Origin: a virus
Reading direction: 5' to 3' (one strand)
IMG/VR virus record: IMGVR_UViG_3300020392_000008
Location: 1 to 64,000 of that record
DNA: 64,000 bases
Of this stretch, positions 1 through 64,000 are shown piece by piece. Both the position numbers and the translations under genes were made by a program. Under the pieces are notes generated by a model. That model saw only the letters and a list, made by a program, of their open reading frames with translations. It made no database searches and was not told the DNA's origin. Positions within the stretch are counted from its first letter, which is position 1; each line of letters begins with the position of its first letter.

Positions 1-57
1 GAACCGATGACCTCCTGCGTGCAAGGCAGGCGCTCTAGCCAGCTGAGCTAATCCCCC
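1..57 (-). tRNA. tRNA-Ala(UGC), 3' end cut by window edge
   Basis: Reverse complement reads GGGGGATTAGCTCAGCTGGCTAGAGCGCCTGCCTTGCACGCAGGAGGTCATCGGTTC: D-arm, anticodon stem CCTGC/GCAGG around TGC, and start of the T-arm (GGTTC). Confidence 0.96.
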
Positions 58-97
58 ATCTATTATTATTTATTTTAAAAACCAATTATGCAGACAT

Positions 98-130
98 AAA
101 AAAAACCCAATTTTAAAAAAAATTGGGTTT
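98..130 (-). terminator. Intrinsic terminator between the putative ncRNA and the tRNA
   Basis: 12-bp inverted repeat aaacccaatttt/aaaattgggttt with a U-tract on the minus strand. Confidence 0.7.
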
Positions 131-141
131 AAATGTAAAAA

Positions 142-561
142 GTGAAAGATGATATGAGAGGATTAAAGATTACCTCCAACATAATCGTTTACTACAAATT
201 ATCGTTGCTTTCTACATTTTCTGTCGAAAACTAACTCATTCTAAATTTGTACTCATTTAAAACATTGCTAGGACCGCTACGGTCTAAGAAACACCTTACC
301 ACGCAAACGTGATGGTTATTCAGTCATTAAATAGGATTTTTGTATTACCTATAAACGATTTGCGAATCTTTTAGATTCTAAGTTATTATGCACCTATATT
401 CTAAGAGCTATCTTAGTTCAACATTCTCATTAGAGTAGGCCCTTGGTATAGGGCTTTAGTTGCGATCCATCGATCTAATATATTCCTTTATAAGCTTCGC
501 TTCACTTATTATTCGGGCACATATCAATGTCATCCATCCGTCGATTTCTGACACCTTTCAC
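142..561 (-). ncRNA. Putative ~420-nt structured non-coding RNA, family unassigned
   Basis: No ORF >=60 aa; ends pair (GTGAAAGGTG/CATCTTTCAC); many internal hairpins; upstream TATAAATA and downstream terminator. Confidence 0.6.
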
Positions 562-585
562 CAATAAATTAAAGAACGTTTATCT

Positions 586-593
586 TATTTATA
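586..593 (-). promoter_or_regulatory. T4-like late promoter TATAAATA upstream of the putative ncRNA
   Basis: Exact T4 late consensus, followed by boxA-like CGTTCTTTAA (578-569). Confidence 0.5.
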
Positions 594-615
594 AAATATA
601 ATACTAAATTTTTTA

Positions 616-837
616 TTAAACTTTAACTTTTTGAGGATAATTTTTATGTAAACATTCAAGTTTATCTTCTGCTTCTGCTAATTTAGTTAAAGCTTCATCT
701 GCATTAGAATAAAAATCCTCTGTTGAATGATCACCGATACCGGCTGCTTTTTCTCCTAAAATATGTAAGCTCATTTTAGCTTTAGCTATTTCAGCTAGAG
801 CCATTGTTTCTAACATAATGTACAATTCTTTTTTCAT
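616..837 (-). CDS. Hypothetical protein
   Basis: 73-aa ORF directly downstream of clpP in the same operon. Confidence 0.75.
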   Translation of the reverse strand: MKKELYIMLETMALAEIAKAKMSLHILGEKAAGIGDHSTEDFYSNADEALTKLAEAEDKLECLHKNYPQKVKV

Positions 838-838
838 A

Positions 839-1417
839 TTAATCTATTATTTCATCTATCACTCCAAATGATAGGGCTTCTTTAGAATCCATGTACCAAT
901 CTTGTTTTGTTTTTAAAATATCTTTTAATTTAGTCTTAGATATTTTAGTTAAATCTAATGTTATGTTTTCAAATTTTTGTTGAAGCCTTTTTGTTTCTTT
1001 ATAACTTTCTTCCATGTCTTGTGTTTTTCCCCAAAAACCAGTAGAAACTTGATGATACATAGGCGTTGCGTGCTTATAAGCAAACCTTTTATGACCTGAT
1101 ATAAGTATCATAAAACCACATGACATAGCGGCACCAGTGGCATAAGTATGCACGGGGGTAACTGATTTTTCCATTATTCCAAGTAGTCCCATACATTGAT
1201 ATACGTATCCACCATAGCTATCTATCATTATTTTTATAGGGCGTCTAACATAATCTATGTCGTAAACTTTATATAGTTTTTCTAAATGTTCATCATCTTC
1301 GTTTATTCTAAGTATATTTCTAGATAAAGTCTCTATTGATTCTAAATTTACGTCCTTTGCAAAAAATAAAGTTCTGTTTAAAGGAAGCGGTAACGTGTTC
1401 ATGTCTGCCATTTTCAT
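839..1417 (-). CDS. clpP: ClpP-like ATP-dependent protease proteolytic subunit
   Basis: IDSYGG, AAMSCG (catalytic Ser), MYHQ (His), DWYMDSKEALSFGVIDEI. Confidence 0.92.
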   Translation of the reverse strand: MKMADMNTLPLPLNRTLFFAKDVNLESIETLSRNILRINEDDEHLEKLYKVYDIDYVRRPIKIMIDSYGGYVYQCMGLLGIMEKSVTPVHTYATGAAMSCGFMILISGHKRFAYKHATPMYHQVSTGFWGKTQDMEESYKETKRLQQKFENITLDLTKISKTKLKDILKTKQDWYMDSKEALSFGVIDEIID

Positions 1418-1557
1418 TGATTATTATTTAATAGTGAAAATAGCAGCGCGCCTAATGATAAAACGACACCTAATACTAATATATCAGGGACTTCTATTAT
1501 GTTACCACTACTAGTTTCACCTAGTTTTATCATAAAATCATGTTGATAATAATTCAT
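1414..1557 (-). CDS. Small membrane protein (47 aa; not in ORF track)
   Basis: Manual translation MNYYQHDFMIKLGETSSGNIIEVPDILVLGVVLSLGALLFSLLNNNQ; fills the gap and overlaps the clpP start by ATGA. Confidence 0.6.
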   Translation of the reverse strand: MNYYQHDFMIKLGETSSGNIIEVPDILVLGVVLSLGALLFSLLNNNQ

Positions 1558-1561
1558 GATA

Positions 1562-1891
1562 TTATTTTAAATCGTTATTTATTCTATCCCACCAATTCAT
1601 TCTTTTAAGTCTTTTGTATATGCCATATGGTTGTAGTAATATTCCAATTAAAAAACCATAAACGGCAATAAAAGTCCCTATGACTGGCCAAATAGGTATC
1701 CATCCTCCCCAATATTCTTCCATTACTGGTCCGGGTACATAAAAAGCCATAAAAAACCCAAATAATGTTCCTATAAACTTTAAAATACCTTGTTTATTAT
1801 TAAAATAATGGTCTGTAAAAACCCACGTTATATAATTTTTTGGTGCATTGCTCATTTTATTATGATTATTTTTTGAACCTATCATAAGCAT
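1562..1891 (-). CDS. Hypothetical membrane protein (2 TM; likely start at MSNAPK)
   Basis: Two hydrophobic segments; operon context. Confidence 0.7.
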   Translation of the reverse strand: MLMIGSKNNHNKMSNAPKNYITWVFTDHYFNNKQGILKFIGTLFGFFMAFYVPGPVMEEYWGGWIPIWPVIGTFIAVYGFLIGILLQPYGIYKRLKRMNWWDRINNDLK

Positions 1892-2900
1892 TATTTGTTA
1901 TCATATCAATGTTAACTGCTCCTATAAAACTACTTAAATTTATAGAATCAGTATAACTCATGGCTGATCTTAAATAATGTTTAAAATTTTCAGTCCAACC
2001 TGAAAGAGTATATTTAACCTGTCTAATTTCAGATATACCCTCTGAGGTTTTTATATTTTGTTTTCCCCATTTTTTTTGAACTTCTTTAGTTGACATTCCT
2101 CTAAAGTTTTTAAATATAGGTCGCCCATCGTTAAACATTTCTAGTGCTTCTTTGTGGGTTAATTCATTTAAACCAGCTGAATATGCTGTTTTAGATTCAT
2201 ATAGACATGGAGCGCAACTTTCTAACGCTTTATTAAAGATAGAACCTAACATAACAAAATCAGCTCCTAAAGCCAAGGCTTTTATTATGTCAGAATATGT
2301 TTTCATTCCACCATCTGCTACTATGTTAGCAGGACTATCTAAAGCCATAGATTCTTGATAGCATTCTTGAATAAGAGAAGCCATTGGATAACCTATGCCG
2401 GTTTGTTGAGTTGTTAAACAACCTGCGCCATTACCAATGCCTACTCTAACTGAATCTGCCCCGGCATTAGATAGTAGAGTATAAGTTTTAGGATGTGCTA
2501 CATTACCAACCATTAAATAAATGTCATCACCGTATTTGTTTTTAATGTTTCTAGTGACTGTTTCTAAATCCTTGATGTGACCATTAGCAATATCTATTAA
2601 GTACCCTGAGTGTTTCTTAAGTTCACCAGAATTAAACATTTTTTCAATATCTCTAAGCGAATACGATTCAATCCCTGAAAATCCCGTCTTTTCACCTCTG
2701 GGTAAACATGCTATGATTTTATTAGAACTAAAAACATGTTCGTTTTGTCTTGATATAACGGTGTCCATTGGAGCCGTTATAATAGGTAAGTTTCCATCTG
2801 GGTAATATATGTCAATATTTTTTCTAGAAGAAATATTTGTTTGAATACTGGGTCTAATTAATATATCATTAAAATCAAACTTTGTACTATTCATATTCAT
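1866..2900 (-). CDS. guaC: GMP reductase / IMP dehydrogenase family, more GMPR-like
   Basis: APMDTV, DIANGH, VGNVA, RVGIGNGAGCLT (catalytic Cys), ADGG, GADFVMLGS, FRGMS..TSEG; no CBS domain and no IMPDH RY dyad. Confidence 0.82.
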   Translation of the reverse strand: MNMNSTKFDFNDILIRPSIQTNISSRKNIDIYYPDGNLPIITAPMDTVISRQNEHVFSSNKIIACLPRGEKTGFSGIESYSLRDIEKMFNSGELKKHSGYLIDIANGHIKDLETVTRNIKNKYGDDIYLMVGNVAHPKTYTLLSNAGADSVRVGIGNGAGCLTTQQTGIGYPMASLIQECYQESMALDSPANIVADGGMKTYSDIIKALALGADFVMLGSIFNKALESCAPCLYESKTAYSAGLNELTHKEALEMFNDGRPIFKNFRGMSTKEVQKKWGKQNIKTSEGISEIRQVKYTLSGWTENFKHYLRSAMSYTDSINLSSFIGAVNIDMITNNAYDRFKK

Positions 2901-3186
2901 CTAGCTTAACTTCATTAATATCTTCTAAGATTGCTATTACTTCATTTGACATTATAACATAATGGGTTTCATCCTTGTATTTTATATCTATCCCAGAGTA
3001 TCTATTACACAAAACTATATCTCCCAGTTTTACTTTCATAGGGTTGTGCGGAGTACCTTCTCCGCATGCAATAACTGTTCCTATATTAGGTCGTTTAACC
3101 GATTTTCCAGGTAGCAGTATACCTGATTTAGTTTTAGTTTCCTTTTCAATTGGTTTAATTAAAATTCTTTCGTATAAGGGTTTCAT
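2887..3186 (-). CDS. groES: Co-chaperonin GroES
   Basis: MKPLYERILIKP..KTKSGILLP, GTVIACGEG, VKLGDIVL. Confidence 0.95.
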   Translation of the reverse strand: MKPLYERILIKPIEKETKTKSGILLPGKSVKRPNIGTVIACGEGTPHNPMKVKLGDIVLCNRYSGIDIKYKDETHYVIMSNEVIAILEDINEVKLDEYE

Positions 3187-4292
3187 ATTAATACTGAATT
3201 ATTTTTTATTTCTAATAGTTTACTATAATTAAATTTTCTATACAGTTTATTTTCATGTATTTCATGATAATCATCCGTTTTAATTTTAGAAGGTATCATT
3301 TTAGTAGATAACCTCATTAATTTAATATTCAAACATATTGCTTCATTTAAAGTTGAAAGCACATCTTCGTCTTTTATTTTAGCTATCTCAATTACTTTTT
3401 TAGTACAATCATCTATAAAAGATGAATCATTTTTGTAGTTATCAATTTTATTTAAGACATCAGAGCCATGCTTTTCTAAGAGATAAGATACTACCTTTTT
3501 AACTTTTGAAGGAGTCATCTTATATATCCTAGGTATATTATCTGACTTATCCCCAGCAAATATTTTTGTTAATATTTCTTGTATAGGGTCAATTTCGTTT
3601 TTTTCATAACCTCTCTGTTCAAACTTTGAAATAACTCCTCCTATTCCTTTTGAAACGTCAGTAGAACTTAGGTTAAAAAAATCTTGCTCTTTTTTAGTTT
3701 CAGTATAGAACACTTTTTTACTTTTAGACATCATTTTAGGCATAACTAAAAAAACGTATCTGCCTGAGTCTTCTACTAATTGAAACATATCTTTATCAAC
3801 AGTGTATATTGCTATATTTTTTTTTGAAGATTCACAAAGGTGTGCAATTATATCATCGCCTTCCATTCCTGTTATTCTATGAAAATTAATTCCAGAATCC
3901 TTGTTTAAGTGTTTTTGAATGTTTTCTTGAAAGTATTCAAAGAATAAGTGAATCATTTCGTCTTTTTTTCTATCTTTATATTTAAAGTCACCAGACGGTA
4001 GATTTACTTTTTTTAAAGTAGAATTTACGTACTCTTTTCTCCAACTCTTGGAGTCAAAAACCATGTGTACTTCGTTTACTTCTTTTTGAATGGGTGAAAT
4101 TAACGAAGACAAATAATTTAAAGAAAAATCCCTAAAACGAATTCTAGCTGTTTCCTTTAAAATATAATTGCCTTCGTTAAATATGTCTTTCATATAATAT
4201 TCTTTACCTATTGTTTTGTCGTTAAATAGCATTCTTTTAACAACGTTAACAGCTACATTTATGTAAGCATTTCCATCTATAAGGTAAATCAT
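3183..4292 (-). CDS. T4 RNase H-like 5'-3' exonuclease / flap nuclease
   Basis: LIDGN, VFDSKSWRK, EGDDIIA, DKDMFQL, GDKSDNIP. Confidence 0.88.
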   Translation of the reverse strand: MIYLIDGNAYINVAVNVVKRMLFNDKTIGKEYYMKDIFNEGNYILKETARIRFRDFSLNYLSSLISPIQKEVNEVHMVFDSKSWRKEYVNSTLKKVNLPSGDFKYKDRKKDEMIHLFFEYFQENIQKHLNKDSGINFHRITGMEGDDIIAHLCESSKKNIAIYTVDKDMFQLVEDSGRYVFLVMPKMMSKSKKVFYTETKKEQDFFNLSSTDVSKGIGGVISKFEQRGYEKNEIDPIQEILTKIFAGDKSDNIPRIYKMTPSKVKKVVSYLLEKHGSDVLNKIDNYKNDSSFIDDCTKKVIEIAKIKDEDVLSTLNEAICLNIKLMRLSTKMIPSKIKTDDYHEIHENKLYRKFNYSKLLEIKNNSVLI

Positions 4293-4312
4293 TTTATACT
4301 ATTGTTAGGTAC

Positions 4313-4639
4313 TTATTTTTTTTCTACCTTTGCTTTACTTTTTTTATTTGAGCCACTTTCAACGGTTGCTTCAGTAGAACCATTTTTAATTGCTCTAATA
4401 GCGGAAGATATTAGTTCAGACTCGGCTAAATTGTATAACCCTTTAGATTGAGCATAATTAGCACTCGCGACCATTACAAAAATAGCTTGACTAACGTCCA
4501 TATTAGCCAGCCATTCCGTATATTCCTTTTCATCATTATAAGAAATAGAGCCTAATAAAACTACTTTATTTGGATCATTTTCTGCTGTTTTTTCTTGAGT
4601 AGCTGCTTCATTAGCTGCACTTGTTTTAGTTGTTGCCAT
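4313..4639 (-). CDS. Hypothetical protein
   Basis: 108-aa ORF in the replication operon. Confidence 0.7.
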   Translation of the reverse strand: MATTKTSAANEAATQEKTAENDPNKVVLLGSISYNDEKEYTEWLANMDVSQAIFVMVASANYAQSKGLYNLAESELISSAIRAIKNGSTEATVESGSNKKSKAKVEKK

Positions 4640-4661
4640 GTTACTTGGTTTTTTTTAATTT

Positions 4662-5672
4662 TTATAGATTTTGAAATATATCTTCATATTCGTCATCACC
4701 TAACCCTGATTCATTCTGAGAAGAAGTTTCTGGTTTAGATACTTCGGCGATATTATTTTCAGTTGTTCCTGCAAAAGAAACATCGTTTGTAGGTTGGCTT
4801 TGACTAGAACCATTTGAAAGTAATTCTTTCATTCTTTCATCTCTGGTTTCGTTTATAAGCATATCTAATACCTCTTTATAAGGAATAGCTGCTTTTAAAG
4901 CTTCTGCTACTTGAACATATGTTTCATCTGTCCATGAAACATGCTTATAAGGATCCATTGAAGGAGCTGTTTTTTCAAAAAATTCAGTAACTAATTTTAT
5001 AGCACCTTGGTCATCTTTCATTGTAACTTCAGTATCTTTTATAGCAAACCTAAAAGGTGTTTGTTCGTCCATAAATTTACATTTTGTCCAATCTCTCCAA
5101 TTTTTAGTTTTTTTGCCTACTACACATAAAAAATCTTTCCCTTCTAATAGGTGAAATGGATTTACTTTTTTTGTGTCAACTAGTCCATCTTCGTCTGGGT
5201 TCATTTGTTGTTCAAGCAACTCGTTTATTTGGGCTCTGTATTTAAAAATCTTAATTTTTCCTGTTAAACTAGGTACAGTAGGGTCTTTAGACACATAAAC
5301 ATATGAATGATGGGTATACCACCTAGAGAAATTTTCATTTATTTCTTTTACAATAGTTGGCTCTTCTTTATAAAGTCTACCCAAAATAGTGCTTAAAGTC
5401 CATAAAACAGATGGTTTATTTTCATTTGATGGACAATCTACTATTAAAGATTTTCTAGCCACTGGGTTCCATATTTTAGCACTATACTTAGTATACTTAG
5501 AATCTTTATTTCCATTTCTTATATTTGGTATAAATCTAATAACTGATTTATATACTCCATTGCTTAAATCTGGATTAGGGTCGTATATGTTTTCATCTAC
5601 CTTTTTTTCGTAGGTTTGATTTTGATTACTTTGTGATAATGTATCTTCTGGTATGTTAAAAAAGTCGTTCAT
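4662..5672 (-). CDS. gp32-like single-stranded DNA-binding protein
   Basis: VIRFIP, GKIKIFKY, NPFHLLEGKDF, acidic tail DDEYEDIFQNL; lies next to the RNase H-like gene. Confidence 0.8.
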   Translation of the reverse strand: MNDFFNIPEDTLSQSNQNQTYEKKVDENIYDPNPDLSNGVYKSVIRFIPNIRNGNKDSKYTKYSAKIWNPVARKSLIVDCPSNENKPSVLWTLSTILGRLYKEEPTIVKEINENFSRWYTHHSYVYVSKDPTVPSLTGKIKIFKYRAQINELLEQQMNPDEDGLVDTKKVNPFHLLEGKDFLCVVGKKTKNWRDWTKCKFMDEQTPFRFAIKDTEVTMKDDQGAIKLVTEFFEKTAPSMDPYKHVSWTDETYVQVAEALKAAIPYKEVLDMLINETRDERMKELLSNGSSQSQPTNDVSFAGTTENNIAEVSKPETSSQNESGLGDDEYEDIFQNL

Positions 5673-5705
5673 AATAAATGTATTTTTTTATTTTTTTTAA
5701 TGTAA

Positions 5706-5969
5706 TTATTTAGTTTCAGAAATAGCTGTTCTTAAATCTTTAGCAGCTTCTTCTATTTTTACCATTTGTTTTCTAATAGATGGATGATGAATTTGCTTTC
5801 TAATTTGTTGGGCGCTTTTTCTAATTCTAGTACCTGCGCTCTTATTTCCTTTTTCATAAAACTTATTAGCGTCTTCTTCGCAAGTTGCGATTAATTCTTC
5901 TATTTCAGAGAAAAGATTTTCTTTCACGTCATAGACTGTTTTTCTGAGTTCTTCAAATTGATTATTCAT
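5706..5969 (-). CDS. Histone H1-like (Hc1 family) small DNA-binding protein
   Basis: KFYEKGNKSAGTRIRKSAQ motif. Confidence 0.75.
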   Translation of the reverse strand: MNNQFEELRKTVYDVKENLFSEIEELIATCEEDANKFYEKGNKSAGTRIRKSAQQIRKQIHHPSIRKQMVKIEEAAKDLRTAISETK

Positions 5970-6015
5970 ACTTATTTGTTTTTTTTATCTTTTACAAATA
6001 AGTGCTAAAAAGGTT

Positions 6016-6774
6016 TTAAATATTGTTTATAATATTGCTATATTTATTAGATAAAATTGCATTAGGGTACAATTTTAAAGTATGGTGTAGCCATTTTTCT
6101 ATTATTTTCATTTTTTCAGAATCATTCATAAAACCTGATTCAACAAATGGATCTAAGTGTTTATCAAATAGCTCATCTATTGGAACATTTTGCTTTATTG
6201 ATTGCTTATTCATGCCGTAAACCATTGACTCTATTTCTTCAGGTAATAAAAAATAAGAGTAACTTTTATTATTTTTTTTACGATATTCCTGAGTTGATGG
6301 ATCTATATTTTGATAATCTTTGTTCCAGCCTTTTTGTTTTAAGTGATTTAATTCGTGTGAAATAGTGTTAATAAGATTAAGGTACATTTTTTTAAATAAA
6401 CCTTTGTTTAATCTATTAGAATCTAAAGCGACTGTTATTTCTATTTCTGGTATATTGCCGTCTGTCATAAACACGTTTCCAGTAACTACGTAACCATTTT
6501 TATCTAGTTTTAAACGTTGCCAATTCATTTTTTTAAAATGAGAATCTTTTTCTAATGAAATGTCTTTTTCTTTTCTTAAAAGAAACCTTACGTCTACGTC
6601 TAGGTCTGGCTCTGCTATTTCTAATTCTTGAAGTATTATATACTCGCCATTAGTTTCCTTTGCGTTTAGTACACTACTTATGAAAAAATCAGATAGAGTT
6701 TTTATAGTACTGTCAAACTCATTTTCTTGAGAATTTTCAAAAATATAATTTGAATATGACACTATGTTTTTCAA
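6016..6774 (-). CDS. Putative zinc metallopeptidase-like protein with capsid-targeting-like N-terminus
   Basis: HELNH (HExxH) plus downstream PEEIES; N-terminus MKNIVSYSNYIFE. Confidence 0.55.
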   Translation of the reverse strand: MKNIVSYSNYIFENSQENEFDSTIKTLSDFFISSVLNAKETNGEYIILQELEIAEPDLDVDVRFLLRKEKDISLEKDSHFKKMNWQRLKLDKNGYVVTGNVFMTDGNIPEIEITVALDSNRLNKGLFKKMYLNLINTISHELNHLKQKGWNKDYQNIDPSTQEYRKKNNKSYSYFLLPEEIESMVYGMNKQSIKQNVPIDELFDKHLDPFVESGFMNDSEKMKIIEKWLHHTLKLYPNAILSNKYSNIINNI

Positions 6775-6789
6775 GTCGAATAATTATTT

Positions 6790-7332
6790 TTAAATATCTA
6801 AGAAGGTTACTTCTAATTCTGTAGTAACTGGCATTTTATTTTTATCGAATTCAACAGTGATAGTTTCTAAGGAATTAAAAGCGTCTTTGTTATCTTTATC
6901 TTTATAATGTTGAACTGAGTCGGTTCCATCTATTAAGCCAGCTTTTACATCAGCTTTAAACTTTTTTAGAAAAGAATTATCTAATCTAGATATAGAAAAT
7001 CTTTCGCCTGTTATGGCGTTTTTTAAGTCAGTTTTTACTTTTTCTATTTCTGATTTAGAAGAATCTGATAATTTTTCTTTTTTATTAGATATGTTTTTTT
7101 CTATCCAACTATCTAATTCACTTTCTTTTATTTTATATAAATTATATCTTTTTTCTAAAGGACCTGCTGTTGATATTTTTTTCCCATCTTTTAAAAAAAT
7201 AAAAGTATAAAATTTTTGCTTAGGAGCGGCAGCTGTCGCTCCCCCTTCTCCTCCTTCCATGCCCATTCCCATGCCCATGTCTTGTTCGTTTACTATAAAA
7301 CTATTAAAATCTTTTACGTATTTGTTTATCAC
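6790..7332 (-). CDS. Hypothetical, probable internal head protein
   Basis: N-terminus KYVKDFNSFIVNE then a GM/G-rich linker; upstream GATAAATAA. Confidence 0.6.
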   Translation of the reverse strand: MINKYVKDFNSFIVNEQDMGMGMGMEGGEGGATAAAPKQKFYTFIFLKDGKKISTAGPLEKRYNLYKIKESELDSWIEKNISNKKEKLSDSSKSEIEKVKTDLKNAITGERFSISRLDNSFLKKFKADVKAGLIDGTDSVQHYKDKDNKDAFNSLETITVEFDKNKMPVTTELEVTFLDI

Positions 7333-7427
7333 TTTATGTAGATTAATTTAATTTATTTATCTGAATATAATGTTTATTCTTTTTAGTTTCTAACAATTAA
7401 GAATAAATAAAAAAAACAGCTGTAGCT

Positions 7428-7970
7428 TTGAAAAAAATGCTTTTAATTTTTTTGTCTCTATTTTCCTGTGGTAAAATAGATGAAAACGGTTTTAAAAAAT
7501 ACGTAATTAAAAAAGGTAAACATAGATCCGGTTGGAGGTATGTTACTTCAACATCTAATAAGTTTAATATAGAAGTTGTTTTTGATAAATCTGCAAAATA
7601 TACTACACAGGATCCTATTAATCAATATGACGTAAATAAATTATGGGGAGTAAGCGATTGTGGAAAACATCATCACGATAATTCAATTAGATTTGGATGG
7701 AGGTGGTTAAACGACAGCGTTGAAATATTGTGGTATAGGAGGCTAGCCGGTAATTTTGAATTTGAAAAAATAACTAGTGTTAACATAGATGAAGTAAATA
7801 AAATGCATTTATCAATAAATCAGAATAGTTATGAACTCAGAGTAAATGGAGTAATAAAAACAGTTCCTAGACCATGTTCTCAAGACTTTAAAAGATATAT
7901 GCTTTATCCTTACTTTGGGGGAGATGAAACGGCCCCTCATAGAATAGAAATAAAAATAAAAGAATTATGA
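7428..7970 (+). CDS. Putative lipoprotein with a beta-sandwich-like domain
   Basis: MKKMLLIFLSLFS-C lipobox; upstream AATAAATAA. Confidence 0.65.
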   Translation: MKKMLLIFLSLFSCGKIDENGFKKYVIKKGKHRSGWRYVTSTSNKFNIEVVFDKSAKYTTQDPINQYDVNKLWGVSDCGKHHHDNSIRFGWRWLNDSVEILWYRRLAGNFEFEKITSVNIDEVNKMHLSINQNSYELRVNGVIKTVPRPCSQDFKRYMLYPYFGGDETAPHRIEIKIKEL

Positions 7971-9289
7971 AAATATTACTTTTTTTATCTTTATTAATTT
8001 TTAAAACATGCTTAGGTCAAACACCATGCGCAACAGACGAATATAATAAGCCTTTTATAGAGCAAAACCCACAAAAATATGCCGAAATAGAAAAAGATAT
8101 TCAACGCTATTTAAAGGCCCCTAGAGTTAAATCTGATGGAACATATGTAATTCCAATTGTAGTTCATGTAGTCTATAATGATTGGAGAGAAAATCTTCAT
8201 GATTCTATAATTTATCAACAATTAAAAGTTTTAAATGATAGATTTAATCTTAGAAATGCAGATACTGTATTATTAACAGATACTCTACAGAATTGGAAAG
8301 GTAATTTTAAAATCTCATTTGAATTGGCGCATCTCGATCCAGAAGGATATCCTACAACAGGAATTACAAGAACACACACAAATGTTGGTGAATTTTCTTA
8401 TTACAGTAATAATGTTAAAAAATCAAGTCAAGGAAAAGCGGGTTGGCCAAATAATAGATACCTTAATATTTGGATATGCGACCTTTATGATGGATTGATG
8501 GGCTATGCTCAATTTCCAGGCGGAGAAGACTGGTCGGATGGAGTTGTTGTAGATTGGCAAAGCGTTGGAGATAGGGTCTATTCTTGGACATATCCAATGT
8601 TTCATTCATGGGCAAAAGGACATGTTCTTGTTCATGAAATAGGACACTGGTTAAACCTTCATCACCCTTGGGGAGATTGGGGACCGTGCGGAGATGACTA
8701 TATTCCAGAAACAGGTTTACAAGACGGGCCTATTTACCCAAGTGCACAGTGTCCGGATACTCTATTTAGTCAATGTGATACACCGGAAAGAGTATTTGTA
8801 AAACATTATATGGACTATGTTGGAGCAGATTGTATGTGTACATTTACAAAAAATCAAGTTGCTAGAGGCATTGCGTCTCTTGAAAATAGCAGGGTAGAAT
8901 TATTAAATAGTTACGTGCCTAAACCTATTCTAACAGGGTTTGAGAATACTAAGGTTAGGCCAACGTTTACTAAAGGTAGAATTATTTTAGAATTTCCACA
9001 GTACGAAGGAACTTTAAAAATAGCAATATACGATATGCTAGGTAGAGAAATACATATGAGGCAAACTACATTCCCATTTATTGATATTAAATTAAATATA
9101 CCTAACGGTAGCTATATAATAGACGTACTTAAAAAAGATAAACGAGTATTCCAACAAAAAATAATAATTAACTCAGGTTCGCCGTATGGGGCTAATTTAA
9201 ACTATTTAAATCTTAAAACGAAAGCAGGTGTAGCGAACAGCCTGCTTTCTAATCCGATAACAATAATCGGTCCTAAAACCCTACGTTAA
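7967..9289 (+). CDS. Secreted M43 (pappalysin/ulilysin-like) zinc metalloprotease with T9SS CTD-like domain
   Basis: Signal peptide, PCAT cysteine switch, IPIVVHVVY, YLNIW, GYAQFP, HEIGHWLNLHH, YMDY Met-turn, IYDMLGR..GSYII..KIII. Confidence 0.9.
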   Translation: MKILLFLSLLIFKTCLGQTPCATDEYNKPFIEQNPQKYAEIEKDIQRYLKAPRVKSDGTYVIPIVVHVVYNDWRENLHDSIIYQQLKVLNDRFNLRNADTVLLTDTLQNWKGNFKISFELAHLDPEGYPTTGITRTHTNVGEFSYYSNNVKKSSQGKAGWPNNRYLNIWICDLYDGLMGYAQFPGGEDWSDGVVVDWQSVGDRVYSWTYPMFHSWAKGHVLVHEIGHWLNLHHPWGDWGPCGDDYIPETGLQDGPIYPSAQCPDTLFSQCDTPERVFVKHYMDYVGADCMCTFTKNQVARGIASLENSRVELLNSYVPKPILTGFENTKVRPTFTKGRIILEFPQYEGTLKIAIYDMLGREIHMRQTTFPFIDIKLNIPNGSYIIDVLKKDKRVFQQKIIINSGSPYGANLNYLNLKTKAGVANSLLSNPITIIGPKTLR

Positions 9290-9297
9290 TACGTAGG
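9280..9297. terminator. Hairpin between convergent M43 and nrdA genes
   Basis: cctacgt-taat-acgtagg. Confidence 0.45.
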
Positions 9298-9306
9298 AAA
9301 TATTTT

Positions 9307-11475
9307 TTATGCATCACATCCGCCTCCTGCACAGGTAAATACTGAATTTTCAGGACGCTTAGGTGTTTGAGAAACTATGTTTTCAGAGGCTGATAATTTT
9401 TTATTTTTAGAAAGCTTAGACTCAGTTCTTGTGTAATATGATCCTGTTTTAAGTCCATTTTTCCAAGCAAAAACAAGTGCACTAGATATTTTACTATATT
9501 TAGCATCTTTATGATAAACATTCATACTTTGAGATTGATCTACGTATTTGTTTCTTATTATTGCTAATTCTAATAAAACCTTTTGAGGTATTTCCCAAAC
9601 TGTTTTATATCTGTATCTAATGTCTTCTGGTATTTCATGTATATTTTGAACGCTTCCTTCGTTTGCTATGATTTTATTTCTAATATCTTCGTTCCATATA
9701 CCTAGCTCATTTAGTTCTCTTACTAAATATTTGTTAACAACTATAAATTCTCCATCTCCCACCATTCTAGTAAAAACATTGGACGTAATAGGTTCAAAAC
9801 ATTCAAATGCTCCTAATAAAATAGCGCTTGACGCAGTTGGCATCAGGCCTAGTAAAAGAGAATTTTTCATAGGGATAGGTTCTCCTTTTTCTAGAGGACT
9901 CCAATCTTCTATATATGTTTCACCTTTACTATATGGGCTTCCTTCCCAGGATGGATATGATTTATTATCCTCTCTAGCTATTGTCATGCTTTCTTCAACA
10001 GCTGCTTTATACATGGTTTCAAAAATATCATTATTCCATTTTTTAGCGTCTTCACTTTCAAATGAAATTTTCTTTTTAGCAAAAAAGTCAGCAAGTCCAG
10101 CTACGCCGATAGCTATTGCTCTCTGATCTTCGCCCGCTTTTTTTGACCATTTATCTGACCATTTGTTGTTATCGATTACTTTATTAAGGGCTCTTACAAG
10201 AACTTTAGTGGACTTTGCTATGCTTCTTAAAGTATCATGCTCAGCAAGATTTACAGATGCTAAAGTGCACTGAGGTGTATACTCAGGCAAACTTGCTTGT
10301 ATTATTTCTGCACATAGGTTAGATTGATTTACAATACCGATGTTACGCTGCATATTTCTTTTATTAGCATTATCTTTAAAAAATGTATATGGAGTACCAC
10401 TTTCAACCTGCGATCTAATTATAGCGTCCCATATTTTTTTAGGTTCTATGGGCTCGCCTAAACCTAATTCTATGGCTTTGTAATATTCTTCTTTAAACTC
10501 TTCACCATGAATTTCATAAAAAGGTTTTAATCCTGCTTTTTTAATATCATTAGGGCAAAAAAGGTAATACTTTTTATTTGATACTAAAGATTCCATAAAT
10601 ACATCATCTATAGTTACTGCCGTAAATAAATCTCTAGCCCTATTTAGTTCTTCTCCTATAGGCAATCTTAACTCCAAAAAAGGTAATATGTCTTTGTGCC
10701 AAGTGGAAAGATATAAGGCACAGCTACCTGATCTGTTTCCTTGTTTGTAAAATCTCATTTTGGCTTGAACCATGTCTGCGAATCGTACCACCCCTCCTGC
10801 TTTTCCTTTAAAGCTTTTTACCATACTTTTAGAGCTACGAAGCCTATCTATACACAGACCTATTCCAGAACCTTCTTTAGACCCATGAGCTATTTTATCT
10901 AAAGTGGCGTTGATTCCTTCAATACTATCGTCCATTAGCGTGGTAAGATTACAACTAATTAAACCATTTCTACCCTCTACACCTGAATTAGACAATATAG
11001 GCGTTGCAAAATTTATTTTTTTATCATATAATTCATTTAATAACTTTCGTCTATCTTTAAAAGAATCAGGGTATAAATGACTTGCTACTCTATTATGCAT
11101 CATTGATGGTATTTCAATAGGTGTTCCATTTTCATTTTTATCAGAATATTTAGTTAAAAAAGTAGAAGCAGCAAAAGAATCAAATTTTTCATCTACCTTT
11201 TTTTCTTCTACTTCTAATAACTTACCTTGCCTAGATATAAGTATTCTTCCTCCTAAGATTGCATAGTCTGGGTGCTCTATTTGTAAATCTGCTGTTTGAA
11301 ACGCGACTATTTCATCTATATCAGTAGCCGTCATACCATCTTTTATATGAGGTACAACTTTTTGAAATAACATATCGGGTTTTATATTTAACCCTACAGA
11401 TTGAGTTTTTATTCTACTTAAAATTTTATTAGGCATAAAGGACTGCTTTGTGCCATCTCTTTTAATTATTTTCAT
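9307..11475 (-). CDS. nrdA: Class Ia ribonucleotide reductase alpha subunit
   Basis: N-terminal ATP cone (IIKRDG), ATPILSN, SNLCAEI, MPTASS, VDQSQS, GLKTGSYY, C-terminal CAGGGC. Confidence 0.97.
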   Translation of the reverse strand: MKIIKRDGTKQSFMPNKILSRIKTQSVGLNIKPDMLFQKVVPHIKDGMTATDIDEIVAFQTADLQIEHPDYAILGGRILISRQGKLLEVEEKKVDEKFDSFAASTFLTKYSDKNENGTPIEIPSMMHNRVASHLYPDSFKDRRKLLNELYDKKINFATPILSNSGVEGRNGLISCNLTTLMDDSIEGINATLDKIAHGSKEGSGIGLCIDRLRSSKSMVKSFKGKAGGVVRFADMVQAKMRFYKQGNRSGSCALYLSTWHKDILPFLELRLPIGEELNRARDLFTAVTIDDVFMESLVSNKKYYLFCPNDIKKAGLKPFYEIHGEEFKEEYYKAIELGLGEPIEPKKIWDAIIRSQVESGTPYTFFKDNANKRNMQRNIGIVNQSNLCAEIIQASLPEYTPQCTLASVNLAEHDTLRSIAKSTKVLVRALNKVIDNNKWSDKWSKKAGEDQRAIAIGVAGLADFFAKKKISFESEDAKKWNNDIFETMYKAAVEESMTIAREDNKSYPSWEGSPYSKGETYIEDWSPLEKGEPIPMKNSLLLGLMPTASSAILLGAFECFEPITSNVFTRMVGDGEFIVVNKYLVRELNELGIWNEDIRNKIIANEGSVQNIHEIPEDIRYRYKTVWEIPQKVLLELAIIRNKYVDQSQSMNVYHKDAKYSKISSALVFAWKNGLKTGSYYTRTESKLSKNKKLSASENIVSQTPKRPENSVFTCAGGGCDA

Positions 11476-11491
11476 CTGCTTTATTTTTTAT

Positions 11492-12451
11492 TTAAAACTC
11501 TACGTCATCGAATATTCCAACATTGCTAGTAGGAATGTCTACTCTAGTATATCCTCCGCCTGTTCTTCTTTCAAAGAAATTATTTTTAGAAGATAAACCT
11601 ATTTTTTTCATAAAATCTAATGGGTTTTTAGTGTTAAATTTTGTTTCTCCTACAAAGTCTTTTAATACTATGTCAGTTACAAATTCAACATACTCTATCA
11701 TCATTTCTTTAGTCATTCCTTGCAAACCGTCAGGCAAACTTTCTTCAACAAATTTTTTCTCTGTTTGATAACAAGATAATATAACTTCTTTAATTCTTTC
11801 AGGGCTTGGTTTATATTCTTCTTTAATGTATTTTTTAAACATTTGAAGGGCAAATTCATAATGAAAAGACTCGTCCCTAAGTATTAATTCATTCATTTCA
11901 GCTAATCCTGGCATTTTATTTCTACTTCTAAACCAGAATACCCCTGCAAAAACAGAAGAAAAAGCAATACCTTCTACACAGGCAAATGCTATTAATTTTT
12001 CAACAAAAGTGCCGTTGCTTAACCAAAATTCTGCCCATGAAGCTTTACTTTTTACAGCTTCATTTGTTAACATTGAATTAAAAAGTTCTGATTTTTCAGA
12101 AGGATCTTCTATGTATGTATCAATTAATAATGAGTAACCGTTTGCATGAACCTGCTCTATAAACATTTGGTGATTATAATAATATTTGGCCTCTGCTATT
12201 TCCACATTATCAATTACATTATCACAAAGATTGTCTATTACTAGCCCATCTGATATAGTAAAAAAGGCTAATATGTTCTTTAGATAAAATTTTTCTGAAT
12301 CATTTAAAGAATTATAATCATCTTGTGCTAAATTTACTTCTTCAGCAACCCATGTTTGCTTTTCAGCCGCTTTATATGCGTCCCATAGATCTTGGTTTTT
12401 AATAGGAAATATAGAATATCTTTTTTCAGTATCTGAGTTTTTTAAATACAT
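11492..12451 (-). CDS. nrdB: Class Ia ribonucleotide reductase beta subunit (start placed at MYLKN)
   Basis: WVAEEV, LAFFTISDG, EQVHANGY, VEGIAFSSVF, ILRDESFH, NFFERR. Confidence 0.96.
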   Translation of the reverse strand: MYLKNSDTEKRYSIFPIKNQDLWDAYKAAEKQTWVAEEVNLAQDDYNSLNDSEKFYLKNILAFFTISDGLVIDNLCDNVIDNVEIAEAKYYYNHQMFIEQVHANGYSLLIDTYIEDPSEKSELFNSMLTNEAVKSKASWAEFWLSNGTFVEKLIAFACVEGIAFSSVFAGVFWFRSRNKMPGLAEMNELILRDESFHYEFALQMFKKYIKEEYKPSPERIKEVILSCYQTEKKFVEESLPDGLQGMTKEMMIEYVEFVTDIVLKDFVGETKFNTKNPLDFMKKIGLSSKNNFFERRTGGGYTRVDIPTSNVGIFDDVEF

Positions 12452-12493
12452 ATGAATAATTATTTTTATTAGGGAATCAAATCCCTGGTGTTT

Positions 12494-12527
12494 AAAAAAT
12501 GGGCATATCAAAATAGATTTGCCCATT
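12494..12527 (-). terminator. Terminator-like hairpin between the S1 gene and nrdB
   Basis: aatgggca...tgcccatt stem followed by a U-tract on the minus strand. Confidence 0.55.
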
Positions 12528-12581
12528 ATAGATTTATTTATTTAATAGTTCGTTAAGTTGAACAAGTGGATATGTTTTTTA

Positions 12582-13775
12582 TTAGTTAGTTAATGAATAA
12601 TTAAGTCTCTTATTAAGAGGGTCTACGTTATGAATTAAAACTTTAGAAAAATTAGAAAGATCTAACTTTCTATATTGCTTATCTAGCTTTAATTCTATTG
12701 CTTCCCCATTATAATACATTGATATAGTATTTCTTTTTGTTTCATGTTCTGAAAAATCAAAAGTATTTCCTTCTAAATCTTCCTTTAATCTATCCCATTT
12801 TACTAGGTCTTCTGGTATAGAATCCTTTTTTAATGATAAAATTATTCTATATTGATTTTTTTTATATGAAACACCTTTTACATATACATCAATGTCGTCG
12901 CCTGCCTTTAAATTTTTTCTAATATCGTCATAATTTTCAAAATCAGAGCTATGAACAAGGCCGGTGTAATAATTTTCTAATTCTACAAATACACCAAAAT
13001 CATATGGTTTATTAGTTAAAGTACCAGTGTACATTTTTCCAAATCTTAAGTCTGAAACTTTTTCAGGAAGGCTATGCTTAATGTATTTTTTATAAGAAAC
13101 AATAAATAAATTATTTGACTTATCATAATTATCAACCATTACTGAAATGGTTTTATTTAATAATACAGAAAAATCTTTAATTACGTTTGCGCCGGCTTGA
13201 GAGCCCGGTATAAAGCAATCTATTTCACCTTTATATGTTGCTATATAACCTCCTTTTATTAGTTTTCTAATAGTAACATCAAACCAGGTGTTTTCTTCAA
13301 AGTGTGTTAATAGCTCGTCTCTGTAATTAATAGACCTACTTTTCTTTTCAGATGCAACATATTCACAATTAGAGTTAGATTTGTATAATATAACTTTAAA
13401 AGTTGTTCCATGGCCTTTTTTAAGTTCTTCTATGTCTCCTCCATATTCTTTTAGTGGAATACTTATTTCAACACCTGAAGTGTCTTCTATCGCTTTAATC
13501 ACGCCTGTGTTTAAGCATATGCTTTTTGCATGAACTTTGTATAACTGACCTACTTCTAAGTCCTTGCTTACGTGTAAATCAATTCCACGTTCCTGTTCGT
13601 ATTTTTTGTATAGATCATATAGTTCCTGCGCATAAGGTTCTTTGCATAGGATTTTAATATTATCATTAATGTCTTGGTCAGATAGCTTTACATTCCTATT
13701 GTATTTATCATTTGTTAATGAATCCCAGTCAAAGTCTTCTAGTGGCTGGCCGTTATTTGAATTGTTTTTTTGCAT
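12582..13775 (-). CDS. rpsA: Ribosomal protein S1-like protein
   Basis: S1 repeats KGGYIA..CFIPGSQ and YDFGVFVEL..GLVHSSD; N-terminal PLEDFDWD as in Bacteroidetes S1. Confidence 0.85.
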   Translation of the reverse strand: MQKNNSNNGQPLEDFDWDSLTNDKYNRNVKLSDQDINDNIKILCKEPYAQELYDLYKKYEQERGIDLHVSKDLEVGQLYKVHAKSICLNTGVIKAIEDTSGVEISIPLKEYGGDIEELKKGHGTTFKVILYKSNSNCEYVASEKKSRSINYRDELLTHFEENTWFDVTIRKLIKGGYIATYKGEIDCFIPGSQAGANVIKDFSVLLNKTISVMVDNYDKSNNLFIVSYKKYIKHSLPEKVSDLRFGKMYTGTLTNKPYDFGVFVELENYYTGLVHSSDFENYDDIRKNLKAGDDIDVYVKGVSYKKNQYRIILSLKKDSIPEDLVKWDRLKEDLEGNTFDFSEHETKRNTISMYYNGEAIELKLDKQYRKLDLSNFSKVLIHNVDPLNKRLNYSLTN

Positions 13776-13819
13776 ATCTTGTATTTTTAAATATTATATT
13801 GAAAACCGGTTGTTTAGTT

Positions 13820-16800
13820 TTAAATAAATGACCTAAAAAATCCAACTTTATCCGCTGCTTCTGAAATAAACTCATCTAGGAATAATATAAATAAAAAATT
13901 CTTACTGGATAATCTTTCCCAAGGCGGTATATCATCTGCTCTCATAACGGGGTGAAGAAGCCTTTGTGTATCGGCTAAACCTATACTAGCAGCGCCTGCT
14001 GGTATTGCATAACTTAGTGGAACATCCATTATAGGGGACACTATTTTGTTTATTGTTTCCTTTGCTTTATCTAGCCCGGGTAAGTCAAAAGTAGGAATAT
14101 TAGATGAATTAGGAGACTTTATTTTAGCTAAAGCGTCGGCAGTAAATATAGCAAAGTCAATAGGACCAAATGGGGGTAACAAAAAAGATCTTATTTGAGA
14201 CCCCGATAAGGTTATTCCTTTTGTAGAAACTAATAAATTAATTAGCGCGTATATTGGTTTTATTATGTCAACCAAATCATTTAATTTAAACAATATTTTA
14301 TTTTCTATATAAACTTTTATATCTGAAGGGTTAAGGCTTTTAAAATTATTTTCAATATCAACAGGTAAACATCCATCCAAATTTTTCATATCCTCTTCTA
14401 TTTTGGATTTTAAAGGACCTAATAACATATTTAGATCAATTGGAATTTTTTTAGATAAAGTAAATGGTTTTAGTAAATCAACTTTTTTAGAAGGAATAGA
14501 AATAGAGGATAACACACCTGCAGATGATTCAAGTATTTTTTTAGAATCTGGTTTATTATTTAATTTTAAATCTGGTTTAACTTCACTATTAATAATATTA
14601 AAATATGCGTCTTGAATAGAAGAAACAGTGGTTTCTTCAGAACCTCCAAACAGTTCTTTTACGTCATTTACACTTAAAGAATCTATATATGACTTAAGTA
14701 AATTATCAGCGGTTATTATTGGTAAAAGGTCAGCTTTTTTTGGTGAAAAATCTATAATTTTTGGTTTAAGGTCATCTAGAGTTTTAAATGCACTAAATTT
14801 AAACTTAGATTCAGATACTTCTTTTCTTTTTTTATCGTTTAATGAATTATCTTTTTTGTATTCTAAAGCTTTTTTATGATTACTTAATTTAGATTCTTTA
14901 ATATTTAATTCTTTTTTGAGTCTTCTTTTTATTTTTTTATCATTTTCGTTTTTTATTTTACCAATTAGTTCTTCTATTTCTAACTTTGCTTTTTCTTCAT
15001 TTAAATCAGTGTTACCTTTTAGAGTGTTAGATATTTGTTCTCTAATTTCGTTAAATTTTTTCTTTATATCAACAAAGCTATCGTTTATAATAATTTTATT
15101 ATTTGAATTTACTGGTAGATTATTTAAATCAATTAAATCGATAGCGTTTGGTAATTCTCCTTTCATTATGTCTTTAATTATTCTATTTTTATCAGAAGTT
15201 GGGTCATCTTTTTTATCGCTATTTTTTTCTTCAACATTTTCCTTTAATTGCTCTAGAGGGGTAGGTGGAGGGTTTAGCTTAGTTGAGTCACTAGGTATTT
15301 TTATAGAGGGGAGAGATATGTTGTCAAAAAATTCCATAGTGTCTTTTCTAATTGCCTCTTCTTTTTCTGACTTTGAAACTCCTTCTTCAGATTTTTCTTT
15401 TCTTAAAGCTTTTAATTTTTTTCTTTTTTCTTTTGGCGGTAAAGACGACATATATATGTCATCTATTTCTTTTTGTTTTTGTAAGCGTCTTTTTTCAATA
15501 GCATCTTGTATAGCTAAACTATTTGTAAATTTAGGTTCGCCCATTTGATTCATTTTATCTTTTACGGATTCTTTTGCTTTTTCAATGGCGTCTAAGGCTG
15601 ACTCTTTTTTATCTACAGCATCTTTTACTTTTTCATTTTCAGATTTTCCAGATACAGACTCTTCTAAATTTTTTATTTTTTCACTAATAAGTTTATGCTT
15701 AGGTGTTTTTGGTTTTGCTTTACTAAGTTTATTTTTAAGAGATTCTATTTTTATATTATACTCGTTTTTTTCTTTTTCGGATAAGTTATCTAGGCCCGGT
15801 TTATTAAGAGATGCTTTTTTAGCAGCAGCAATTGATAATGAAATTTTTAAAAAATTACTAACAGGGTCTTTAGTGTATCCAAATTGTTTACTAGGGCCTC
15901 TTAAAGTAAGAAGATGCTGTTTTGAGCCCGTTGCATTTATGTTGAACATAATTGGACTTATAAACAATCCATTTATAGTTAAAAATATAACAGTTACACC
16001 AATGGGACTGGGGGTAACTAGTAAAGGTATCCATATAATAGGAAGAGGTATTTTAATAAGTTTACCCGCTGGAGTTGGAAAAAAGAAACCAACAGGCCAA
16101 TATCTTAAAGTGGTTGGGTTTTTAGGAATGGGTAGAAGTGCTACCTTATTTAAAATTTTTGAAAACTCTAACCAATATTTTAAATCATATATACTTGGCA
16201 TAGTGGGGTCAGTGCCGTTTAATGATTTTTCTCCAAAGGGATCGTCTCCTTTTACTTTATTTGCTTTGTTTTCTAGTTCTTCACTTGAATTTTGTAAAGT
16301 TTTTTTTGAAAAACACGCGCTATCTAGTTTTATAAGTAGTTCTTTAACCCTATCTTGAGTGGGTTTTATTTCTTCCATTCTTTTTTTAATCCTAGATATT
16401 TCAGACTTTAAGTTTTTATTCTTTTTTATAAAATCCTCCTGTGCGTTTTTAACCGTTTGCACGATAGTTTGTAAATTAGAACTATCATCAAGCAGGTCGG
16501 TATTTACACCGCCTATAGTTAACAATAGTTTAATATCTACCCTGGCTAAGTTTTTTAAGTTTTCAGCAACTATCTTAAAAGCAGGTTCTATTTTATTTTT
16601 TCTAATAGTTTCTTTCTTCTGTTCTAATTTTTGTTCAAAATTTTCATAAAAATTAGATAGTTTTTCTTGATCTTTTATAAAGTATTCTTTTGAGCCTTCC
16701 TTTTTTTTATTAAAAGATTTATCTCTTAAATTTTTATCAACAAGGTTAACCGAACTAGTTAGGCCCCTTTCATTTATTGAAAACAGTTTTTCAACAGGGT

Positions 16801-17932
16801 CGTTTAATTTATTATAATATTGAGTGTATAAAACCCCTGAAAAAGTTTTATTAAAACTAGCATTAGTTATACTTAAACCCGTTGTATTATTAAAAAAATC
16901 ATTTTTTTGTAATAGAGGATTACCTTTTATTGGAAAATTTATTTTTTTAGTAGATCTTTTTCCGTTTTTTTCATTATAAATATCTTTCTGTGACTTTATA
17001 AAATTAATTCCTATAAAATCTATTTCAAATTCTATAACAGGGGAACTTATATAAGATTGTATGTTATATGAAAGATTAGATTTTGCTTCTACGCATGTAG
17101 AATAATCGCGTATAGAATTTTTTATATCATTAAAGGAAACAGAATCTAACGCGTCACGGACAGCATAATAAAAAGAAGTTGAATATGTTGTATCAAAGTT
17201 AAAACTAGAGGTTAAACTAGAATCAGACAATATTGTTTCTAAATCTGTTTTATTTGATATATCATTTTGTAAAGATTGTATTTCTAATTCTATAGCGGCT
17301 TCTGCGTTAAGACAATCCTGATAAACGGAATAATATAACTCATAAATAGTAGATCCATATATTGAATTATTTACGTTATTAAGAGCGGTTGATGTTTCTA
17401 CTTTTTTTAATAATAATTCTGCTTTTAAACTTTTTATTTCCTCAAGTATAGGTTGAAATATTCCCATTAACCTATTCATTTCTTTAGATCTTTCTACGTA
17501 ATATTGTTCTAAAACTTTATAATTATCTTGATATTCAATTAGTTTTTGTAAAAGAATGTTTAGGTTTGAATACTCCTCCTGTTCTTTTTTTAAAATAGAA
17601 TTTGCTTTTTCTAAAGCCTGACCGCAATTATGGCCCTCTTCATTAGGCCCTGTGTTGATATCTTCTAAATTTACGTTTACTTCGGGTATTTCTTTAAATT
17701 CACTTTTATCAATACAACCTAATTTAGCCAACTGCTCAGGACTAATGACGGGGTTAGATGGAGATTTACATAAACTTTGAGAAGCAAGTTCTTGCAAAAT
17801 ATCTTCAATAGATTCTAAACTATCTTCATTAGGAGAAGTAAAATCAATTTGTTCATTTTGTTTTAACTTAATATCCTTGTTTATGTCTGAAACTAATTCA
17901 TTTATGTCTACTTTTTTATCTTCGCACGACAT
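13820..17932 (-). CDS. Large hypothetical late/virion protein with coiled coils and a central hydrophobic Pro-rich segment
   Basis: 1370-aa ORF; upstream GAATAAATAA. Confidence 0.7.
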   Translation of the reverse strand: MSCEDKKVDINELVSDINKDIKLKQNEQIDFTSPNEDSLESIEDILQELASQSLCKSPSNPVISPEQLAKLGCIDKSEFKEIPEVNVNLEDINTGPNEEGHNCGQALEKANSILKKEQEEYSNLNILLQKLIEYQDNYKVLEQYYVERSKEMNRLMGIFQPILEEIKSLKAELLLKKVETSTALNNVNNSIYGSTIYELYYSVYQDCLNAEAAIELEIQSLQNDISNKTDLETILSDSSLTSSFNFDTTYSTSFYYAVRDALDSVSFNDIKNSIRDYSTCVEAKSNLSYNIQSYISSPVIEFEIDFIGINFIKSQKDIYNEKNGKRSTKKINFPIKGNPLLQKNDFFNNTTGLSITNASFNKTFSGVLYTQYYNKLNDPVEKLFSINERGLTSSVNLVDKNLRDKSFNKKKEGSKEYFIKDQEKLSNFYENFEQKLEQKKETIRKNKIEPAFKIVAENLKNLARVDIKLLLTIGGVNTDLLDDSSNLQTIVQTVKNAQEDFIKKNKNLKSEISRIKKRMEEIKPTQDRVKELLIKLDSACFSKKTLQNSSEELENKANKVKGDDPFGEKSLNGTDPTMPSIYDLKYWLEFSKILNKVALLPIPKNPTTLRYWPVGFFFPTPAGKLIKIPLPIIWIPLLVTPSPIGVTVIFLTINGLFISPIMFNINATGSKQHLLTLRGPSKQFGYTKDPVSNFLKISLSIAAAKKASLNKPGLDNLSEKEKNEYNIKIESLKNKLSKAKPKTPKHKLISEKIKNLEESVSGKSENEKVKDAVDKKESALDAIEKAKESVKDKMNQMGEPKFTNSLAIQDAIEKRRLQKQKEIDDIYMSSLPPKEKRKKLKALRKEKSEEGVSKSEKEEAIRKDTMEFFDNISLPSIKIPSDSTKLNPPPTPLEQLKENVEEKNSDKKDDPTSDKNRIIKDIMKGELPNAIDLIDLNNLPVNSNNKIIINDSFVDIKKKFNEIREQISNTLKGNTDLNEEKAKLEIEELIGKIKNENDKKIKRRLKKELNIKESKLSNHKKALEYKKDNSLNDKKRKEVSESKFKFSAFKTLDDLKPKIIDFSPKKADLLPIITADNLLKSYIDSLSVNDVKELFGGSEETTVSSIQDAYFNIINSEVKPDLKLNNKPDSKKILESSAGVLSSISIPSKKVDLLKPFTLSKKIPIDLNMLLGPLKSKIEEDMKNLDGCLPVDIENNFKSLNPSDIKVYIENKILFKLNDLVDIIKPIYALINLLVSTKGITLSGSQIRSFLLPPFGPIDFAIFTADALAKIKSPNSSNIPTFDLPGLDKAKETINKIVSPIMDVPLSYAIPAGAASIGLADTQRLLHPVMRADDIPPWERLSSKNFLFILFLDEFISEAADKVGFFRSFI

Positions 17933-17966
17933 TATAAGTAATTCTTTTTTATTATTTATTCAAAAC

Positions 17967-17993
17967 AAAAAAAAAGACCCATAAAGGGTCTTT
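17967..17993 (-). terminator. Intrinsic terminator after groEL
   Basis: aaagaccc-ataaa-gggtcttt plus a U-tract. Confidence 0.8.
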
Positions 17994-18021
17994 AATATAG
18001 TATCCTAAATAAAAATATTAA

Positions 18022-19647
<1,626 letters not shown>

Positions 19648-19676
19648 TTATACAACTATATTTTTTTTAGTTTTTG

Positions 19677-20513
19677 TTATATAGCTAAATTTTTGTCATT
19701 TAAATAGGTTCTTATTTTGTCCCTATAATCTTTTGCTTTGAATGCTTTACAAGTCCCTTTTGGTGGAATCCATAAAAGAAAAGGATCATCCATTTCTATA
19801 CCGCATTCTTCTTCTATTATTAATCTATATAGACTAACTTGTATAGAGTAATTATTATGTTTATTGTCAAATACATTTTCAAAGGGTTCAAACAACCTAC
19901 GCCTACTACCTTTCCAATCTGAGTCTGTTGTAAATTCTTTATTTGTTTTATAGTCACCTATTATTAGTCTTTTTCCATCTACTGAAAAAACTCCGTCTAC
20001 TGTTCCTGCATAGCCCCATTTTCTAGAAAAAACCTTTACTTCTTGAAAAACAGATTTTATAGAGTTTAATCTCTCTTTATAGAATTCTCTAAAACTTTCA
20101 ACCCTATTGGCTACTTCTAGATTAGTTAAGCCGAGAGGTTCTTCTAATAATTTTTCGTGTTCTAAAGTAGCAAATATATTATCAGCAGTTACTGTTTTAT
20201 AAAAGTTCTCTATCCATTCATGAACCTCAGTTCCCAGTGCAGCTGCTGCTTTGCCTTTGTCACTCCATATTTTTAATATTTCGTCTACTGGTTTTCCATA
20301 AAGGGGGTTACTCTCTGAAAGGTTTTCTGCTACCTGTTTACCATTAAAGGCTTCTTTAAAATTATCTGCAAAACCTGACACTGACTTAAATGTTTGTAAA
20401 ACTTCGCCCGTTGTTTCATCATGATAAGTGTATTTGTGAAGTTCTTTGTTAAATTTAAAGTTAGGGTCTTCAAATATTTTAAATGTAGAGATGTTTTGTT
20501 TTGCTATATTCAT
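19677..20513 (-). CDS. PD-(D/E)XK exonuclease (RecB/Cas4-like)
   Basis: GTEVHEWIE, AGTVDG, IGDYKT, YSIQVSLY. Confidence 0.85.
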   Translation of the reverse strand: MNIAKQNISTFKIFEDPNFKFNKELHKYTYHDETTGEVLQTFKSVSGFADNFKEAFNGKQVAENLSESNPLYGKPVDEILKIWSDKGKAAAALGTEVHEWIENFYKTVTADNIFATLEHEKLLEEPLGLTNLEVANRVESFREFYKERLNSIKSVFQEVKVFSRKWGYAGTVDGVFSVDGKRLIIGDYKTNKEFTTDSDWKGSRRRLFEPFENVFDNKHNNYSIQVSLYRLIIEEECGIEMDDPFLLWIPPKGTCKAFKAKDYRDKIRTYLNDKNLAI

Positions 20514-20602
20514 ATTATATTAAACCAGATAACTTTTTTTGGTTTAGCTTTTTTTAAAAAAACAAAGCACAAAAAGTATATAAATAAAATAAAAATTTAA
20601 AC

Positions 20603-22138
20603 ATGGCACATATATCAGATTTTAAGAGGTTTAAAATTCTTTTAGAGAATAATAACCTTAATTACCTAGCGATAAATGAAGATTATCCAGCTTCAAAATC
20701 AACGCCAAATGCAGCCGGTGAAAAAATTAACTCCGGAGGTGACTCCTATCAAGGGCTTAAAAATATTTCTCCAGGAGGCGATGATGCTTTTAATGATTCA
20801 GGACAAGCGGCTGCTAGAGATGCAGCACAGGAATGTTTTGGAACTACAGCCATGCCAAATTTTAAAGTTGGTACCAGGTCAAGTGTTATATCTGACAATA
20901 CAGAAACATCAAACATATATAGAGCTCTTATAGGTGGAGCCGCAATAATGGCTGGAAAATCTAAGTTATTAGGAAGTGACGATGACATAGCTAAATATGC
21001 TTCAGCATTTGCTGCAAAAACTACTAAAGTAGGTACTAAAAAACTAATATTCAAGAAAGATTCCAATAGTCGTGTGCTATCTGTTGAAACGGTAAAGCCA
21101 AACTCGATTAAGACCGGATCAGGTAAAGAAGGCGATAGTCATTTAAATAGTGTAATGCAATATATTAATGCCTTTAACCTAACAAATTGGGCACTTGGAT
21201 CTGGTGTTCAATATGACCCAAATAAAATATTAAATGATAATAATAGAGTAGACCTTACCTCTAATAGTAATTCTACTATTGATGAAAAAGGATTTTTATA
21301 TCTAGTATCACCGGGTGAATTTGTACAAAGTAAAGGCGAAAGAAAAGATGTAGATCAAGTTGTTCAAGGTGAAGAAGCTAAAACAGGAGAAGTTGAAGTT
21401 TCTTTTGGAAACATGCAATATAAAGTTGACCCATCTAACCCTAAAGTAAAGGAGATTGGAGACAAAATAAAATCATACCTTGGTGATAAAGGACAAATCA
21501 AAGCTATTACATTAACGTCTTCAGCTAGTCCAAGTTGGAAAGGTGCTAAAACAGGTGTAAGTAATGGTACAGATGAACCTGGTAAAGGAAAACTAACCGC
21601 AGCAAATTTTGCTAATGAAACCTCTGAATTAGGTAATCAATATTTAGCCTATTTAAGAGGTAAAAGCTTTGAAGACGCTCTTCATGCATACTTAGGAGAT
21701 GCATACCCTCAGAATGCTAATACAACAATCGCTTGGAAAGTCTCTACAGAACAACCAGGTAATGGTAAACATATTAAATATACTGTTACAACTAAAGCAC
21801 AAGCACCACAAATAATTACTAAAACCGAGTTTCAAGGAGGAGACGGTGAAGTTAAAAAAGGTGCTGCTGAACTTGTAATTTATAAAGTTACATTTAAAAA
21901 CTCAGCCTTCGCTGGAGAATCTAAAGGTAAAAAGAAAGATTATTTCAAGTTGGAAGTAGGTGATCCAATACGTATTTATGGTCTTAAAAATCCAAATAAA
22001 AAATATAAAACCACAGTATCTAGAGTAGAAGGTAATAAAGTATATTACAAAAAGAAAGATGGTTCAGAAGAGTTCTTAAAACGGAGCAGGTATGCTGGAT
22101 TATCTAGTAAACCTAAAGATACAGGAGACGACTTTTAA
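20603..22138 (+). CDS. Probable virion/internal protein with an OmpA-C-like motif
   Basis: TATAAATA promoter; N-terminus HISDFKRF..LLE; ITLTSSAS...GNQYLAYLRG. Confidence 0.6.
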   Translation: MAHISDFKRFKILLENNNLNYLAINEDYPASKSTPNAAGEKINSGGDSYQGLKNISPGGDDAFNDSGQAAARDAAQECFGTTAMPNFKVGTRSSVISDNTETSNIYRALIGGAAIMAGKSKLLGSDDDIAKYASAFAAKTTKVGTKKLIFKKDSNSRVLSVETVKPNSIKTGSGKEGDSHLNSVMQYINAFNLTNWALGSGVQYDPNKILNDNNRVDLTSNSNSTIDEKGFLYLVSPGEFVQSKGERKDVDQVVQGEEAKTGEVEVSFGNMQYKVDPSNPKVKEIGDKIKSYLGDKGQIKAITLTSSASPSWKGAKTGVSNGTDEPGKGKLTAANFANETSELGNQYLAYLRGKSFEDALHAYLGDAYPQNANTTIAWKVSTEQPGNGKHIKYTVTTKAQAPQIITKTEFQGGDGEVKKGAAELVIYKVTFKNSAFAGESKGKKKDYFKLEVGDPIRIYGLKNPNKKYKTTVSRVEGNKVYYKKKDGSEEFLKRSRYAGLSSKPKDTGDDF

Positions 22139-22160
22139 TAAAGTATCATCAAATAATATT

Positions 22161-22191
22161 AAAGGAGAGTTTTTATAGCTCTCCTTTTTTT
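22161..22191 (+). terminator. Intrinsic (possibly bidirectional) terminator
   Basis: aaaggagag...ctctccttt plus a T-tract between convergent genes. Confidence 0.75.
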
Positions 22192-22724
22192 ATGTACTTA
22201 TACCCGTTAATAGCAGCACCAACCCTGTTATCAACTGCGTGAAATGTTGCATCAAATCTAATAGATTGTTTTTCCCTGTCTATAATTATTATACAAAAAA
22301 CTGTTGCTACATCATAAACGTCCCTTGAAATAGCCTGTTCATGTGTAGGTGAGTTAATCCAGCCTGTTAAAGCTTGACTAGCAATAAACTCAAAGTCACC
22401 GCTTAATATGTCGTTAACTTTTTCTTCGAACGTAATAGATCCATTATGTCTCCATGTATAGAGACACTCAGCACTATTCCAATATCCTATGCTGTCAGAA
22501 TGTTTTGTAGGGTAAATATCTATATTTCTATTAGCAACTCTCTTTGAAAAGTCTCTCATTAAACCCTGTTCGAATTGAATAAATGGTTCTTTACCTTTTA
22601 CTACCCTATATTGGTTTATTTTTTTCCATACCAGTTTATCTAATTCAATAGAGGTATACCTTTCAGGTTGAGAAAAAATAGGGTTAAAAAGAATTGTAAA
22701 TGCTATTATTAGTAAAGTCTTCAT
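22173..22724 (-). CDS. Secreted CAP (SCP/PR-1) domain protein
   Basis: Signal peptide ending IFS-Q; INQYR..G; H; AECL; WINSPTH. Confidence 0.75.
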   Translation of the reverse strand: MKTLLIIAFTILFNPIFSQPERYTSIELDKLVWKKINQYRVVKGKEPFIQFEQGLMRDFSKRVANRNIDIYPTKHSDSIGYWNSAECLYTWRHNGSITFEEKVNDILSGDFEFIASQALTGWINSPTHEQAISRDVYDVATVFCIIIIDREKQSIRFDATFHAVDNRVGAAINGYKYIKKGEL

Positions 22725-22827
22725 ATTTTTTGTAATTGTTATATAAATAATATACTATTTTTTTACGTATAAATAAACAAGAGTAGGCTTTTTTTACAGC
22801 AATGCATAAAAATGGTATATTATACAT

Positions 22828-23541
22828 ATGAAAGAATTTGACTATGTAACCCATAAAAACGGAGACCGTGTTAGGATAGAATGGTATTGGGATGACGTAG
22901 AGGATCAAGAAAGCGAAGAATACCCTATTCAAAAGGGTTGGATAAGAGGATATGCAGAAGATGGTAGCGTTTGGACTTCATGGATACAATTTGCAGATCA
23001 TGAAGACTGGTGGGAACACCTAGATGAAGAAGACTTTGAAATGCTAGAACCGCCTGGTTCGGTTAAAGAGCTTACAATAGTTGACTATTGGAAAAGAGAT
23101 CACCCTGACTATTGGTTGATTAGTGGATTAAGACCAAACATGAAAAAACGTATAAAAGATGTATCCCGAAAAATTAACCCTAAACAATACTTTAATGAAA
23201 AACTTGGAAGAGTTGGCATTGATATAGAAAATGGAAGCTGGAATAAAAAAAGAAATTCCACATGGGAAGACCCTTATAAGTTAATGGTTAAAAACACTTA
23301 TAAGATACCTCTAGATATAGTAGAAGATAATTTAAATGAATATACAGAATTTATAAGAGTAAAAGAAAACGGTGAATGGATTATAAGAGCAACTGAATAT
23401 GGATTAGTTAGATGGTTAATGGGTTTATCAGATTATGGTTTTTTTATTAATGATAGAAATTCATTAAAAGGTTATGTTGGAAAATGGATTTTACCAGGTT
23501 CCCGCGACGCGTTACCTTTAGTAGATACTAAAGTAAAATAA
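22828..23541 (+). CDS. Hypothetical protein
   Basis: 237-aa ORF, Trp- and acid-rich. Confidence 0.7.
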   Translation: MKEFDYVTHKNGDRVRIEWYWDDVEDQESEEYPIQKGWIRGYAEDGSVWTSWIQFADHEDWWEHLDEEDFEMLEPPGSVKELTIVDYWKRDHPDYWLISGLRPNMKKRIKDVSRKINPKQYFNEKLGRVGIDIENGSWNKKRNSTWEDPYKLMVKNTYKIPLDIVEDNLNEYTEFIRVKENGEWIIRATEYGLVRWLMGLSDYGFFINDRNSLKGYVGKWILPGSRDALPLVDTKVK

Positions 23542-23695
23542 TAAAAGTAAAGACTAGAGTAACTATAAAGTACCCACCCGCTTACCCTATTCTACTATGA
23601 GAAAATAAAAGGTTTTAGTTTTTTTAAAAAAATTTAGTAATGAAACTATTTCTTTTTTTATAATATAATATTTCTATTAAAAATATAAAGTATGA

Positions 23696-24364
23696 ATGAA
23701 TATAATTGGTATAGATTTTTCTATACTTTATCCAGGGATTTGTATATCAAATGATTTTAAAGATTTCAAATGGATAGGTATTGCAAATAATAAGATAACT
23801 AAAAAGGATACAAAATTAATGGAAGAAATTTCTTTAACTTATCCTAATCTTAAATTGCATTGTTTAGGTGAAAGAGCAAAAAAAGAAAACCAATATCACA
23901 TAAACGAAAGAAACAAACTAGAAAATTATATCAAATTAACTGACTATATAATTGACAAAATTAAAGAACATACCAAAAGAACAGATAATATAATAGCAAT
24001 AGAAGGAATTTCATTTGGTTCCTCAGGCAACAGTTTAGTAGACATATCACAGGCGACAGGTATAGTAAAATCAAAATTACTTACATTAACCGATACAATA
24101 CAAAAAGTATTTGTATTTAGCCCAAGCGAATTAAAAAACGCAATAGGTTGTAAAGGTAACGCCTCAAAAATAGATGTGTATAATCAATTTAAAAAAGATC
24201 CTATTATAGAAGCAGCTAAAAAGTCTGATTTGTATAAATTATTAAACCAGGACGAAGGCGTTATTTTTAATGGTAAAAATATAAAATCACCATATATGGA
24301 TATGGTTGATTCTTATTTACCTATAGTTAAAATATACAACATTTTAAAAAATAACGAACAATGA
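23696..24364 (+). CDS. RuvC-like Holliday junction resolvase
   Basis: IIGIDFS, AIEG, SPSELK..GNASK, DMVDSY. Confidence 0.82.
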   Translation: MNIIGIDFSILYPGICISNDFKDFKWIGIANNKITKKDTKLMEEISLTYPNLKLHCLGERAKKENQYHINERNKLENYIKLTDYIIDKIKEHTKRTDNIIAIEGISFGSSGNSLVDISQATGIVKSKLLTLTDTIQKVFVFSPSELKNAIGCKGNASKIDVYNQFKKDPIIEAAKKSDLYKLLNQDEGVIFNGKNIKSPYMDMVDSYLPIVKIYNILKNNEQ

Positions 24365-24365
24365 A

Positions 24366-24779
24366 ATGCCTCAAGCAAAAAGAACACGTAGAAAAAAAGG
24401 TGATAAAAACTACATAAACAACAAAGAATTCACCGCATCAGTTATAGAATCAAAAGAATTAGATGAACTTCAGCCTTTTACAATAGAATGCTTTGTAATG
24501 CTAGCAAATAGAGCAGTTGAAAGACTCTATTTTAAAGATTATAGGGACCGGGAAGACTGTATACAGTCAGCATTAGTAGATTGTATTAAATACTGGAGAA
24601 ATTTTGACCCAACCAAATCTGATCCACCAAATGCTTTTGCATACTTCACTCAAATGTGCAAAAACGGTTATGCAAAAGAATGGAAAAAAATTCATAAAAA
24701 AACAGGATTAGAAGATGGAGAAAATGTTGAAACCATTTCACTAAGCACTGGTGGAGATAGCTCGGTATATACTATTTAA
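24366..24779 (+). CDS. T4 gp55-like late sigma factor
   Basis: NYINNKEF, NFDPTKS..NAFAYFTQ. Confidence 0.85.
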   Translation: MPQAKRTRRKKGDKNYINNKEFTASVIESKELDELQPFTIECFVMLANRAVERLYFKDYRDREDCIQSALVDCIKYWRNFDPTKSDPPNAFAYFTQMCKNGYAKEWKKIHKKTGLEDGENVETISLSTGGDSSVYTI

Positions 24780-24824
24780 TATGTTTTAATTTTTAATAAA
24801 TAATCTAAATATTTAACCACTAAA

Positions 24825-27800
24825 ATGCAAATAAACAATCTTCATTTTTTTGATAGAGACGGTGAACTAATAAACCTTCAGGTTAACCCTGAAACAGGCG
24901 TTTTAGAAGGAAACATATATTTCGAACAGTTATCAATAGCTTTATATGATAATGAAAATATTTTTATACTTGAAAAGGTTGGAAATGATTATAAGTTTCC
25001 AACCCTAACAGGTGGTCAATCTATTGTTGCTAAATGGAATGAAAATGTAGCATCTAATATTTTTTTATATGATGTAGAACAGGACCTAAATGTAGGTGAA
25101 TTTGTAATTAATAAAAAAGATTCAATTACGGTTTCCTATGAAGACGTTTTACCAAACGGTTCAGGTGCGGCTATTGATTTAGAAATACCCCTACAATTAA
25201 ATGTTGGTTTTAACCCTGAAAGTGAAGTTGAATACCTAAGAAGCTTAACACTTTACCTAGAGGATCAAACCACTGGAACAAGCGAAAAAATAGCTGATCT
25301 ACTTTTTTATGGAGAAGGTGAAGACGAAGACGAAAGATTTAGAGTATGGTTAGAAAATTTTGGAATAAAATTTAATAGACAAGATGCAAATATTTTAGCT
25401 TCATATGACATAAAGGAGGTTAATCCAGATTGGAAAAAAATTAACGCATCTAGAAAAAGCTTACTTGTAAATCATAGCGAAATATATCCGTATATAGGAA
25501 CATATAAAGGTCTAGTTAACTTTGTAAACATGATGGGGTATAAAGACGCTTTACATGTAAAAGAATATTGGAAAAACGCAAATCCTAATTCACCTTATTT
25601 TAATAAATTATTTTTAGTTGATTTAACAGATATACTAGATGACGGTAAAATAGACAATTTAAATTTAGTTAACTTAAACAAAAACATTAAAGACGGCAAA
25701 CAATTTGTTAAAACGGAATTTTTAGCACTTACTTATGAATTTACAAAAGCAACAGATAATTTTGACGATGACGGTGTACCTGAAGTAGTTGAAACTACTG
25801 ATTTTACAGTAGACGAAATATTTTATAAATTAAATCAACTTGGTAAAAAGGTTAAAAACGAAATATTACCTATTAATGTTAAGATAAAAGATATTATAGG
25901 TGAATTTATATATTTTCAAAAGTATACAATTAAACATTGGCCAGATAGGACTGATATTTTAGATTATGATTTAAACGAAAGAGTAGGAATAAAATGTTCC
26001 CCTAATGAAAATCAAAGGTTGACAATTGTTCAACTTGACCCATTGTACTCTCAATCATACAGCGGTGGAATAGACATGGGTTTTAATAGAATTAACCAAA
26101 CTGCACCAAATCCATATAGCTCTTTTCAAAAATACAACCCAAATGATATAGATTCTATATGCGATTATATTGAAGAGTATTATAAATCTGTACAAACTCA
26201 ACGCTTCCCTGATATTTCAAAGAAACTTCTATGGGATATGGGGGATTCACCTGACAAAGAAATTGGTGCGCCAATAATACTAGACATGGATTTGGATAAG
26301 TTTACATGTGAAACTTTTAATGGCGTTACCTGGTTAGATTTATCAAACATACCTCTTTACTGGACTTTTGAAAATTTAGATTTAAGAAATGTTTATGAAA
26401 TAACCTGGAGAATTACTAAACCTACTCCTAATCCATATAACTTTGAATACAGGGGTTTAGCAAAAGACATTAGAAGACTACCTCATTTTTTACCATACGT
26501 AGGGGAATATACGGTTCATATAGATATTCACACGTTTAACGGTAATACAAGTACGTACACTAAAAAAATAAAAGTTGACGAGGATAAAAAACCAGAGATA
26601 GTGGCAGTGTCTAGACTAGAAGATAAATTTAACCTAAGACTAGACAATTTAGAAAATGTTCAAATAAAAGATTTTGGAACATCGCCGTTGTATTTTCCTA
26701 GAATAAACGTACTAGATAGTGATATAACTAATTTTGACATATATAAAAATTTATTAGAGTTTGAAACATTTTTTCAGCATCGATATGGATCAGGTAAAGA
26801 CATATACGACGTAGAATTTTACGATGAAGATACTCAATCATATTTAGCATATTCAGATCCATTAAATACTTTAGAAGCAAAAAAGAATTGGGGCCTTGGA
26901 AAAAATACAATTCCTTTTAAAATAAGCGACTTTGAACAAAAGACACTTAAAGATTTATACTTTATGAGGTTTAGTGATTTAATATATCAAGGTGATTTTT
27001 TAGCCGGTTTCTATATAGTTAATCCTACACCCGGCGATAGTATAATTATATCTCAATACCCTGTTTATAACATACCTAATTTTTCTACTCTTCAAGAATT
27101 GGTTGATATTTTAAATGATGAAAATGTTCATCAAGGAATACGAAAGTTTAATTATGAAATAATTGGTGGTAAAATTCATGCACAGGCTAATTATTTTAGT
27201 AGGGAAATGTATCATATACTTTCATTTTTAAATTACCATAGTCCGATTAGTCCTAATTTAAATCAAGGAAGTAGCGATTACACATTTTTTCACCCAAGAA
27301 ATGCATATTCTCAAAGATTAGTGGATTATTTAAATTCAACTTTTCCAATGTTTGAAGAAGACACTCTTTTTCTTTTTTCAAAAACAAAGGATATTTTATC
27401 TGGAGCTGTTCAAGATCCTTATTTTTGGTCTGATGAAGATTATTGGAGATATGAAAATGGTGAACAAAGAGGATATTTACCATCCACAATGGATGAAAAC
27501 GCATTAAATATAAATACTTTAAAATTCTTTAATGAAAGATTCAAGGTTCCGCAACACGCACCTGTTTTTTTTATAATAGATAATTTAGATGGAAAACAAG
27601 AGTATATATGGACATTAAAAGATTCTTTCTCTAAAAAAGAAATAGCAAAAGTAAAAGGAGTACCGTTTTTTGTATGGAAGTTTATTGAATTAGGAAAATA
27701 TGATATATCTGTTGAGATAAAAGATTCAGCAGGAGGTACATATTTTAATGAAATCGAAAACTTTATTACGGTGAGCAATAAAATAAATTATACAAAAAGT

Positions 27801-27848
27801 ATTGAAACAAGATTAAATCATAGAAAATTAAATTTATTAAGTTCTTAG
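24825..27848 (+). CDS. Virion structural protein, probable baseplate wedge component
   Basis: IGTYKGLVNF..GY wedge-type motif; C-terminal PKD/Ig-like GKYDISVEI; late promoter. Confidence 0.6.
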   Translation: MQINNLHFFDRDGELINLQVNPETGVLEGNIYFEQLSIALYDNENIFILEKVGNDYKFPTLTGGQSIVAKWNENVASNIFLYDVEQDLNVGEFVINKKDSITVSYEDVLPNGSGAAIDLEIPLQLNVGFNPESEVEYLRSLTLYLEDQTTGTSEKIADLLFYGEGEDEDERFRVWLENFGIKFNRQDANILASYDIKEVNPDWKKINASRKSLLVNHSEIYPYIGTYKGLVNFVNMMGYKDALHVKEYWKNANPNSPYFNKLFLVDLTDILDDGKIDNLNLVNLNKNIKDGKQFVKTEFLALTYEFTKATDNFDDDGVPEVVETTDFTVDEIFYKLNQLGKKVKNEILPINVKIKDIIGEFIYFQKYTIKHWPDRTDILDYDLNERVGIKCSPNENQRLTIVQLDPLYSQSYSGGIDMGFNRINQTAPNPYSSFQKYNPNDIDSICDYIEEYYKSVQTQRFPDISKKLLWDMGDSPDKEIGAPIILDMDLDKFTCETFNGVTWLDLSNIPLYWTFENLDLRNVYEITWRITKPTPNPYNFEYRGLAKDIRRLPHFLPYVGEYTVHIDIHTFNGNTSTYTKKIKVDEDKKPEIVAVSRLEDKFNLRLDNLENVQIKDFGTSPLYFPRINVLDSDITNFDIYKNLLEFETFFQHRYGSGKDIYDVEFYDEDTQSYLAYSDPLNTLEAKKNWGLGKNTIPFKISDFEQKTLKDLYFMRFSDLIYQGDFLAGFYIVNPTPGDSIIISQYPVYNIPNFSTLQELVDILNDENVHQGIRKFNYEIIGGKIHAQANYFSREMYHILSFLNYHSPISPNLNQGSSDYTFFHPRNAYSQRLVDYLNSTFPMFEEDTLFLFSKTKDILSGAVQDPYFWSDEDYWRYENGEQRGYLPSTMDENALNINTLKFFNERFKVPQHAPVFFIIDNLDGKQEYIWTLKDSFSKKEIAKVKGVPFFVWKFIELGKYDISVEIKDSAGGTYFNEIENFITVSNKINYTKSIETRLNHRKLNLLSS

Positions 27849-27884
27849 TTTATTCTTTATAAATAATTAAAATAATTAACAACA

Positions 27885-28811
27885 ATGGCATTTACACCAA
27901 TAGATATACCTACTCAGGAAATTTTAGAAACAGATTTCGTAGTAGATTTAAGAGTAATTAGCAACGCAAATACTCTTCTTTTAAAAGATTCTATAGAAGA
28001 TCTAATAAACAACTTAGAAATAGATACTAATACACTGTCAATAGGTACAGATACCCCGATTAGTTATATAAGATCAAACTCGTTGATAATGGAAGACACT
28101 GGGTTTGTTTTTCAAACAGGGTCGCCTAGTCAAATTATTTCAAGCTTAACAAAAAATTCAAGCGATCAGTCAGTACTAAATGTTGATATTTTATCAGTTG
28201 ACTCAGATTTTCAAGCAAACACCGTTAGTTCTAATAGTGTTATAGTAACTAACTCACTTACTAGTAATGGAATTATCACGTTAAATGCCCCTCTAGATAT
28301 ACAGTCAGCCGTTTCTCAATCTAAAGAATCTATTGTTGCTATTGTTTCAGATAACGCAGGAACTGCTGAAGCAACTATAACATTAACTGACACATCTAGA
28401 CAAAATATTTTTATTACTTTAGAAGCAGACGCATCAGTCTATACAGGAGGTGGTATAGTTGGAGGTATAAACGATTTTAAATTAAAAATAGATTTTGATG
28501 CATCTAATCCACCCATTCAAGATACTGAATTTACAATATGTTTAGTTAATGTACAAGAATTAGGCATGGCAGCCAATACTACTATAATACCAGATATAAA
28601 TTTGTCTGGTGGTTTAGTATTTACCATAGAAGCAGGTACTAATCAAAATACATCAGCCCCTATTACACTACATGATGGAAACTCTGAATTAACAATTGGA
28701 GCAGGAGACCTTGAACAATATAAGTCTCTAACAACAATGATATATGTTTTAGATGCTAACGCAACGGATAGGTTAATGGTTAAGTCATTAGTTAATATGA
28801 CGCTTGCTTAA
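27885..28811 (+). CDS. Virion structural protein (tail appendage-like)
   Basis: Acidic, beta-rich; TATAAATA upstream. Confidence 0.6.
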   Translation: MAFTPIDIPTQEILETDFVVDLRVISNANTLLLKDSIEDLINNLEIDTNTLSIGTDTPISYIRSNSLIMEDTGFVFQTGSPSQIISSLTKNSSDQSVLNVDILSVDSDFQANTVSSNSVIVTNSLTSNGIITLNAPLDIQSAVSQSKESIVAIVSDNAGTAEATITLTDTSRQNIFITLEADASVYTGGGIVGGINDFKLKIDFDASNPPIQDTEFTICLVNVQELGMAANTTIIPDINLSGGLVFTIEAGTNQNTSAPITLHDGNSELTIGAGDLEQYKSLTTMIYVLDANATDRLMVKSLVNMTLA

Positions 28812-28827
28812 AAAAAGAAACTAATAA

Positions 28828-30933
28828 ATGGCAGTTACACCTTTAATAAAACCCATACAAAATAAGAAAGGAATATTATATAACTTTCAAAGCTCTATTG
28901 AGGATATACAATTAAATTTAACAAACAACCCTAATGGTGTTAGATATTCTAAATTTGCGCTTATTAGACTGCCTGAAATAGGAACACCTGATACATTAGA
29001 AACCGACAACAAAGTTCAATTTTTTGCACCCGGAGAAACCCCCATTGTAGAAGGATTAAACCCAGACAACAATATAAATCTAGCTGAAAGTTTTCAAAAT
29101 TACGCACTTAATTTAGAATCACTGCTTGTTAGTCAAGATGATTATAATTATGAAAATAAACTAACGGTATCTGAAAGGGTATTTTTTAAATGGGCAAAGG
29201 AATTAGGGTCAATTAGATTTGAAGACGCAAATAACCTTCAAAAGAATTTAAATACTTTAGGAACAGAAAAAAGATTTGTAGAACCCGATGATCCTACCTC
29301 AACATATAAGCGAGTTGTTCAATATGTAGCTGACATAGATGTTGTTAACTCCATTAGATCAGCAGATAATGCTTATACTGAAATATTTATACACGTTCCT
29401 ACTAATGTAGGAACAACTCCTTATGTATTGTTTAAATCTGTAAAAGATGAAAATTATTATCCTAATCAAACAATAACTAATAATCCACCCGATCCTTTAG
29501 ATATAGAATATTTAAAAGGTAGGCATTTTGATGAAGTTAACCCGTTTGGGTTAAGTCTTAAAGCTTTTTACGATAGAGACGACGGTAGTGTTAATACTCA
29601 AATAACCGATGATCCAAGTGATCCATCATCTCTGGCCCCGGGTAACTGGTTTACTGAACTTACTAATAATTCTTATTTTACAGATGATTATAATTCAACA
29701 GGAGAATATGACGTGGCTAAAGATCAATTAATTGTAAAGCAAGATAATTTAAATTCAGTTGAATACGTTAGAAATACATTAGACGGAATATGCATAGATT
29801 TTGATTTACAAAACTATAAACTTGCAGCTGAAAATCAAGAAATAAAAGCTTTTACTCAATTAAATGATTATGTAAACAATAAAGACTTTGAATATAATGC
29901 AGTTTTAATATATTATGATGTATTTGACCCAAACAATCTAGATTCTAGTGGAAACCCAATAAATCCGGTAACAAATTTATATGGCGTATTATTTTTAGAT
30001 AAAATAGAACAAGATGGATTAGAATTTATAATTCCACCTATTACTAAGTACATGCCAGATCCTTTGAATGGAACTAATGGTAATGCGTTTTCTCACAAAC
30101 CTAATTTAAAATTAGACACATCAGTTGAAAACGTATTAGTTGAAAAATCAATTAATGATTATTCAACCTTTTCTATGGACTTATTTTTAGATGTATTAAC
30201 CCAGTTTAAAGAGCTTCAGGTTAAATACAACGATAAACTTTTAGAATTAAATAATTTAAAAACTGAAGTGGATGGATTAAAAGATCTGCTATTAAATCAA
30301 GAAGATTTAAACGAATTCAGTATTAGATTATCTAATTTAGAAAATTCATTTACCACAAATCAAGCTTTATTTAGTAACACTAATGCTGTTATGGGAATGA
30401 TAGAAAACCTAAATACCAAGGTAAATGATATTCTTCAAGGAAAAACCTCAATAGAAGTTTCTTACAACCTAGACGTAATAAAAGCCGGGCCGGGAATTGT
30501 GTTAGATAAAAGTATTCCAAATAGACTAAAGATAATAAACTCTAGTCAAGAATATAATGTAGAAAATAATTCTATAACAAACGTATTTATTAATAACACA
30601 ATTAAGCTTGGTAAATTTTCTAATTATATTAAACATGAAAACGCGGGAGTAGGGATAACGCTAAATAAAGATCTTGATATTTATATAGACGACACTGATG
30701 TAGCTTGGTCAAAAGGACAGTCTTTAGATTTAGTTTTTGGAGATGAATTAGATGTAAATATTTACAATGTTAAAATACATACTGATGCTCTTAGTAAAAT
30801 AGGATTAGGCCCATTTGGTAAAACAATAATAACATTAGATGATATAGATTTTCAACCTGATGAAAAACCTATATTTAAAATAACATGCGTAGATGCTAAT
30901 CTATTAAAATTTGAAGTAGACAAAATAAGATAA
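28828..30933 (+). CDS. Virion structural protein with coiled coil
   Basis: 701-aa ORF in the late operon. Confidence 0.6.
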   Translation: MAVTPLIKPIQNKKGILYNFQSSIEDIQLNLTNNPNGVRYSKFALIRLPEIGTPDTLETDNKVQFFAPGETPIVEGLNPDNNINLAESFQNYALNLESLLVSQDDYNYENKLTVSERVFFKWAKELGSIRFEDANNLQKNLNTLGTEKRFVEPDDPTSTYKRVVQYVADIDVVNSIRSADNAYTEIFIHVPTNVGTTPYVLFKSVKDENYYPNQTITNNPPDPLDIEYLKGRHFDEVNPFGLSLKAFYDRDDGSVNTQITDDPSDPSSLAPGNWFTELTNNSYFTDDYNSTGEYDVAKDQLIVKQDNLNSVEYVRNTLDGICIDFDLQNYKLAAENQEIKAFTQLNDYVNNKDFEYNAVLIYYDVFDPNNLDSSGNPINPVTNLYGVLFLDKIEQDGLEFIIPPITKYMPDPLNGTNGNAFSHKPNLKLDTSVENVLVEKSINDYSTFSMDLFLDVLTQFKELQVKYNDKLLELNNLKTEVDGLKDLLLNQEDLNEFSIRLSNLENSFTTNQALFSNTNAVMGMIENLNTKVNDILQGKTSIEVSYNLDVIKAGPGIVLDKSIPNRLKIINSSQEYNVENNSITNVFINNTIKLGKFSNYIKHENAGVGITLNKDLDIYIDDTDVAWSKGQSLDLVFGDELDVNIYNVKIHTDALSKIGLGPFGKTIITLDDIDFQPDEKPIFKITCVDANLLKFEVDKIR

Positions 30934-30937
30934 TAAG

Positions 30938-33900
30938 ATGCCAAAAAAAGTACAAAATTCATTACAAGACGTATTAAAAAGATTATCTGTCGATATAGAT
31001 AATATGACGTCCTTTTTACATAGTTTAAATAACATACTTATATCTAAATCAGATAATGTAGATGTTAGTCAAACTAAAGATGATGGATCAAAATATACCA
31101 TAACCGTTCCTTCATTTGGTTATATGAAAGGTAAAATAGAAGATATTAATAATAATTTTAATACTTTAATCAATAATAACGATGACGTAGTTGGTATAAA
31201 ATCAGAAAATGGAGATGTAAGAAAATTTGAATTACAAAAAGTATCTAGTTTAATAAACGATTTAGAAAGCATAGGAGATGTTTCTTTTACTGTACCCAGT
31301 GATTTTAGAGTTAAAAATAATTGGTTTTTTGAATCTTTTTTAAATCCATTATTATTTGTTAGCTTAGATATTAGTTCAATAATAACGGACGATATAAATA
31401 GATTTTCAGTAAAAAGACTAGTTATAAATTCAGTAGAAGATGATGATTTAGCTTATTTCGACACTAATTACAAAGGGGTAAATAATCTTGATTTAGAAAC
31501 AGTTATAAATGATTTAGAGTTAGAAGGAATAGATTATATAGAAGACGATAATATAGTTGATTTACCAACAGGCATAAATAGATATAGAGGAGACTTTGAC
31601 GTATTAAGAGTCTTAGAAGAAGAAATAATCGACACAACAACTGGATCAGAAGTATCGGTTGTAAGAAGAAGATATGTATTAAACTCTTTACAATATTCTG
31701 ATGTTTTATCAGAAACAGAAGGAACTAAAATATTAGCCGTAGGCGATAGATTAATAACAAATCAAGATTCAGAGTATGAAGTAACCTCGTTAAATGTAAC
31801 TTCCAACGAAGTTATTTTAGAATCAGTATTTGGAGTAGAACCTATAACAATAGGCGCTTCTGTTTTGAAAATAAAACCTAGCGTATATATTGTACCTGAA
31901 TTACAAGTAAACGTTGGATTCAATGAAAGAGAGATAATTTTCGCTAAACCTATAAGTAAAAAGAGAAACTTAACAGTTGATACTTATTCAAAAGGATTTG
32001 GAGTTTACACAAATGAATTAACTATACCTCTAGATGATGATAGCGAAAGCACACTAGAAGATTATTACAATAATTTTGTATCAGACTTTGGGCTAATACT
32101 TTTAAACTTAGCTAAAGAAAAAAAGGTACCCGCAATACTTGCTGAAAAACCAGATGCACCTGTTCTTGACTCAGGTAATTTTCAAGTTATTCAAATAGAT
32201 TCACATATAAAAGAAGCTGAAAATACTATACAGTTAAAATCTAAAATAAAAGAAAAAGAAGATGCTCTTTCTCAACAAAAAGAAACTGATAGAAAAATAA
32301 CTGAATTAAAATCAGAGATTACTACTAAAGTAAAAACAGCAGCTGAAAAGCAAAGAATTGAAAAAGAAATTAAGAAAAAAACAGAGGACAGAAAAGTATT
32401 ACAAGATAGAATATCTACCCTTGTTAGAGATGTTACATTAACCGTGGCCACTACACCTCAATTCGTTACATCATCTAAATATCAGGTTAGAGGTTTTTGG
32501 CAAATACCTGAAGCAAAGCCTAGTCAATACGGAATTCAAGAAGTAGTTCAATTTAAATATAGATTTAGATATCTTAGTAAAAAAGGAACTGCTCCTAATG
32601 CTACTCAAACTGAATTTGTTGAAAGTAATGGAACAAAGAAATTTGCGGTTTTTTCACCTTGGACAGAGAGAAATACTAAATCTAAAACTAGAACACTTAA
32701 TGAAGACACTGGTTTATACGATTGGTCTACTGAAAATGTTTCAGACGCGGATGCAATAAACATAAACCAATTAGCTGTAACTATTAGAAAAGGAGAAATT
32801 TTAGAATTGCAAGTAAAATCTATTTCTGAAGCAGGTTGGCCAGAAAACCCTGCTGAATCAGAATGGTCAGATTCTATTCAAATAGAATTTCCATCTGAAA
32901 TAGAATCAGAAGAAGAAGGAAGTGCAATTGCAACTAGATTTATAGCTGAAAAGTCTAGAATTGAATTTCAAGATGAATTAAATGCAAAAGGCTTAGATCT
33001 TCATTTAAACTCTCAATTTACAACAGGTGAAAGGTTTTTTGCCCATCAAGCTAAAGACATATCAAGTGGATTTTTTACAAACGAAGGAAATGTAGTTGAC
33101 CTATTTGAACAACTAAAGAATGTTCAAAATAGTTTAGAATCTTTACAGCAGGCCATTTCACTAGCTAAAGGAGTTATAAAGGTTTCTATTGTTTCTCCGG
33201 CAGGGGATAGTACAGAGGTAAAAAATGGACAAACCTTAGAATTATTTGCAGGTTTTTATAGGGACTTAATCAAAGATACGACCGGAGGTACAACTGTATA
33301 TAATGAAGGTAGAATTATTACATCTCAATATGTTTTATCTATAGAAAACTCATCAGCAACTCCTCTTGAACTTGTTTCTCTTTTAATGGGAGGAATAGAC
33401 GAAGTTGCTTCTCCATCAGACCCGGTGGCTAATCCAGATCAAGATTACCATGTTAATCGTAGATATGATTTACCATCATTGAGTGTTACTGAAATACAAG
33501 ATCAAGATCAGGCTAGTATAAAACAGCCCCCTGGAAATCAATCGGCACAGGTTAAGAGTCAATTTGTATACAGTAGATTTAAAGATTTTGGATTAACTAA
33601 TCCTTTGTATAACGAAGGCGGTCCCTTTGATAATAACCTTTATCTTTATTTAGGAAATTCTGTTTCTGGTCAAAACGTTCCATATAATGGAAATAGTTAT
33701 TTACCATATGATCCTACGTCTACTATTTATCCAAATGGAGGAAGTAATGGTAGTATATGGATAGGAACAACAGATTCAAGTGGAGCAGCCGATGGAGGAG
33801 GAACCTTAAGTGAATTTTGCATACACTCAGGGCATCCTTTCTTAGAAACATTAGGTAATAACTATGACATAACGTCTACGGCCACCTCAATGAATGATCT

Positions 33901-34483
33901 GTTTAAACCTGAATTTGCAGGAACGTCTCAATCTTATTATCCTTTTTCACATGGTCTTCATTTTGAAACATCTGAATCAGAGAATTCAAATGCTTTTAAT
34001 GCAAACTACAAAAATCAAGTAATCAGAAGAACGCCTGTGCTGCCTCCATCTGTTTCTATTCTACGAAAAGATGAAAATTATCCAACTAAACTAGGTTTTA
34101 CGCCAGATGATGAATATTTAGTAGGTAAATATACATGTGGAGCATATCTTTATCCATTTCCTCTTAATTATAGTGTTATTTCCGTAGATGGAAATCATCC
34201 TAGATTATCATACAAGGAAGTTGTTACAGGTTCATCTAATTCAATAAATGTACCTATATTGTTTCAATTCAGATGTTCAGATAAATTAGGAAATGTTGGA
34301 GGTTTTAGAAATTCAGGAGCACTTACTAACGTAAAATATTCTAAAAAAATAGGGATAGATATTTATATAAAAGACGATGTTCCTTTTTCTTTTGATTTAC
34401 AGGTAGATTGTCAGTATAAAAAAGTAACAAGTTTAGATGCTCCAGTAATTCCAGCAAGTGGTCTTTCTAGTGCTTCTTTTTAG
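30938..34483 (+). CDS. Virion structural protein (coiled coil plus FN3/Ig-like segments)
   Basis: 1181-aa ORF; K/E-rich coiled coil; ELQVKSISEAGWP..SEWS. Confidence 0.6.
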   Translation: MPKKVQNSLQDVLKRLSVDIDNMTSFLHSLNNILISKSDNVDVSQTKDDGSKYTITVPSFGYMKGKIEDINNNFNTLINNNDDVVGIKSENGDVRKFELQKVSSLINDLESIGDVSFTVPSDFRVKNNWFFESFLNPLLFVSLDISSIITDDINRFSVKRLVINSVEDDDLAYFDTNYKGVNNLDLETVINDLELEGIDYIEDDNIVDLPTGINRYRGDFDVLRVLEEEIIDTTTGSEVSVVRRRYVLNSLQYSDVLSETEGTKILAVGDRLITNQDSEYEVTSLNVTSNEVILESVFGVEPITIGASVLKIKPSVYIVPELQVNVGFNEREIIFAKPISKKRNLTVDTYSKGFGVYTNELTIPLDDDSESTLEDYYNNFVSDFGLILLNLAKEKKVPAILAEKPDAPVLDSGNFQVIQIDSHIKEAENTIQLKSKIKEKEDALSQQKETDRKITELKSEITTKVKTAAEKQRIEKEIKKKTEDRKVLQDRISTLVRDVTLTVATTPQFVTSSKYQVRGFWQIPEAKPSQYGIQEVVQFKYRFRYLSKKGTAPNATQTEFVESNGTKKFAVFSPWTERNTKSKTRTLNEDTGLYDWSTENVSDADAININQLAVTIRKGEILELQVKSISEAGWPENPAESEWSDSIQIEFPSEIESEEEGSAIATRFIAEKSRIEFQDELNAKGLDLHLNSQFTTGERFFAHQAKDISSGFFTNEGNVVDLFEQLKNVQNSLESLQQAISLAKGVIKVSIVSPAGDSTEVKNGQTLELFAGFYRDLIKDTTGGTTVYNEGRIITSQYVLSIENSSATPLELVSLLMGGIDEVASPSDPVANPDQDYHVNRRYDLPSLSVTEIQDQDQASIKQPPGNQSAQVKSQFVYSRFKDFGLTNPLYNEGGPFDNNLYLYLGNSVSGQNVPYNGNSYLPYDPTSTIYPNGGSNGSIWIGTTDSSGAADGGGTLSEFCIHSGHPFLETLGNNYDITSTATSMNDLFKPEFAGTSQSYYPFSHGLHFETSESENSNAFNANYKNQVIRRTPVLPPSVSILRKDENYPTKLGFTPDDEYLVGKYTCGAYLYPFPLNYSVISVDGNHPRLSYKEVVTGSSNSINVPILFQFRCSDKLGNVGGFRNSGALTNVKYSKKIGIDIYIKDDVPFSFDLQVDCQYKKVTSLDAPVIPASGLSSASF

Positions 34484-34489
34484 CATTAA

Positions 34490-37400
34490 ATGAGAAACAT
34501 AGAATATAATAAAATATTAAACGATACTACTAGTTTTCAATTAGTTAGAACCAATCCTAAATTAACTTCAAATGTAAAACTAACTATCAACCAGCATGAT
34601 GAAATGTGGTTAGATTCAATAGAAGTTTCTTCAGAGTTAGCAGATGATAAATATAAAAGATTTAGAGTAAACCCAGAGGTTTCACACCCTGCGAATCTTT
34701 ATAATTTTTATGATAGTGGAAAAACCCCTAATGAAATAGCATTTTCATTGTCTGAGAACGTGTCAACTGTAAAAACATCAAAGGATTATAAAGACCAATA
34801 TGACTTCTCTGAATATTTTAGCGGAGCTAGATATTTTCCATCAAAACAATATACTGAAAGGCTATCTTACTTTGCGCCTATTTACCTAAAGCAGGATTTA
34901 CCTGAATATTTTGTTATATTTAAAATTGAAAATCCCCTAAACTATAGAATAGACGATTCTGAATCAAGCTACCCTTTTGAAAAAGGTCAGTATATTATAG
35001 ATATGTTAAAAAAATCTACTATAATAAAAACATATGATCTAACAGAATCAAGTAAAGTAGGATCATATTTAAGAAAACATGTGTCAGACCCTAGTTTTCC
35101 AAAAGGAGGCTTAACAGTTGACTATAATAAAGACACTTTTACTAAATTTAATGGTATTCTTATAGATTCAGGAGCATTTGGAAGTAGAAGTGAATTGTTA
35201 TCTGATTTTTATTCTTCTTCTACTCCTCTAAAACATTTTGAGCAGTTTATAACTAAAGGATACGAAAGAAATGGGGTTATTTACCCCAATATTATGAATA
35301 TTGAATTTATATTCGATGACGAAACATCTGAATATTATGATTTTAATAGATACCTTGGGGTTTACATAAATAAAGTTGAATTAGATAAAATATCGGCTGA
35401 CATAGATAGAGTTTATAATAAAAGGGCAACTTGGTTGAACACACCTAGACTTAGAAGAAATGTAAAAGAATACGAAGAAGTAGCAGTTATTCAAAAAAAC
35501 CCAAACGGTGTTATTTTTCCATATAAACAAACTCAATTAAAAATGTCAGAATTTAATGATTCATACTCAACTAATGACAAGTTATATATGAATTATATAA
35601 ATGATAAACATGGAAATTTATATTCATTTAAACTTAATAATAACCCTATAATAGAAGACATAGATTCCTCGTCAAATGAGTTAACTACGGGTAAAATAAA
35701 ACTATCTAAAAAAGAAATTAATTTAGGAGACTTCTTTGGACCCGGTAGAGATTTTTTACAGGACGAAGCTTTTTCAACAAATAACCCGGGTTATTCAAAT
35801 TCTTATTTAAAAATATTATCCGAATTAAAAAATGGAGATGTTATTAAATTTTACCACCCAACAGGAACTAAACAAGATTCGAGCGGTAAATATGATGACA
35901 TAATAGCTACAGTAGGATACTCGCTAGTCCCTAACTCGGGAGATTTTTATTTTTATAACGACATAGATAATGTAGTAGGTCATGATACTTTTTATTTTAA
36001 TGCGACAGGGCTTCCTAACGAAATAGCGAGCGCTATTAAAGGTTGCTTAGATAATATTAGAAGTAGAACGTTTAGAATTACTTTAATAGATGAATATCTG
36101 TTTATAAGATCCTCTTCATATGGAAATTATGACGACAGATATGGGCTAGAATATCAATCTCCTTCTTTAGATTATTCAAATATTGAAATAGCAAAAAAAT
36201 TAGGAAATGATTTAATAGGGAATATTTTTAGATTTGAAGGCGGTTCTTCTTTTTCAGGGAATAGAATAATAATGAAAGCCGACCAAAGACAGCGGCTGGA
36301 AGAAAATATTAACGATGTAATAGTAAAAACAGAAAACGGATGGTCTAAAATAAAGAAAATATCTAATTATATAGACACTATTGAAAAAGGTTATCACGAT
36401 TATTTTGATAAAATATCTATTTTATTAGAATTAGAAGAAAAACCTTTTATAAGATTTGGAGAAGTTATAACTAAATTAATACACAGACCTTCTTTTGGTC
36501 TACTGTCTTTTTTACCCATTAGAGATTTTGATTTTGATTTTTATTCTAGTAAATATTTAAATTTTCCTATAAATGACTTATATCAATTTTATTACATTCC
36601 CGATGATACTAATATATTAGAGGAAGGTATTTCTTATCAAGTATATGGAAATGGTAAAATACAATGGAATGGTAATTCATATTCATCGCCCGATGTGTTT
36701 CAACCTGGACCAGGAGATGAATTGTTTTATACGGTTTCATCAGGGGATCCTATTGTTTCTTTTGCAAACGTAAATTTAAATGGAAACGCAGGGTCTTCTA
36801 TTATTCCATATAACGATGAAAACAAAGAAATAAAAGATTTTGAAGGATTTTTCTTACTAAAAGATCCTTCTAAAGTTACGCCAGAAGAAGACAACGAAGT
36901 ATTTAAAAGAAAACAAAAATATTTAAATGGAGCTACTCAAACGGAGTATGATTATTATAAAGAAAATTTTACAAAGGATTTTTCTTTAGAATCAAAACTT
37001 ATTCCGTATATAACTAAATGGTCGTTATTAAATGGTAAAGATTCTAGAAATAATCCTTATAGACTTAATAATGAATTGGCCTTTGGATTTAATAACTTTT
37101 CACCTAGTCATGATGATACTACTCAAAATCCATCTAATTTTACTCATGAATGGTTTTACTTAGAATCAAAGTTTAACTATACTGAAGATAAAAAAACAGT
37201 TACGTTAAACAATAGTTATTTTGATATTCCATTAGATGAAAATAAGCTTTTGAATGAAGAAGATTATTTTATAAAATATTTTACATATACGCCTACACTT
37301 AACTCAATAGAAGTGGGTGAAACTCAAACGAGATATTCTATAATAACTAAAAATCAAGTTAATCAATTTGAAACATTTTTAAAAGGTTTTAAACTAAATT

Positions 37401-39463
37401 TTAAAGATGTAATAAATGAAAACGATATAGGACCAGATGGAAAGCCAGTCGCTAGCCAAAATACTACTAGATTTGAAAATTATAAATTTTCTTGTATACT
37501 AAAAACTTTTAAAGAAGATATTAATTCAGACGATAAGGCCCCTATTAAATATAGGGTTGTAGAACATAAAGACTTTAAATTTATATTAGTTATTATAGAA
37601 CTACGAATAGGTAGTGAAGATGAAATACATGATTTTTGGAAAGAATTGAGCCTTCAACCTTCTCCCGCAGTGTTTAACGTAAACAGGTCAAACTTTTTAG
37701 ACTTAGACCCAAGTGGCTTTTACGAATTATATGACACCATAAATGGTGATTATAGAATAAAATTTAAAACTGATTTGTCTACTAACTTAGATATTTCTAA
37801 TATAACTTACTCATTGCTTTATTCTTTAAAGCATAAAAAAGTAAATAACTTTATTGATAATTATTCTAACATAAAACTTACTCCTAAATTAGATTTAAGT
37901 TCAAGTGGAGCTTTTTTATCAGGTGGAAATGAGATAGAAAAAATAGAAAATATAAACGCTTCTAATTATCCCCAATCTATATCTGATGAATTATCAACAT
38001 CTACCTTAAATCTAAATACTTTTATAATTCCTAGGTTTAAAATCATAAATAAAGACTATTTTATTAGAAGCAACTCTTTTCCTAATGATTCAAACCCATT
38101 TATAGCTTCGTTTGATGAAGGTTTAATATGCGAAGAACCGGCAGCTAGGATATATGATGGAGTTCAATATATAAGTAATATTCCAACAGGCACCTTCGCT
38201 GCATATCAGCTGCAATATACTTTTAAAGCAATGGTATCTGGAGCTAATTATTATGAAAAAATAATTGAAAAATTATCATTTGCTAGGTTTAAACAATATG
38301 TAAATGAGTTAAATTCATTTATTGAATACGAAAGCTGGAAAATAAATAGCTTAGGCCAGGCTCAACAGTTGGCTTTGCCTAATTATTACATAGAAATACC
38401 TGATAACGAAAGTATAATTAAAAAACAAGGACTAGCTGCTTTAATAGATAGTAACAGGCCTTCTAATTTTTCATTTATTAACGATATAGGTTATAATTAC
38501 TTTACATCAAATTTAGATAATACATATGAAATAAACAGATATAAAGGAACATATGAACCTATCTTTACAGATGTTATATTCTTTAATTCAAAATATATTT
38601 TTGATCAAACTAAAAATAATATTAAAGAAATAGATTTAGCCAATATATCGCTTAATGTTAATATAGATTCATTCGGTACAATTGAAAACTTTAGTCACAT
38701 AAAAATATCACCTACTAAAATACTAGATTTAGAAGCAGATGATTCATTTGAACCTAGATATGAATTAATAGACGAAATAGCTATTTCTAAAAAACCCTAT
38801 TTTTTATTTGGTTCAAATTGGGAATTTGGATATCACCACAAGTACAAAGATAAATCTAATTCAAAACCTGCTGCAGGGACTTTAAGAATAGAAGAAGATG
38901 ATTCCTTTATAGGTAAACTAATTAACTTACCCAATGAAGTTGATTTAGAAAACTTCAATATTCTTGAATTAAGCGAACTTGAGCTTTTAGAAAACGTAAA
39001 CTTAGATCAAATAGAAATTGTTTCAAAAGAAACCTCTACTGGCATAGAAGGTTATATAAATCTAAATAATATTTTATCAAGATATTTTATAGAAAATGGT
39101 ATATCTAATAGTTTTTATCAATATTTAGTAAATCAAGAAAAATACATAGGTTCTTTTGAATCAATAGACAAATACATAGAGCAATATATTAAATTAAACA
39201 TATTAAAACTTTATGAAACCAAAGAACTGTTTTTTTATACAAAACAAGATAGAACATTAAAGTCAAAACTGCAAACACCTATCAATTCAAATAATATTGA
39301 ATTTATTTCATTGAATGACAATCAACGCAATGAACAGGGGTTTTTTATTAATAAAAATTTAGAGATAAATAAATATGAAAGATTAATATTGAGTTTTAGC
39401 TTTAATAAAAATAATGAGAGTGGAACACTGGTTAGTCCAAAAATTAAAATGAAATTTATTTAA
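34490..39463 (+). CDS. Very large virion structural protein (baseplate region)
   Basis: 1657-aa ORF in the late operon before the tail fibre gene. Confidence 0.6.
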   Translation: MRNIEYNKILNDTTSFQLVRTNPKLTSNVKLTINQHDEMWLDSIEVSSELADDKYKRFRVNPEVSHPANLYNFYDSGKTPNEIAFSLSENVSTVKTSKDYKDQYDFSEYFSGARYFPSKQYTERLSYFAPIYLKQDLPEYFVIFKIENPLNYRIDDSESSYPFEKGQYIIDMLKKSTIIKTYDLTESSKVGSYLRKHVSDPSFPKGGLTVDYNKDTFTKFNGILIDSGAFGSRSELLSDFYSSSTPLKHFEQFITKGYERNGVIYPNIMNIEFIFDDETSEYYDFNRYLGVYINKVELDKISADIDRVYNKRATWLNTPRLRRNVKEYEEVAVIQKNPNGVIFPYKQTQLKMSEFNDSYSTNDKLYMNYINDKHGNLYSFKLNNNPIIEDIDSSSNELTTGKIKLSKKEINLGDFFGPGRDFLQDEAFSTNNPGYSNSYLKILSELKNGDVIKFYHPTGTKQDSSGKYDDIIATVGYSLVPNSGDFYFYNDIDNVVGHDTFYFNATGLPNEIASAIKGCLDNIRSRTFRITLIDEYLFIRSSSYGNYDDRYGLEYQSPSLDYSNIEIAKKLGNDLIGNIFRFEGGSSFSGNRIIMKADQRQRLEENINDVIVKTENGWSKIKKISNYIDTIEKGYHDYFDKISILLELEEKPFIRFGEVITKLIHRPSFGLLSFLPIRDFDFDFYSSKYLNFPINDLYQFYYIPDDTNILEEGISYQVYGNGKIQWNGNSYSSPDVFQPGPGDELFYTVSSGDPIVSFANVNLNGNAGSSIIPYNDENKEIKDFEGFFLLKDPSKVTPEEDNEVFKRKQKYLNGATQTEYDYYKENFTKDFSLESKLIPYITKWSLLNGKDSRNNPYRLNNELAFGFNNFSPSHDDTTQNPSNFTHEWFYLESKFNYTEDKKTVTLNNSYFDIPLDENKLLNEEDYFIKYFTYTPTLNSIEVGETQTRYSIITKNQVNQFETFLKGFKLNFKDVINENDIGPDGKPVASQNTTRFENYKFSCILKTFKEDINSDDKAPIKYRVVEHKDFKFILVIIELRIGSEDEIHDFWKELSLQPSPAVFNVNRSNFLDLDPSGFYELYDTINGDYRIKFKTDLSTNLDISNITYSLLYSLKHKKVNNFIDNYSNIKLTPKLDLSSSGAFLSGGNEIEKIENINASNYPQSISDELSTSTLNLNTFIIPRFKIINKDYFIRSNSFPNDSNPFIASFDEGLICEEPAARIYDGVQYISNIPTGTFAAYQLQYTFKAMVSGANYYEKIIEKLSFARFKQYVNELNSFIEYESWKINSLGQAQQLALPNYYIEIPDNESIIKKQGLAALIDSNRPSNFSFINDIGYNYFTSNLDNTYEINRYKGTYEPIFTDVIFFNSKYIFDQTKNNIKEIDLANISLNVNIDSFGTIENFSHIKISPTKILDLEADDSFEPRYELIDEIAISKKPYFLFGSNWEFGYHHKYKDKSNSKPAAGTLRIEEDDSFIGKLINLPNEVDLENFNILELSELELLENVNLDQIEIVSKETSTGIEGYINLNNILSRYFIENGISNSFYQYLVNQEKYIGSFESIDKYIEQYIKLNILKLYETKELFFYTKQDRTLKSKLQTPINSNNIEFISLNDNQRNEQGFFINKNLEINKYERLILSFSFNKNNESGTLVSPKIKMKFI

Positions 39464-39465
39464 AC

Positions 39466-42400
39466 ATGGCAGTCATTATAAATCTTAAAGAACTATTTGC
39501 ATCTGACGCACAAGAAATGTACGTTGATAAGGTAAATTTTAACTTTAACAAACTTTTAGAATTAGGAATAGGACAGCCTGGGCCTCAAGGTATAACTGGT
39601 CCATTAGGATCAGCCGGCCCTATTGGTGTACAAGGCGTACCCGGTGAAAGGGGAAATAAGTGGTACACTGGAACCGGTGCACCGTCAGGTCAAACTTTTA
39701 CCGGATTATTATTAAATGATTTTTATTTAGACACTTCTACTAATAGTATATACCAATATCAAGGTTCACCTGCATCCTGGATACAAATATCAGACTTTAG
39801 CTCAATAGTAAATGGTATAATAAACAGTTCAGGAACTCCCTTTGTTAGAGGTTTTGGAGAAACTAGCCCTGATGATCAGCGATACATAACCTTTACTAGA
39901 CATGGTAATGATTTAACAGATCAAATTTTAGATATTACCCTAGGTAACCCTTCTTCCAATGACATTTTCTTATTAAATAATTGGAATGAAAAACATTTAC
40001 AAGGTGGAATATTAAATTTTCCAAATAACACTGATGAAGAGTTTAATGCAATACAGCATATTTCAGTTGATCATAGCAGCGGTACTGCAACAGGTAGATA
40101 TCACTTAGAATTCGGTTCAATTTATAAAGATTCAAATTCAGATAATTTAATAAGTAATTTATACAATAATCTTAAAATACGATATGTAAAACAAGTTCAA
40201 ACGCCTAGTTATTATTCTAACTCTAATGAAACTATTAATCTGGCAAAAATATCACTAGGACTACCTGAATCTGTGGTTGACCTCAATGCCAATACTACTC
40301 AACAAGGTATATTTTTATTAGATACTCCCCTCTATAACATAGAGGATTCTGCTAATCCAGTAAAAGGAAAATTAAAAGTTAATATTGGAACAACTGAACC
40401 TATAAAAGAAATTAGTCAACTAGCTACCCCTGTAGATGGTATTGAAATTAACACAAATGATTTAACAGGTAGAAATGATTCAGTTGCAATAGGTCTTCTT
40501 AGAAAAGAAAATCACCCAAATTGGACTTTACCATTTGGAATAGATGGAACATTGTATACTATTACTAAATCAAACAGCGTAGGAGCAACTATTATAGAAG
40601 GAGATACCTACAGTTACGATGGTTCACTAAACTATATGCACACTGAAAGTAAGGTAAGAAGCAATGAAAATTTAAGAATGCTTCCTTATCAAAATTCAAA
40701 TATACAAGGTTGGCAGGGTATAGTTAGTGATGGTAAATACCTGTTAGCAGTTTCACCCGGAAACAAAAATCAACAAATTTATACGGACAACGGTAGTTTA
40801 CTTATATATGATGTAACAAATCCAGACGACCCTATTTTAATAAAAGAATATGAAACATCTTCATCTACAAATGGAAATACACCCGCGCCTAGTGAAGAAT
40901 ATGATATTCATGGAACCCCATCAGGTAATGGACCAATTCCAGGTTATCCTAGTTCAAGTAATGGGCAATTCTTAGATCTCCCATTAACTGGTGCAAGAGA
41001 TGTAGCGTTTAAAGGAGATTATGGATATATTGTTAGAAGAAAACCTGATCCAGGTAACGTAGTACCTCCTCCTGGAGTAAATCAGTTTACGGATTCTTTT
41101 TTAGTTTTTAATTTAGGATCAGATTTAAATTTCCCTAAAATAGTTTCTTGGTTAGGTACAAATAATACTTTTTCTCCAGGTTCTTCAAAAATGGATAAAT
41201 TGAGAAGAGTTAAAACATTTGGAAATTGGGCAATGTGTATAACAGACTCAGAATCAGTAAATGCTGACTCATATCTTTTAGCTGTTGATGTATCAAATCC
41301 AAAGGCTCCTATTTTTAATAATAGTAATAGTCATCATACTTTTTCAGGTAGACACATAGACTTTGATATAGATAATGAAGTAGCATATATTTTATCTATA
41401 GAAAACACAGGTGGTACTCAAGAAAATTCAATTTTAACAAAAGTTGGTTTAACAGATCCATTTTATTTAAATACCGCGGTTTCGACGAGTTTAAATATGA
41501 CATTAAATACGCCTATTCCTGCTAATTTAAAAGATATTGGAGGAATAAAAGCTGTTGGTAAAAAAGTATATACTGTTCATGGTAATAGATTTTTTATATA
41601 CAACAGTGGTGAAAGGTTAACAACCACTCCTATTCAACTAAGCAATACATATTTACCTCAGGATCATTATGGAACAGATGTAGATGTTGTTGGAAATTAC
41701 GCTTACATATATGCAACTAATGATATTACAAAGAGTTCATGCATACTTATATACGATATAAGTGACATATACTCCCCAGTATTACTTGATCCAATAACGT
41801 ATTTTGGAAGCGGATCTGGTAAAAGTTTAGGAAGTAAATTCACAACTGTTGGAAATAGAATTTATACAGTTTCAGCTAGACATGATGATGGGCAAGGAAA
41901 TTTAAGTCCTTCAGGAGTTAATTCAATTCATATAGGAGGAATTAGTTCTCCGTCTGCTAATTTAGCTAAAATAAGCGCTTCTGAAATAAATGTATCTAAA
42001 AAAATAAATATATCTAATGACCTAGATGTAGGAAATTCTATTTCAGTTGGTTCTGGAGGAATTAATGTAAATGGAGACGCAGGTATTTCAACAAGCACTA
42101 TTATAGCCAAGCCTCAGCTATTGAGAAAAAATCAATCATTACCGCTAGCTCTAGGCTCTAAATCTTGGATGCACAAACTTAACCCAGGTAATCTTGCATA
42201 TGCAACAGCAATATGGGGTAATCAGATTTTATTAGAAGATATTGATGTAAGTTCTATTACTTTTAACGCATTTGATCTTCCAAAGGTAGCTGGTTTAGTT
42301 ATTAACATAAATAATGTAAATACATATAATTACCCTGGATCAAGTTCACTAGGCTCTTTTGTATATGGAATAAGACAGGACCAGGATTCTCAAACAACTT

Positions 42401-43455
42401 CTAATGGAACGACTGTAATAAACGATTTTAGTGGAGCTATAAGAAACTTAGATGATAATACTCAAGAAAACGGAATATACTTCTTTGGAACAGATAATAA
42501 TTGTGCTTCAACATATGATGCAAACATTAAAAATATACCTGCCGTAAATAACACCCCCGATCAATATTTAGGTCAATGGGGTATTGAATACGTAGGCAGC
42601 CAAAGTGACACAGACCCTAATGTAAATGGACTTAATTTTTGGAAACCTAGTCCTTCTCACAATCCTGGTAACTTTAAATTATTCTTAACAGATGGCGGAA
42701 GAATTGGAATTAATACTGGCACGCCTCAATACACATTAGATGTAAATGGAGATATAAATGCCAATGGAGGTATAACTGCTACTGGACCATCTACTATTAA
42801 TAATTTCTCTAGCAACGGTGTTGATATTACCGGCGGTAGCATAACAGGACAAACAAGCTGGGATTCATCAGGATCGTTTAATCAACAAGGTACTGCGACA
42901 ATCGCAACAGTAGGAGGCTTTTTAGGAGTAGGGACTGCTCAGAGTAATTATAGCACGACTGGAACAAGTGGTAGTAACAACCAACATCATGTGGCAATAT
43001 ACACATGGACTAATTCAAACCAAAGCGGTGATCTTAAATATTATAACAGAGTAGTAAACACGTCTAATGTATTTCATAAACTAGCCGTAAATGGTTACAT
43101 ATACGGAAAAGGTATACATTGTGCTTCTGATAAAAGAGATAAAGATCATATAACATATGTCGACTCTAAAGAAGCATTATCTGTTATAGAAAAATTAAAT
43201 CCAGTGTTTTATAAAAGAAAAAGCAATGGATTATTAGAAACAGGTTTTTATGCACAAGACGTAAAAGAAATTTTACCTGAAGCAGTTTTATCATCTGATA
43301 ATGAAGAAGAAAATTTAATATTAAGTTATAACCAAATAACAACATGTAACACTTCAGCTATTCAGGAATTAAATAATATTATAAAAGAAAAAGATAAGAA
43401 AATAAACGATTTAGAATCAAGATTGGCAGCAATCGAAGAAAAAATAGGATTATAA
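39466..43455 (+). CDS. Tail fibre/spike with collagen repeat, LVIVD-like propeller and C-terminal S74 intramolecular chaperone
   Basis: GQPGPQGITGPLGSAGPIGVQGVPGERG; YDVTNP/VDVSNP/YDISD repeats; RIGINTGTPQYTLDVNG; SDKRDK..GFYAQDVKEILPEAV plus coiled coil. Confidence 0.88.
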   Translation: MAVIINLKELFASDAQEMYVDKVNFNFNKLLELGIGQPGPQGITGPLGSAGPIGVQGVPGERGNKWYTGTGAPSGQTFTGLLLNDFYLDTSTNSIYQYQGSPASWIQISDFSSIVNGIINSSGTPFVRGFGETSPDDQRYITFTRHGNDLTDQILDITLGNPSSNDIFLLNNWNEKHLQGGILNFPNNTDEEFNAIQHISVDHSSGTATGRYHLEFGSIYKDSNSDNLISNLYNNLKIRYVKQVQTPSYYSNSNETINLAKISLGLPESVVDLNANTTQQGIFLLDTPLYNIEDSANPVKGKLKVNIGTTEPIKEISQLATPVDGIEINTNDLTGRNDSVAIGLLRKENHPNWTLPFGIDGTLYTITKSNSVGATIIEGDTYSYDGSLNYMHTESKVRSNENLRMLPYQNSNIQGWQGIVSDGKYLLAVSPGNKNQQIYTDNGSLLIYDVTNPDDPILIKEYETSSSTNGNTPAPSEEYDIHGTPSGNGPIPGYPSSSNGQFLDLPLTGARDVAFKGDYGYIVRRKPDPGNVVPPPGVNQFTDSFLVFNLGSDLNFPKIVSWLGTNNTFSPGSSKMDKLRRVKTFGNWAMCITDSESVNADSYLLAVDVSNPKAPIFNNSNSHHTFSGRHIDFDIDNEVAYILSIENTGGTQENSILTKVGLTDPFYLNTAVSTSLNMTLNTPIPANLKDIGGIKAVGKKVYTVHGNRFFIYNSGERLTTTPIQLSNTYLPQDHYGTDVDVVGNYAYIYATNDITKSSCILIYDISDIYSPVLLDPITYFGSGSGKSLGSKFTTVGNRIYTVSARHDDGQGNLSPSGVNSIHIGGISSPSANLAKISASEINVSKKINISNDLDVGNSISVGSGGINVNGDAGISTSTIIAKPQLLRKNQSLPLALGSKSWMHKLNPGNLAYATAIWGNQILLEDIDVSSITFNAFDLPKVAGLVININNVNTYNYPGSSSLGSFVYGIRQDQDSQTTSNGTTVINDFSGAIRNLDDNTQENGIYFFGTDNNCASTYDANIKNIPAVNNTPDQYLGQWGIEYVGSQSDTDPNVNGLNFWKPSPSHNPGNFKLFLTDGGRIGINTGTPQYTLDVNGDINANGGITATGPSTINNFSSNGVDITGGSITGQTSWDSSGSFNQQGTATIATVGGFLGVGTAQSNYSTTGTSGSNNQHHVAIYTWTNSNQSGDLKYYNRVVNTSNVFHKLAVNGYIYGKGIHCASDKRDKDHITYVDSKEALSVIEKLNPVFYKRKSNGLLETGFYAQDVKEILPEAVLSSDNEEENLILSYNQITTCNTSAIQELNNIIKEKDKKINDLESRLAAIEEKIGL

Positions 43456-43456
43456 A

Positions 43457-44095
43457 ATGGCATTAATAATAACATCAGAAATACCAACCAGTGCTGGAGT
43501 AACAAACCAAGCATTTTTAATAATAGAAAAAACTAGTTACGCAATTGATCAACTTGCTCTTAGATATGGTACTGACACTTTATCTGTTAGTACTAGGTTA
43601 TACTTAAATAAAGAATCTTGGGAGTCAGATCCTACATCTTCATGTGTATCCAATAGTGTACTTGAATCATTTTCATTTCAAGGAGGTGCTAGTCCAGATA
43701 TACTATTCCCCCTTAAAGATAGTATTCCCCTTTTAGAAGCTTGTTATGATTTAGTTAAGCAAGAACTTGAAGCAATAGGGTTAAACGTTGAATATGGAGA
43801 TGATACTGACGCTAGAATATCAGAAAAAATGCGAGACTGGAGAGAGGGAAATAAAAAAGATATAGCTAACGCTAAACAACGTGAGACTGATAGATTAGTA
43901 GCATTAAACGAAGCGGCAGAAAGAGAAGCTCGTGAATCTTTAGAAGCCGCTCAAGCTAAAAAAGATGCTGAAGCTGAACAAGCTGCAATCGACGCCGAAG
44001 TTGCTAAAAAAGCAGAAGCCGAAGCTGAAAAAGAAAAAGCTGAAGCTGAACAAGCTAAAAAAAATAAAGAAGATTCTAACGAAGGTTACGCCTAA
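43457..44095 (+). CDS. Tail fibre-associated protein with A/E/K-rich helical tail
   Basis: Directly after the fibre gene; AEAEKEKAEAEQ repeats. Confidence 0.55.
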   Translation: MALIITSEIPTSAGVTNQAFLIIEKTSYAIDQLALRYGTDTLSVSTRLYLNKESWESDPTSSCVSNSVLESFSFQGGASPDILFPLKDSIPLLEACYDLVKQELEAIGLNVEYGDDTDARISEKMRDWREGNKKDIANAKQRETDRLVALNEAAEREARESLEAAQAKKDAEAEQAAIDAEVAKKAEAEAEKEKAEAEQAKKNKEDSNEGYA

Positions 44096-44913
44096 AGAAA
44101 GTCTTCTGATAGTTTAAAAGGTAATATATTTTCGTCTATTAAAATATCAAGCGCGTTCTCTAAAAGATTTGGGTCAAATCTATTGTCATTAGCCATTAAT
44201 TTATTAAGAAGAATAGTGTTTTTTATAGAATCAGCCACTATATCTAAATCTAATTCCTTTTCTTTACAAATACAAAAAAGTAAATTTATATCAGGATCAA
44301 GTTTATTTAATTCCTTGTTATCTATTTTTTCTATTACGTCTTTAATAGGTGTTTCTTCGATATTATCTACTTTTAAAGTTTCTACTTTAAAAAATTTATA
44401 ACCTTTTGTATATCGCTTATCCATTTTTAATTTCCATATGTTATATGTTGAAGTTTCATTTATGTTTATAATAACATACACTTCATTTAAAAATTGAATT
44501 TCACTGTTTACATAATATATGTTAAAGTTTTTTATATTAAAAATTTCACATTGTTTTTCTAGGTAATCTATACATAGGTTTCTAAATACTTCGTTGGCCT
44601 TTTTAACTGTTTCGCCAGATTCATTATCTGTTTTATAAAAAGAAGATAATTCATTAGATATCTCTATAATTCTATCGTTTCTCCAAGAAGATTTCATTTT
44701 AAAATTAAACATGTTTCCATCTAATACTAAATTATTTAGGTTTAAATAATGAAAAAGGATTTCATAAAAATACTCGTTATTTCCATTCTCTAATTCATTA
44801 GTGTATTTTTGTTCAGCAGCCTTTAATACATACGTAAAGTATTCAGAATCTATATAATCCTTTTTAGTTATCCACATTGGATCTAGTATGTGTTTAGACT
44901 TCAAAACCAACAT
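44092..44913 (-). CDS. Hypothetical protein (start placed at MLVLKS)
   Basis: Long ORF; A-rich context at the second Met. Confidence 0.65.
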   Translation of the reverse strand: MLVLKSKHILDPMWITKKDYIDSEYFTYVLKAAEQKYTNELENGNNEYFYEILFHYLNLNNLVLDGNMFNFKMKSSWRNDRIIEISNELSSFYKTDNESGETVKKANEVFRNLCIDYLEKQCEIFNIKNFNIYYVNSEIQFLNEVYVIININETSTYNIWKLKMDKRYTKGYKFFKVETLKVDNIEETPIKDVIEKIDNKELNKLDPDINLLFCICKEKELDLDIVADSIKNTILLNKLMANDNRFDPNLLENALDILIDENILPFKLSEDFL

Positions 44914-45024
44914 ATTTATTTTTATATATTCTACAACAAAACAGCCTATTGGTTCTATCATAAATTGGGTATTAATTAATTAAATATATAAACATATAGA
45001 GCATAAACATAATACCTTGTATAT

Positions 45025-47184
45025 ATGAACATTACCATAAAAATAATACCTGAAGCAGGTTCAAATAATTTAACATTTAGTAAAAATTTTAGAATATTTT
45101 CAATAGCAGAACCTATTAGGGGAATAACTGGAATAGTAGATATATTAGAGGACTTAGAAATATCTTCTTCAAGTGGCGTAGACATATCTAATTTAAAAAG
45201 ATTTTTTAGATATTCATGCAATAATATAGATTGGTCCCTATGGTATGGATTTACCCCAATTAGTATTGACCCAAACGGTCTTGATTCTATAAAAGATATA
45301 GAATTAGACCCAGAGCAATGTATTCATATAGAGATAAAATACGAATATGACGATGGTACTTTTGAGGAACTAGACAGTGTAATACAAATAGATGAAATAA
45401 AAATAAGAGGTAAAAGAAATGACCCAGGTTTACCAAATGTATTAACGCCTGAAATAGCATGTACTGATGAAAAATGTCCGGCTTTAATTTTTGAGAGAGA
45501 AGCAAGCTTTAGGCCATATCAAGTAGATAGTGCAATTGGAATATACAAGGAATTAAGTTTTCACACTAATAAAATATTTGGACACGAAGTTGTTTATTTT
45601 AGAACAGTTCCAGAGTCAGACAGTGGAGATTATATATTTAAGGAATGGACGCTTTACAAAAACGTAGATAGAAAATGTGTAAAAATACTTGTACCAGATA
45701 ATAATTTTCCAGATAATAAACCCAAGTTTTCTGAGTTTGGAATAGACTTTGAAGTGCCCTTTGAAATACACATTGACCACAGATATTTTCAAACTATTTT
45801 TGGAAATGAATCAGAACCTAGAAAGAGAGACTTTCTTTATTTTCCATTAATCAATAGAATGTTTGAGATACAGGGTTCTTATTTACACAGAGGTTTTATG
45901 ATGGAACCTAGTTATTGGAAAATACAACTTTATAAGTTTAATCCAAATATAGACATGTTAATGAAAGATGAAAACCGTCAATACATGGATAATATTATAA
46001 CAAGCGCTGAAGAATTGTTTGCAGAAGAAGTAAAAGAAGACATCGAGGACGCTACAATGCCTGAACAATATGAAACTATATCTAGAAAATACGATATCAC
46101 TAGGGGCTCTATTCACCCTGATCTTAAAATAAAAAATATAAAGTTTAATTTTAATTATGCCCCATTAATGGAAAACTATTACGATCTTAGTGGAATAGAA
46201 GCAACTTTAAATCTTTATGATTTAACCAGCGGATCCCCATTATTGTCTACGTCTCAAGAGGTAGTTACAGTACAGGGAACTGTTAATAATAAAAAACAAT
46301 TTGAAGTTATTAGAGCATATCAAGAAAGTCCAATATTTAAAACCTGGCAAAATAACTCATTAATGACAAATGATAAAAATGTTTTAGGAATAGACGTTAA
46401 GTATTTAAGAGTAAGGGGACCATTTGATACAATACCCGACCATATTGGTCAATCTGAATCTGGTAGATATTTACAGTTAGAAGCATATAAAGATTTAAGC
46501 TTTTCTACCCAAAGAAATATTATGATAAATGACCCCGGAGGTGCACAACCTCAGGTAGGTTTAAAACTAAGAGAAACATCTATAGTATATAATAGATTGC
46601 CAGAGTTTGGCACAGAGGAAATAGATAATTTATCCTATACAAGTATGTTTAATGTTCCATCAGATTCAGAAATAGTTAGTTTTATAAACGGATATGATAA
46701 TGAATCACAATCAGGCTTATATGTATATGCTCAATTTAATAAATACACTAATGATGAACCTGAAGGCGATTTGATTTTAAATATTAAAGTTAACGATATA
46801 TTAAAAACTTACACACTGTCTGGTTTTGAATCAGGGAAATGGCATTCAACTGTTATATCTATATCTAATGAGTTTAATCAAATGGGAGTTTACGTATATA
46901 AAACAATTGAAGACCCTTCTGATTTGTCTAATCATTCTGATTTTAGTAAAATATTTGAAAATATATCATCTATGCAAGATCAGTCTTTTAAATTAGATCA
47001 ACCTTATACTATACCTACTTCTAATTTAAAAATATCTAACATTAGGTTATTCAAGACTATGATTAAAGAAGAACAACACGATTTTATATTAAGTCAACAA
47101 TTTATTAAAGACGAATCTATGTTATTGTTAATAGATAATTGTAGACCTCAGGTCAAAGTACCTTTCATAACTAGAAATAGATAA
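45025..47184 (+). CDS. T4 gp14-like neck protein with N- and C-terminal extra domains
   Basis: GHEVVYFR, FGIDFE, PRKRDFLYFPLINRMFEI; C-terminal LamG-like WHSTVI..ISNIRLF; followed by a gp15-like gene. Confidence 0.72.
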   Translation: MNITIKIIPEAGSNNLTFSKNFRIFSIAEPIRGITGIVDILEDLEISSSSGVDISNLKRFFRYSCNNIDWSLWYGFTPISIDPNGLDSIKDIELDPEQCIHIEIKYEYDDGTFEELDSVIQIDEIKIRGKRNDPGLPNVLTPEIACTDEKCPALIFEREASFRPYQVDSAIGIYKELSFHTNKIFGHEVVYFRTVPESDSGDYIFKEWTLYKNVDRKCVKILVPDNNFPDNKPKFSEFGIDFEVPFEIHIDHRYFQTIFGNESEPRKRDFLYFPLINRMFEIQGSYLHRGFMMEPSYWKIQLYKFNPNIDMLMKDENRQYMDNIITSAEELFAEEVKEDIEDATMPEQYETISRKYDITRGSIHPDLKIKNIKFNFNYAPLMENYYDLSGIEATLNLYDLTSGSPLLSTSQEVVTVQGTVNNKKQFEVIRAYQESPIFKTWQNNSLMTNDKNVLGIDVKYLRVRGPFDTIPDHIGQSESGRYLQLEAYKDLSFSTQRNIMINDPGGAQPQVGLKLRETSIVYNRLPEFGTEEIDNLSYTSMFNVPSDSEIVSFINGYDNESQSGLYVYAQFNKYTNDEPEGDLILNIKVNDILKTYTLSGFESGKWHSTVISISNEFNQMGVYVYKTIEDPSDLSNHSDFSKIFENISSMQDQSFKLDQPYTIPTSNLKISNIRLFKTMIKEEQHDFILSQQFIKDESMLLLIDNCRPQVKVPFITRNR

Positions 47185-47194
47185 ATAATAATAT

Positions 47195-47977
47195 ATGAAT
47201 ACAGATAATCAAAACGTAAGAAACAATAACACACAGGATATATTCTTAAGAAATGCTGTGCTATCTTTATTAGATGTTTTAAATAGGGAAATTATAGTTG
47301 ACCTTGTTAGAGATGGAAAAATAGAAAAACATGAAATACCTTTTTTCTATAATATGGCAGCCGATGAAGGTTTTATGAAAGATTTTTTTATACAAGTACC
47401 AGATGGTTGTAAAGTTCCAGTAGTAGCTGAAGGAAATTACGATATTGTCCCTAGAGGAATCATAACACTTAATTCTTTTCAAATAAAATCTAGTGACATT
47501 ACTAATAAATTTGTAAGAGGTAGTTTTAATCAACAGGTTTTAGATGACAATGAGCAAAAGGTAAATAAAGCCTTTTCAGCACGTTTATATAGCCTACCTA
47601 TGTCACTTAAATTTTCTGCAAAAATATTATGTGATAATCTAAATAAAACGTTTAAAATAATTGAAAGATTGATTGATCTTTTTTATAAAAACAGGGTTGT
47701 TTATTTTCAATATAAAGGTGTTAGAATACCTGGACAGTTTACTTTTCCAGAAACAGAGGCATTTGAAAAAAAATACGATTTTGATTACACAACCGATCAG
47801 CGAGTAAATATATCCTTTGATATAGAAATGGAAACTTACTTCCCAAGCTTTAATGAAGATAGTGTATTCTACAAAGGAAATACTATAAGACAAATTAATA
47901 TGAACACTAAGTTGGAAGATACTGGAGTAAACATAGATAGTTCTTTTATAGATGAAGATCATCCACCTAGCGAGTAA
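47195..47977 (+). CDS. T4 gp15-like tail terminator / sheath stabiliser
   Basis: EIPFFY, VPRGIITL, PMSLKF, IIERLIDLF; synteny with gp14-like gene. Confidence 0.72.
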   Translation: MNTDNQNVRNNNTQDIFLRNAVLSLLDVLNREIIVDLVRDGKIEKHEIPFFYNMAADEGFMKDFFIQVPDGCKVPVVAEGNYDIVPRGIITLNSFQIKSSDITNKFVRGSFNQQVLDDNEQKVNKAFSARLYSLPMSLKFSAKILCDNLNKTFKIIERLIDLFYKNRVVYFQYKGVRIPGQFTFPETEAFEKKYDFDYTTDQRVNISFDIEMETYFPSFNEDSVFYKGNTIRQINMNTKLEDTGVNIDSSFIDEDHPPSE

Positions 47978-47979
47978 AC

Positions 47980-49140
47980 ATGGAGATAAGAAAAAAATAC
48001 AATATAGAACTTCCAAAAGACATTCTAATGATACGAGATGTATTTAAAAAGAATGGCTATAAATTATATTTAGTAGGAGGCGCCGTTAGAGACGCGGTAT
48101 CTGGGATCACTCCTAAAGATTACGATTTAGCAACAGACGCGTTACCAGATGAGGTAGATAAAATGCTTTCTCCAATTTATAAAATGTTACCTATAGGAGA
48201 AAAATTTGGCATATGGCTTGCCATAACACCTAGTGGTGAATTTGAAATTGCTACTTTTAGAAAAGACGTAGGTACTGGCCGTAGACCAGATTCGGTTGAG
48301 TTTACAACTATAGACCAAGATGTTCTTAGAAGAGACTTAACAATAAATGCGTTATTCTATGATATTGAAAAACAAGAAATAGTTGATTTAGTTGGAGGAA
48401 TAGAAGATCTTAAAAATGGGGTAGTCAAATCCGTTGGCAATCCGGCTGATCGATTCGAAGACGATAAATTAAGAAAACTCAGAGCAATTCGTTTTGCCGG
48501 AGTAACAGGGTCTGAATTAGACAGAGAAATCCACCAATATTTATTAAAGGACCCTGGGCTTGAAGAAATCTCAGCGGAAAGAATAAGGGATGAGTTTTTA
48601 AAAGGTATAGCTAAATCATCTTCAGTTGTTTATTTTATGAACCTTTTAGATAAGTATAATTTTTTTAATTCAATATTTCCTAATTTAAATATAAATGCAA
48701 AATACGTAGAAGAAAAAGATTACATAATAAACCTAGCAACTCTTCTTAAAGAAAACGATTCAATTGAACTTAAAGATGTTTTAAATAAAGTAACTTATTC
48801 TAATGAAGAAATTAAAAACATATTATTTCTAAAATCTCTTGTTCACTTAAATGAAGAAAATGCACTTAACATTAAAAAGTCTCAATACAATACTTCTGTT
48901 ACAGATGAGCAAATATTAAAATTTGCTAAATTAAATGAACTAGATGAAAAATTAATACGTACTTTTATTCAATATATACCTAGTATAAGTGGAAAAGACG
49001 TAATGGATAAGATGAATATTAAAGGTGGACCTGAAGTTGGCGAATATATAAAAAAAATGGAAGCTGATATATTTAAAGACTTGATGTCAAATGAATCTTA
49101 CCGTTTTAAATACATAAAAGAATTTATAAGTTATGAATAA
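47980..49140 (+). CDS. cca: tRNA nucleotidyltransferase (CCA-adding enzyme, class II)
   Basis: LVGGAVRD, DYDLAT, EIATFR, RRDLTINA, RFEDDKLRKLRAIRF, SAERI. Confidence 0.93.
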   Translation: MEIRKKYNIELPKDILMIRDVFKKNGYKLYLVGGAVRDAVSGITPKDYDLATDALPDEVDKMLSPIYKMLPIGEKFGIWLAITPSGEFEIATFRKDVGTGRRPDSVEFTTIDQDVLRRDLTINALFYDIEKQEIVDLVGGIEDLKNGVVKSVGNPADRFEDDKLRKLRAIRFAGVTGSELDREIHQYLLKDPGLEEISAERIRDEFLKGIAKSSSVVYFMNLLDKYNFFNSIFPNLNINAKYVEEKDYIINLATLLKENDSIELKDVLNKVTYSNEEIKNILFLKSLVHLNEENALNIKKSQYNTSVTDEQILKFAKLNELDEKLIRTFIQYIPSISGKDVMDKMNIKGGPEVGEYIKKMEADIFKDLMSNESYRFKYIKEFISYE

Positions 49141-49582
49141 AAAGCACATAAAATTGTACGAAAACTTTGATTTAAACGATGATAGTTATACAGAAATAAT
49201 TGACAAAAACGTATATCAAAGAGTAAGTGTATATAATTCTCCAGAAGAAACCAGTCAATGGGGAGACTCTATAGACAGTGATTCCGAAATAGAGCTAAAC
49301 AGAGTTGTTGTTAAATTTAATTTAGACATAAATTATAAACGCAGTGGAATAGAAGACATTACATTTAGATTAATTTCTATCGCATTAGACGGATCAATAA
49401 TAGACTATGATGGTAATGAAATAGAAAACTTTGATATAGTAGATGATGACATATCTTATGAAAAATATGAAACACAAATGGGAACGTTTCCACTATATTT
49501 AGGAGATATAGAAATAAACATGAACAAAACATTTGATACTAGCAAATGGAAATACGAAATAGCAATTGGTAACTTTAGATAA
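49133..49582 (+). CDS. Hypothetical, probable head protein
   Basis: N-terminus KKHIKLYENF. Confidence 0.65.
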   Translation: MNKKHIKLYENFDLNDDSYTEIIDKNVYQRVSVYNSPEETSQWGDSIDSDSEIELNRVVVKFNLDINYKRSGIEDITFRLISIALDGSIIDYDGNEIENFDIVDDDISYEKYETQMGTFPLYLGDIEINMNKTFDTSKWKYEIAIGNFR

Positions 49583-49584
49583 TT

Positions 49585-50133
49585 ATGATTTTAAATGTAA
49601 GAAATAATAGCTTTGTATTTTTATTCCCTGAGAATTTTTTTACAAATTCAATTAAAGAAAAATATAAAGATTACTATCAAAGTTTAATACTTCCATATGA
49701 TACTATTGATGATTTTATGTCATCCACTGTTCAGCAGATAGATTTTCCATCTTGGAATATGCCAACGGCCGAACAAACTAGGCCCTTAGGTAAAAGACAA
49801 GACTATAAAAGTTCAAAACCACTAAAGGAATTATTTAACAGGGAAATTACTATAACTATGAAAATATCTGACGCTTATCTTAATTATTTTATTTTCTTAG
49901 AAAATTCATTAGAATTTTTAGATTTTTCAAATAAAAAACAAACACTTTCCCCTATAAGATTAATGATGTTGAATAATGAAGGATATTCAGTGTCTTCTAT
50001 TATATTTAATAATCCAATATTAACATCACAATCGGGCATTAAATTATCTTATAGTTCAGTAACACCTCAATTTAATACTTTTGACATAAAGTTTAAATAC
50101 TTTGATTTTGATTTAAAAGTTGATTTTAACTAA
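49585..50133 (+). CDS. Putative tail tube-fold protein (gp19/gp54/gp3-like)
   Basis: QQIDFP, ITITMK, FDIKFKY pattern; size and context. Confidence 0.45.
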   Translation: MILNVRNNSFVFLFPENFFTNSIKEKYKDYYQSLILPYDTIDDFMSSTVQQIDFPSWNMPTAEQTRPLGKRQDYKSSKPLKELFNREITITMKISDAYLNYFIFLENSLEFLDFSNKKQTLSPIRLMMLNNEGYSVSSIIFNNPILTSQSGIKLSYSSVTPQFNTFDIKFKYFDFDLKVDFN

Positions 50134-50611
50134 TTTCAATTCTTTCTTTTTGAATACTATATAATTTATTAAGGGTTAATAAATGAAACATGCATATTGC
50201 TAATATTCCAACTATTTCGGCTACTAATAAACTAAATGGTAAAAATAAAAGCCCAGAAAAATATACCCATTTACAAAATTTATAATTATTTGAAACATAT
50301 AATGGGTAAATGCAACACCCAAAAAATATTATTGCAAAAATATTATGTAAATCGGGATACATACTTACTGAAAAAGAAGTTACTAATAATAAGCAACACG
50401 CCGAAGCTCTCCATTTAGGTATACCTACTAAGTAATATGCTGTTAAAGAATTAGCTATAATAAAAATAGGTTGGGCCTCGGTGTTCCAATATTGAGATAT
50501 CGATTTTTCATAACCCGAAAATAATAAGCAAATAAATGGAGAAAAAGCAGCGAAGAGAACTACGCAAACTCTTAACAAGTAGTCAAACCTGGTTATATTT
50601 CCACTAATCAT
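50126..50611 (-). CDS. Polytopic membrane protein
   Basis: About 5 hydrophobic segments; SISQYW and H motifs. Confidence 0.7.
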   Translation of the reverse strand: MISGNITRFDYLLRVCVVLFAAFSPFICLLFSGYEKSISQYWNTEAQPIFIIANSLTAYYLVGIPKWRASACCLLLVTSFSVSMYPDLHNIFAIIFFGCCIYPLYVSNNYKFCKWVYFSGLLFLPFSLLVAEIVGILAICMFHLLTLNKLYSIQKERIEIS

Positions 50612-50694
50612 TTCCTGTTTTCATAATATAAATTTTAGATTATAGAGAAGATCTATAATTTTATTTATCTTATGCACAAGAAACTTTTATTATG

Positions 50695-50946
50695 TTAAAG
50701 GTTACCTAGTCCTTTAAATGACGTTTCTCTCAAAACAACCTTAAGTAATCCAGATTTTTCAGCTTCTGTTTCAATTATAGGGTATTCATCCGAAGCAGCA
50801 TCGTTTATCATGCTTATCGCGTCGGTTAAATTTTCACTAACAGGTTCGTTGATTTGTATTGCAATTCCTAACTTTCCAGTGTCTATGACATGTTTAATTA
50901 TTGTTCCAACCGTTTCTAATTTTGTTTCTAATTTTTCCCAATCCAT
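50695..50946 (-). CDS. Hypothetical protein
   Basis: 83-aa ORF at the end of the fibre operon. Confidence 0.6.
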   Translation of the reverse strand: MDWEKLETKLETVGTIIKHVIDTGKLGIAIQINEPVSENLTDAISMINDAASDEYPIIETEAEKSGLLKVVLRETSFKGLGNL

Positions 50947-50948
50947 TT

Positions 50949-51575
50949 TTAAGTATAAAATAATTTTACGTTTGCTAAATTGTTTGTTTGTCTTTTTGTA
51001 AATCCAGTTGATCCGCTAGGATAAGAATTATCTCTATACCCTTGAATCATTACATTATTTGAAGTACTTCCGACGTTGCTGTATCTTATAGATGGGTACC
51101 CATAATCATAATCTCCCCAGCGGTTTTCCCATTTAATTATAAGATTATAAGAATTATTATAATTAAAATTAGTATCAAATGGATATTCTCTCCAGCCATC
51201 GTTTCCGCTAAAATTAACACTGAAATTACTTTTAACGGTTGTTACGTTAAAAGGCGATGCTGAACTAAGCGATTCATTATTTGAAGAAAAACTAGAAGAA
51301 TTAGTATGCGCAAGTATAAGTGTCTGATTAGTAATAGACGGTGTAACTGGTGGATATGGATCATCGTCTAGTTTATAATAAAACGCTAATTTATTAAAAG
51401 TGTAATTTCCACCTATGCTAGCCGCTGGTATAATCATACCTAAATAACCATATTCATACAAATAATATGCAGGCTGATATACTGAAGTATTAGTCTCTGA
51501 ACCTATGGTAATATCACCTGGCACGGTAGGATTTGTCCTAGATCCCTGGTTTAAAAATTGAGGCATATGTATCAT
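50949..51575 (-). CDS. Putative fibre-tip adhesin / beta-sandwich protein
   Basis: Coupled to the fibre gene (ATGA overlap); GWREYPFDTNFNYNNSYNLII. Confidence 0.5.
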   Translation of the reverse strand: MIHMPQFLNQGSRTNPTVPGDITIGSETNTSVYQPAYYLYEYGYLGMIIPAASIGGNYTFNKLAFYYKLDDDPYPPVTPSITNQTLILAHTNSSSFSSNNESLSSASPFNVTTVKSNFSVNFSGNDGWREYPFDTNFNYNNSYNLIIKWENRWGDYDYGYPSIRYSNVGSTSNNVMIQGYRDNSYPSGSTGFTKRQTNNLANVKLFYT

Positions 51576-54500
51576 GATGGTACAGAATAATTTTGCGCAA
51601 AGTTAGCATACATGTCTACTCCATCATAATAGAATACAACAGTATCTATTGCATTTGCCCCGGCGGATAGAGATATGGCTGTTCCTCCTGGCCATTTTAC
51701 ATTACCTCCAGTGAGTGTCCATGTATCTATTTCTACTGGGCTAGAACTCTTTTGCTTTATTTTTAAAAAGTATGTTCCTCCCTGTTTAGCATTATCAAAA
51801 GTTACTGCTACGGGACCTGTTGCATTTGCTAAATCTAAAGATTGACCATTACCGGTATCACAATCAAATACAGTGGCGTTATTTGCTACGGTCATGCTAC
51901 CTTGAGCAGCAGTTATTTGTCCATTCGATGCTTCTAAATTACCGTTTGGTATTTGTACATTATCATCTGTATCTATCTTTAACGTTGTAGTTGAAGGGGA
52001 TGGACTAGTAGTTATATCATCTCGTGTAATTTTTAAACAATCGTCACCGCCATCTGAATATAGCTGCCAACGTCTACCGTTAGCTTCATTAAATTGAAGA
52101 ACTGCGTAGCTAGATGTATTGGAATCTATTACAAATCTAGAATAGCCTCCGTTGCTTTCTAGTTTAGTAGTGATATTATTTGCGCTAAATACATGAAGAG
52201 GATATCCTGGAGTATCTGTTCCAATACCAAAATATTTGTTTGAATTATCCCATGTAAAATCAGTGTCTCCCTGTAACTCTCCCATTGTTCCGACAAAAAG
52301 CACTTTTTTGGCATCTGCACTACTTGATGAACTGCTTAACGTTTGACCAATATATGGTGCTCCATTTTCCCAACTTGCATTACCATTAGCATCACTTGTA
52401 AGTACGTAGCCATCTTCCTCAGTTCCATCTACTAGTTTTAATGCATAGTTATTTGTTCCACCTGTTACGGATATATCTATTCCTATATTAGTTGTAGCAT
52501 CCGTATCTATATTAATACTTTGGCCCCTTGATGTAGTAAGAGTCGCTCCATTTGTACTTTCTATTTCTATTTCATTACCTAGTATAGAAGTTGCTTGTGC
52601 ACCGGGATCTATATAAATCTTGCTACCTATGTTAATTGTTGCGTTTCCGCCAACGCTTATAAGACTACCCATTATACTATTTACGTAAGTATCTGACATA
52701 GTAGTAGAAACTCCATATACATTAGTTTGCCCAGTGTTATGTGCACCGCCGGAAGAATTCTTTATTAAATATTTTGATTGCAGAGAATTAACAGCATTAT
52801 TGCTATTCATTATACCTACTGCAGAACTTTTATTATTAGTTAAATCACTAGTTATACTATTTACTATACCCACGTTAGCGTTATTCACAGTGGTAGGTCC
52901 TGAATATCCAACGGTATTTCTTATTCCATAAGTACCTTCATTAGTTGCACCTTGGCTAAGGTCTGTATGTAAATCTAAAGCTACACTGTAATCGTTTTCT
53001 GGACTAAATCCACCCGCTACTTTTCTTATATCTACGCCTATTTCTTCACTATCACTACTAATTAAAAATAGTTTATTTGAAGATACATTAGCGCCTATTG
53101 CTACTCTTATTCCATCATCTTTTATGGTTCCAGTAGCTAAATTATTATTAACGTCTTCCCTAAGAGTAGTGTTTGCTGTTCCTCCTGTAATACTATCCCC
53201 TATTGTAAGGCTTCCTCCTGTTGGTATGGCCTGAGCTGATAGAATACCGGTAGCACTTGCTACTACCATTCTAGTACCTGTTCCAGAGAGACTTGACATT
53301 TCTATAATGCTGTCTTCGTCTATTACAAATCCCGTATCGGTGTTACCTGAAGAATCAGTCGTCAGCATTTGTATTTTATTTCCTGCTTCTTTATTTGCTA
53401 TTATAAGATTATCATTAGCTGTACTTCCATATCCTACATAGCCTTTTTCACCAGATCCATCATAAAATTCTAAATAGTTTTTACCAATGGCCTCGGTAGT
53501 TTCTAATTTAAGTATTGAACTAGAACCCTTAACATGAAGTTCTCTATCTGGAGCATTTGTACCTATACCTACGTTTCCTTCGGCATTTATTCTCATTCTT
53601 TCGCCTACTAAATCCTGAGGGTTAGCTCCTTCTAAGGATGGAGTTAATCCAGTTGCAGTTGCAAATATTATTGAACTATCAGCATTTGATGCCTGTATTC
53701 CACCTATATAACTCTTAACACCGCCTCCACCGCCACCGGTGGCGGTGTTTTCATTACTAAAGAACTCAATTTTACCTATAAATTGTTCCTGAAATGATGT
53801 AATGACAGTATCATTGTCTCTAAATCTTAATGTATTATCTAATGCATACGTATTTCCTGCTGAGTATAACTCTAATTTTGTAGCCGGGTTATAAGTTCCT
53901 ATACCTACTAGGCTTGAACCCATTACCATTTTAGCACGCTCTAGGTCTTGATTAGTTAGTTCTATTTCTAAATCCTGTGTTCCTCCAAAAGTAGATGCTG
54001 CAAGCGTTATAATATCTCCAGCTCTAAATCCGCTTCCCTGAGCTGTTTTGGCGTTGTTGCCGCCTGCAGATTGGTATCCACTGCTAACTAGTATTGAGGT
54101 TGCAATTCCTCCTGATATAACTACTGTTAATCTTAAACCTGTTGCGTCTACATTATTTACTGTAACCCCAGGCGTAACTCCAACTACTAGATTATCTATA
54201 TTTGTACTATCTGTTGCTCCATTAAAGTTTGTTGTAACTGATCCTATTAAATCTTTTCCAAATTCAATAGAACCAAGCGCTCTAACAGTCATTATAATAT
54301 CTCCAGCATTTGAATTAATATTTATAGATTCGCCGGCTTCTGGTCCAAGTGAATCTATTCCACCGGTATTGCTATCATCTAAACCATTATATGTATAAAT
54401 TCCAATTCGTCCTCCTTTTGACTGAATACTTAAATCTCCGCCCGCAGTGGTTGTCCCGGCGTTACCTGTTCTAATGTCAACTTTTCTTTTAGATTGTAAT

Positions 54501-56383
54501 ATTATATCTGAACCTGCCGCCCCGTAATTATAGGTATCAATAATATAAGTCCCTGTTAAATACCAAGATAAGGCACCTGACCATATTTGATTTCCATTCA
54601 TGTTTATTCTACCTCCTGAGTTTAAACTTATGTCTTTACCGCTTGGAGAGGTAAGAGTAATGTTTCCATCACCTGTATTTAAATTTATTCCATTACTTGT
54701 TCCACTAGTTTCTATTTTAAATGACCTAGTAGTTGATATACTACTGTCACTATATTCTGTATTCCAAGTAGCGCTGTTATTAGTTAAATTAATAACATCA
54801 GTAGAAGTATTATTTATGCCTAGTACTCCGTCTAAGCCTAGAGACTGTCCGCCCGTAGGTGTGCTTATCCACTTTAATTCACCTGAAGCATTTGCCTCTA
54901 ATATTCTACCGCCTGAAGCGTGTGCAGTAGTAATAGCTATTGAGTTAGGTAGCTGTATAGTGTAGCTAGCTGGAGAACCTCCTGTATGTTCAGGGCCTTT
55001 TATACCTACATGATGAGCCGCGTTAGATGCTTCGCAGTATAATTTAAGTAATCCATGATTACTACCGTCTCCTCTTAAACCTAATTCATATATAATATCT
55101 ACTTTAGTGGCTTTATCTGTAGTAAAAAAGCTACCTGCTCCAAATGCTCCAGTATCATTGTATTGTATTTCAGTATCATTACCAAAAGGAGTTCCTCCCC
55201 CTGTTCCAGTGGGCGTGTTTATCCAAGAGAGCTGGCCTGTAGCATCGGATTCTAATATTTGATTAGCATTAGCGGGGCCAGTTGGTGGTAGTGTTATATT
55301 ATAACTTACAGCATTGGTTGTAAGAGGACCATTTAATTGCACGAATTTTTGAGAATTAGTACAAAATAACCTTAGAGCACCCGCTGGACCATTTGTTGCG
55401 TTTTCACCATATATTTCTAACATTCCAGGGTATCCGACACTTCCTCCACCACCTGCTCCTATTCTTACTTTTTCCCAGGCGGTTGCTGATCCAATAGTGC
55501 CTGATCCTGGAATATAAACAAATTCATCAGATCCAGCGAACGTATTATTATCATTATATTGTATTTGAGTAGGCCCGCCTCCAGGAGAAGGTATTCCGCC
55601 TGTTATATCAGATGCAGTTATATTAGCCCAATTAGCTTTACCGCTCCCTGTATCTTTTAAAAATTTTCCACCTAACGTAGTTTGTGTTCCATCAGATAAG
55701 CGAACTGAGTAGCTCGTTCCTCCACCGCTACCTGGAGAAGCGGAAAACACTCCTCCTATGTTTTCCACTGTACCGTTATTTGCAGCGGCTTGAACACCTA
55801 TATTAGTACTCGCGGCACCTTGAGATGAAAATAATCCTGCTTTTGCTAAAGTTCCGGTATGTGTATTTATGATTCTTAAACCGTTGACTAAATTATCTTC
55901 TATATTTAAAGAAGACTGTGGGTTTAAAGCACCTATTCCAATTACGCTGCCATTGTCTAATAATGTACCTGTTGCTAAATTATTGTTAAGATCTTCCCTA
56001 AGAGTGGTGTTTGATACCCCACCGGTGATTGGGTCTCCAATATTAATTCCAACCCCAATTGTTCCATTTGATGCTGATGTAATTCTACCCTGAGCGTCTA
56101 CTGTAATATTTGCATTCGTATAAGAACCTGCTTGAACAGCAGTGTTTGCTAGATCTATTGTACCTGACCCAGTTATGGTTCCTCCATTTAATCCAGTTCC
56201 AGCTGTTATTGAAGTAACTGTACCGGAACCTTGTGAAGTTTGCCATGATATGTTTCCAAGCCCATCTGTTACTAAAGATTGACCCGCAATTCCATCAGTA
56301 ATTGGCATAGTAAAGGCTCCATTACCAATTGTTAATTCATCTACTGATAAGTTTATGTATTTTCTAGTAGTCTTTGGTGGCAT
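51572..56383 (-). CDS. Long modular tail fibre protein
   Basis: G/T/S-rich; GTVTSITAGTGLNGG, VDAQGRITSA, ERMRINAEGNVGIGT, YVLTSDANGNASW, VKWPGGT..AID. Confidence 0.88.
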   Translation of the reverse strand: MPPKTTRKYINLSVDELTIGNGAFTMPITDGIAGQSLVTDGLGNISWQTSQGSGTVTSITAGTGLNGGTITGSGTIDLANTAVQAGSYTNANITVDAQGRITSASNGTIGVGINIGDPITGGVSNTTLREDLNNNLATGTLLDNGSVIGIGALNPQSSLNIEDNLVNGLRIINTHTGTLAKAGLFSSQGAASTNIGVQAAANNGTVENIGGVFSASPGSGGGTSYSVRLSDGTQTTLGGKFLKDTGSGKANWANITASDITGGIPSPGGGPTQIQYNDNNTFAGSDEFVYIPGSGTIGSATAWEKVRIGAGGGGSVGYPGMLEIYGENATNGPAGALRLFCTNSQKFVQLNGPLTTNAVSYNITLPPTGPANANQILESDATGQLSWINTPTGTGGGTPFGNDTEIQYNDTGAFGAGSFFTTDKATKVDIIYELGLRGDGSNHGLLKLYCEASNAAHHVGIKGPEHTGGSPASYTIQLPNSIAITTAHASGGRILEANASGELKWISTPTGGQSLGLDGVLGINNTSTDVINLTNNSATWNTEYSDSSISTTRSFKIETSGTSNGINLNTGDGNITLTSPSGKDISLNSGGRINMNGNQIWSGALSWYLTGTYIIDTYNYGAAGSDIILQSKRKVDIRTGNAGTTTAGGDLSIQSKGGRIGIYTYNGLDDSNTGGIDSLGPEAGESININSNAGDIIMTVRALGSIEFGKDLIGSVTTNFNGATDSTNIDNLVVGVTPGVTVNNVDATGLRLTVVISGGIATSILVSSGYQSAGGNNAKTAQGSGFRAGDIITLAASTFGGTQDLEIELTNQDLERAKMVMGSSLVGIGTYNPATKLELYSAGNTYALDNTLRFRDNDTVITSFQEQFIGKIEFFSNENTATGGGGGGVKSYIGGIQASNADSSIIFATATGLTPSLEGANPQDLVGERMRINAEGNVGIGTNAPDRELHVKGSSSILKLETTEAIGKNYLEFYDGSGEKGYVGYGSTANDNLIIANKEAGNKIQMLTTDSSGNTDTGFVIDEDSIIEMSSLSGTGTRMVVASATGILSAQAIPTGGSLTIGDSITGGTANTTLREDVNNNLATGTIKDDGIRVAIGANVSSNKLFLISSDSEEIGVDIRKVAGGFSPENDYSVALDLHTDLSQGATNEGTYGIRNTVGYSGPTTVNNANVGIVNSITSDLTNNKSSAVGIMNSNNAVNSLQSKYLIKNSSGGAHNTGQTNVYGVSTTMSDTYVNSIMGSLISVGGNATINIGSKIYIDPGAQATSILGNEIEIESTNGATLTTSRGQSINIDTDATTNIGIDISVTGGTNNYALKLVDGTEEDGYVLTSDANGNASWENGAPYIGQTLSSSSSSADAKKVLFVGTMGELQGDTDFTWDNSNKYFGIGTDTPGYPLHVFSANNITTKLESNGGYSRFVIDSNTSSYAVLQFNEANGRRWQLYSDGGDDCLKITRDDITTSPSPSTTTLKIDTDDNVQIPNGNLEASNGQITAAQGSMTVANNATVFDCDTGNGQSLDLANATGPVAVTFDNAKQGGTYFLKIKQKSSSPVEIDTWTLTGGNVKWPGGTAISLSAGANAIDTVVFYYDGVDMYANFAQNYSVPS

Positions 56384-56430
56384 TTATTTAAGATTTATTT
56401 AGTTTATTTATCTAAATATATCTTTGTGGT

Positions 56431-57993
56431 TTATGACATAACTACAACTTTAATATTATTTTGAAATTTACTTTTAATTTCAATCTCATTAGGTCCTACT
56501 ATTCTGATTCTGCCTCCGCTAGCGATTTTTGTAGGATAGGGTGGGATATCCATATCCCATAACTCTACTAGTATGTCTTCTGTATTTAATTGATGAATAA
56601 TACTATCCCAAACTTGGCCTCCTGTTGAAAGATATTCTTCTACATATTTTTTACTATTTACCCATTCTTTTGTTACATATACATTATCATCTTGAGTATT
56701 TATAGCATCTGTAGAATCTCCTGCATTCCATACATTTTGTATATCTGTCCAAAACATATGATTTCCAAAAGTAGTATCGCCTTGATTTAAAGTATATGCA
56801 AGATTAGTTTTAACAAGTTCAAATTCACCAGTAGGGCTTTGATTATAAGTACCGTTATTTATTAAGCTACCATTTACTATAATTAATCTACCATTGTTAT
56901 CTACCGTAACCCCGGGTAATATTTCCATGTCTCCCCATACAATATACATTGCATGCTCAGGTATTTCTAAATCAGAAGTAATAGTATGCCATATACAGTG
57001 TTCATCTCCGGTTCCTCCTCCATATATTGGTATATTTAATACGCCGTTTAATAAGGTAGATGGGCCAGATGTTCCATTGGTAGTTAAACTCGTAACGCTC
57101 CCTCCGCTTCCTGTTCCACCGGCTGATAATATAACTATTCTTACACTAGACATATCTTGAGTCATAGTTACATCTATTGAGTTTAAATCATAATCATCTA
57201 TATGTCCATCTATTCTATCTCCGGTAACCGTGTCTATAAAATCTACAACCACACTGTCTGTCCCTAAACCATGTGTTATGGTTTTAGTAACATTAGATAC
57301 AAAGTTAGTTGTTTCAATGTAAGAAGCATTGTTTCCTCCGCCACCTCCGCCGCCACCGCAACATGTTAATCTAAATATTTCACCATTTTCATCAGTAAAA
57401 TAAAGATCTTGCGTAGTAGGCGTGTGAGTTGTGGCTAGGTTAGGGTTACCTATCCATACTATTCCACTACCTGGAGCCGGTGTTGGTGCTATTCCTGGAC
57501 TACCTGTAGTTTCAAGTAATGTAAGTCCATACATTACACCTCCATTTTCTGTTAAACTAACCCATCCTCTTCCATCTAAGTAGCCAATAAAGTCTTCTCC
57601 AAATTCAGGTCTTTGGTTTTGTATACCTGTGTATATTATTTCACCGGCTACTCCTACATCTGGCCAGTTTGGAAAATCAGTGTGTCTATATCTTTTTGCT
57701 TCAGCTACTTCAACTAAAAACGAGTTACCTTCAGCTCTTCCTTGTGAATCTATGTTAAATGTAGTTACGCCATTTAGTTTAACACTTAAATTATTATCTA
57801 CATTAATTTCTTTTACGTTAATGCTATCAAGCCCCTTAATGGCATTTGTAGTCTCATCATATTCAACATTATTTAAAAATTCAAGTAATGCAATAGATAA
57901 ATCATTAAAATTAAGGTTTGAAACCTCAATAATTGACCCTAGACTTGAATTAGTTAATCTTCTTATATTTGAAAGTTTGGAATATATAGCCAT
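56431..57993 (-). CDS. Tail fibre / appendage protein
   Basis: Poly-Gly linker; ITHGLGT and IIHQLNT motifs; VTSLTT; late promoter. Confidence 0.7.
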   Translation of the reverse strand: MAIYSKLSNIRRLTNSSLGSIIEVSNLNFNDLSIALLEFLNNVEYDETTNAIKGLDSINVKEINVDNNLSVKLNGVTTFNIDSQGRAEGNSFLVEVAEAKRYRHTDFPNWPDVGVAGEIIYTGIQNQRPEFGEDFIGYLDGRGWVSLTENGGVMYGLTLLETTGSPGIAPTPAPGSGIVWIGNPNLATTHTPTTQDLYFTDENGEIFRLTCCGGGGGGGGNNASYIETTNFVSNVTKTITHGLGTDSVVVDFIDTVTGDRIDGHIDDYDLNSIDVTMTQDMSSVRIVILSAGGTGSGGSVTSLTTNGTSGPSTLLNGVLNIPIYGGGTGDEHCIWHTITSDLEIPEHAMYIVWGDMEILPGVTVDNNGRLIIVNGSLINNGTYNQSPTGEFELVKTNLAYTLNQGDTTFGNHMFWTDIQNVWNAGDSTDAINTQDDNVYVTKEWVNSKKYVEEYLSTGGQVWDSIIHQLNTEDILVELWDMDIPPYPTKIASGGRIRIVGPNEIEIKSKFQNNIKVVVMS

Positions 57994-58036
57994 TTATCAG
58001 TCCTACTATTTTTTTTATTTATTCTAGAAAACATGA

Positions 58037-59365
58037 CTAATTATTACGTGATTTATTTATTAATTCAGTTTTACTATCTATCTTTGATTCTTGTGAAAAA
58101 TTGCCATTAAAAACTATGCAATTATATAAATCAGCATTTATGACTTTATCTAAGTCACTATAAATAGAAGAAGACTTTATTTCATTTAAATATCCTCCAT
58201 ACACACAATCGAATATTTTAGAATACTTAATATCGTTATTTGAATGTAAATTACTGTCTTTTATGTTAGAATTTCTAATTATGCATTGCTCAAAAAGACA
58301 ATCCTCTAAATCTGCTTCAATATTACAATTGAAAAAATCCATATTTGTTAAAGAAAAACCTTTTTTAATTTTTGCATCTTTAACCTGTATTCTTTTTCTA
58401 GCTGTATCAAAATTAATGATTGCTTTATTCATTTCACAACAAGATATTAGTTCAAATAATTTATTTCTTATAGTTTTATAATTAGATTCTATTAAGAAAG
58501 AATGTTTTTTTAAATCGACTAATATTTGAATATCTGGATATGAGTGTTTAAAAATATCATAAGACTTAGTATTGTCTATTGTAGATTGATATTTTTCTAA
58601 TATTTTTTGTATTTTTCTTTTTTCGTCTAAATCAAATGAAAAGTTATTTTTTAAAGTTTCATATAAATGTTTACATGTGTAATTTATTAACTCAACCGAT
58701 TCCTTTTTCTTTTTTTGATAATTTTTACCGCCTGCGTATTTTATGGAAATATATCCATTTTCAATATTTGAAAAGTCAGTACCAAAATTAGATGATCTTG
58801 GAAAATTATACTCCATGGGATTTGCTCTTTCAAGTAGATTTCCTGTGAGCCTACTGGAATAAAGTTTTTTTGGATATATAAACATGGCTTTACTTTGATG
58901 TATCTTTTGTTTTTCAGAAGAGGATTCTGGCCACATTTCAAATATGTTTTTTTCATTAATATTTAAAATATATTTAAACTTATTTAAGGTTTCTAATTTA
59001 TTCTTTAAACCTAAATCCATTTCATTAAGGGATATTTTAATATTTAGATTAGATCTACTATTTGTAAAACCATTTTCATTTATAAAGTTCATACATTTAA
59101 GCATTGTATGAATAGCTTCATGATATGGCATTAGGTCTATATCTATTCTATTCATTCTATGTCCTCCTTCAAAGTCAGGAGATACGTATATTGCTTCATC
59201 AACAAACTTAACATTGGAGGATTTCTCTAGAGGTATTACATTTTTGCCTAAATATTTACTTAGTTTTAGAGAAATCTTTTCTTTAGATAAAGGGGTAAAA
59301 AATTGAAATGTAAATCCGACATTAGTATTATCAAAAAGAAATTTATTTTCTATATTATTATACAC
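58037..59365 (-). CDS. Degenerate amidoligase (COOH-NH2 ligase type 2)-like protein with C-terminal beta-helix repeats
   Basis: VGFTFQF, PDFEGG, ENGFTNSRSNLNIKIS, YISIKYAGGKNY; C-terminal DC/NS pentad repeats. Confidence 0.6.
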   Translation of the reverse strand: MYNNIENKFLFDNTNVGFTFQFFTPLSKEKISLKLSKYLGKNVIPLEKSSNVKFVDEAIYVSPDFEGGHRMNRIDIDLMPYHEAIHTMLKCMNFINENGFTNSRSNLNIKISLNEMDLGLKNKLETLNKFKYILNINEKNIFEMWPESSSEKQKIHQSKAMFIYPKKLYSSRLTGNLLERANPMEYNFPRSSNFGTDFSNIENGYISIKYAGGKNYQKKKKESVELINYTCKHLYETLKNNFSFDLDEKRKIQKILEKYQSTIDNTKSYDIFKHSYPDIQILVDLKKHSFLIESNYKTIRNKLFELISCCEMNKAIINFDTARKRIQVKDAKIKKGFSLTNMDFFNCNIEADLEDCLFEQCIIRNSNIKDSNLHSNNDIKYSKIFDCVYGGYLNEIKSSSIYSDLDKVINADLYNCIVFNGNFSQESKIDSKTELINKSRNN

Positions 59366-59410
59366 GAGTAATGTTTTTTATTATTTATCCCATTATCGTG
59401 AATTTTTTTA

Positions 59411-59635
59411 CTAATTAACTATTTGTATAGATACTTCATCTTTATGAACCCATACTTCTTTCCCTGCCATAAACGCAGTTTCATCTAGTTGATCATACAA
59501 ATATGTTTTTGTAGGATATTTAGCTAGCTGATATACGCCCATTTCATATCTCCAAGCAAATTCAAATTCTTTTTTTACTATTAAGTCTGGTAAGGTGTCT
59601 AATTTATTGTTGTAATCTTTTATTATAACTTTCAT
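59411..59635 (-). CDS. Hypothetical protein
   Basis: 74-aa ORF. Confidence 0.6.
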   Translation of the reverse strand: MKVIIKDYNNKLDTLPDLIVKKEFEFAWRYEMGVYQLAKYPTKTYLYDQLDETAFMAGKEVWVHKDEVSIQIVN

Positions 59636-59700
59636 ACTTTAAAACTTTTATATATTATACTAAATAAAAAATAAAGATAAATAAAAAAAAATACACCTAA

Positions 59701-61362
59701 ATGGCTAAAACGGTTTCTAATTGGAAAATATTTAAATCTTTAGACTATTCTGTACAGATATTATTAAAACAAACCATAGATTATTTGTCAGGTAAGTTTA
59801 ACCAAAGTTTACAGGTTTTCACAGCAGCCAGTCCTTTTGGTCAAATTTTACTTGTTTTAGAAAATCTTAGTCAAATGATTTTTTACTACATCGAGGATTC
59901 TATAACTGAATTAAGTATGAAAGAGGCGACTAGAGTGTCTTCAATATATTCATTATCTACTTTAGCTGGTCATAGTCCTAGTAGAGCAATATCTGCAAAT
60001 GGAGAAATATCCCTTGTTACTACGTCTAATGCAGCAACGGCTGATTTTGATACTATTATAATACCTAATTTAAGTAAAATTAAATCTAGAAACAATGGGT
60101 TAAACTATATAATAAAATTACCTCAAGACGACATTAAATTTTCTATGAAAGGAAACAACAATGGACTTTCAATGAAAATATTACAGGGAAACATTGAAAC
60201 TCAAACATTAGTGGCGATTGGGCAAGAAATGGAAAGTTTTTCACTAAACTCAGCTCAAAATTATTTAGTTGATAATTATTTAGTAGACGTTTATGTAAAT
60301 GGAGAAAAATGGAAAAGGTATGATTCAATATTAGACATGCCCAGGGGAAAAAAAGGATACATAGTAAAAACAGGAATAACAACCGGCGTTGACATATTTT
60401 TTGGAAATGATTTTTTTGGAAAAGTACCTGCTAAAGGTTCAGAAATAAAAGTAGAATATTTAGTAAATAGTGGAGCATCTGGAAATATAATAACCGATCA
60501 AACTTCACAAGTATTATTTGATTGGTCAGATACAGGTTTTACGTTAACTGGAAACGAAGTAGATTTAAACGAATTCATCAAAATCAATACTGTCCATTCC
60601 CCTCAATTTGGAGCAAATCCAGAAGATTCAGAATTAACTAGATTATTGGCGCCAAAGCAGTCAAAAAGTTTTGCTTTAGTAAATATAGATCATTATGTAT
60701 CTATATTAAGAAGGTTAAAATTGTTTTCTGTAATAGATATTTTTCTTGACGAAAACGACAGTAGAATGCTAAATTTATTTTTAATACCTGACGTAACGAA
60801 GTTATTTAATTCTGGAAAAGATTATTTTAATATAGATTCAAATAGTTTTAAATTTAGCGAATTTAGAAAAAATGAATTACTTAGATATTTGAATATGACA
60901 GGGTCTAAATTAATATCTACAGATACCAAAATAGTAGACCCTATTATTAAAAAATATGTAATTAATATAAATACTATAGTATTCGATGACGTAGCAACTG
61001 AAATAATAAAAAAAGACATATATAATAATTTAGGTAATTATTTTATATCTAATAAAAGAAGAAAGAGAATACCTAAAAGTGACTTAATAAAAATTTTAGA
61101 AGAAATAGCTGGAATAGATTCAGTAAGTATTAATATAGTATCTGAAGATAATGAAGTGTCAATAATTCAAGACCCAAACGCAGACCTTATTGGAATTGAT
61201 GAATTTAATGACATTATCATAAAGGAATATGAGCTACCTATTATACAGGGAGGTTTTAAAGATAGATATGGAAATGAATATTCGCAAGGTATTTCCGAAC
61301 AGGCATTAGGTTCTGTAAATATACAAATAAAAAAAATAGTGCCTAGGCCACTTGAAAACTAA
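59701..61362 (+). CDS. T4 gp6-like baseplate wedge subunit
   Basis: ASPFGQILLVL, EATRVSSIYSLSTLAGH, IFFGNDFFGKVP, VEYLVNSGASGN, GANPED. Confidence 0.85.
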   Translation: MAKTVSNWKIFKSLDYSVQILLKQTIDYLSGKFNQSLQVFTAASPFGQILLVLENLSQMIFYYIEDSITELSMKEATRVSSIYSLSTLAGHSPSRAISANGEISLVTTSNAATADFDTIIIPNLSKIKSRNNGLNYIIKLPQDDIKFSMKGNNNGLSMKILQGNIETQTLVAIGQEMESFSLNSAQNYLVDNYLVDVYVNGEKWKRYDSILDMPRGKKGYIVKTGITTGVDIFFGNDFFGKVPAKGSEIKVEYLVNSGASGNIITDQTSQVLFDWSDTGFTLTGNEVDLNEFIKINTVHSPQFGANPEDSELTRLLAPKQSKSFALVNIDHYVSILRRLKLFSVIDIFLDENDSRMLNLFLIPDVTKLFNSGKDYFNIDSNSFKFSEFRKNELLRYLNMTGSKLISTDTKIVDPIIKKYVININTIVFDDVATEIIKKDIYNNLGNYFISNKRRKRIPKSDLIKILEEIAGIDSVSINIVSEDNEVSIIQDPNADLIGIDEFNDIIIKEYELPIIQGGFKDRYGNEYSQGISEQALGSVNIQIKKIVPRPLEN

Positions 61363-61607
61363 TGACAAAAGATAGTATATACAGAGCAGCATATAATAGA
61401 AGAAAAAAATTGCTTAATACCGGGTACCAGTATAAAGAAAATATCCTTAAAAATACTTTATCTAAGCAAATGTATGGAGTAAATGAAACATTAGATACTT
61501 TTTTAAAAAATATAAATGATGTAGTTTATGAAAACATTGAAGCTGTAAAAAACATAAAAATTTTTGCAAATCCAGCATTAGATAAGTACGAAAGGGATAT
61601 AAAATAA
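61362..61607 (+). CDS. Hypothetical (baseplate-associated) protein
   Basis: Translationally coupled to the gp6-like gene (TAATG). Confidence 0.65.
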   Translation: MTKDSIYRAAYNRRKKLLNTGYQYKENILKNTLSKQMYGVNETLDTFLKNINDVVYENIEAVKNIKIFANPALDKYERDIK

Positions 61608-61624
61608 AGTATTAAAATTTAAAT

Positions 61625-62335
61625 ATGCTTAAGGATAAAGACAATAGAAAGGCTTTAAAAAATGAAATCGAAAGCCTATTAAGTGGAATAAATCATGAAG
61701 AACATAGTGACCTAAACGTAGATTCAGAATTATTAGAAGAAACTAAAATAGAAAGCCCTTATGATTTTGATGAAATGACTAGAGAATTTAATCAAAAGGC
61801 AAAGGAAATAACAGATTCCTTATTTGAATATTATGTAGAGCTAGGTATCTTAGAGGAAAACAATTATATAAAGTTAAAAAAAGAAATGGACACCGTTAAT
61901 ATGTCTAATATTTTTTTTCAAATAAAAACACTAAAGATAACTATAACTAAAATAATGGAAGAAATTACAACCGGTAATACTGCTCCTCGTTTAATGGAAG
62001 TATTTGGTCAGCTTCAAGATAAGTTAAAAACCCTAGTTCAAACACAGGCTAATCACATGTTATTTTTAGAAGAAACCTATAAGAAAATAAACAATGATGA
62101 TCCTAAAAATTCGAATAACTCTTTAAACAATTCAAATCCAGAGGGAGAATTTTTTATATCAGTTGGAACAAAAACAATGGTAGAAAGTCTACCTGAAAAC
62201 TCGCCAGAGTATGAAATGAAAGATGATTTAATCAACCCATCTAATAAATCAGATTTAATGAAAGAAAATAACATAAAAATAAAAGGAGAAGAAAATGATG
62301 ATTCTGATTTTATAGATGTTACTGAAATAATTTAA
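61625..62335 (+). CDS. Putative terminase small subunit (gp16-like)
   Basis: APRLMEVFGQL matches the gp16-type PRxxEVxxQL motif; directly upstream of terL. Confidence 0.65.
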   Translation: MLKDKDNRKALKNEIESLLSGINHEEHSDLNVDSELLEETKIESPYDFDEMTREFNQKAKEITDSLFEYYVELGILEENNYIKLKKEMDTVNMSNIFFQIKTLKITITKIMEEITTGNTAPRLMEVFGQLQDKLKTLVQTQANHMLFLEETYKKINNDDPKNSNNSLNNSNPEGEFFISVGTKTMVESLPENSPEYEMKDDLINPSNKSDLMKENNIKIKGEENDDSDFIDVTEII

Positions 62336-62340
62336 AGCTT

Positions 62341-64000
62341 ATGCAAAACCCATTGTCAAAAGGAGGAGGATTTACATCTTTAAAATTATCTAGTCTTAAT
62401 TCTGAAAGTGGAAATAATCACGTATGGAATTCTGAAAAAGTTAATTCCATTATTCATAAAGTTTCTCAAGAAGGATTAGATATTAGAGGAATGCAAAATA
62501 CTCCATTCAAAGAAAACGATATCCTATTAAAAAGAGCAAACTTACCCTTTGAATATACTAAAGAGGAATGGAATCACATGCAAGAATGTAAAAAAAATCC
62601 CATGTATTTTGCTCAAAAATTTGCTTTTATAAGAACACCAAAAGGAGATATGTCTGTTGAAGAAGCAGGGGGTTTACGAGATTTTCAAGAACAACTTGTT
62701 AAGAACATGCATAACAATAAGTTTAATATACTTATGGCCAGTAGACAAATTGGTAAAACCGTTACAACAGCAATATACATAGTGTGGTTTTTACTATTTA
62801 ATAAAGAGAAAAACGTACTAATGGTAGCTGATAATATGACAACCACTAAAGAAATAATGGAAAAACTAAGAATAGTTTTAGATAATCTTCCTTTCTTTAT
62901 GAAACCTGGAATTGTTAAAATAAATGAGTCATCTATTAGGTTAGACAATGACTGTAGATTAGTACTTAGAACAACTACAAAAAAGTCAGGTATTGGTATG
63001 ACTGTGAACTTTCTTTATATAGATGAATTTGCACATATATCAGAGTCTAACTTGGATAAGTTCTATAGAGCTATTTTACCCACAATTACAGAGGATCCAT
63101 TTGCTAAAGTAGTTATAACATCTACCCCTAATGGTAGAAATAAATTTTGGGATATTTGGTCAGACGCCGTAGATGGAGAAAATGACTATAGCCCAATGAG
63201 AGTAGACTGGTGGCAAGTACCTGGAAGAGACGAAGAGTGGAAGAAAAAAACAATAGCTAACATGGGATCTGAAACAGATTTTAACCAGGAATATGGTTTG
63301 CAATTTTTTTCATCTGATCAACTTTTATTATCTTCTAATGATCTTCAAAAGTTAGAGACCTTTCAATCAACGTATTTAAATACAACTTTAGACTTAGACG
63401 AGGACGATTTTTACATAAATGAATATTTAACCTTTCATAAAAAATATAAAGACTTTAAATTAGAAGATTTTAAAAATGACCCTTCCTATTTTGTTTTTTC
63501 AATAGACACAGCAGATGGAGTAGATCAAGATTATTCAGTGCTAAATATATTTAAAGCAGTGGCTTTACCAATTAAAGATCTTTTAAAAAATAAAAATAAT
63601 ATTAAAAGCGAATTAGATTGTATTTCCATGGTTCAAATAGGTAAATTTAAGTCTAACTCTTTGAATATCAACGACTTTGCAATAGCATGTGAAAAAATTA
63701 TATATGAAATATTTAACCCAGAAAAAATAAGAATAATTTTAGAGTTAAATCATAAGGGAGAAATATTACATAACAGGTTTGCTCTAAATGAACAATACTG
63801 GTGGGGACAAATGGTTCACACTAAGCACACTGAATTATCTAAAAATATAAAAGCAGGTGTTAGATTAGGGCCTACTAATAAATTAAAATATTGTGAAAAG
63901 TTTAGGTATTATGTTTCCATTAATAAGGTGTTAGTTACATGTTATGAAACTTTTTTAGAGTTATCTTCGTTTGGAAGATCTAGAGGAGGTTCCTATAGAT
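62341..64000 (+). CDS. terL: Terminase large subunit (gp17-like), runs off the window; not in ORF track
   Basis: Manual translation: LRDFQ, ASRQIGKT (Walker A), LYIDEFAH (Walker B), ITSTPNG, nuclease SIDTADG..DYS. Confidence 0.95.
   Translation, partial: MQNPLSKGGGFTSLKLSSLNSESGNNHVWNSEKVNSIIHKVSQEGLDIRGMQNTPFKENDILLKRANLPFEYTKEEWNHMQECKKNPMYFAQKFAFIRTPKGDMSVEEAGGLRDFQEQLVKNMHNNKFNILMASRQIGKTVTTAIYIVWFLLFNKEKNVLMVADNMTTTKEIMEKLRIVLDNLPFFMKPGIVKINESSIRLDNDCRLVLRTTTKKSGIGMTVNFLYIDEFAHISESNLDKFYRAILPTITEDPFAKVVITSTPNGRNKFWDIWSDAVDGENDYSPMRVDWWQVPGRDEEWKKKTIANMGSETDFNQEYGLQFFSSDQLLLSSNDLQKLETFQSTYLNTTLDLDEDDFYINEYLTFHKKYKDFKLEDFKNDPSYFVFSIDTADGVDQDYSVLNIFKAVALPIKDLLKNKNNIKSELDCISMVQIGKFKSNSLNINDFAIACEKIIYEIFNPEKIRIILELNHKGEILHNRFALNEQYWWGQMVHTKHTELSKNIKAGVRLGPTNKLKYCEKFRYYVSINKVLVTCYETFLELSSFGRSRGGSYR

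What the first reader, a model, noticed from the sequence alone, without database searches (positions are those of the whole stretch)
98..593. Self-contained ~420-nt structured ncRNA beside the tRNA, with its own late promoter and terminator
Seen: 142-561 has no ORF >=60 aa in an otherwise gene-dense genome. On the minus strand its ends form a 10-bp closing stem (GTGAAAGGTG 561-552 with CATCTTTCAC 151-142). It contains many hairpins: gccct/agggc 439-454, ctaaga/tcttag 401-416, gaatct/agattc 364-378, atagg/cctat 331-352, cacg/cgtg 300-311, gaccg/cggtc 272-284, ttttc/gaaaa 217-230 and gagg/cctc 158-176. There is also a long-range 8-bp helix (aaacgatt 353-360 with aatcgttt 183-190). It is preceded by TATAAATA and a boxA-like CGTTCTTTAA, and followed by a terminator. 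Known: large ornate RNAs such as GOLLD and ROOL occur next to phage tRNA clusters. I see no tmRNA, RNase P or intron hallmarks. Inference: a late-expressed large structured RNA, possibly a new class.
Basis: partly seen in the sequence, partly recalled or inferred. Interest (0 to 1): 0.85.

Follow-up and report, generated by a model that had tools for sequence, protein, structure and literature searches.

The report
Fused double manA-type phage RNA gene
The gene-free stretch is a real, abundantly transcribed, roughly 420-base folded RNA of an uncultured marine giant phage, but it is not a new class: it is two cores of the known manA RNA fused into one chain and locked together by swapped helices.

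Summary
Window 561-142, minus strand, has no conserved ORF and folds far better than shuffles.

It is not a new RNA class. Both halves match Rfam manA (RF01745) over the full model, but below the curated cut-off (36.3 and 31.4 bits against 55.2). That is why a default Rfam scan is blank.

About 30 distinct relatives in uncultured marine viral contigs share one architecture:
- a 5' hairpin;
- helix P1;
- two manA cores whose 'c' helices are strand-swapped between the cores.

On six divergent relatives, 109 pairs are 90% paired and 66 pairs show double changes (0 of 500 shuffles reach this).

Marine metatranscriptome contigs cover only 139-565, at depth 12-53. Flanking genes have depth 0-2.

In close relatives the downstream gene is convergent. 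Here the RNA therefore acts as a free-standing gene, not a 5'-UTR switch, and the neighbouring tRNA is incidental.

A 2026 preprint shows that single manA RNAs self-assemble into RNA-only cages. Whether this fused form assembles is untested.

The scan has found this same kind of RNA before on other DNA.

The parts
587..594 (-). TATAAATA box, a possible promoter element
   Evidence: Read directly. It is not conserved in relative L211 (alignment A1), so the assignment is weak.
567..577 (-). Conserved leader box resembling boxA (the NusB/NusE site)
   Evidence: It matches 10 of 11 positions of the consensus GYTCTTTAANA (bioRxiv 10.1101/091223). L076, L147 and L148 match 11 of 11 (alignment A4). 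It is conserved in position across the family alignment (28 distinct sequences; A2). The count of such matches in the window is not above chance. RNA contigs do not cover it.
142..561 (-). The structured RNA, from the 5' strand of P0 to the 3' strand of P0
   Evidence: Fold z = -5.4. 109 pairs in 22 helices are 90% paired, with 66 pairs changed on both sides. Metatranscriptome contigs span 139-565 only.
553..561 (-). P0, 5' strand (pairs with 150-142)
   Evidence: The helix is kept with different sequences in all relatives.
529..552 (-). 5' inserted hairpin between P0 and P1
   Evidence: It corresponds to the first hairpin of the Rfam manA model.
520..525 (-). P1, 5' strand (pairs with 156-151). 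It closes around both cores.
   Evidence: At least five different paired versions occur in the family.
331..519 (-). manA-like core 1
   Evidence: RF01745 match at 544-321, 36.3 bits, E 4e-8. The homologous core in L005 scores 47.3 bits.
157..326 (-). manA-like core 2
   Evidence: RF01745 match at 353-149, 31.4 bits, E 4e-6 (E 1.1e-7 over the whole contig).
385..391 (-). Swapped helix X, 5' strand (core 1), pairs with 185-179 (core 2)
   Evidence: Many compensatory versions occur.
354..359 (-). Swapped helix Y, 5' strand (core 1), pairs with 206-201 (core 2)
   Evidence: L211 carries a double compensatory change.
137..141 (-). U run directly after P0
   Evidence: Read. The longest RNA contig ends at 139. 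With P0 and P1 it resembles an intrinsic terminator; this is an inference.
96..130 (-). Intrinsic terminator hairpin with U tail
   Evidence: 12-bp stem followed by a U run. In L005, L147 and L148 a different sequence forms a terminator at the same place.
1..57 (-). tRNA gene, cut by the contig end. The anticodon loop reads UGC, so probably Ala.
   Evidence: RF00005, 39.1 bits, truncated at its 3' end. ARAGORN does not call it.
616..837 (-). Upstream 73-aa ORF with no known family (context only)
   Evidence: The same ORF precedes the RNA in L003 and L005.

Best explanation
Window 561-142 (minus strand) is a free-standing gene for a stable RNA of about 420 nt. The RNA is a fused, two-core relative of the manA RNA motif.

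Shown:
- Two manA-type cores lie head to tail inside one pair of closing helices (P0 and P1).
- The two strands of each core's 'c' helix pair with the other core, not with each other (helices X and Y). The halves are therefore interlocked like a domain-swapped dimer.
- The RNA accumulates as a discrete, abundant species in marine metatranscriptomes.
- It is followed by terminator signals.

Inferred:
- It arose by tandem duplication of a manA gene. Right after duplication the swapped and unswapped pairings are equivalent.
- The conserved boxA-like leader recruits Nus factors, which protect the untranslated transcript from Rho and aid folding. The leader is then trimmed back to P0.
- The RNA acts in trans as a folded particle. 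By analogy with single manA RNAs, which form RNA-only pentamer-based rings and cages in vitro, it is probably a building block or scaffold. In this phage it is not a riboswitch for a downstream gene.
For: Identity:
- Both halves match RF01745 over the full model, with E 4e-8 and 4e-6.
- Close relatives give 47.3, 34.5 and 25.9 bits.
- In 34 related viral records, 30 match manA, 16 of them above the cut-off. Eleven records show two adjacent matches.

Architecture:
- P0, the 5' hairpin and P1 are recovered in 25 of 25 distinct sequences.
- On six divergent relatives, 109 pairs are 90.0% paired, against 75% in shuffles and about 41% with slid partners. 66 pairs are changed on both sides against 32.9 expected, and 0 of 500 shuffles reach this.
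- For the swapped helices and P1 on 28 sequences, 82 cells are changed on both sides against 28.6 expected, with 0 of 500 shuffles reaching this.
- Pairing each core's own 'c' strands gives only about 5 bp, against 7-8 bp for the swapped pairing.

Expression:
- RNA contigs from 4 runs cover only 139-565, at depth 12-53. Neighbouring genes have depth 0-2.2.
- DNA runs hold 0.94-0.99 of the sampled words of 1-1500.
- A strain variant in the RNA data changes 275 and 281 together, so the pair is kept.

Stand-alone status:
- Terminators of unrelated sequence follow the RNA in five lineages.
- The downstream gene is convergent in L003 and L168.

Self-assembly in the family: bioRxiv 10.64898/2026.07.01.735769.
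Against: - Both matches are below Rfam's gathering score.
- The RNA evidence comes from assembled contigs of one study (at most three samples). It gives no strand and no exact ends, and one contig runs into unrelated sequence at 565.
- The loop sequences that appear to correspond to the cage-forming kissing loops of single manA are not kept in this clade (read by eye; the loop mapping is my own), so assembly is not implied by sequence.
- In a large T4-like marine group the same RNA always sits upstream of gene 32 on the same strand. That placement is what a cis-regulator would show.
- The boxA match is not above chance within this AT-rich window.
Confidence: 0.68

Rival explanations
1. It is a tandem, cooperative riboswitch. 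Two manA aptamers sense a metabolite and control read-through of the terminator into downstream genes: the tRNA here, and gene 32 in T4-like relatives.
For: manA was first classed as a riboswitch candidate in 5' UTRs (PMC2864571). In the T4-like marine group the double RNA is always 130-170 nt upstream of a gp32-family gene on the same strand. A terminator follows the RNA here.
Against: In L003 and L168 the next gene is convergent, so there is nothing to regulate. The terminator hairpin lies 11 nt beyond P0 and shares no strand with it, and I saw no alternative pairing. Both RNA ends are locked in covarying helices. The RNA is 10 to 25 times more abundant than neighbouring mRNA. Single manA RNAs assemble without any ligand.
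Confidence: 0.14
2. It is a new class of large ornate RNA unrelated to known families.
For: The default Rfam scan reports nothing at this locus. The size and complexity resemble GOLLD or ROOL.
Against: There are two independent full-model manA matches. The exact signature motifs are present in both cores. A graded series of relatives reaches scores above the manA cut-off. No match to GOLLD or ROOL appears up to E = 10.
Confidence: 0.03
3. It has no RNA function: chance structure, a degenerate remnant, or a small protein-coding region.
For: Short ORFs of 20-35 aa exist on both strands.
Against: Covariation is strong. The element is conserved across phages that share little else. Transcripts are discrete and abundant. 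The short ORFs are not conserved as proteins.
Confidence: 0.02

Closest known systems
manA RNA motif (Rfam RF01745; Weinberg et al. 2010, PMC2864571; cryo-EM assemblies in bioRxiv 10.64898/2026.07.01.735769)
   Same: Each half carries the family's conserved modules in the same order:
- the GAAUAA...UAAGG module with its hairpin;
- the three-way junction;
- the terminal hairpin with the GGUA...AAUCC loop;
- a 5' hairpin and a closing helix.

Like manA, it occurs in marine phages.
   Different: - Two cores are joined in one chain inside a single closing helix, with an added outer helix P0.
- The 'c' helix strands are swapped between the cores.
- Core 2 lacks the inner 'c' hairpin.
- Both halves score below the curated cut-off.
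- Here it is a free-standing gene with a terminator, not a 5' UTR element.
- The loop sequences that I map to the published kissing contacts of single manA are not kept in this clade.
ROOL and GOLLD large phage-associated RNAs
   Same: They are large structured RNAs of phages and prophages. They are often near tRNA genes and are thought to act as free-standing, multimer-forming particles.
   Different: There is no sequence or structure match up to E = 10. This RNA is smaller, and its modules are those of manA.
Tandem riboswitch aptamers, such as the glycine riboswitch (review PMC9481103)
   Same: Two homologous folded domains sit in one transcript with inter-domain contacts.
   Different: No ligand, expression platform or regulated gene is evident here. 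The review does not mention manA.
boxA/Nus-factor leaders of rRNA operons and other untranslated transcripts (bioRxiv 10.1101/091223)
   Same: A conserved box matching GYTCTTTAANA sits just upstream of a long untranslated structured RNA.
   Different: Binding is untested. Some relatives lose the critical C at position 4. The box is not covered by the RNA contigs.

Membership tests
manA RNA (RF01745) | Covariance-model score at or above the curated gathering score of 55.2 bits | tested here: not met
   The two halves score 36.3 and 31.4 bits. The E-values are significant, and relatives of the same architecture reach 55-68 bits.
manA RNA (RF01745) | Conserved GAAUAA...UAAGG module enclosing a hairpin | tested here: met
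   Core 2 matches exactly. Core 1 differs by one base at each end. The hairpin covaries.
manA RNA (RF01745) | Three-way junction module following the first module | tested here: met
   Helices Hc, Hd, He and Hf of both cores are 83-100% paired with double changes.
manA RNA (RF01745) | Terminal hairpin with conserved GGUA...AAUCC loop | tested here: met
   Present at 352-331 and 177-157, 100% paired in six relatives.
manA RNA (RF01745) | The 'c' helix is formed by two strands of the same core | tested here: not met
   The strands pair across cores (X and Y).
manA RNA (RF01745) | One closing helix around one core | tested here: not met
   P1 encloses both cores, and an extra helix P0 is added.
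manA RNA (RF01745) | Position in the 5' UTR of a protein gene (cis-regulatory reading) | tested here: not met
   Here a terminator and a tRNA follow. In L003 and L168 the next gene is convergent. The feature is met in the T4-like group, upstream of gp32.
manA RNA (RF01745) | Self-assembly into pentamer-based rings or cages | not testable with these tools
   Known only from cryo-EM of single manA RNAs.
ROOL / GOLLD | Match to the Rfam covariance models | tested here: not met
   No match up to E = 10 in 1-900, and none at gathering score in the window.
Riboswitch (tandem aptamers) | An expression platform that shares a strand with the aptamer, and a regulated downstream gene | tested here: not met
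   The terminator is separate from P0. No co-directional protein gene follows in this clade.
boxA (NusB/NusE site) | Match to the consensus GYTCTTTAANA, including C at position 4 | tested here: inconclusive
   The match is 10 of 11 here and 11 of 11 in three relatives, and its position is conserved. However, the window holds 24 such matches against 30 expected by chance.

The most novel reading that the evidence does not exclude
The fused, strand-swapped double manA is a natural covalent dimer of a cage-forming RNA. In infected cells it would assemble into higher-order RNA-only particles that enclose or scaffold something for the phage. Nus factors recruited by the boxA-like leader would make and fold it, as they do for rRNA. 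This would be the first evidence that manA self-assembly contacts matter in vivo. It would retire the riboswitch reading of the family.
Probability: 0.22. Interest if true: 0.85.

Novelty: new variant of a known kind. Interest (0 to 1): 0.6.

Why it matters
manA has been an orphan 'riboswitch candidate' since 2010, and in 2026 it was reported to build RNA-only cages in vitro. This work describes a widespread, abundantly expressed, free-standing double form with interlocked halves. It carries an rRNA-like leader box and its own terminators.

That argues that at least this branch of the family works as an RNA particle and not as a gene switch. It also provides a defined natural construct for testing assembly: window 565-137 and its relatives.

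The case also shows that default Rfam thresholds miss this branch entirely.

Tried and rejected
- **blastn against cultured phages.** Neither this RNA nor a T4-like-group representative found anything. No isolate can be named.
- **More distant ClpP-linked relatives.** L006, L007 and L009-L014 lack any manA match near the gene or elsewhere in their contigs. This is absence in fragments only.
- **RNAduplex energies, cognate against non-cognate flanks.** Uninformative, because all flanks are AU-rich.
- **Longest-helix control across clades.** It separated only weakly, 7.6 against 5.8 bp. I relied on positional covariation instead.
- **RNAalifold on MAFFT alignments.** It recovered only part of the structure because variable regions are misaligned.
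- **Custom covariance model.** I did not build one.
- **tRNA adjacency as a family trait.** Only 5 of 55 canonical cyanophage manA loci have a tRNA within 500 nt.
- **boxA enrichment in the window.** Not above chance.
- **Conserved small ORF.** Rejected.
- **Kissing-loop complementarity between the two cores.** Inspected by eye only. It was suggestive in L147 and L148 and in the T4-like group, and absent in this clade. It is not used as evidence.
- I redid it with coordinates.
- **RNA contig ends.** Those at 565/562 and 139 come from one study and are only a weak hint of the true ends.

Full report
**Where the window lies**

The window is the first 64 kb of a 105-kb uncultured virus contig from marine metagenomes. 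CheckV estimates it as 41% complete. The neighbouring ClpP-like protease is closest to proteins of uncultured huge phages.

**Checking the observation**

- Region 142-561 holds no ORF longer than 35 aa.
- As RNA, the minus strand folds at -125.8 kcal/mol with z = -5.4. The plus strand gives z = -2.8.
- A terminator-like hairpin with a U tail lies at 130-103 on the minus strand.
- A tRNA, cut by the contig end, lies at 57-1.

**Identity**

The default Rfam scan reports only the tRNA. With E-value thresholds, two matches to manA (RF01745) appear on the minus strand, each over the full 192-position model:
- 353-149, at 31.4 bits and E 4e-6;
- 544-321, at 36.3 bits and E 4e-8.

Both are below the gathering score of 55.2 bits.

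In close relatives found through the neighbouring ClpP gene, the two halves of L005 score 47.3 and 25.9 bits, and core 2 of L003 and L004 scores 34.5 bits.

I then searched viral contigs for the junction between the end hairpin of one core and the start of the next. After filtering, 35 loci (34 held records) were put to the manA model. They are AT-rich and come from uncultured virus records.
- 30 of 34 held records match manA.
- 16 match above the cut-off.
- 11 show two adjacent matches.

The RNA is therefore a divergent, doubled member of a known family, not a new class. No match to GOLLD, ROOL or any other large RNA family appeared.

**Anatomy**

Alignment of 30 relatives shows a common plan (A2). 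When the two cores are replaced by a tetraloop, the 5' and 3' flanks of all 25 distinct sequences fold into the same three-way junction. It consists of:
- an inserted hairpin (552-529);
- P1 (525-520 with 156-151).

P0 and P1 have quite different sequences in different lineages.

They are.
- The 5' strand of core 1 (391-385) pairs with the 3' strand of core 2 (185-179). This is helix X.
- The 3' strand of core 1 (359-354) pairs with the 5' strand of core 2 (206-201). This is helix Y.
- X and Y form 7-8 bp helices with many compensatory versions. The same-core pairings reach only about 5 bp.
- L211 changes both sides of one Y pair.

It is slightly favoured by energy for this one sequence. It may be a clade-specific alternative.

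**Formal pair counts**

| Test | Cells paired | Controls | Double changes | Covariation score |
|---|---|---|---|---|
| 109 pairs in 22 helices, six divergent relatives | 90.0% | 75.2% shuffled; 37-45% slid | 66 pairs against 32.9 expected; 0 of 500 shuffles as high | 0.539 against 0.255 |
| P1, X and Y, 28 distinct sequences | 85.9% | 72.6% shuffled | 82 cells against 28.6 expected; 0 of 500 shuffles as high | 0.358 against 0.145 |

The second test reached these values even though six rows are misaligned by MAFFT.

**Expression**

Four marine metatranscriptome runs (one study, at most three samples) hold contigs that cover only:
- 139-565
- 176-565
- 222-562
- 260-530

Their word depth is 12-53. 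The flanking protein genes have depth 0-2.2, and 1-138 and 566-700 have none.

DNA runs hold 94-99% of the sampled words across 1-1500. The contrast therefore argues for a discrete, abundant RNA whose ends coincide with P0.

A strain variant in two of the RNA runs changes 275 and 281 together. This keeps a base pair in the hairpin at 272-284.

These are assembled contigs. Strand and exact ends are not shown, and one contig leaves the window at 565 into unrelated sequence.

**Context**

The RNA follows a 73-aa ORF of no known family and the ClpP-like gene. What lies downstream differs between close relatives:
- a terminator and the tRNA here;
- a convergent tail-sheath-like gene of about 978 aa in L003 and L168;
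- an RNase T-family exonuclease gene in L005.

Terminators of unrelated sequence follow the RNA in five lineages.

In a large T4-like marine group, the same double RNA lies 130-170 nt upstream of a gp32-family gene, which is followed by a RecA-family gene.

Only 5 of 55 canonical cyanophage manA loci have a tRNA within 500 nt. The tRNA next door is therefore incidental.

**Leader**

The only conserved block outside the fold is a box 6-15 nt upstream of P0 (window 577-567).
- It matches the published boxA consensus at 10 of 11 positions here.
- It matches 11 of 11 in L076, L147 and L148.
- Within this AT-rich window such matches are not enriched: 24 found against 30 expected.

The case for function therefore rests on conservation of position alone. 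The TATAAATA box is not conserved.

**Mechanism**

A 2026 preprint reports that single manA RNAs assemble without protein into pentamer-based decamers and a 60-subunit cage. The contacts are kissing loops. I found no mention of a fused or tandem form in that preprint, in the original description (including the supplementary files held as text), or in a review of tandem riboswitches.

My preferred reading is this:
- A tandem duplication produced two identical cores, whose 'c' strands could pair either way.
- The swapped pairing became fixed, giving a covalent, interlocked dimer.
- The dimer acts as a free-standing RNA particle.

The steps from 'folded stable RNA' to 'assembles' and 'what it does for the phage' are inference. 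The riboswitch reading keeps some weight because of the constant position before gene 32 in the T4-like group.

**Earlier notes of this scan**

The scan has reached the same conclusion on other DNA several times. I reached the manA identity and found the preprint independently, before opening those notes. The swapped-helix test was prompted by one of them and is confirmed here.

Noticed in passing
L142, L155, L179 and relatives; alignment A2 columns about 535-560: In the T4-like marine group a conserved motif of about 17 nt lies 25-40 nt downstream of the double RNA and upstream of the gp32-family gene. It is neither a clear hairpin nor a known promoter.
   Followed up: no
L160:3049-3813, L178:2159-3262: In the T4-like group the double manA RNA always precedes a gp32-like ssDNA-binding gene (PF08804) and then a RecA/UvsX-like gene (PF00154). 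This is where T4 has its gene 32 translational operator.
   Followed up: partly
window 565: One metatranscriptome contig of 1217 nt matches 287-565 and then continues into unrelated sequence. It could be a relative with another upstream context or an assembly chimera.
   Followed up: no
window 183-206: Core 2 carries the same 6-nt word twice (206-201 and 189-184). Core 1's strand 360-353 therefore has two possible partners. This could allow two conformers in this clade.
   Followed up: partly
PMC2864571, supplementary manA alignment: The flanking sequences of two of the three manA entries shown look like tRNA genes, and in one of them a terminator hairpin is annotated between the manA and the tRNA-like stretch. 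Read by eye only.
   Followed up: no
L006, L007, L011, L013 (contigs of 125-294 kb): More distant giant-phage relatives share the ClpP-like gene but have no detectable manA-type RNA anywhere in their contigs. Carriage of the RNA is patchy.
   Followed up: partly
window 839-3186, minus strand: The RNA sits after a run of host-like genes: a ClpP-like protease (839-1417), a 344-aa ORF (1866-2900) and a 99-aa ORF (2887-3186). By eye these two ORFs resemble a GMP reductase/IMPDH-type enzyme and GroES. Neither was tested.
   Followed up: no
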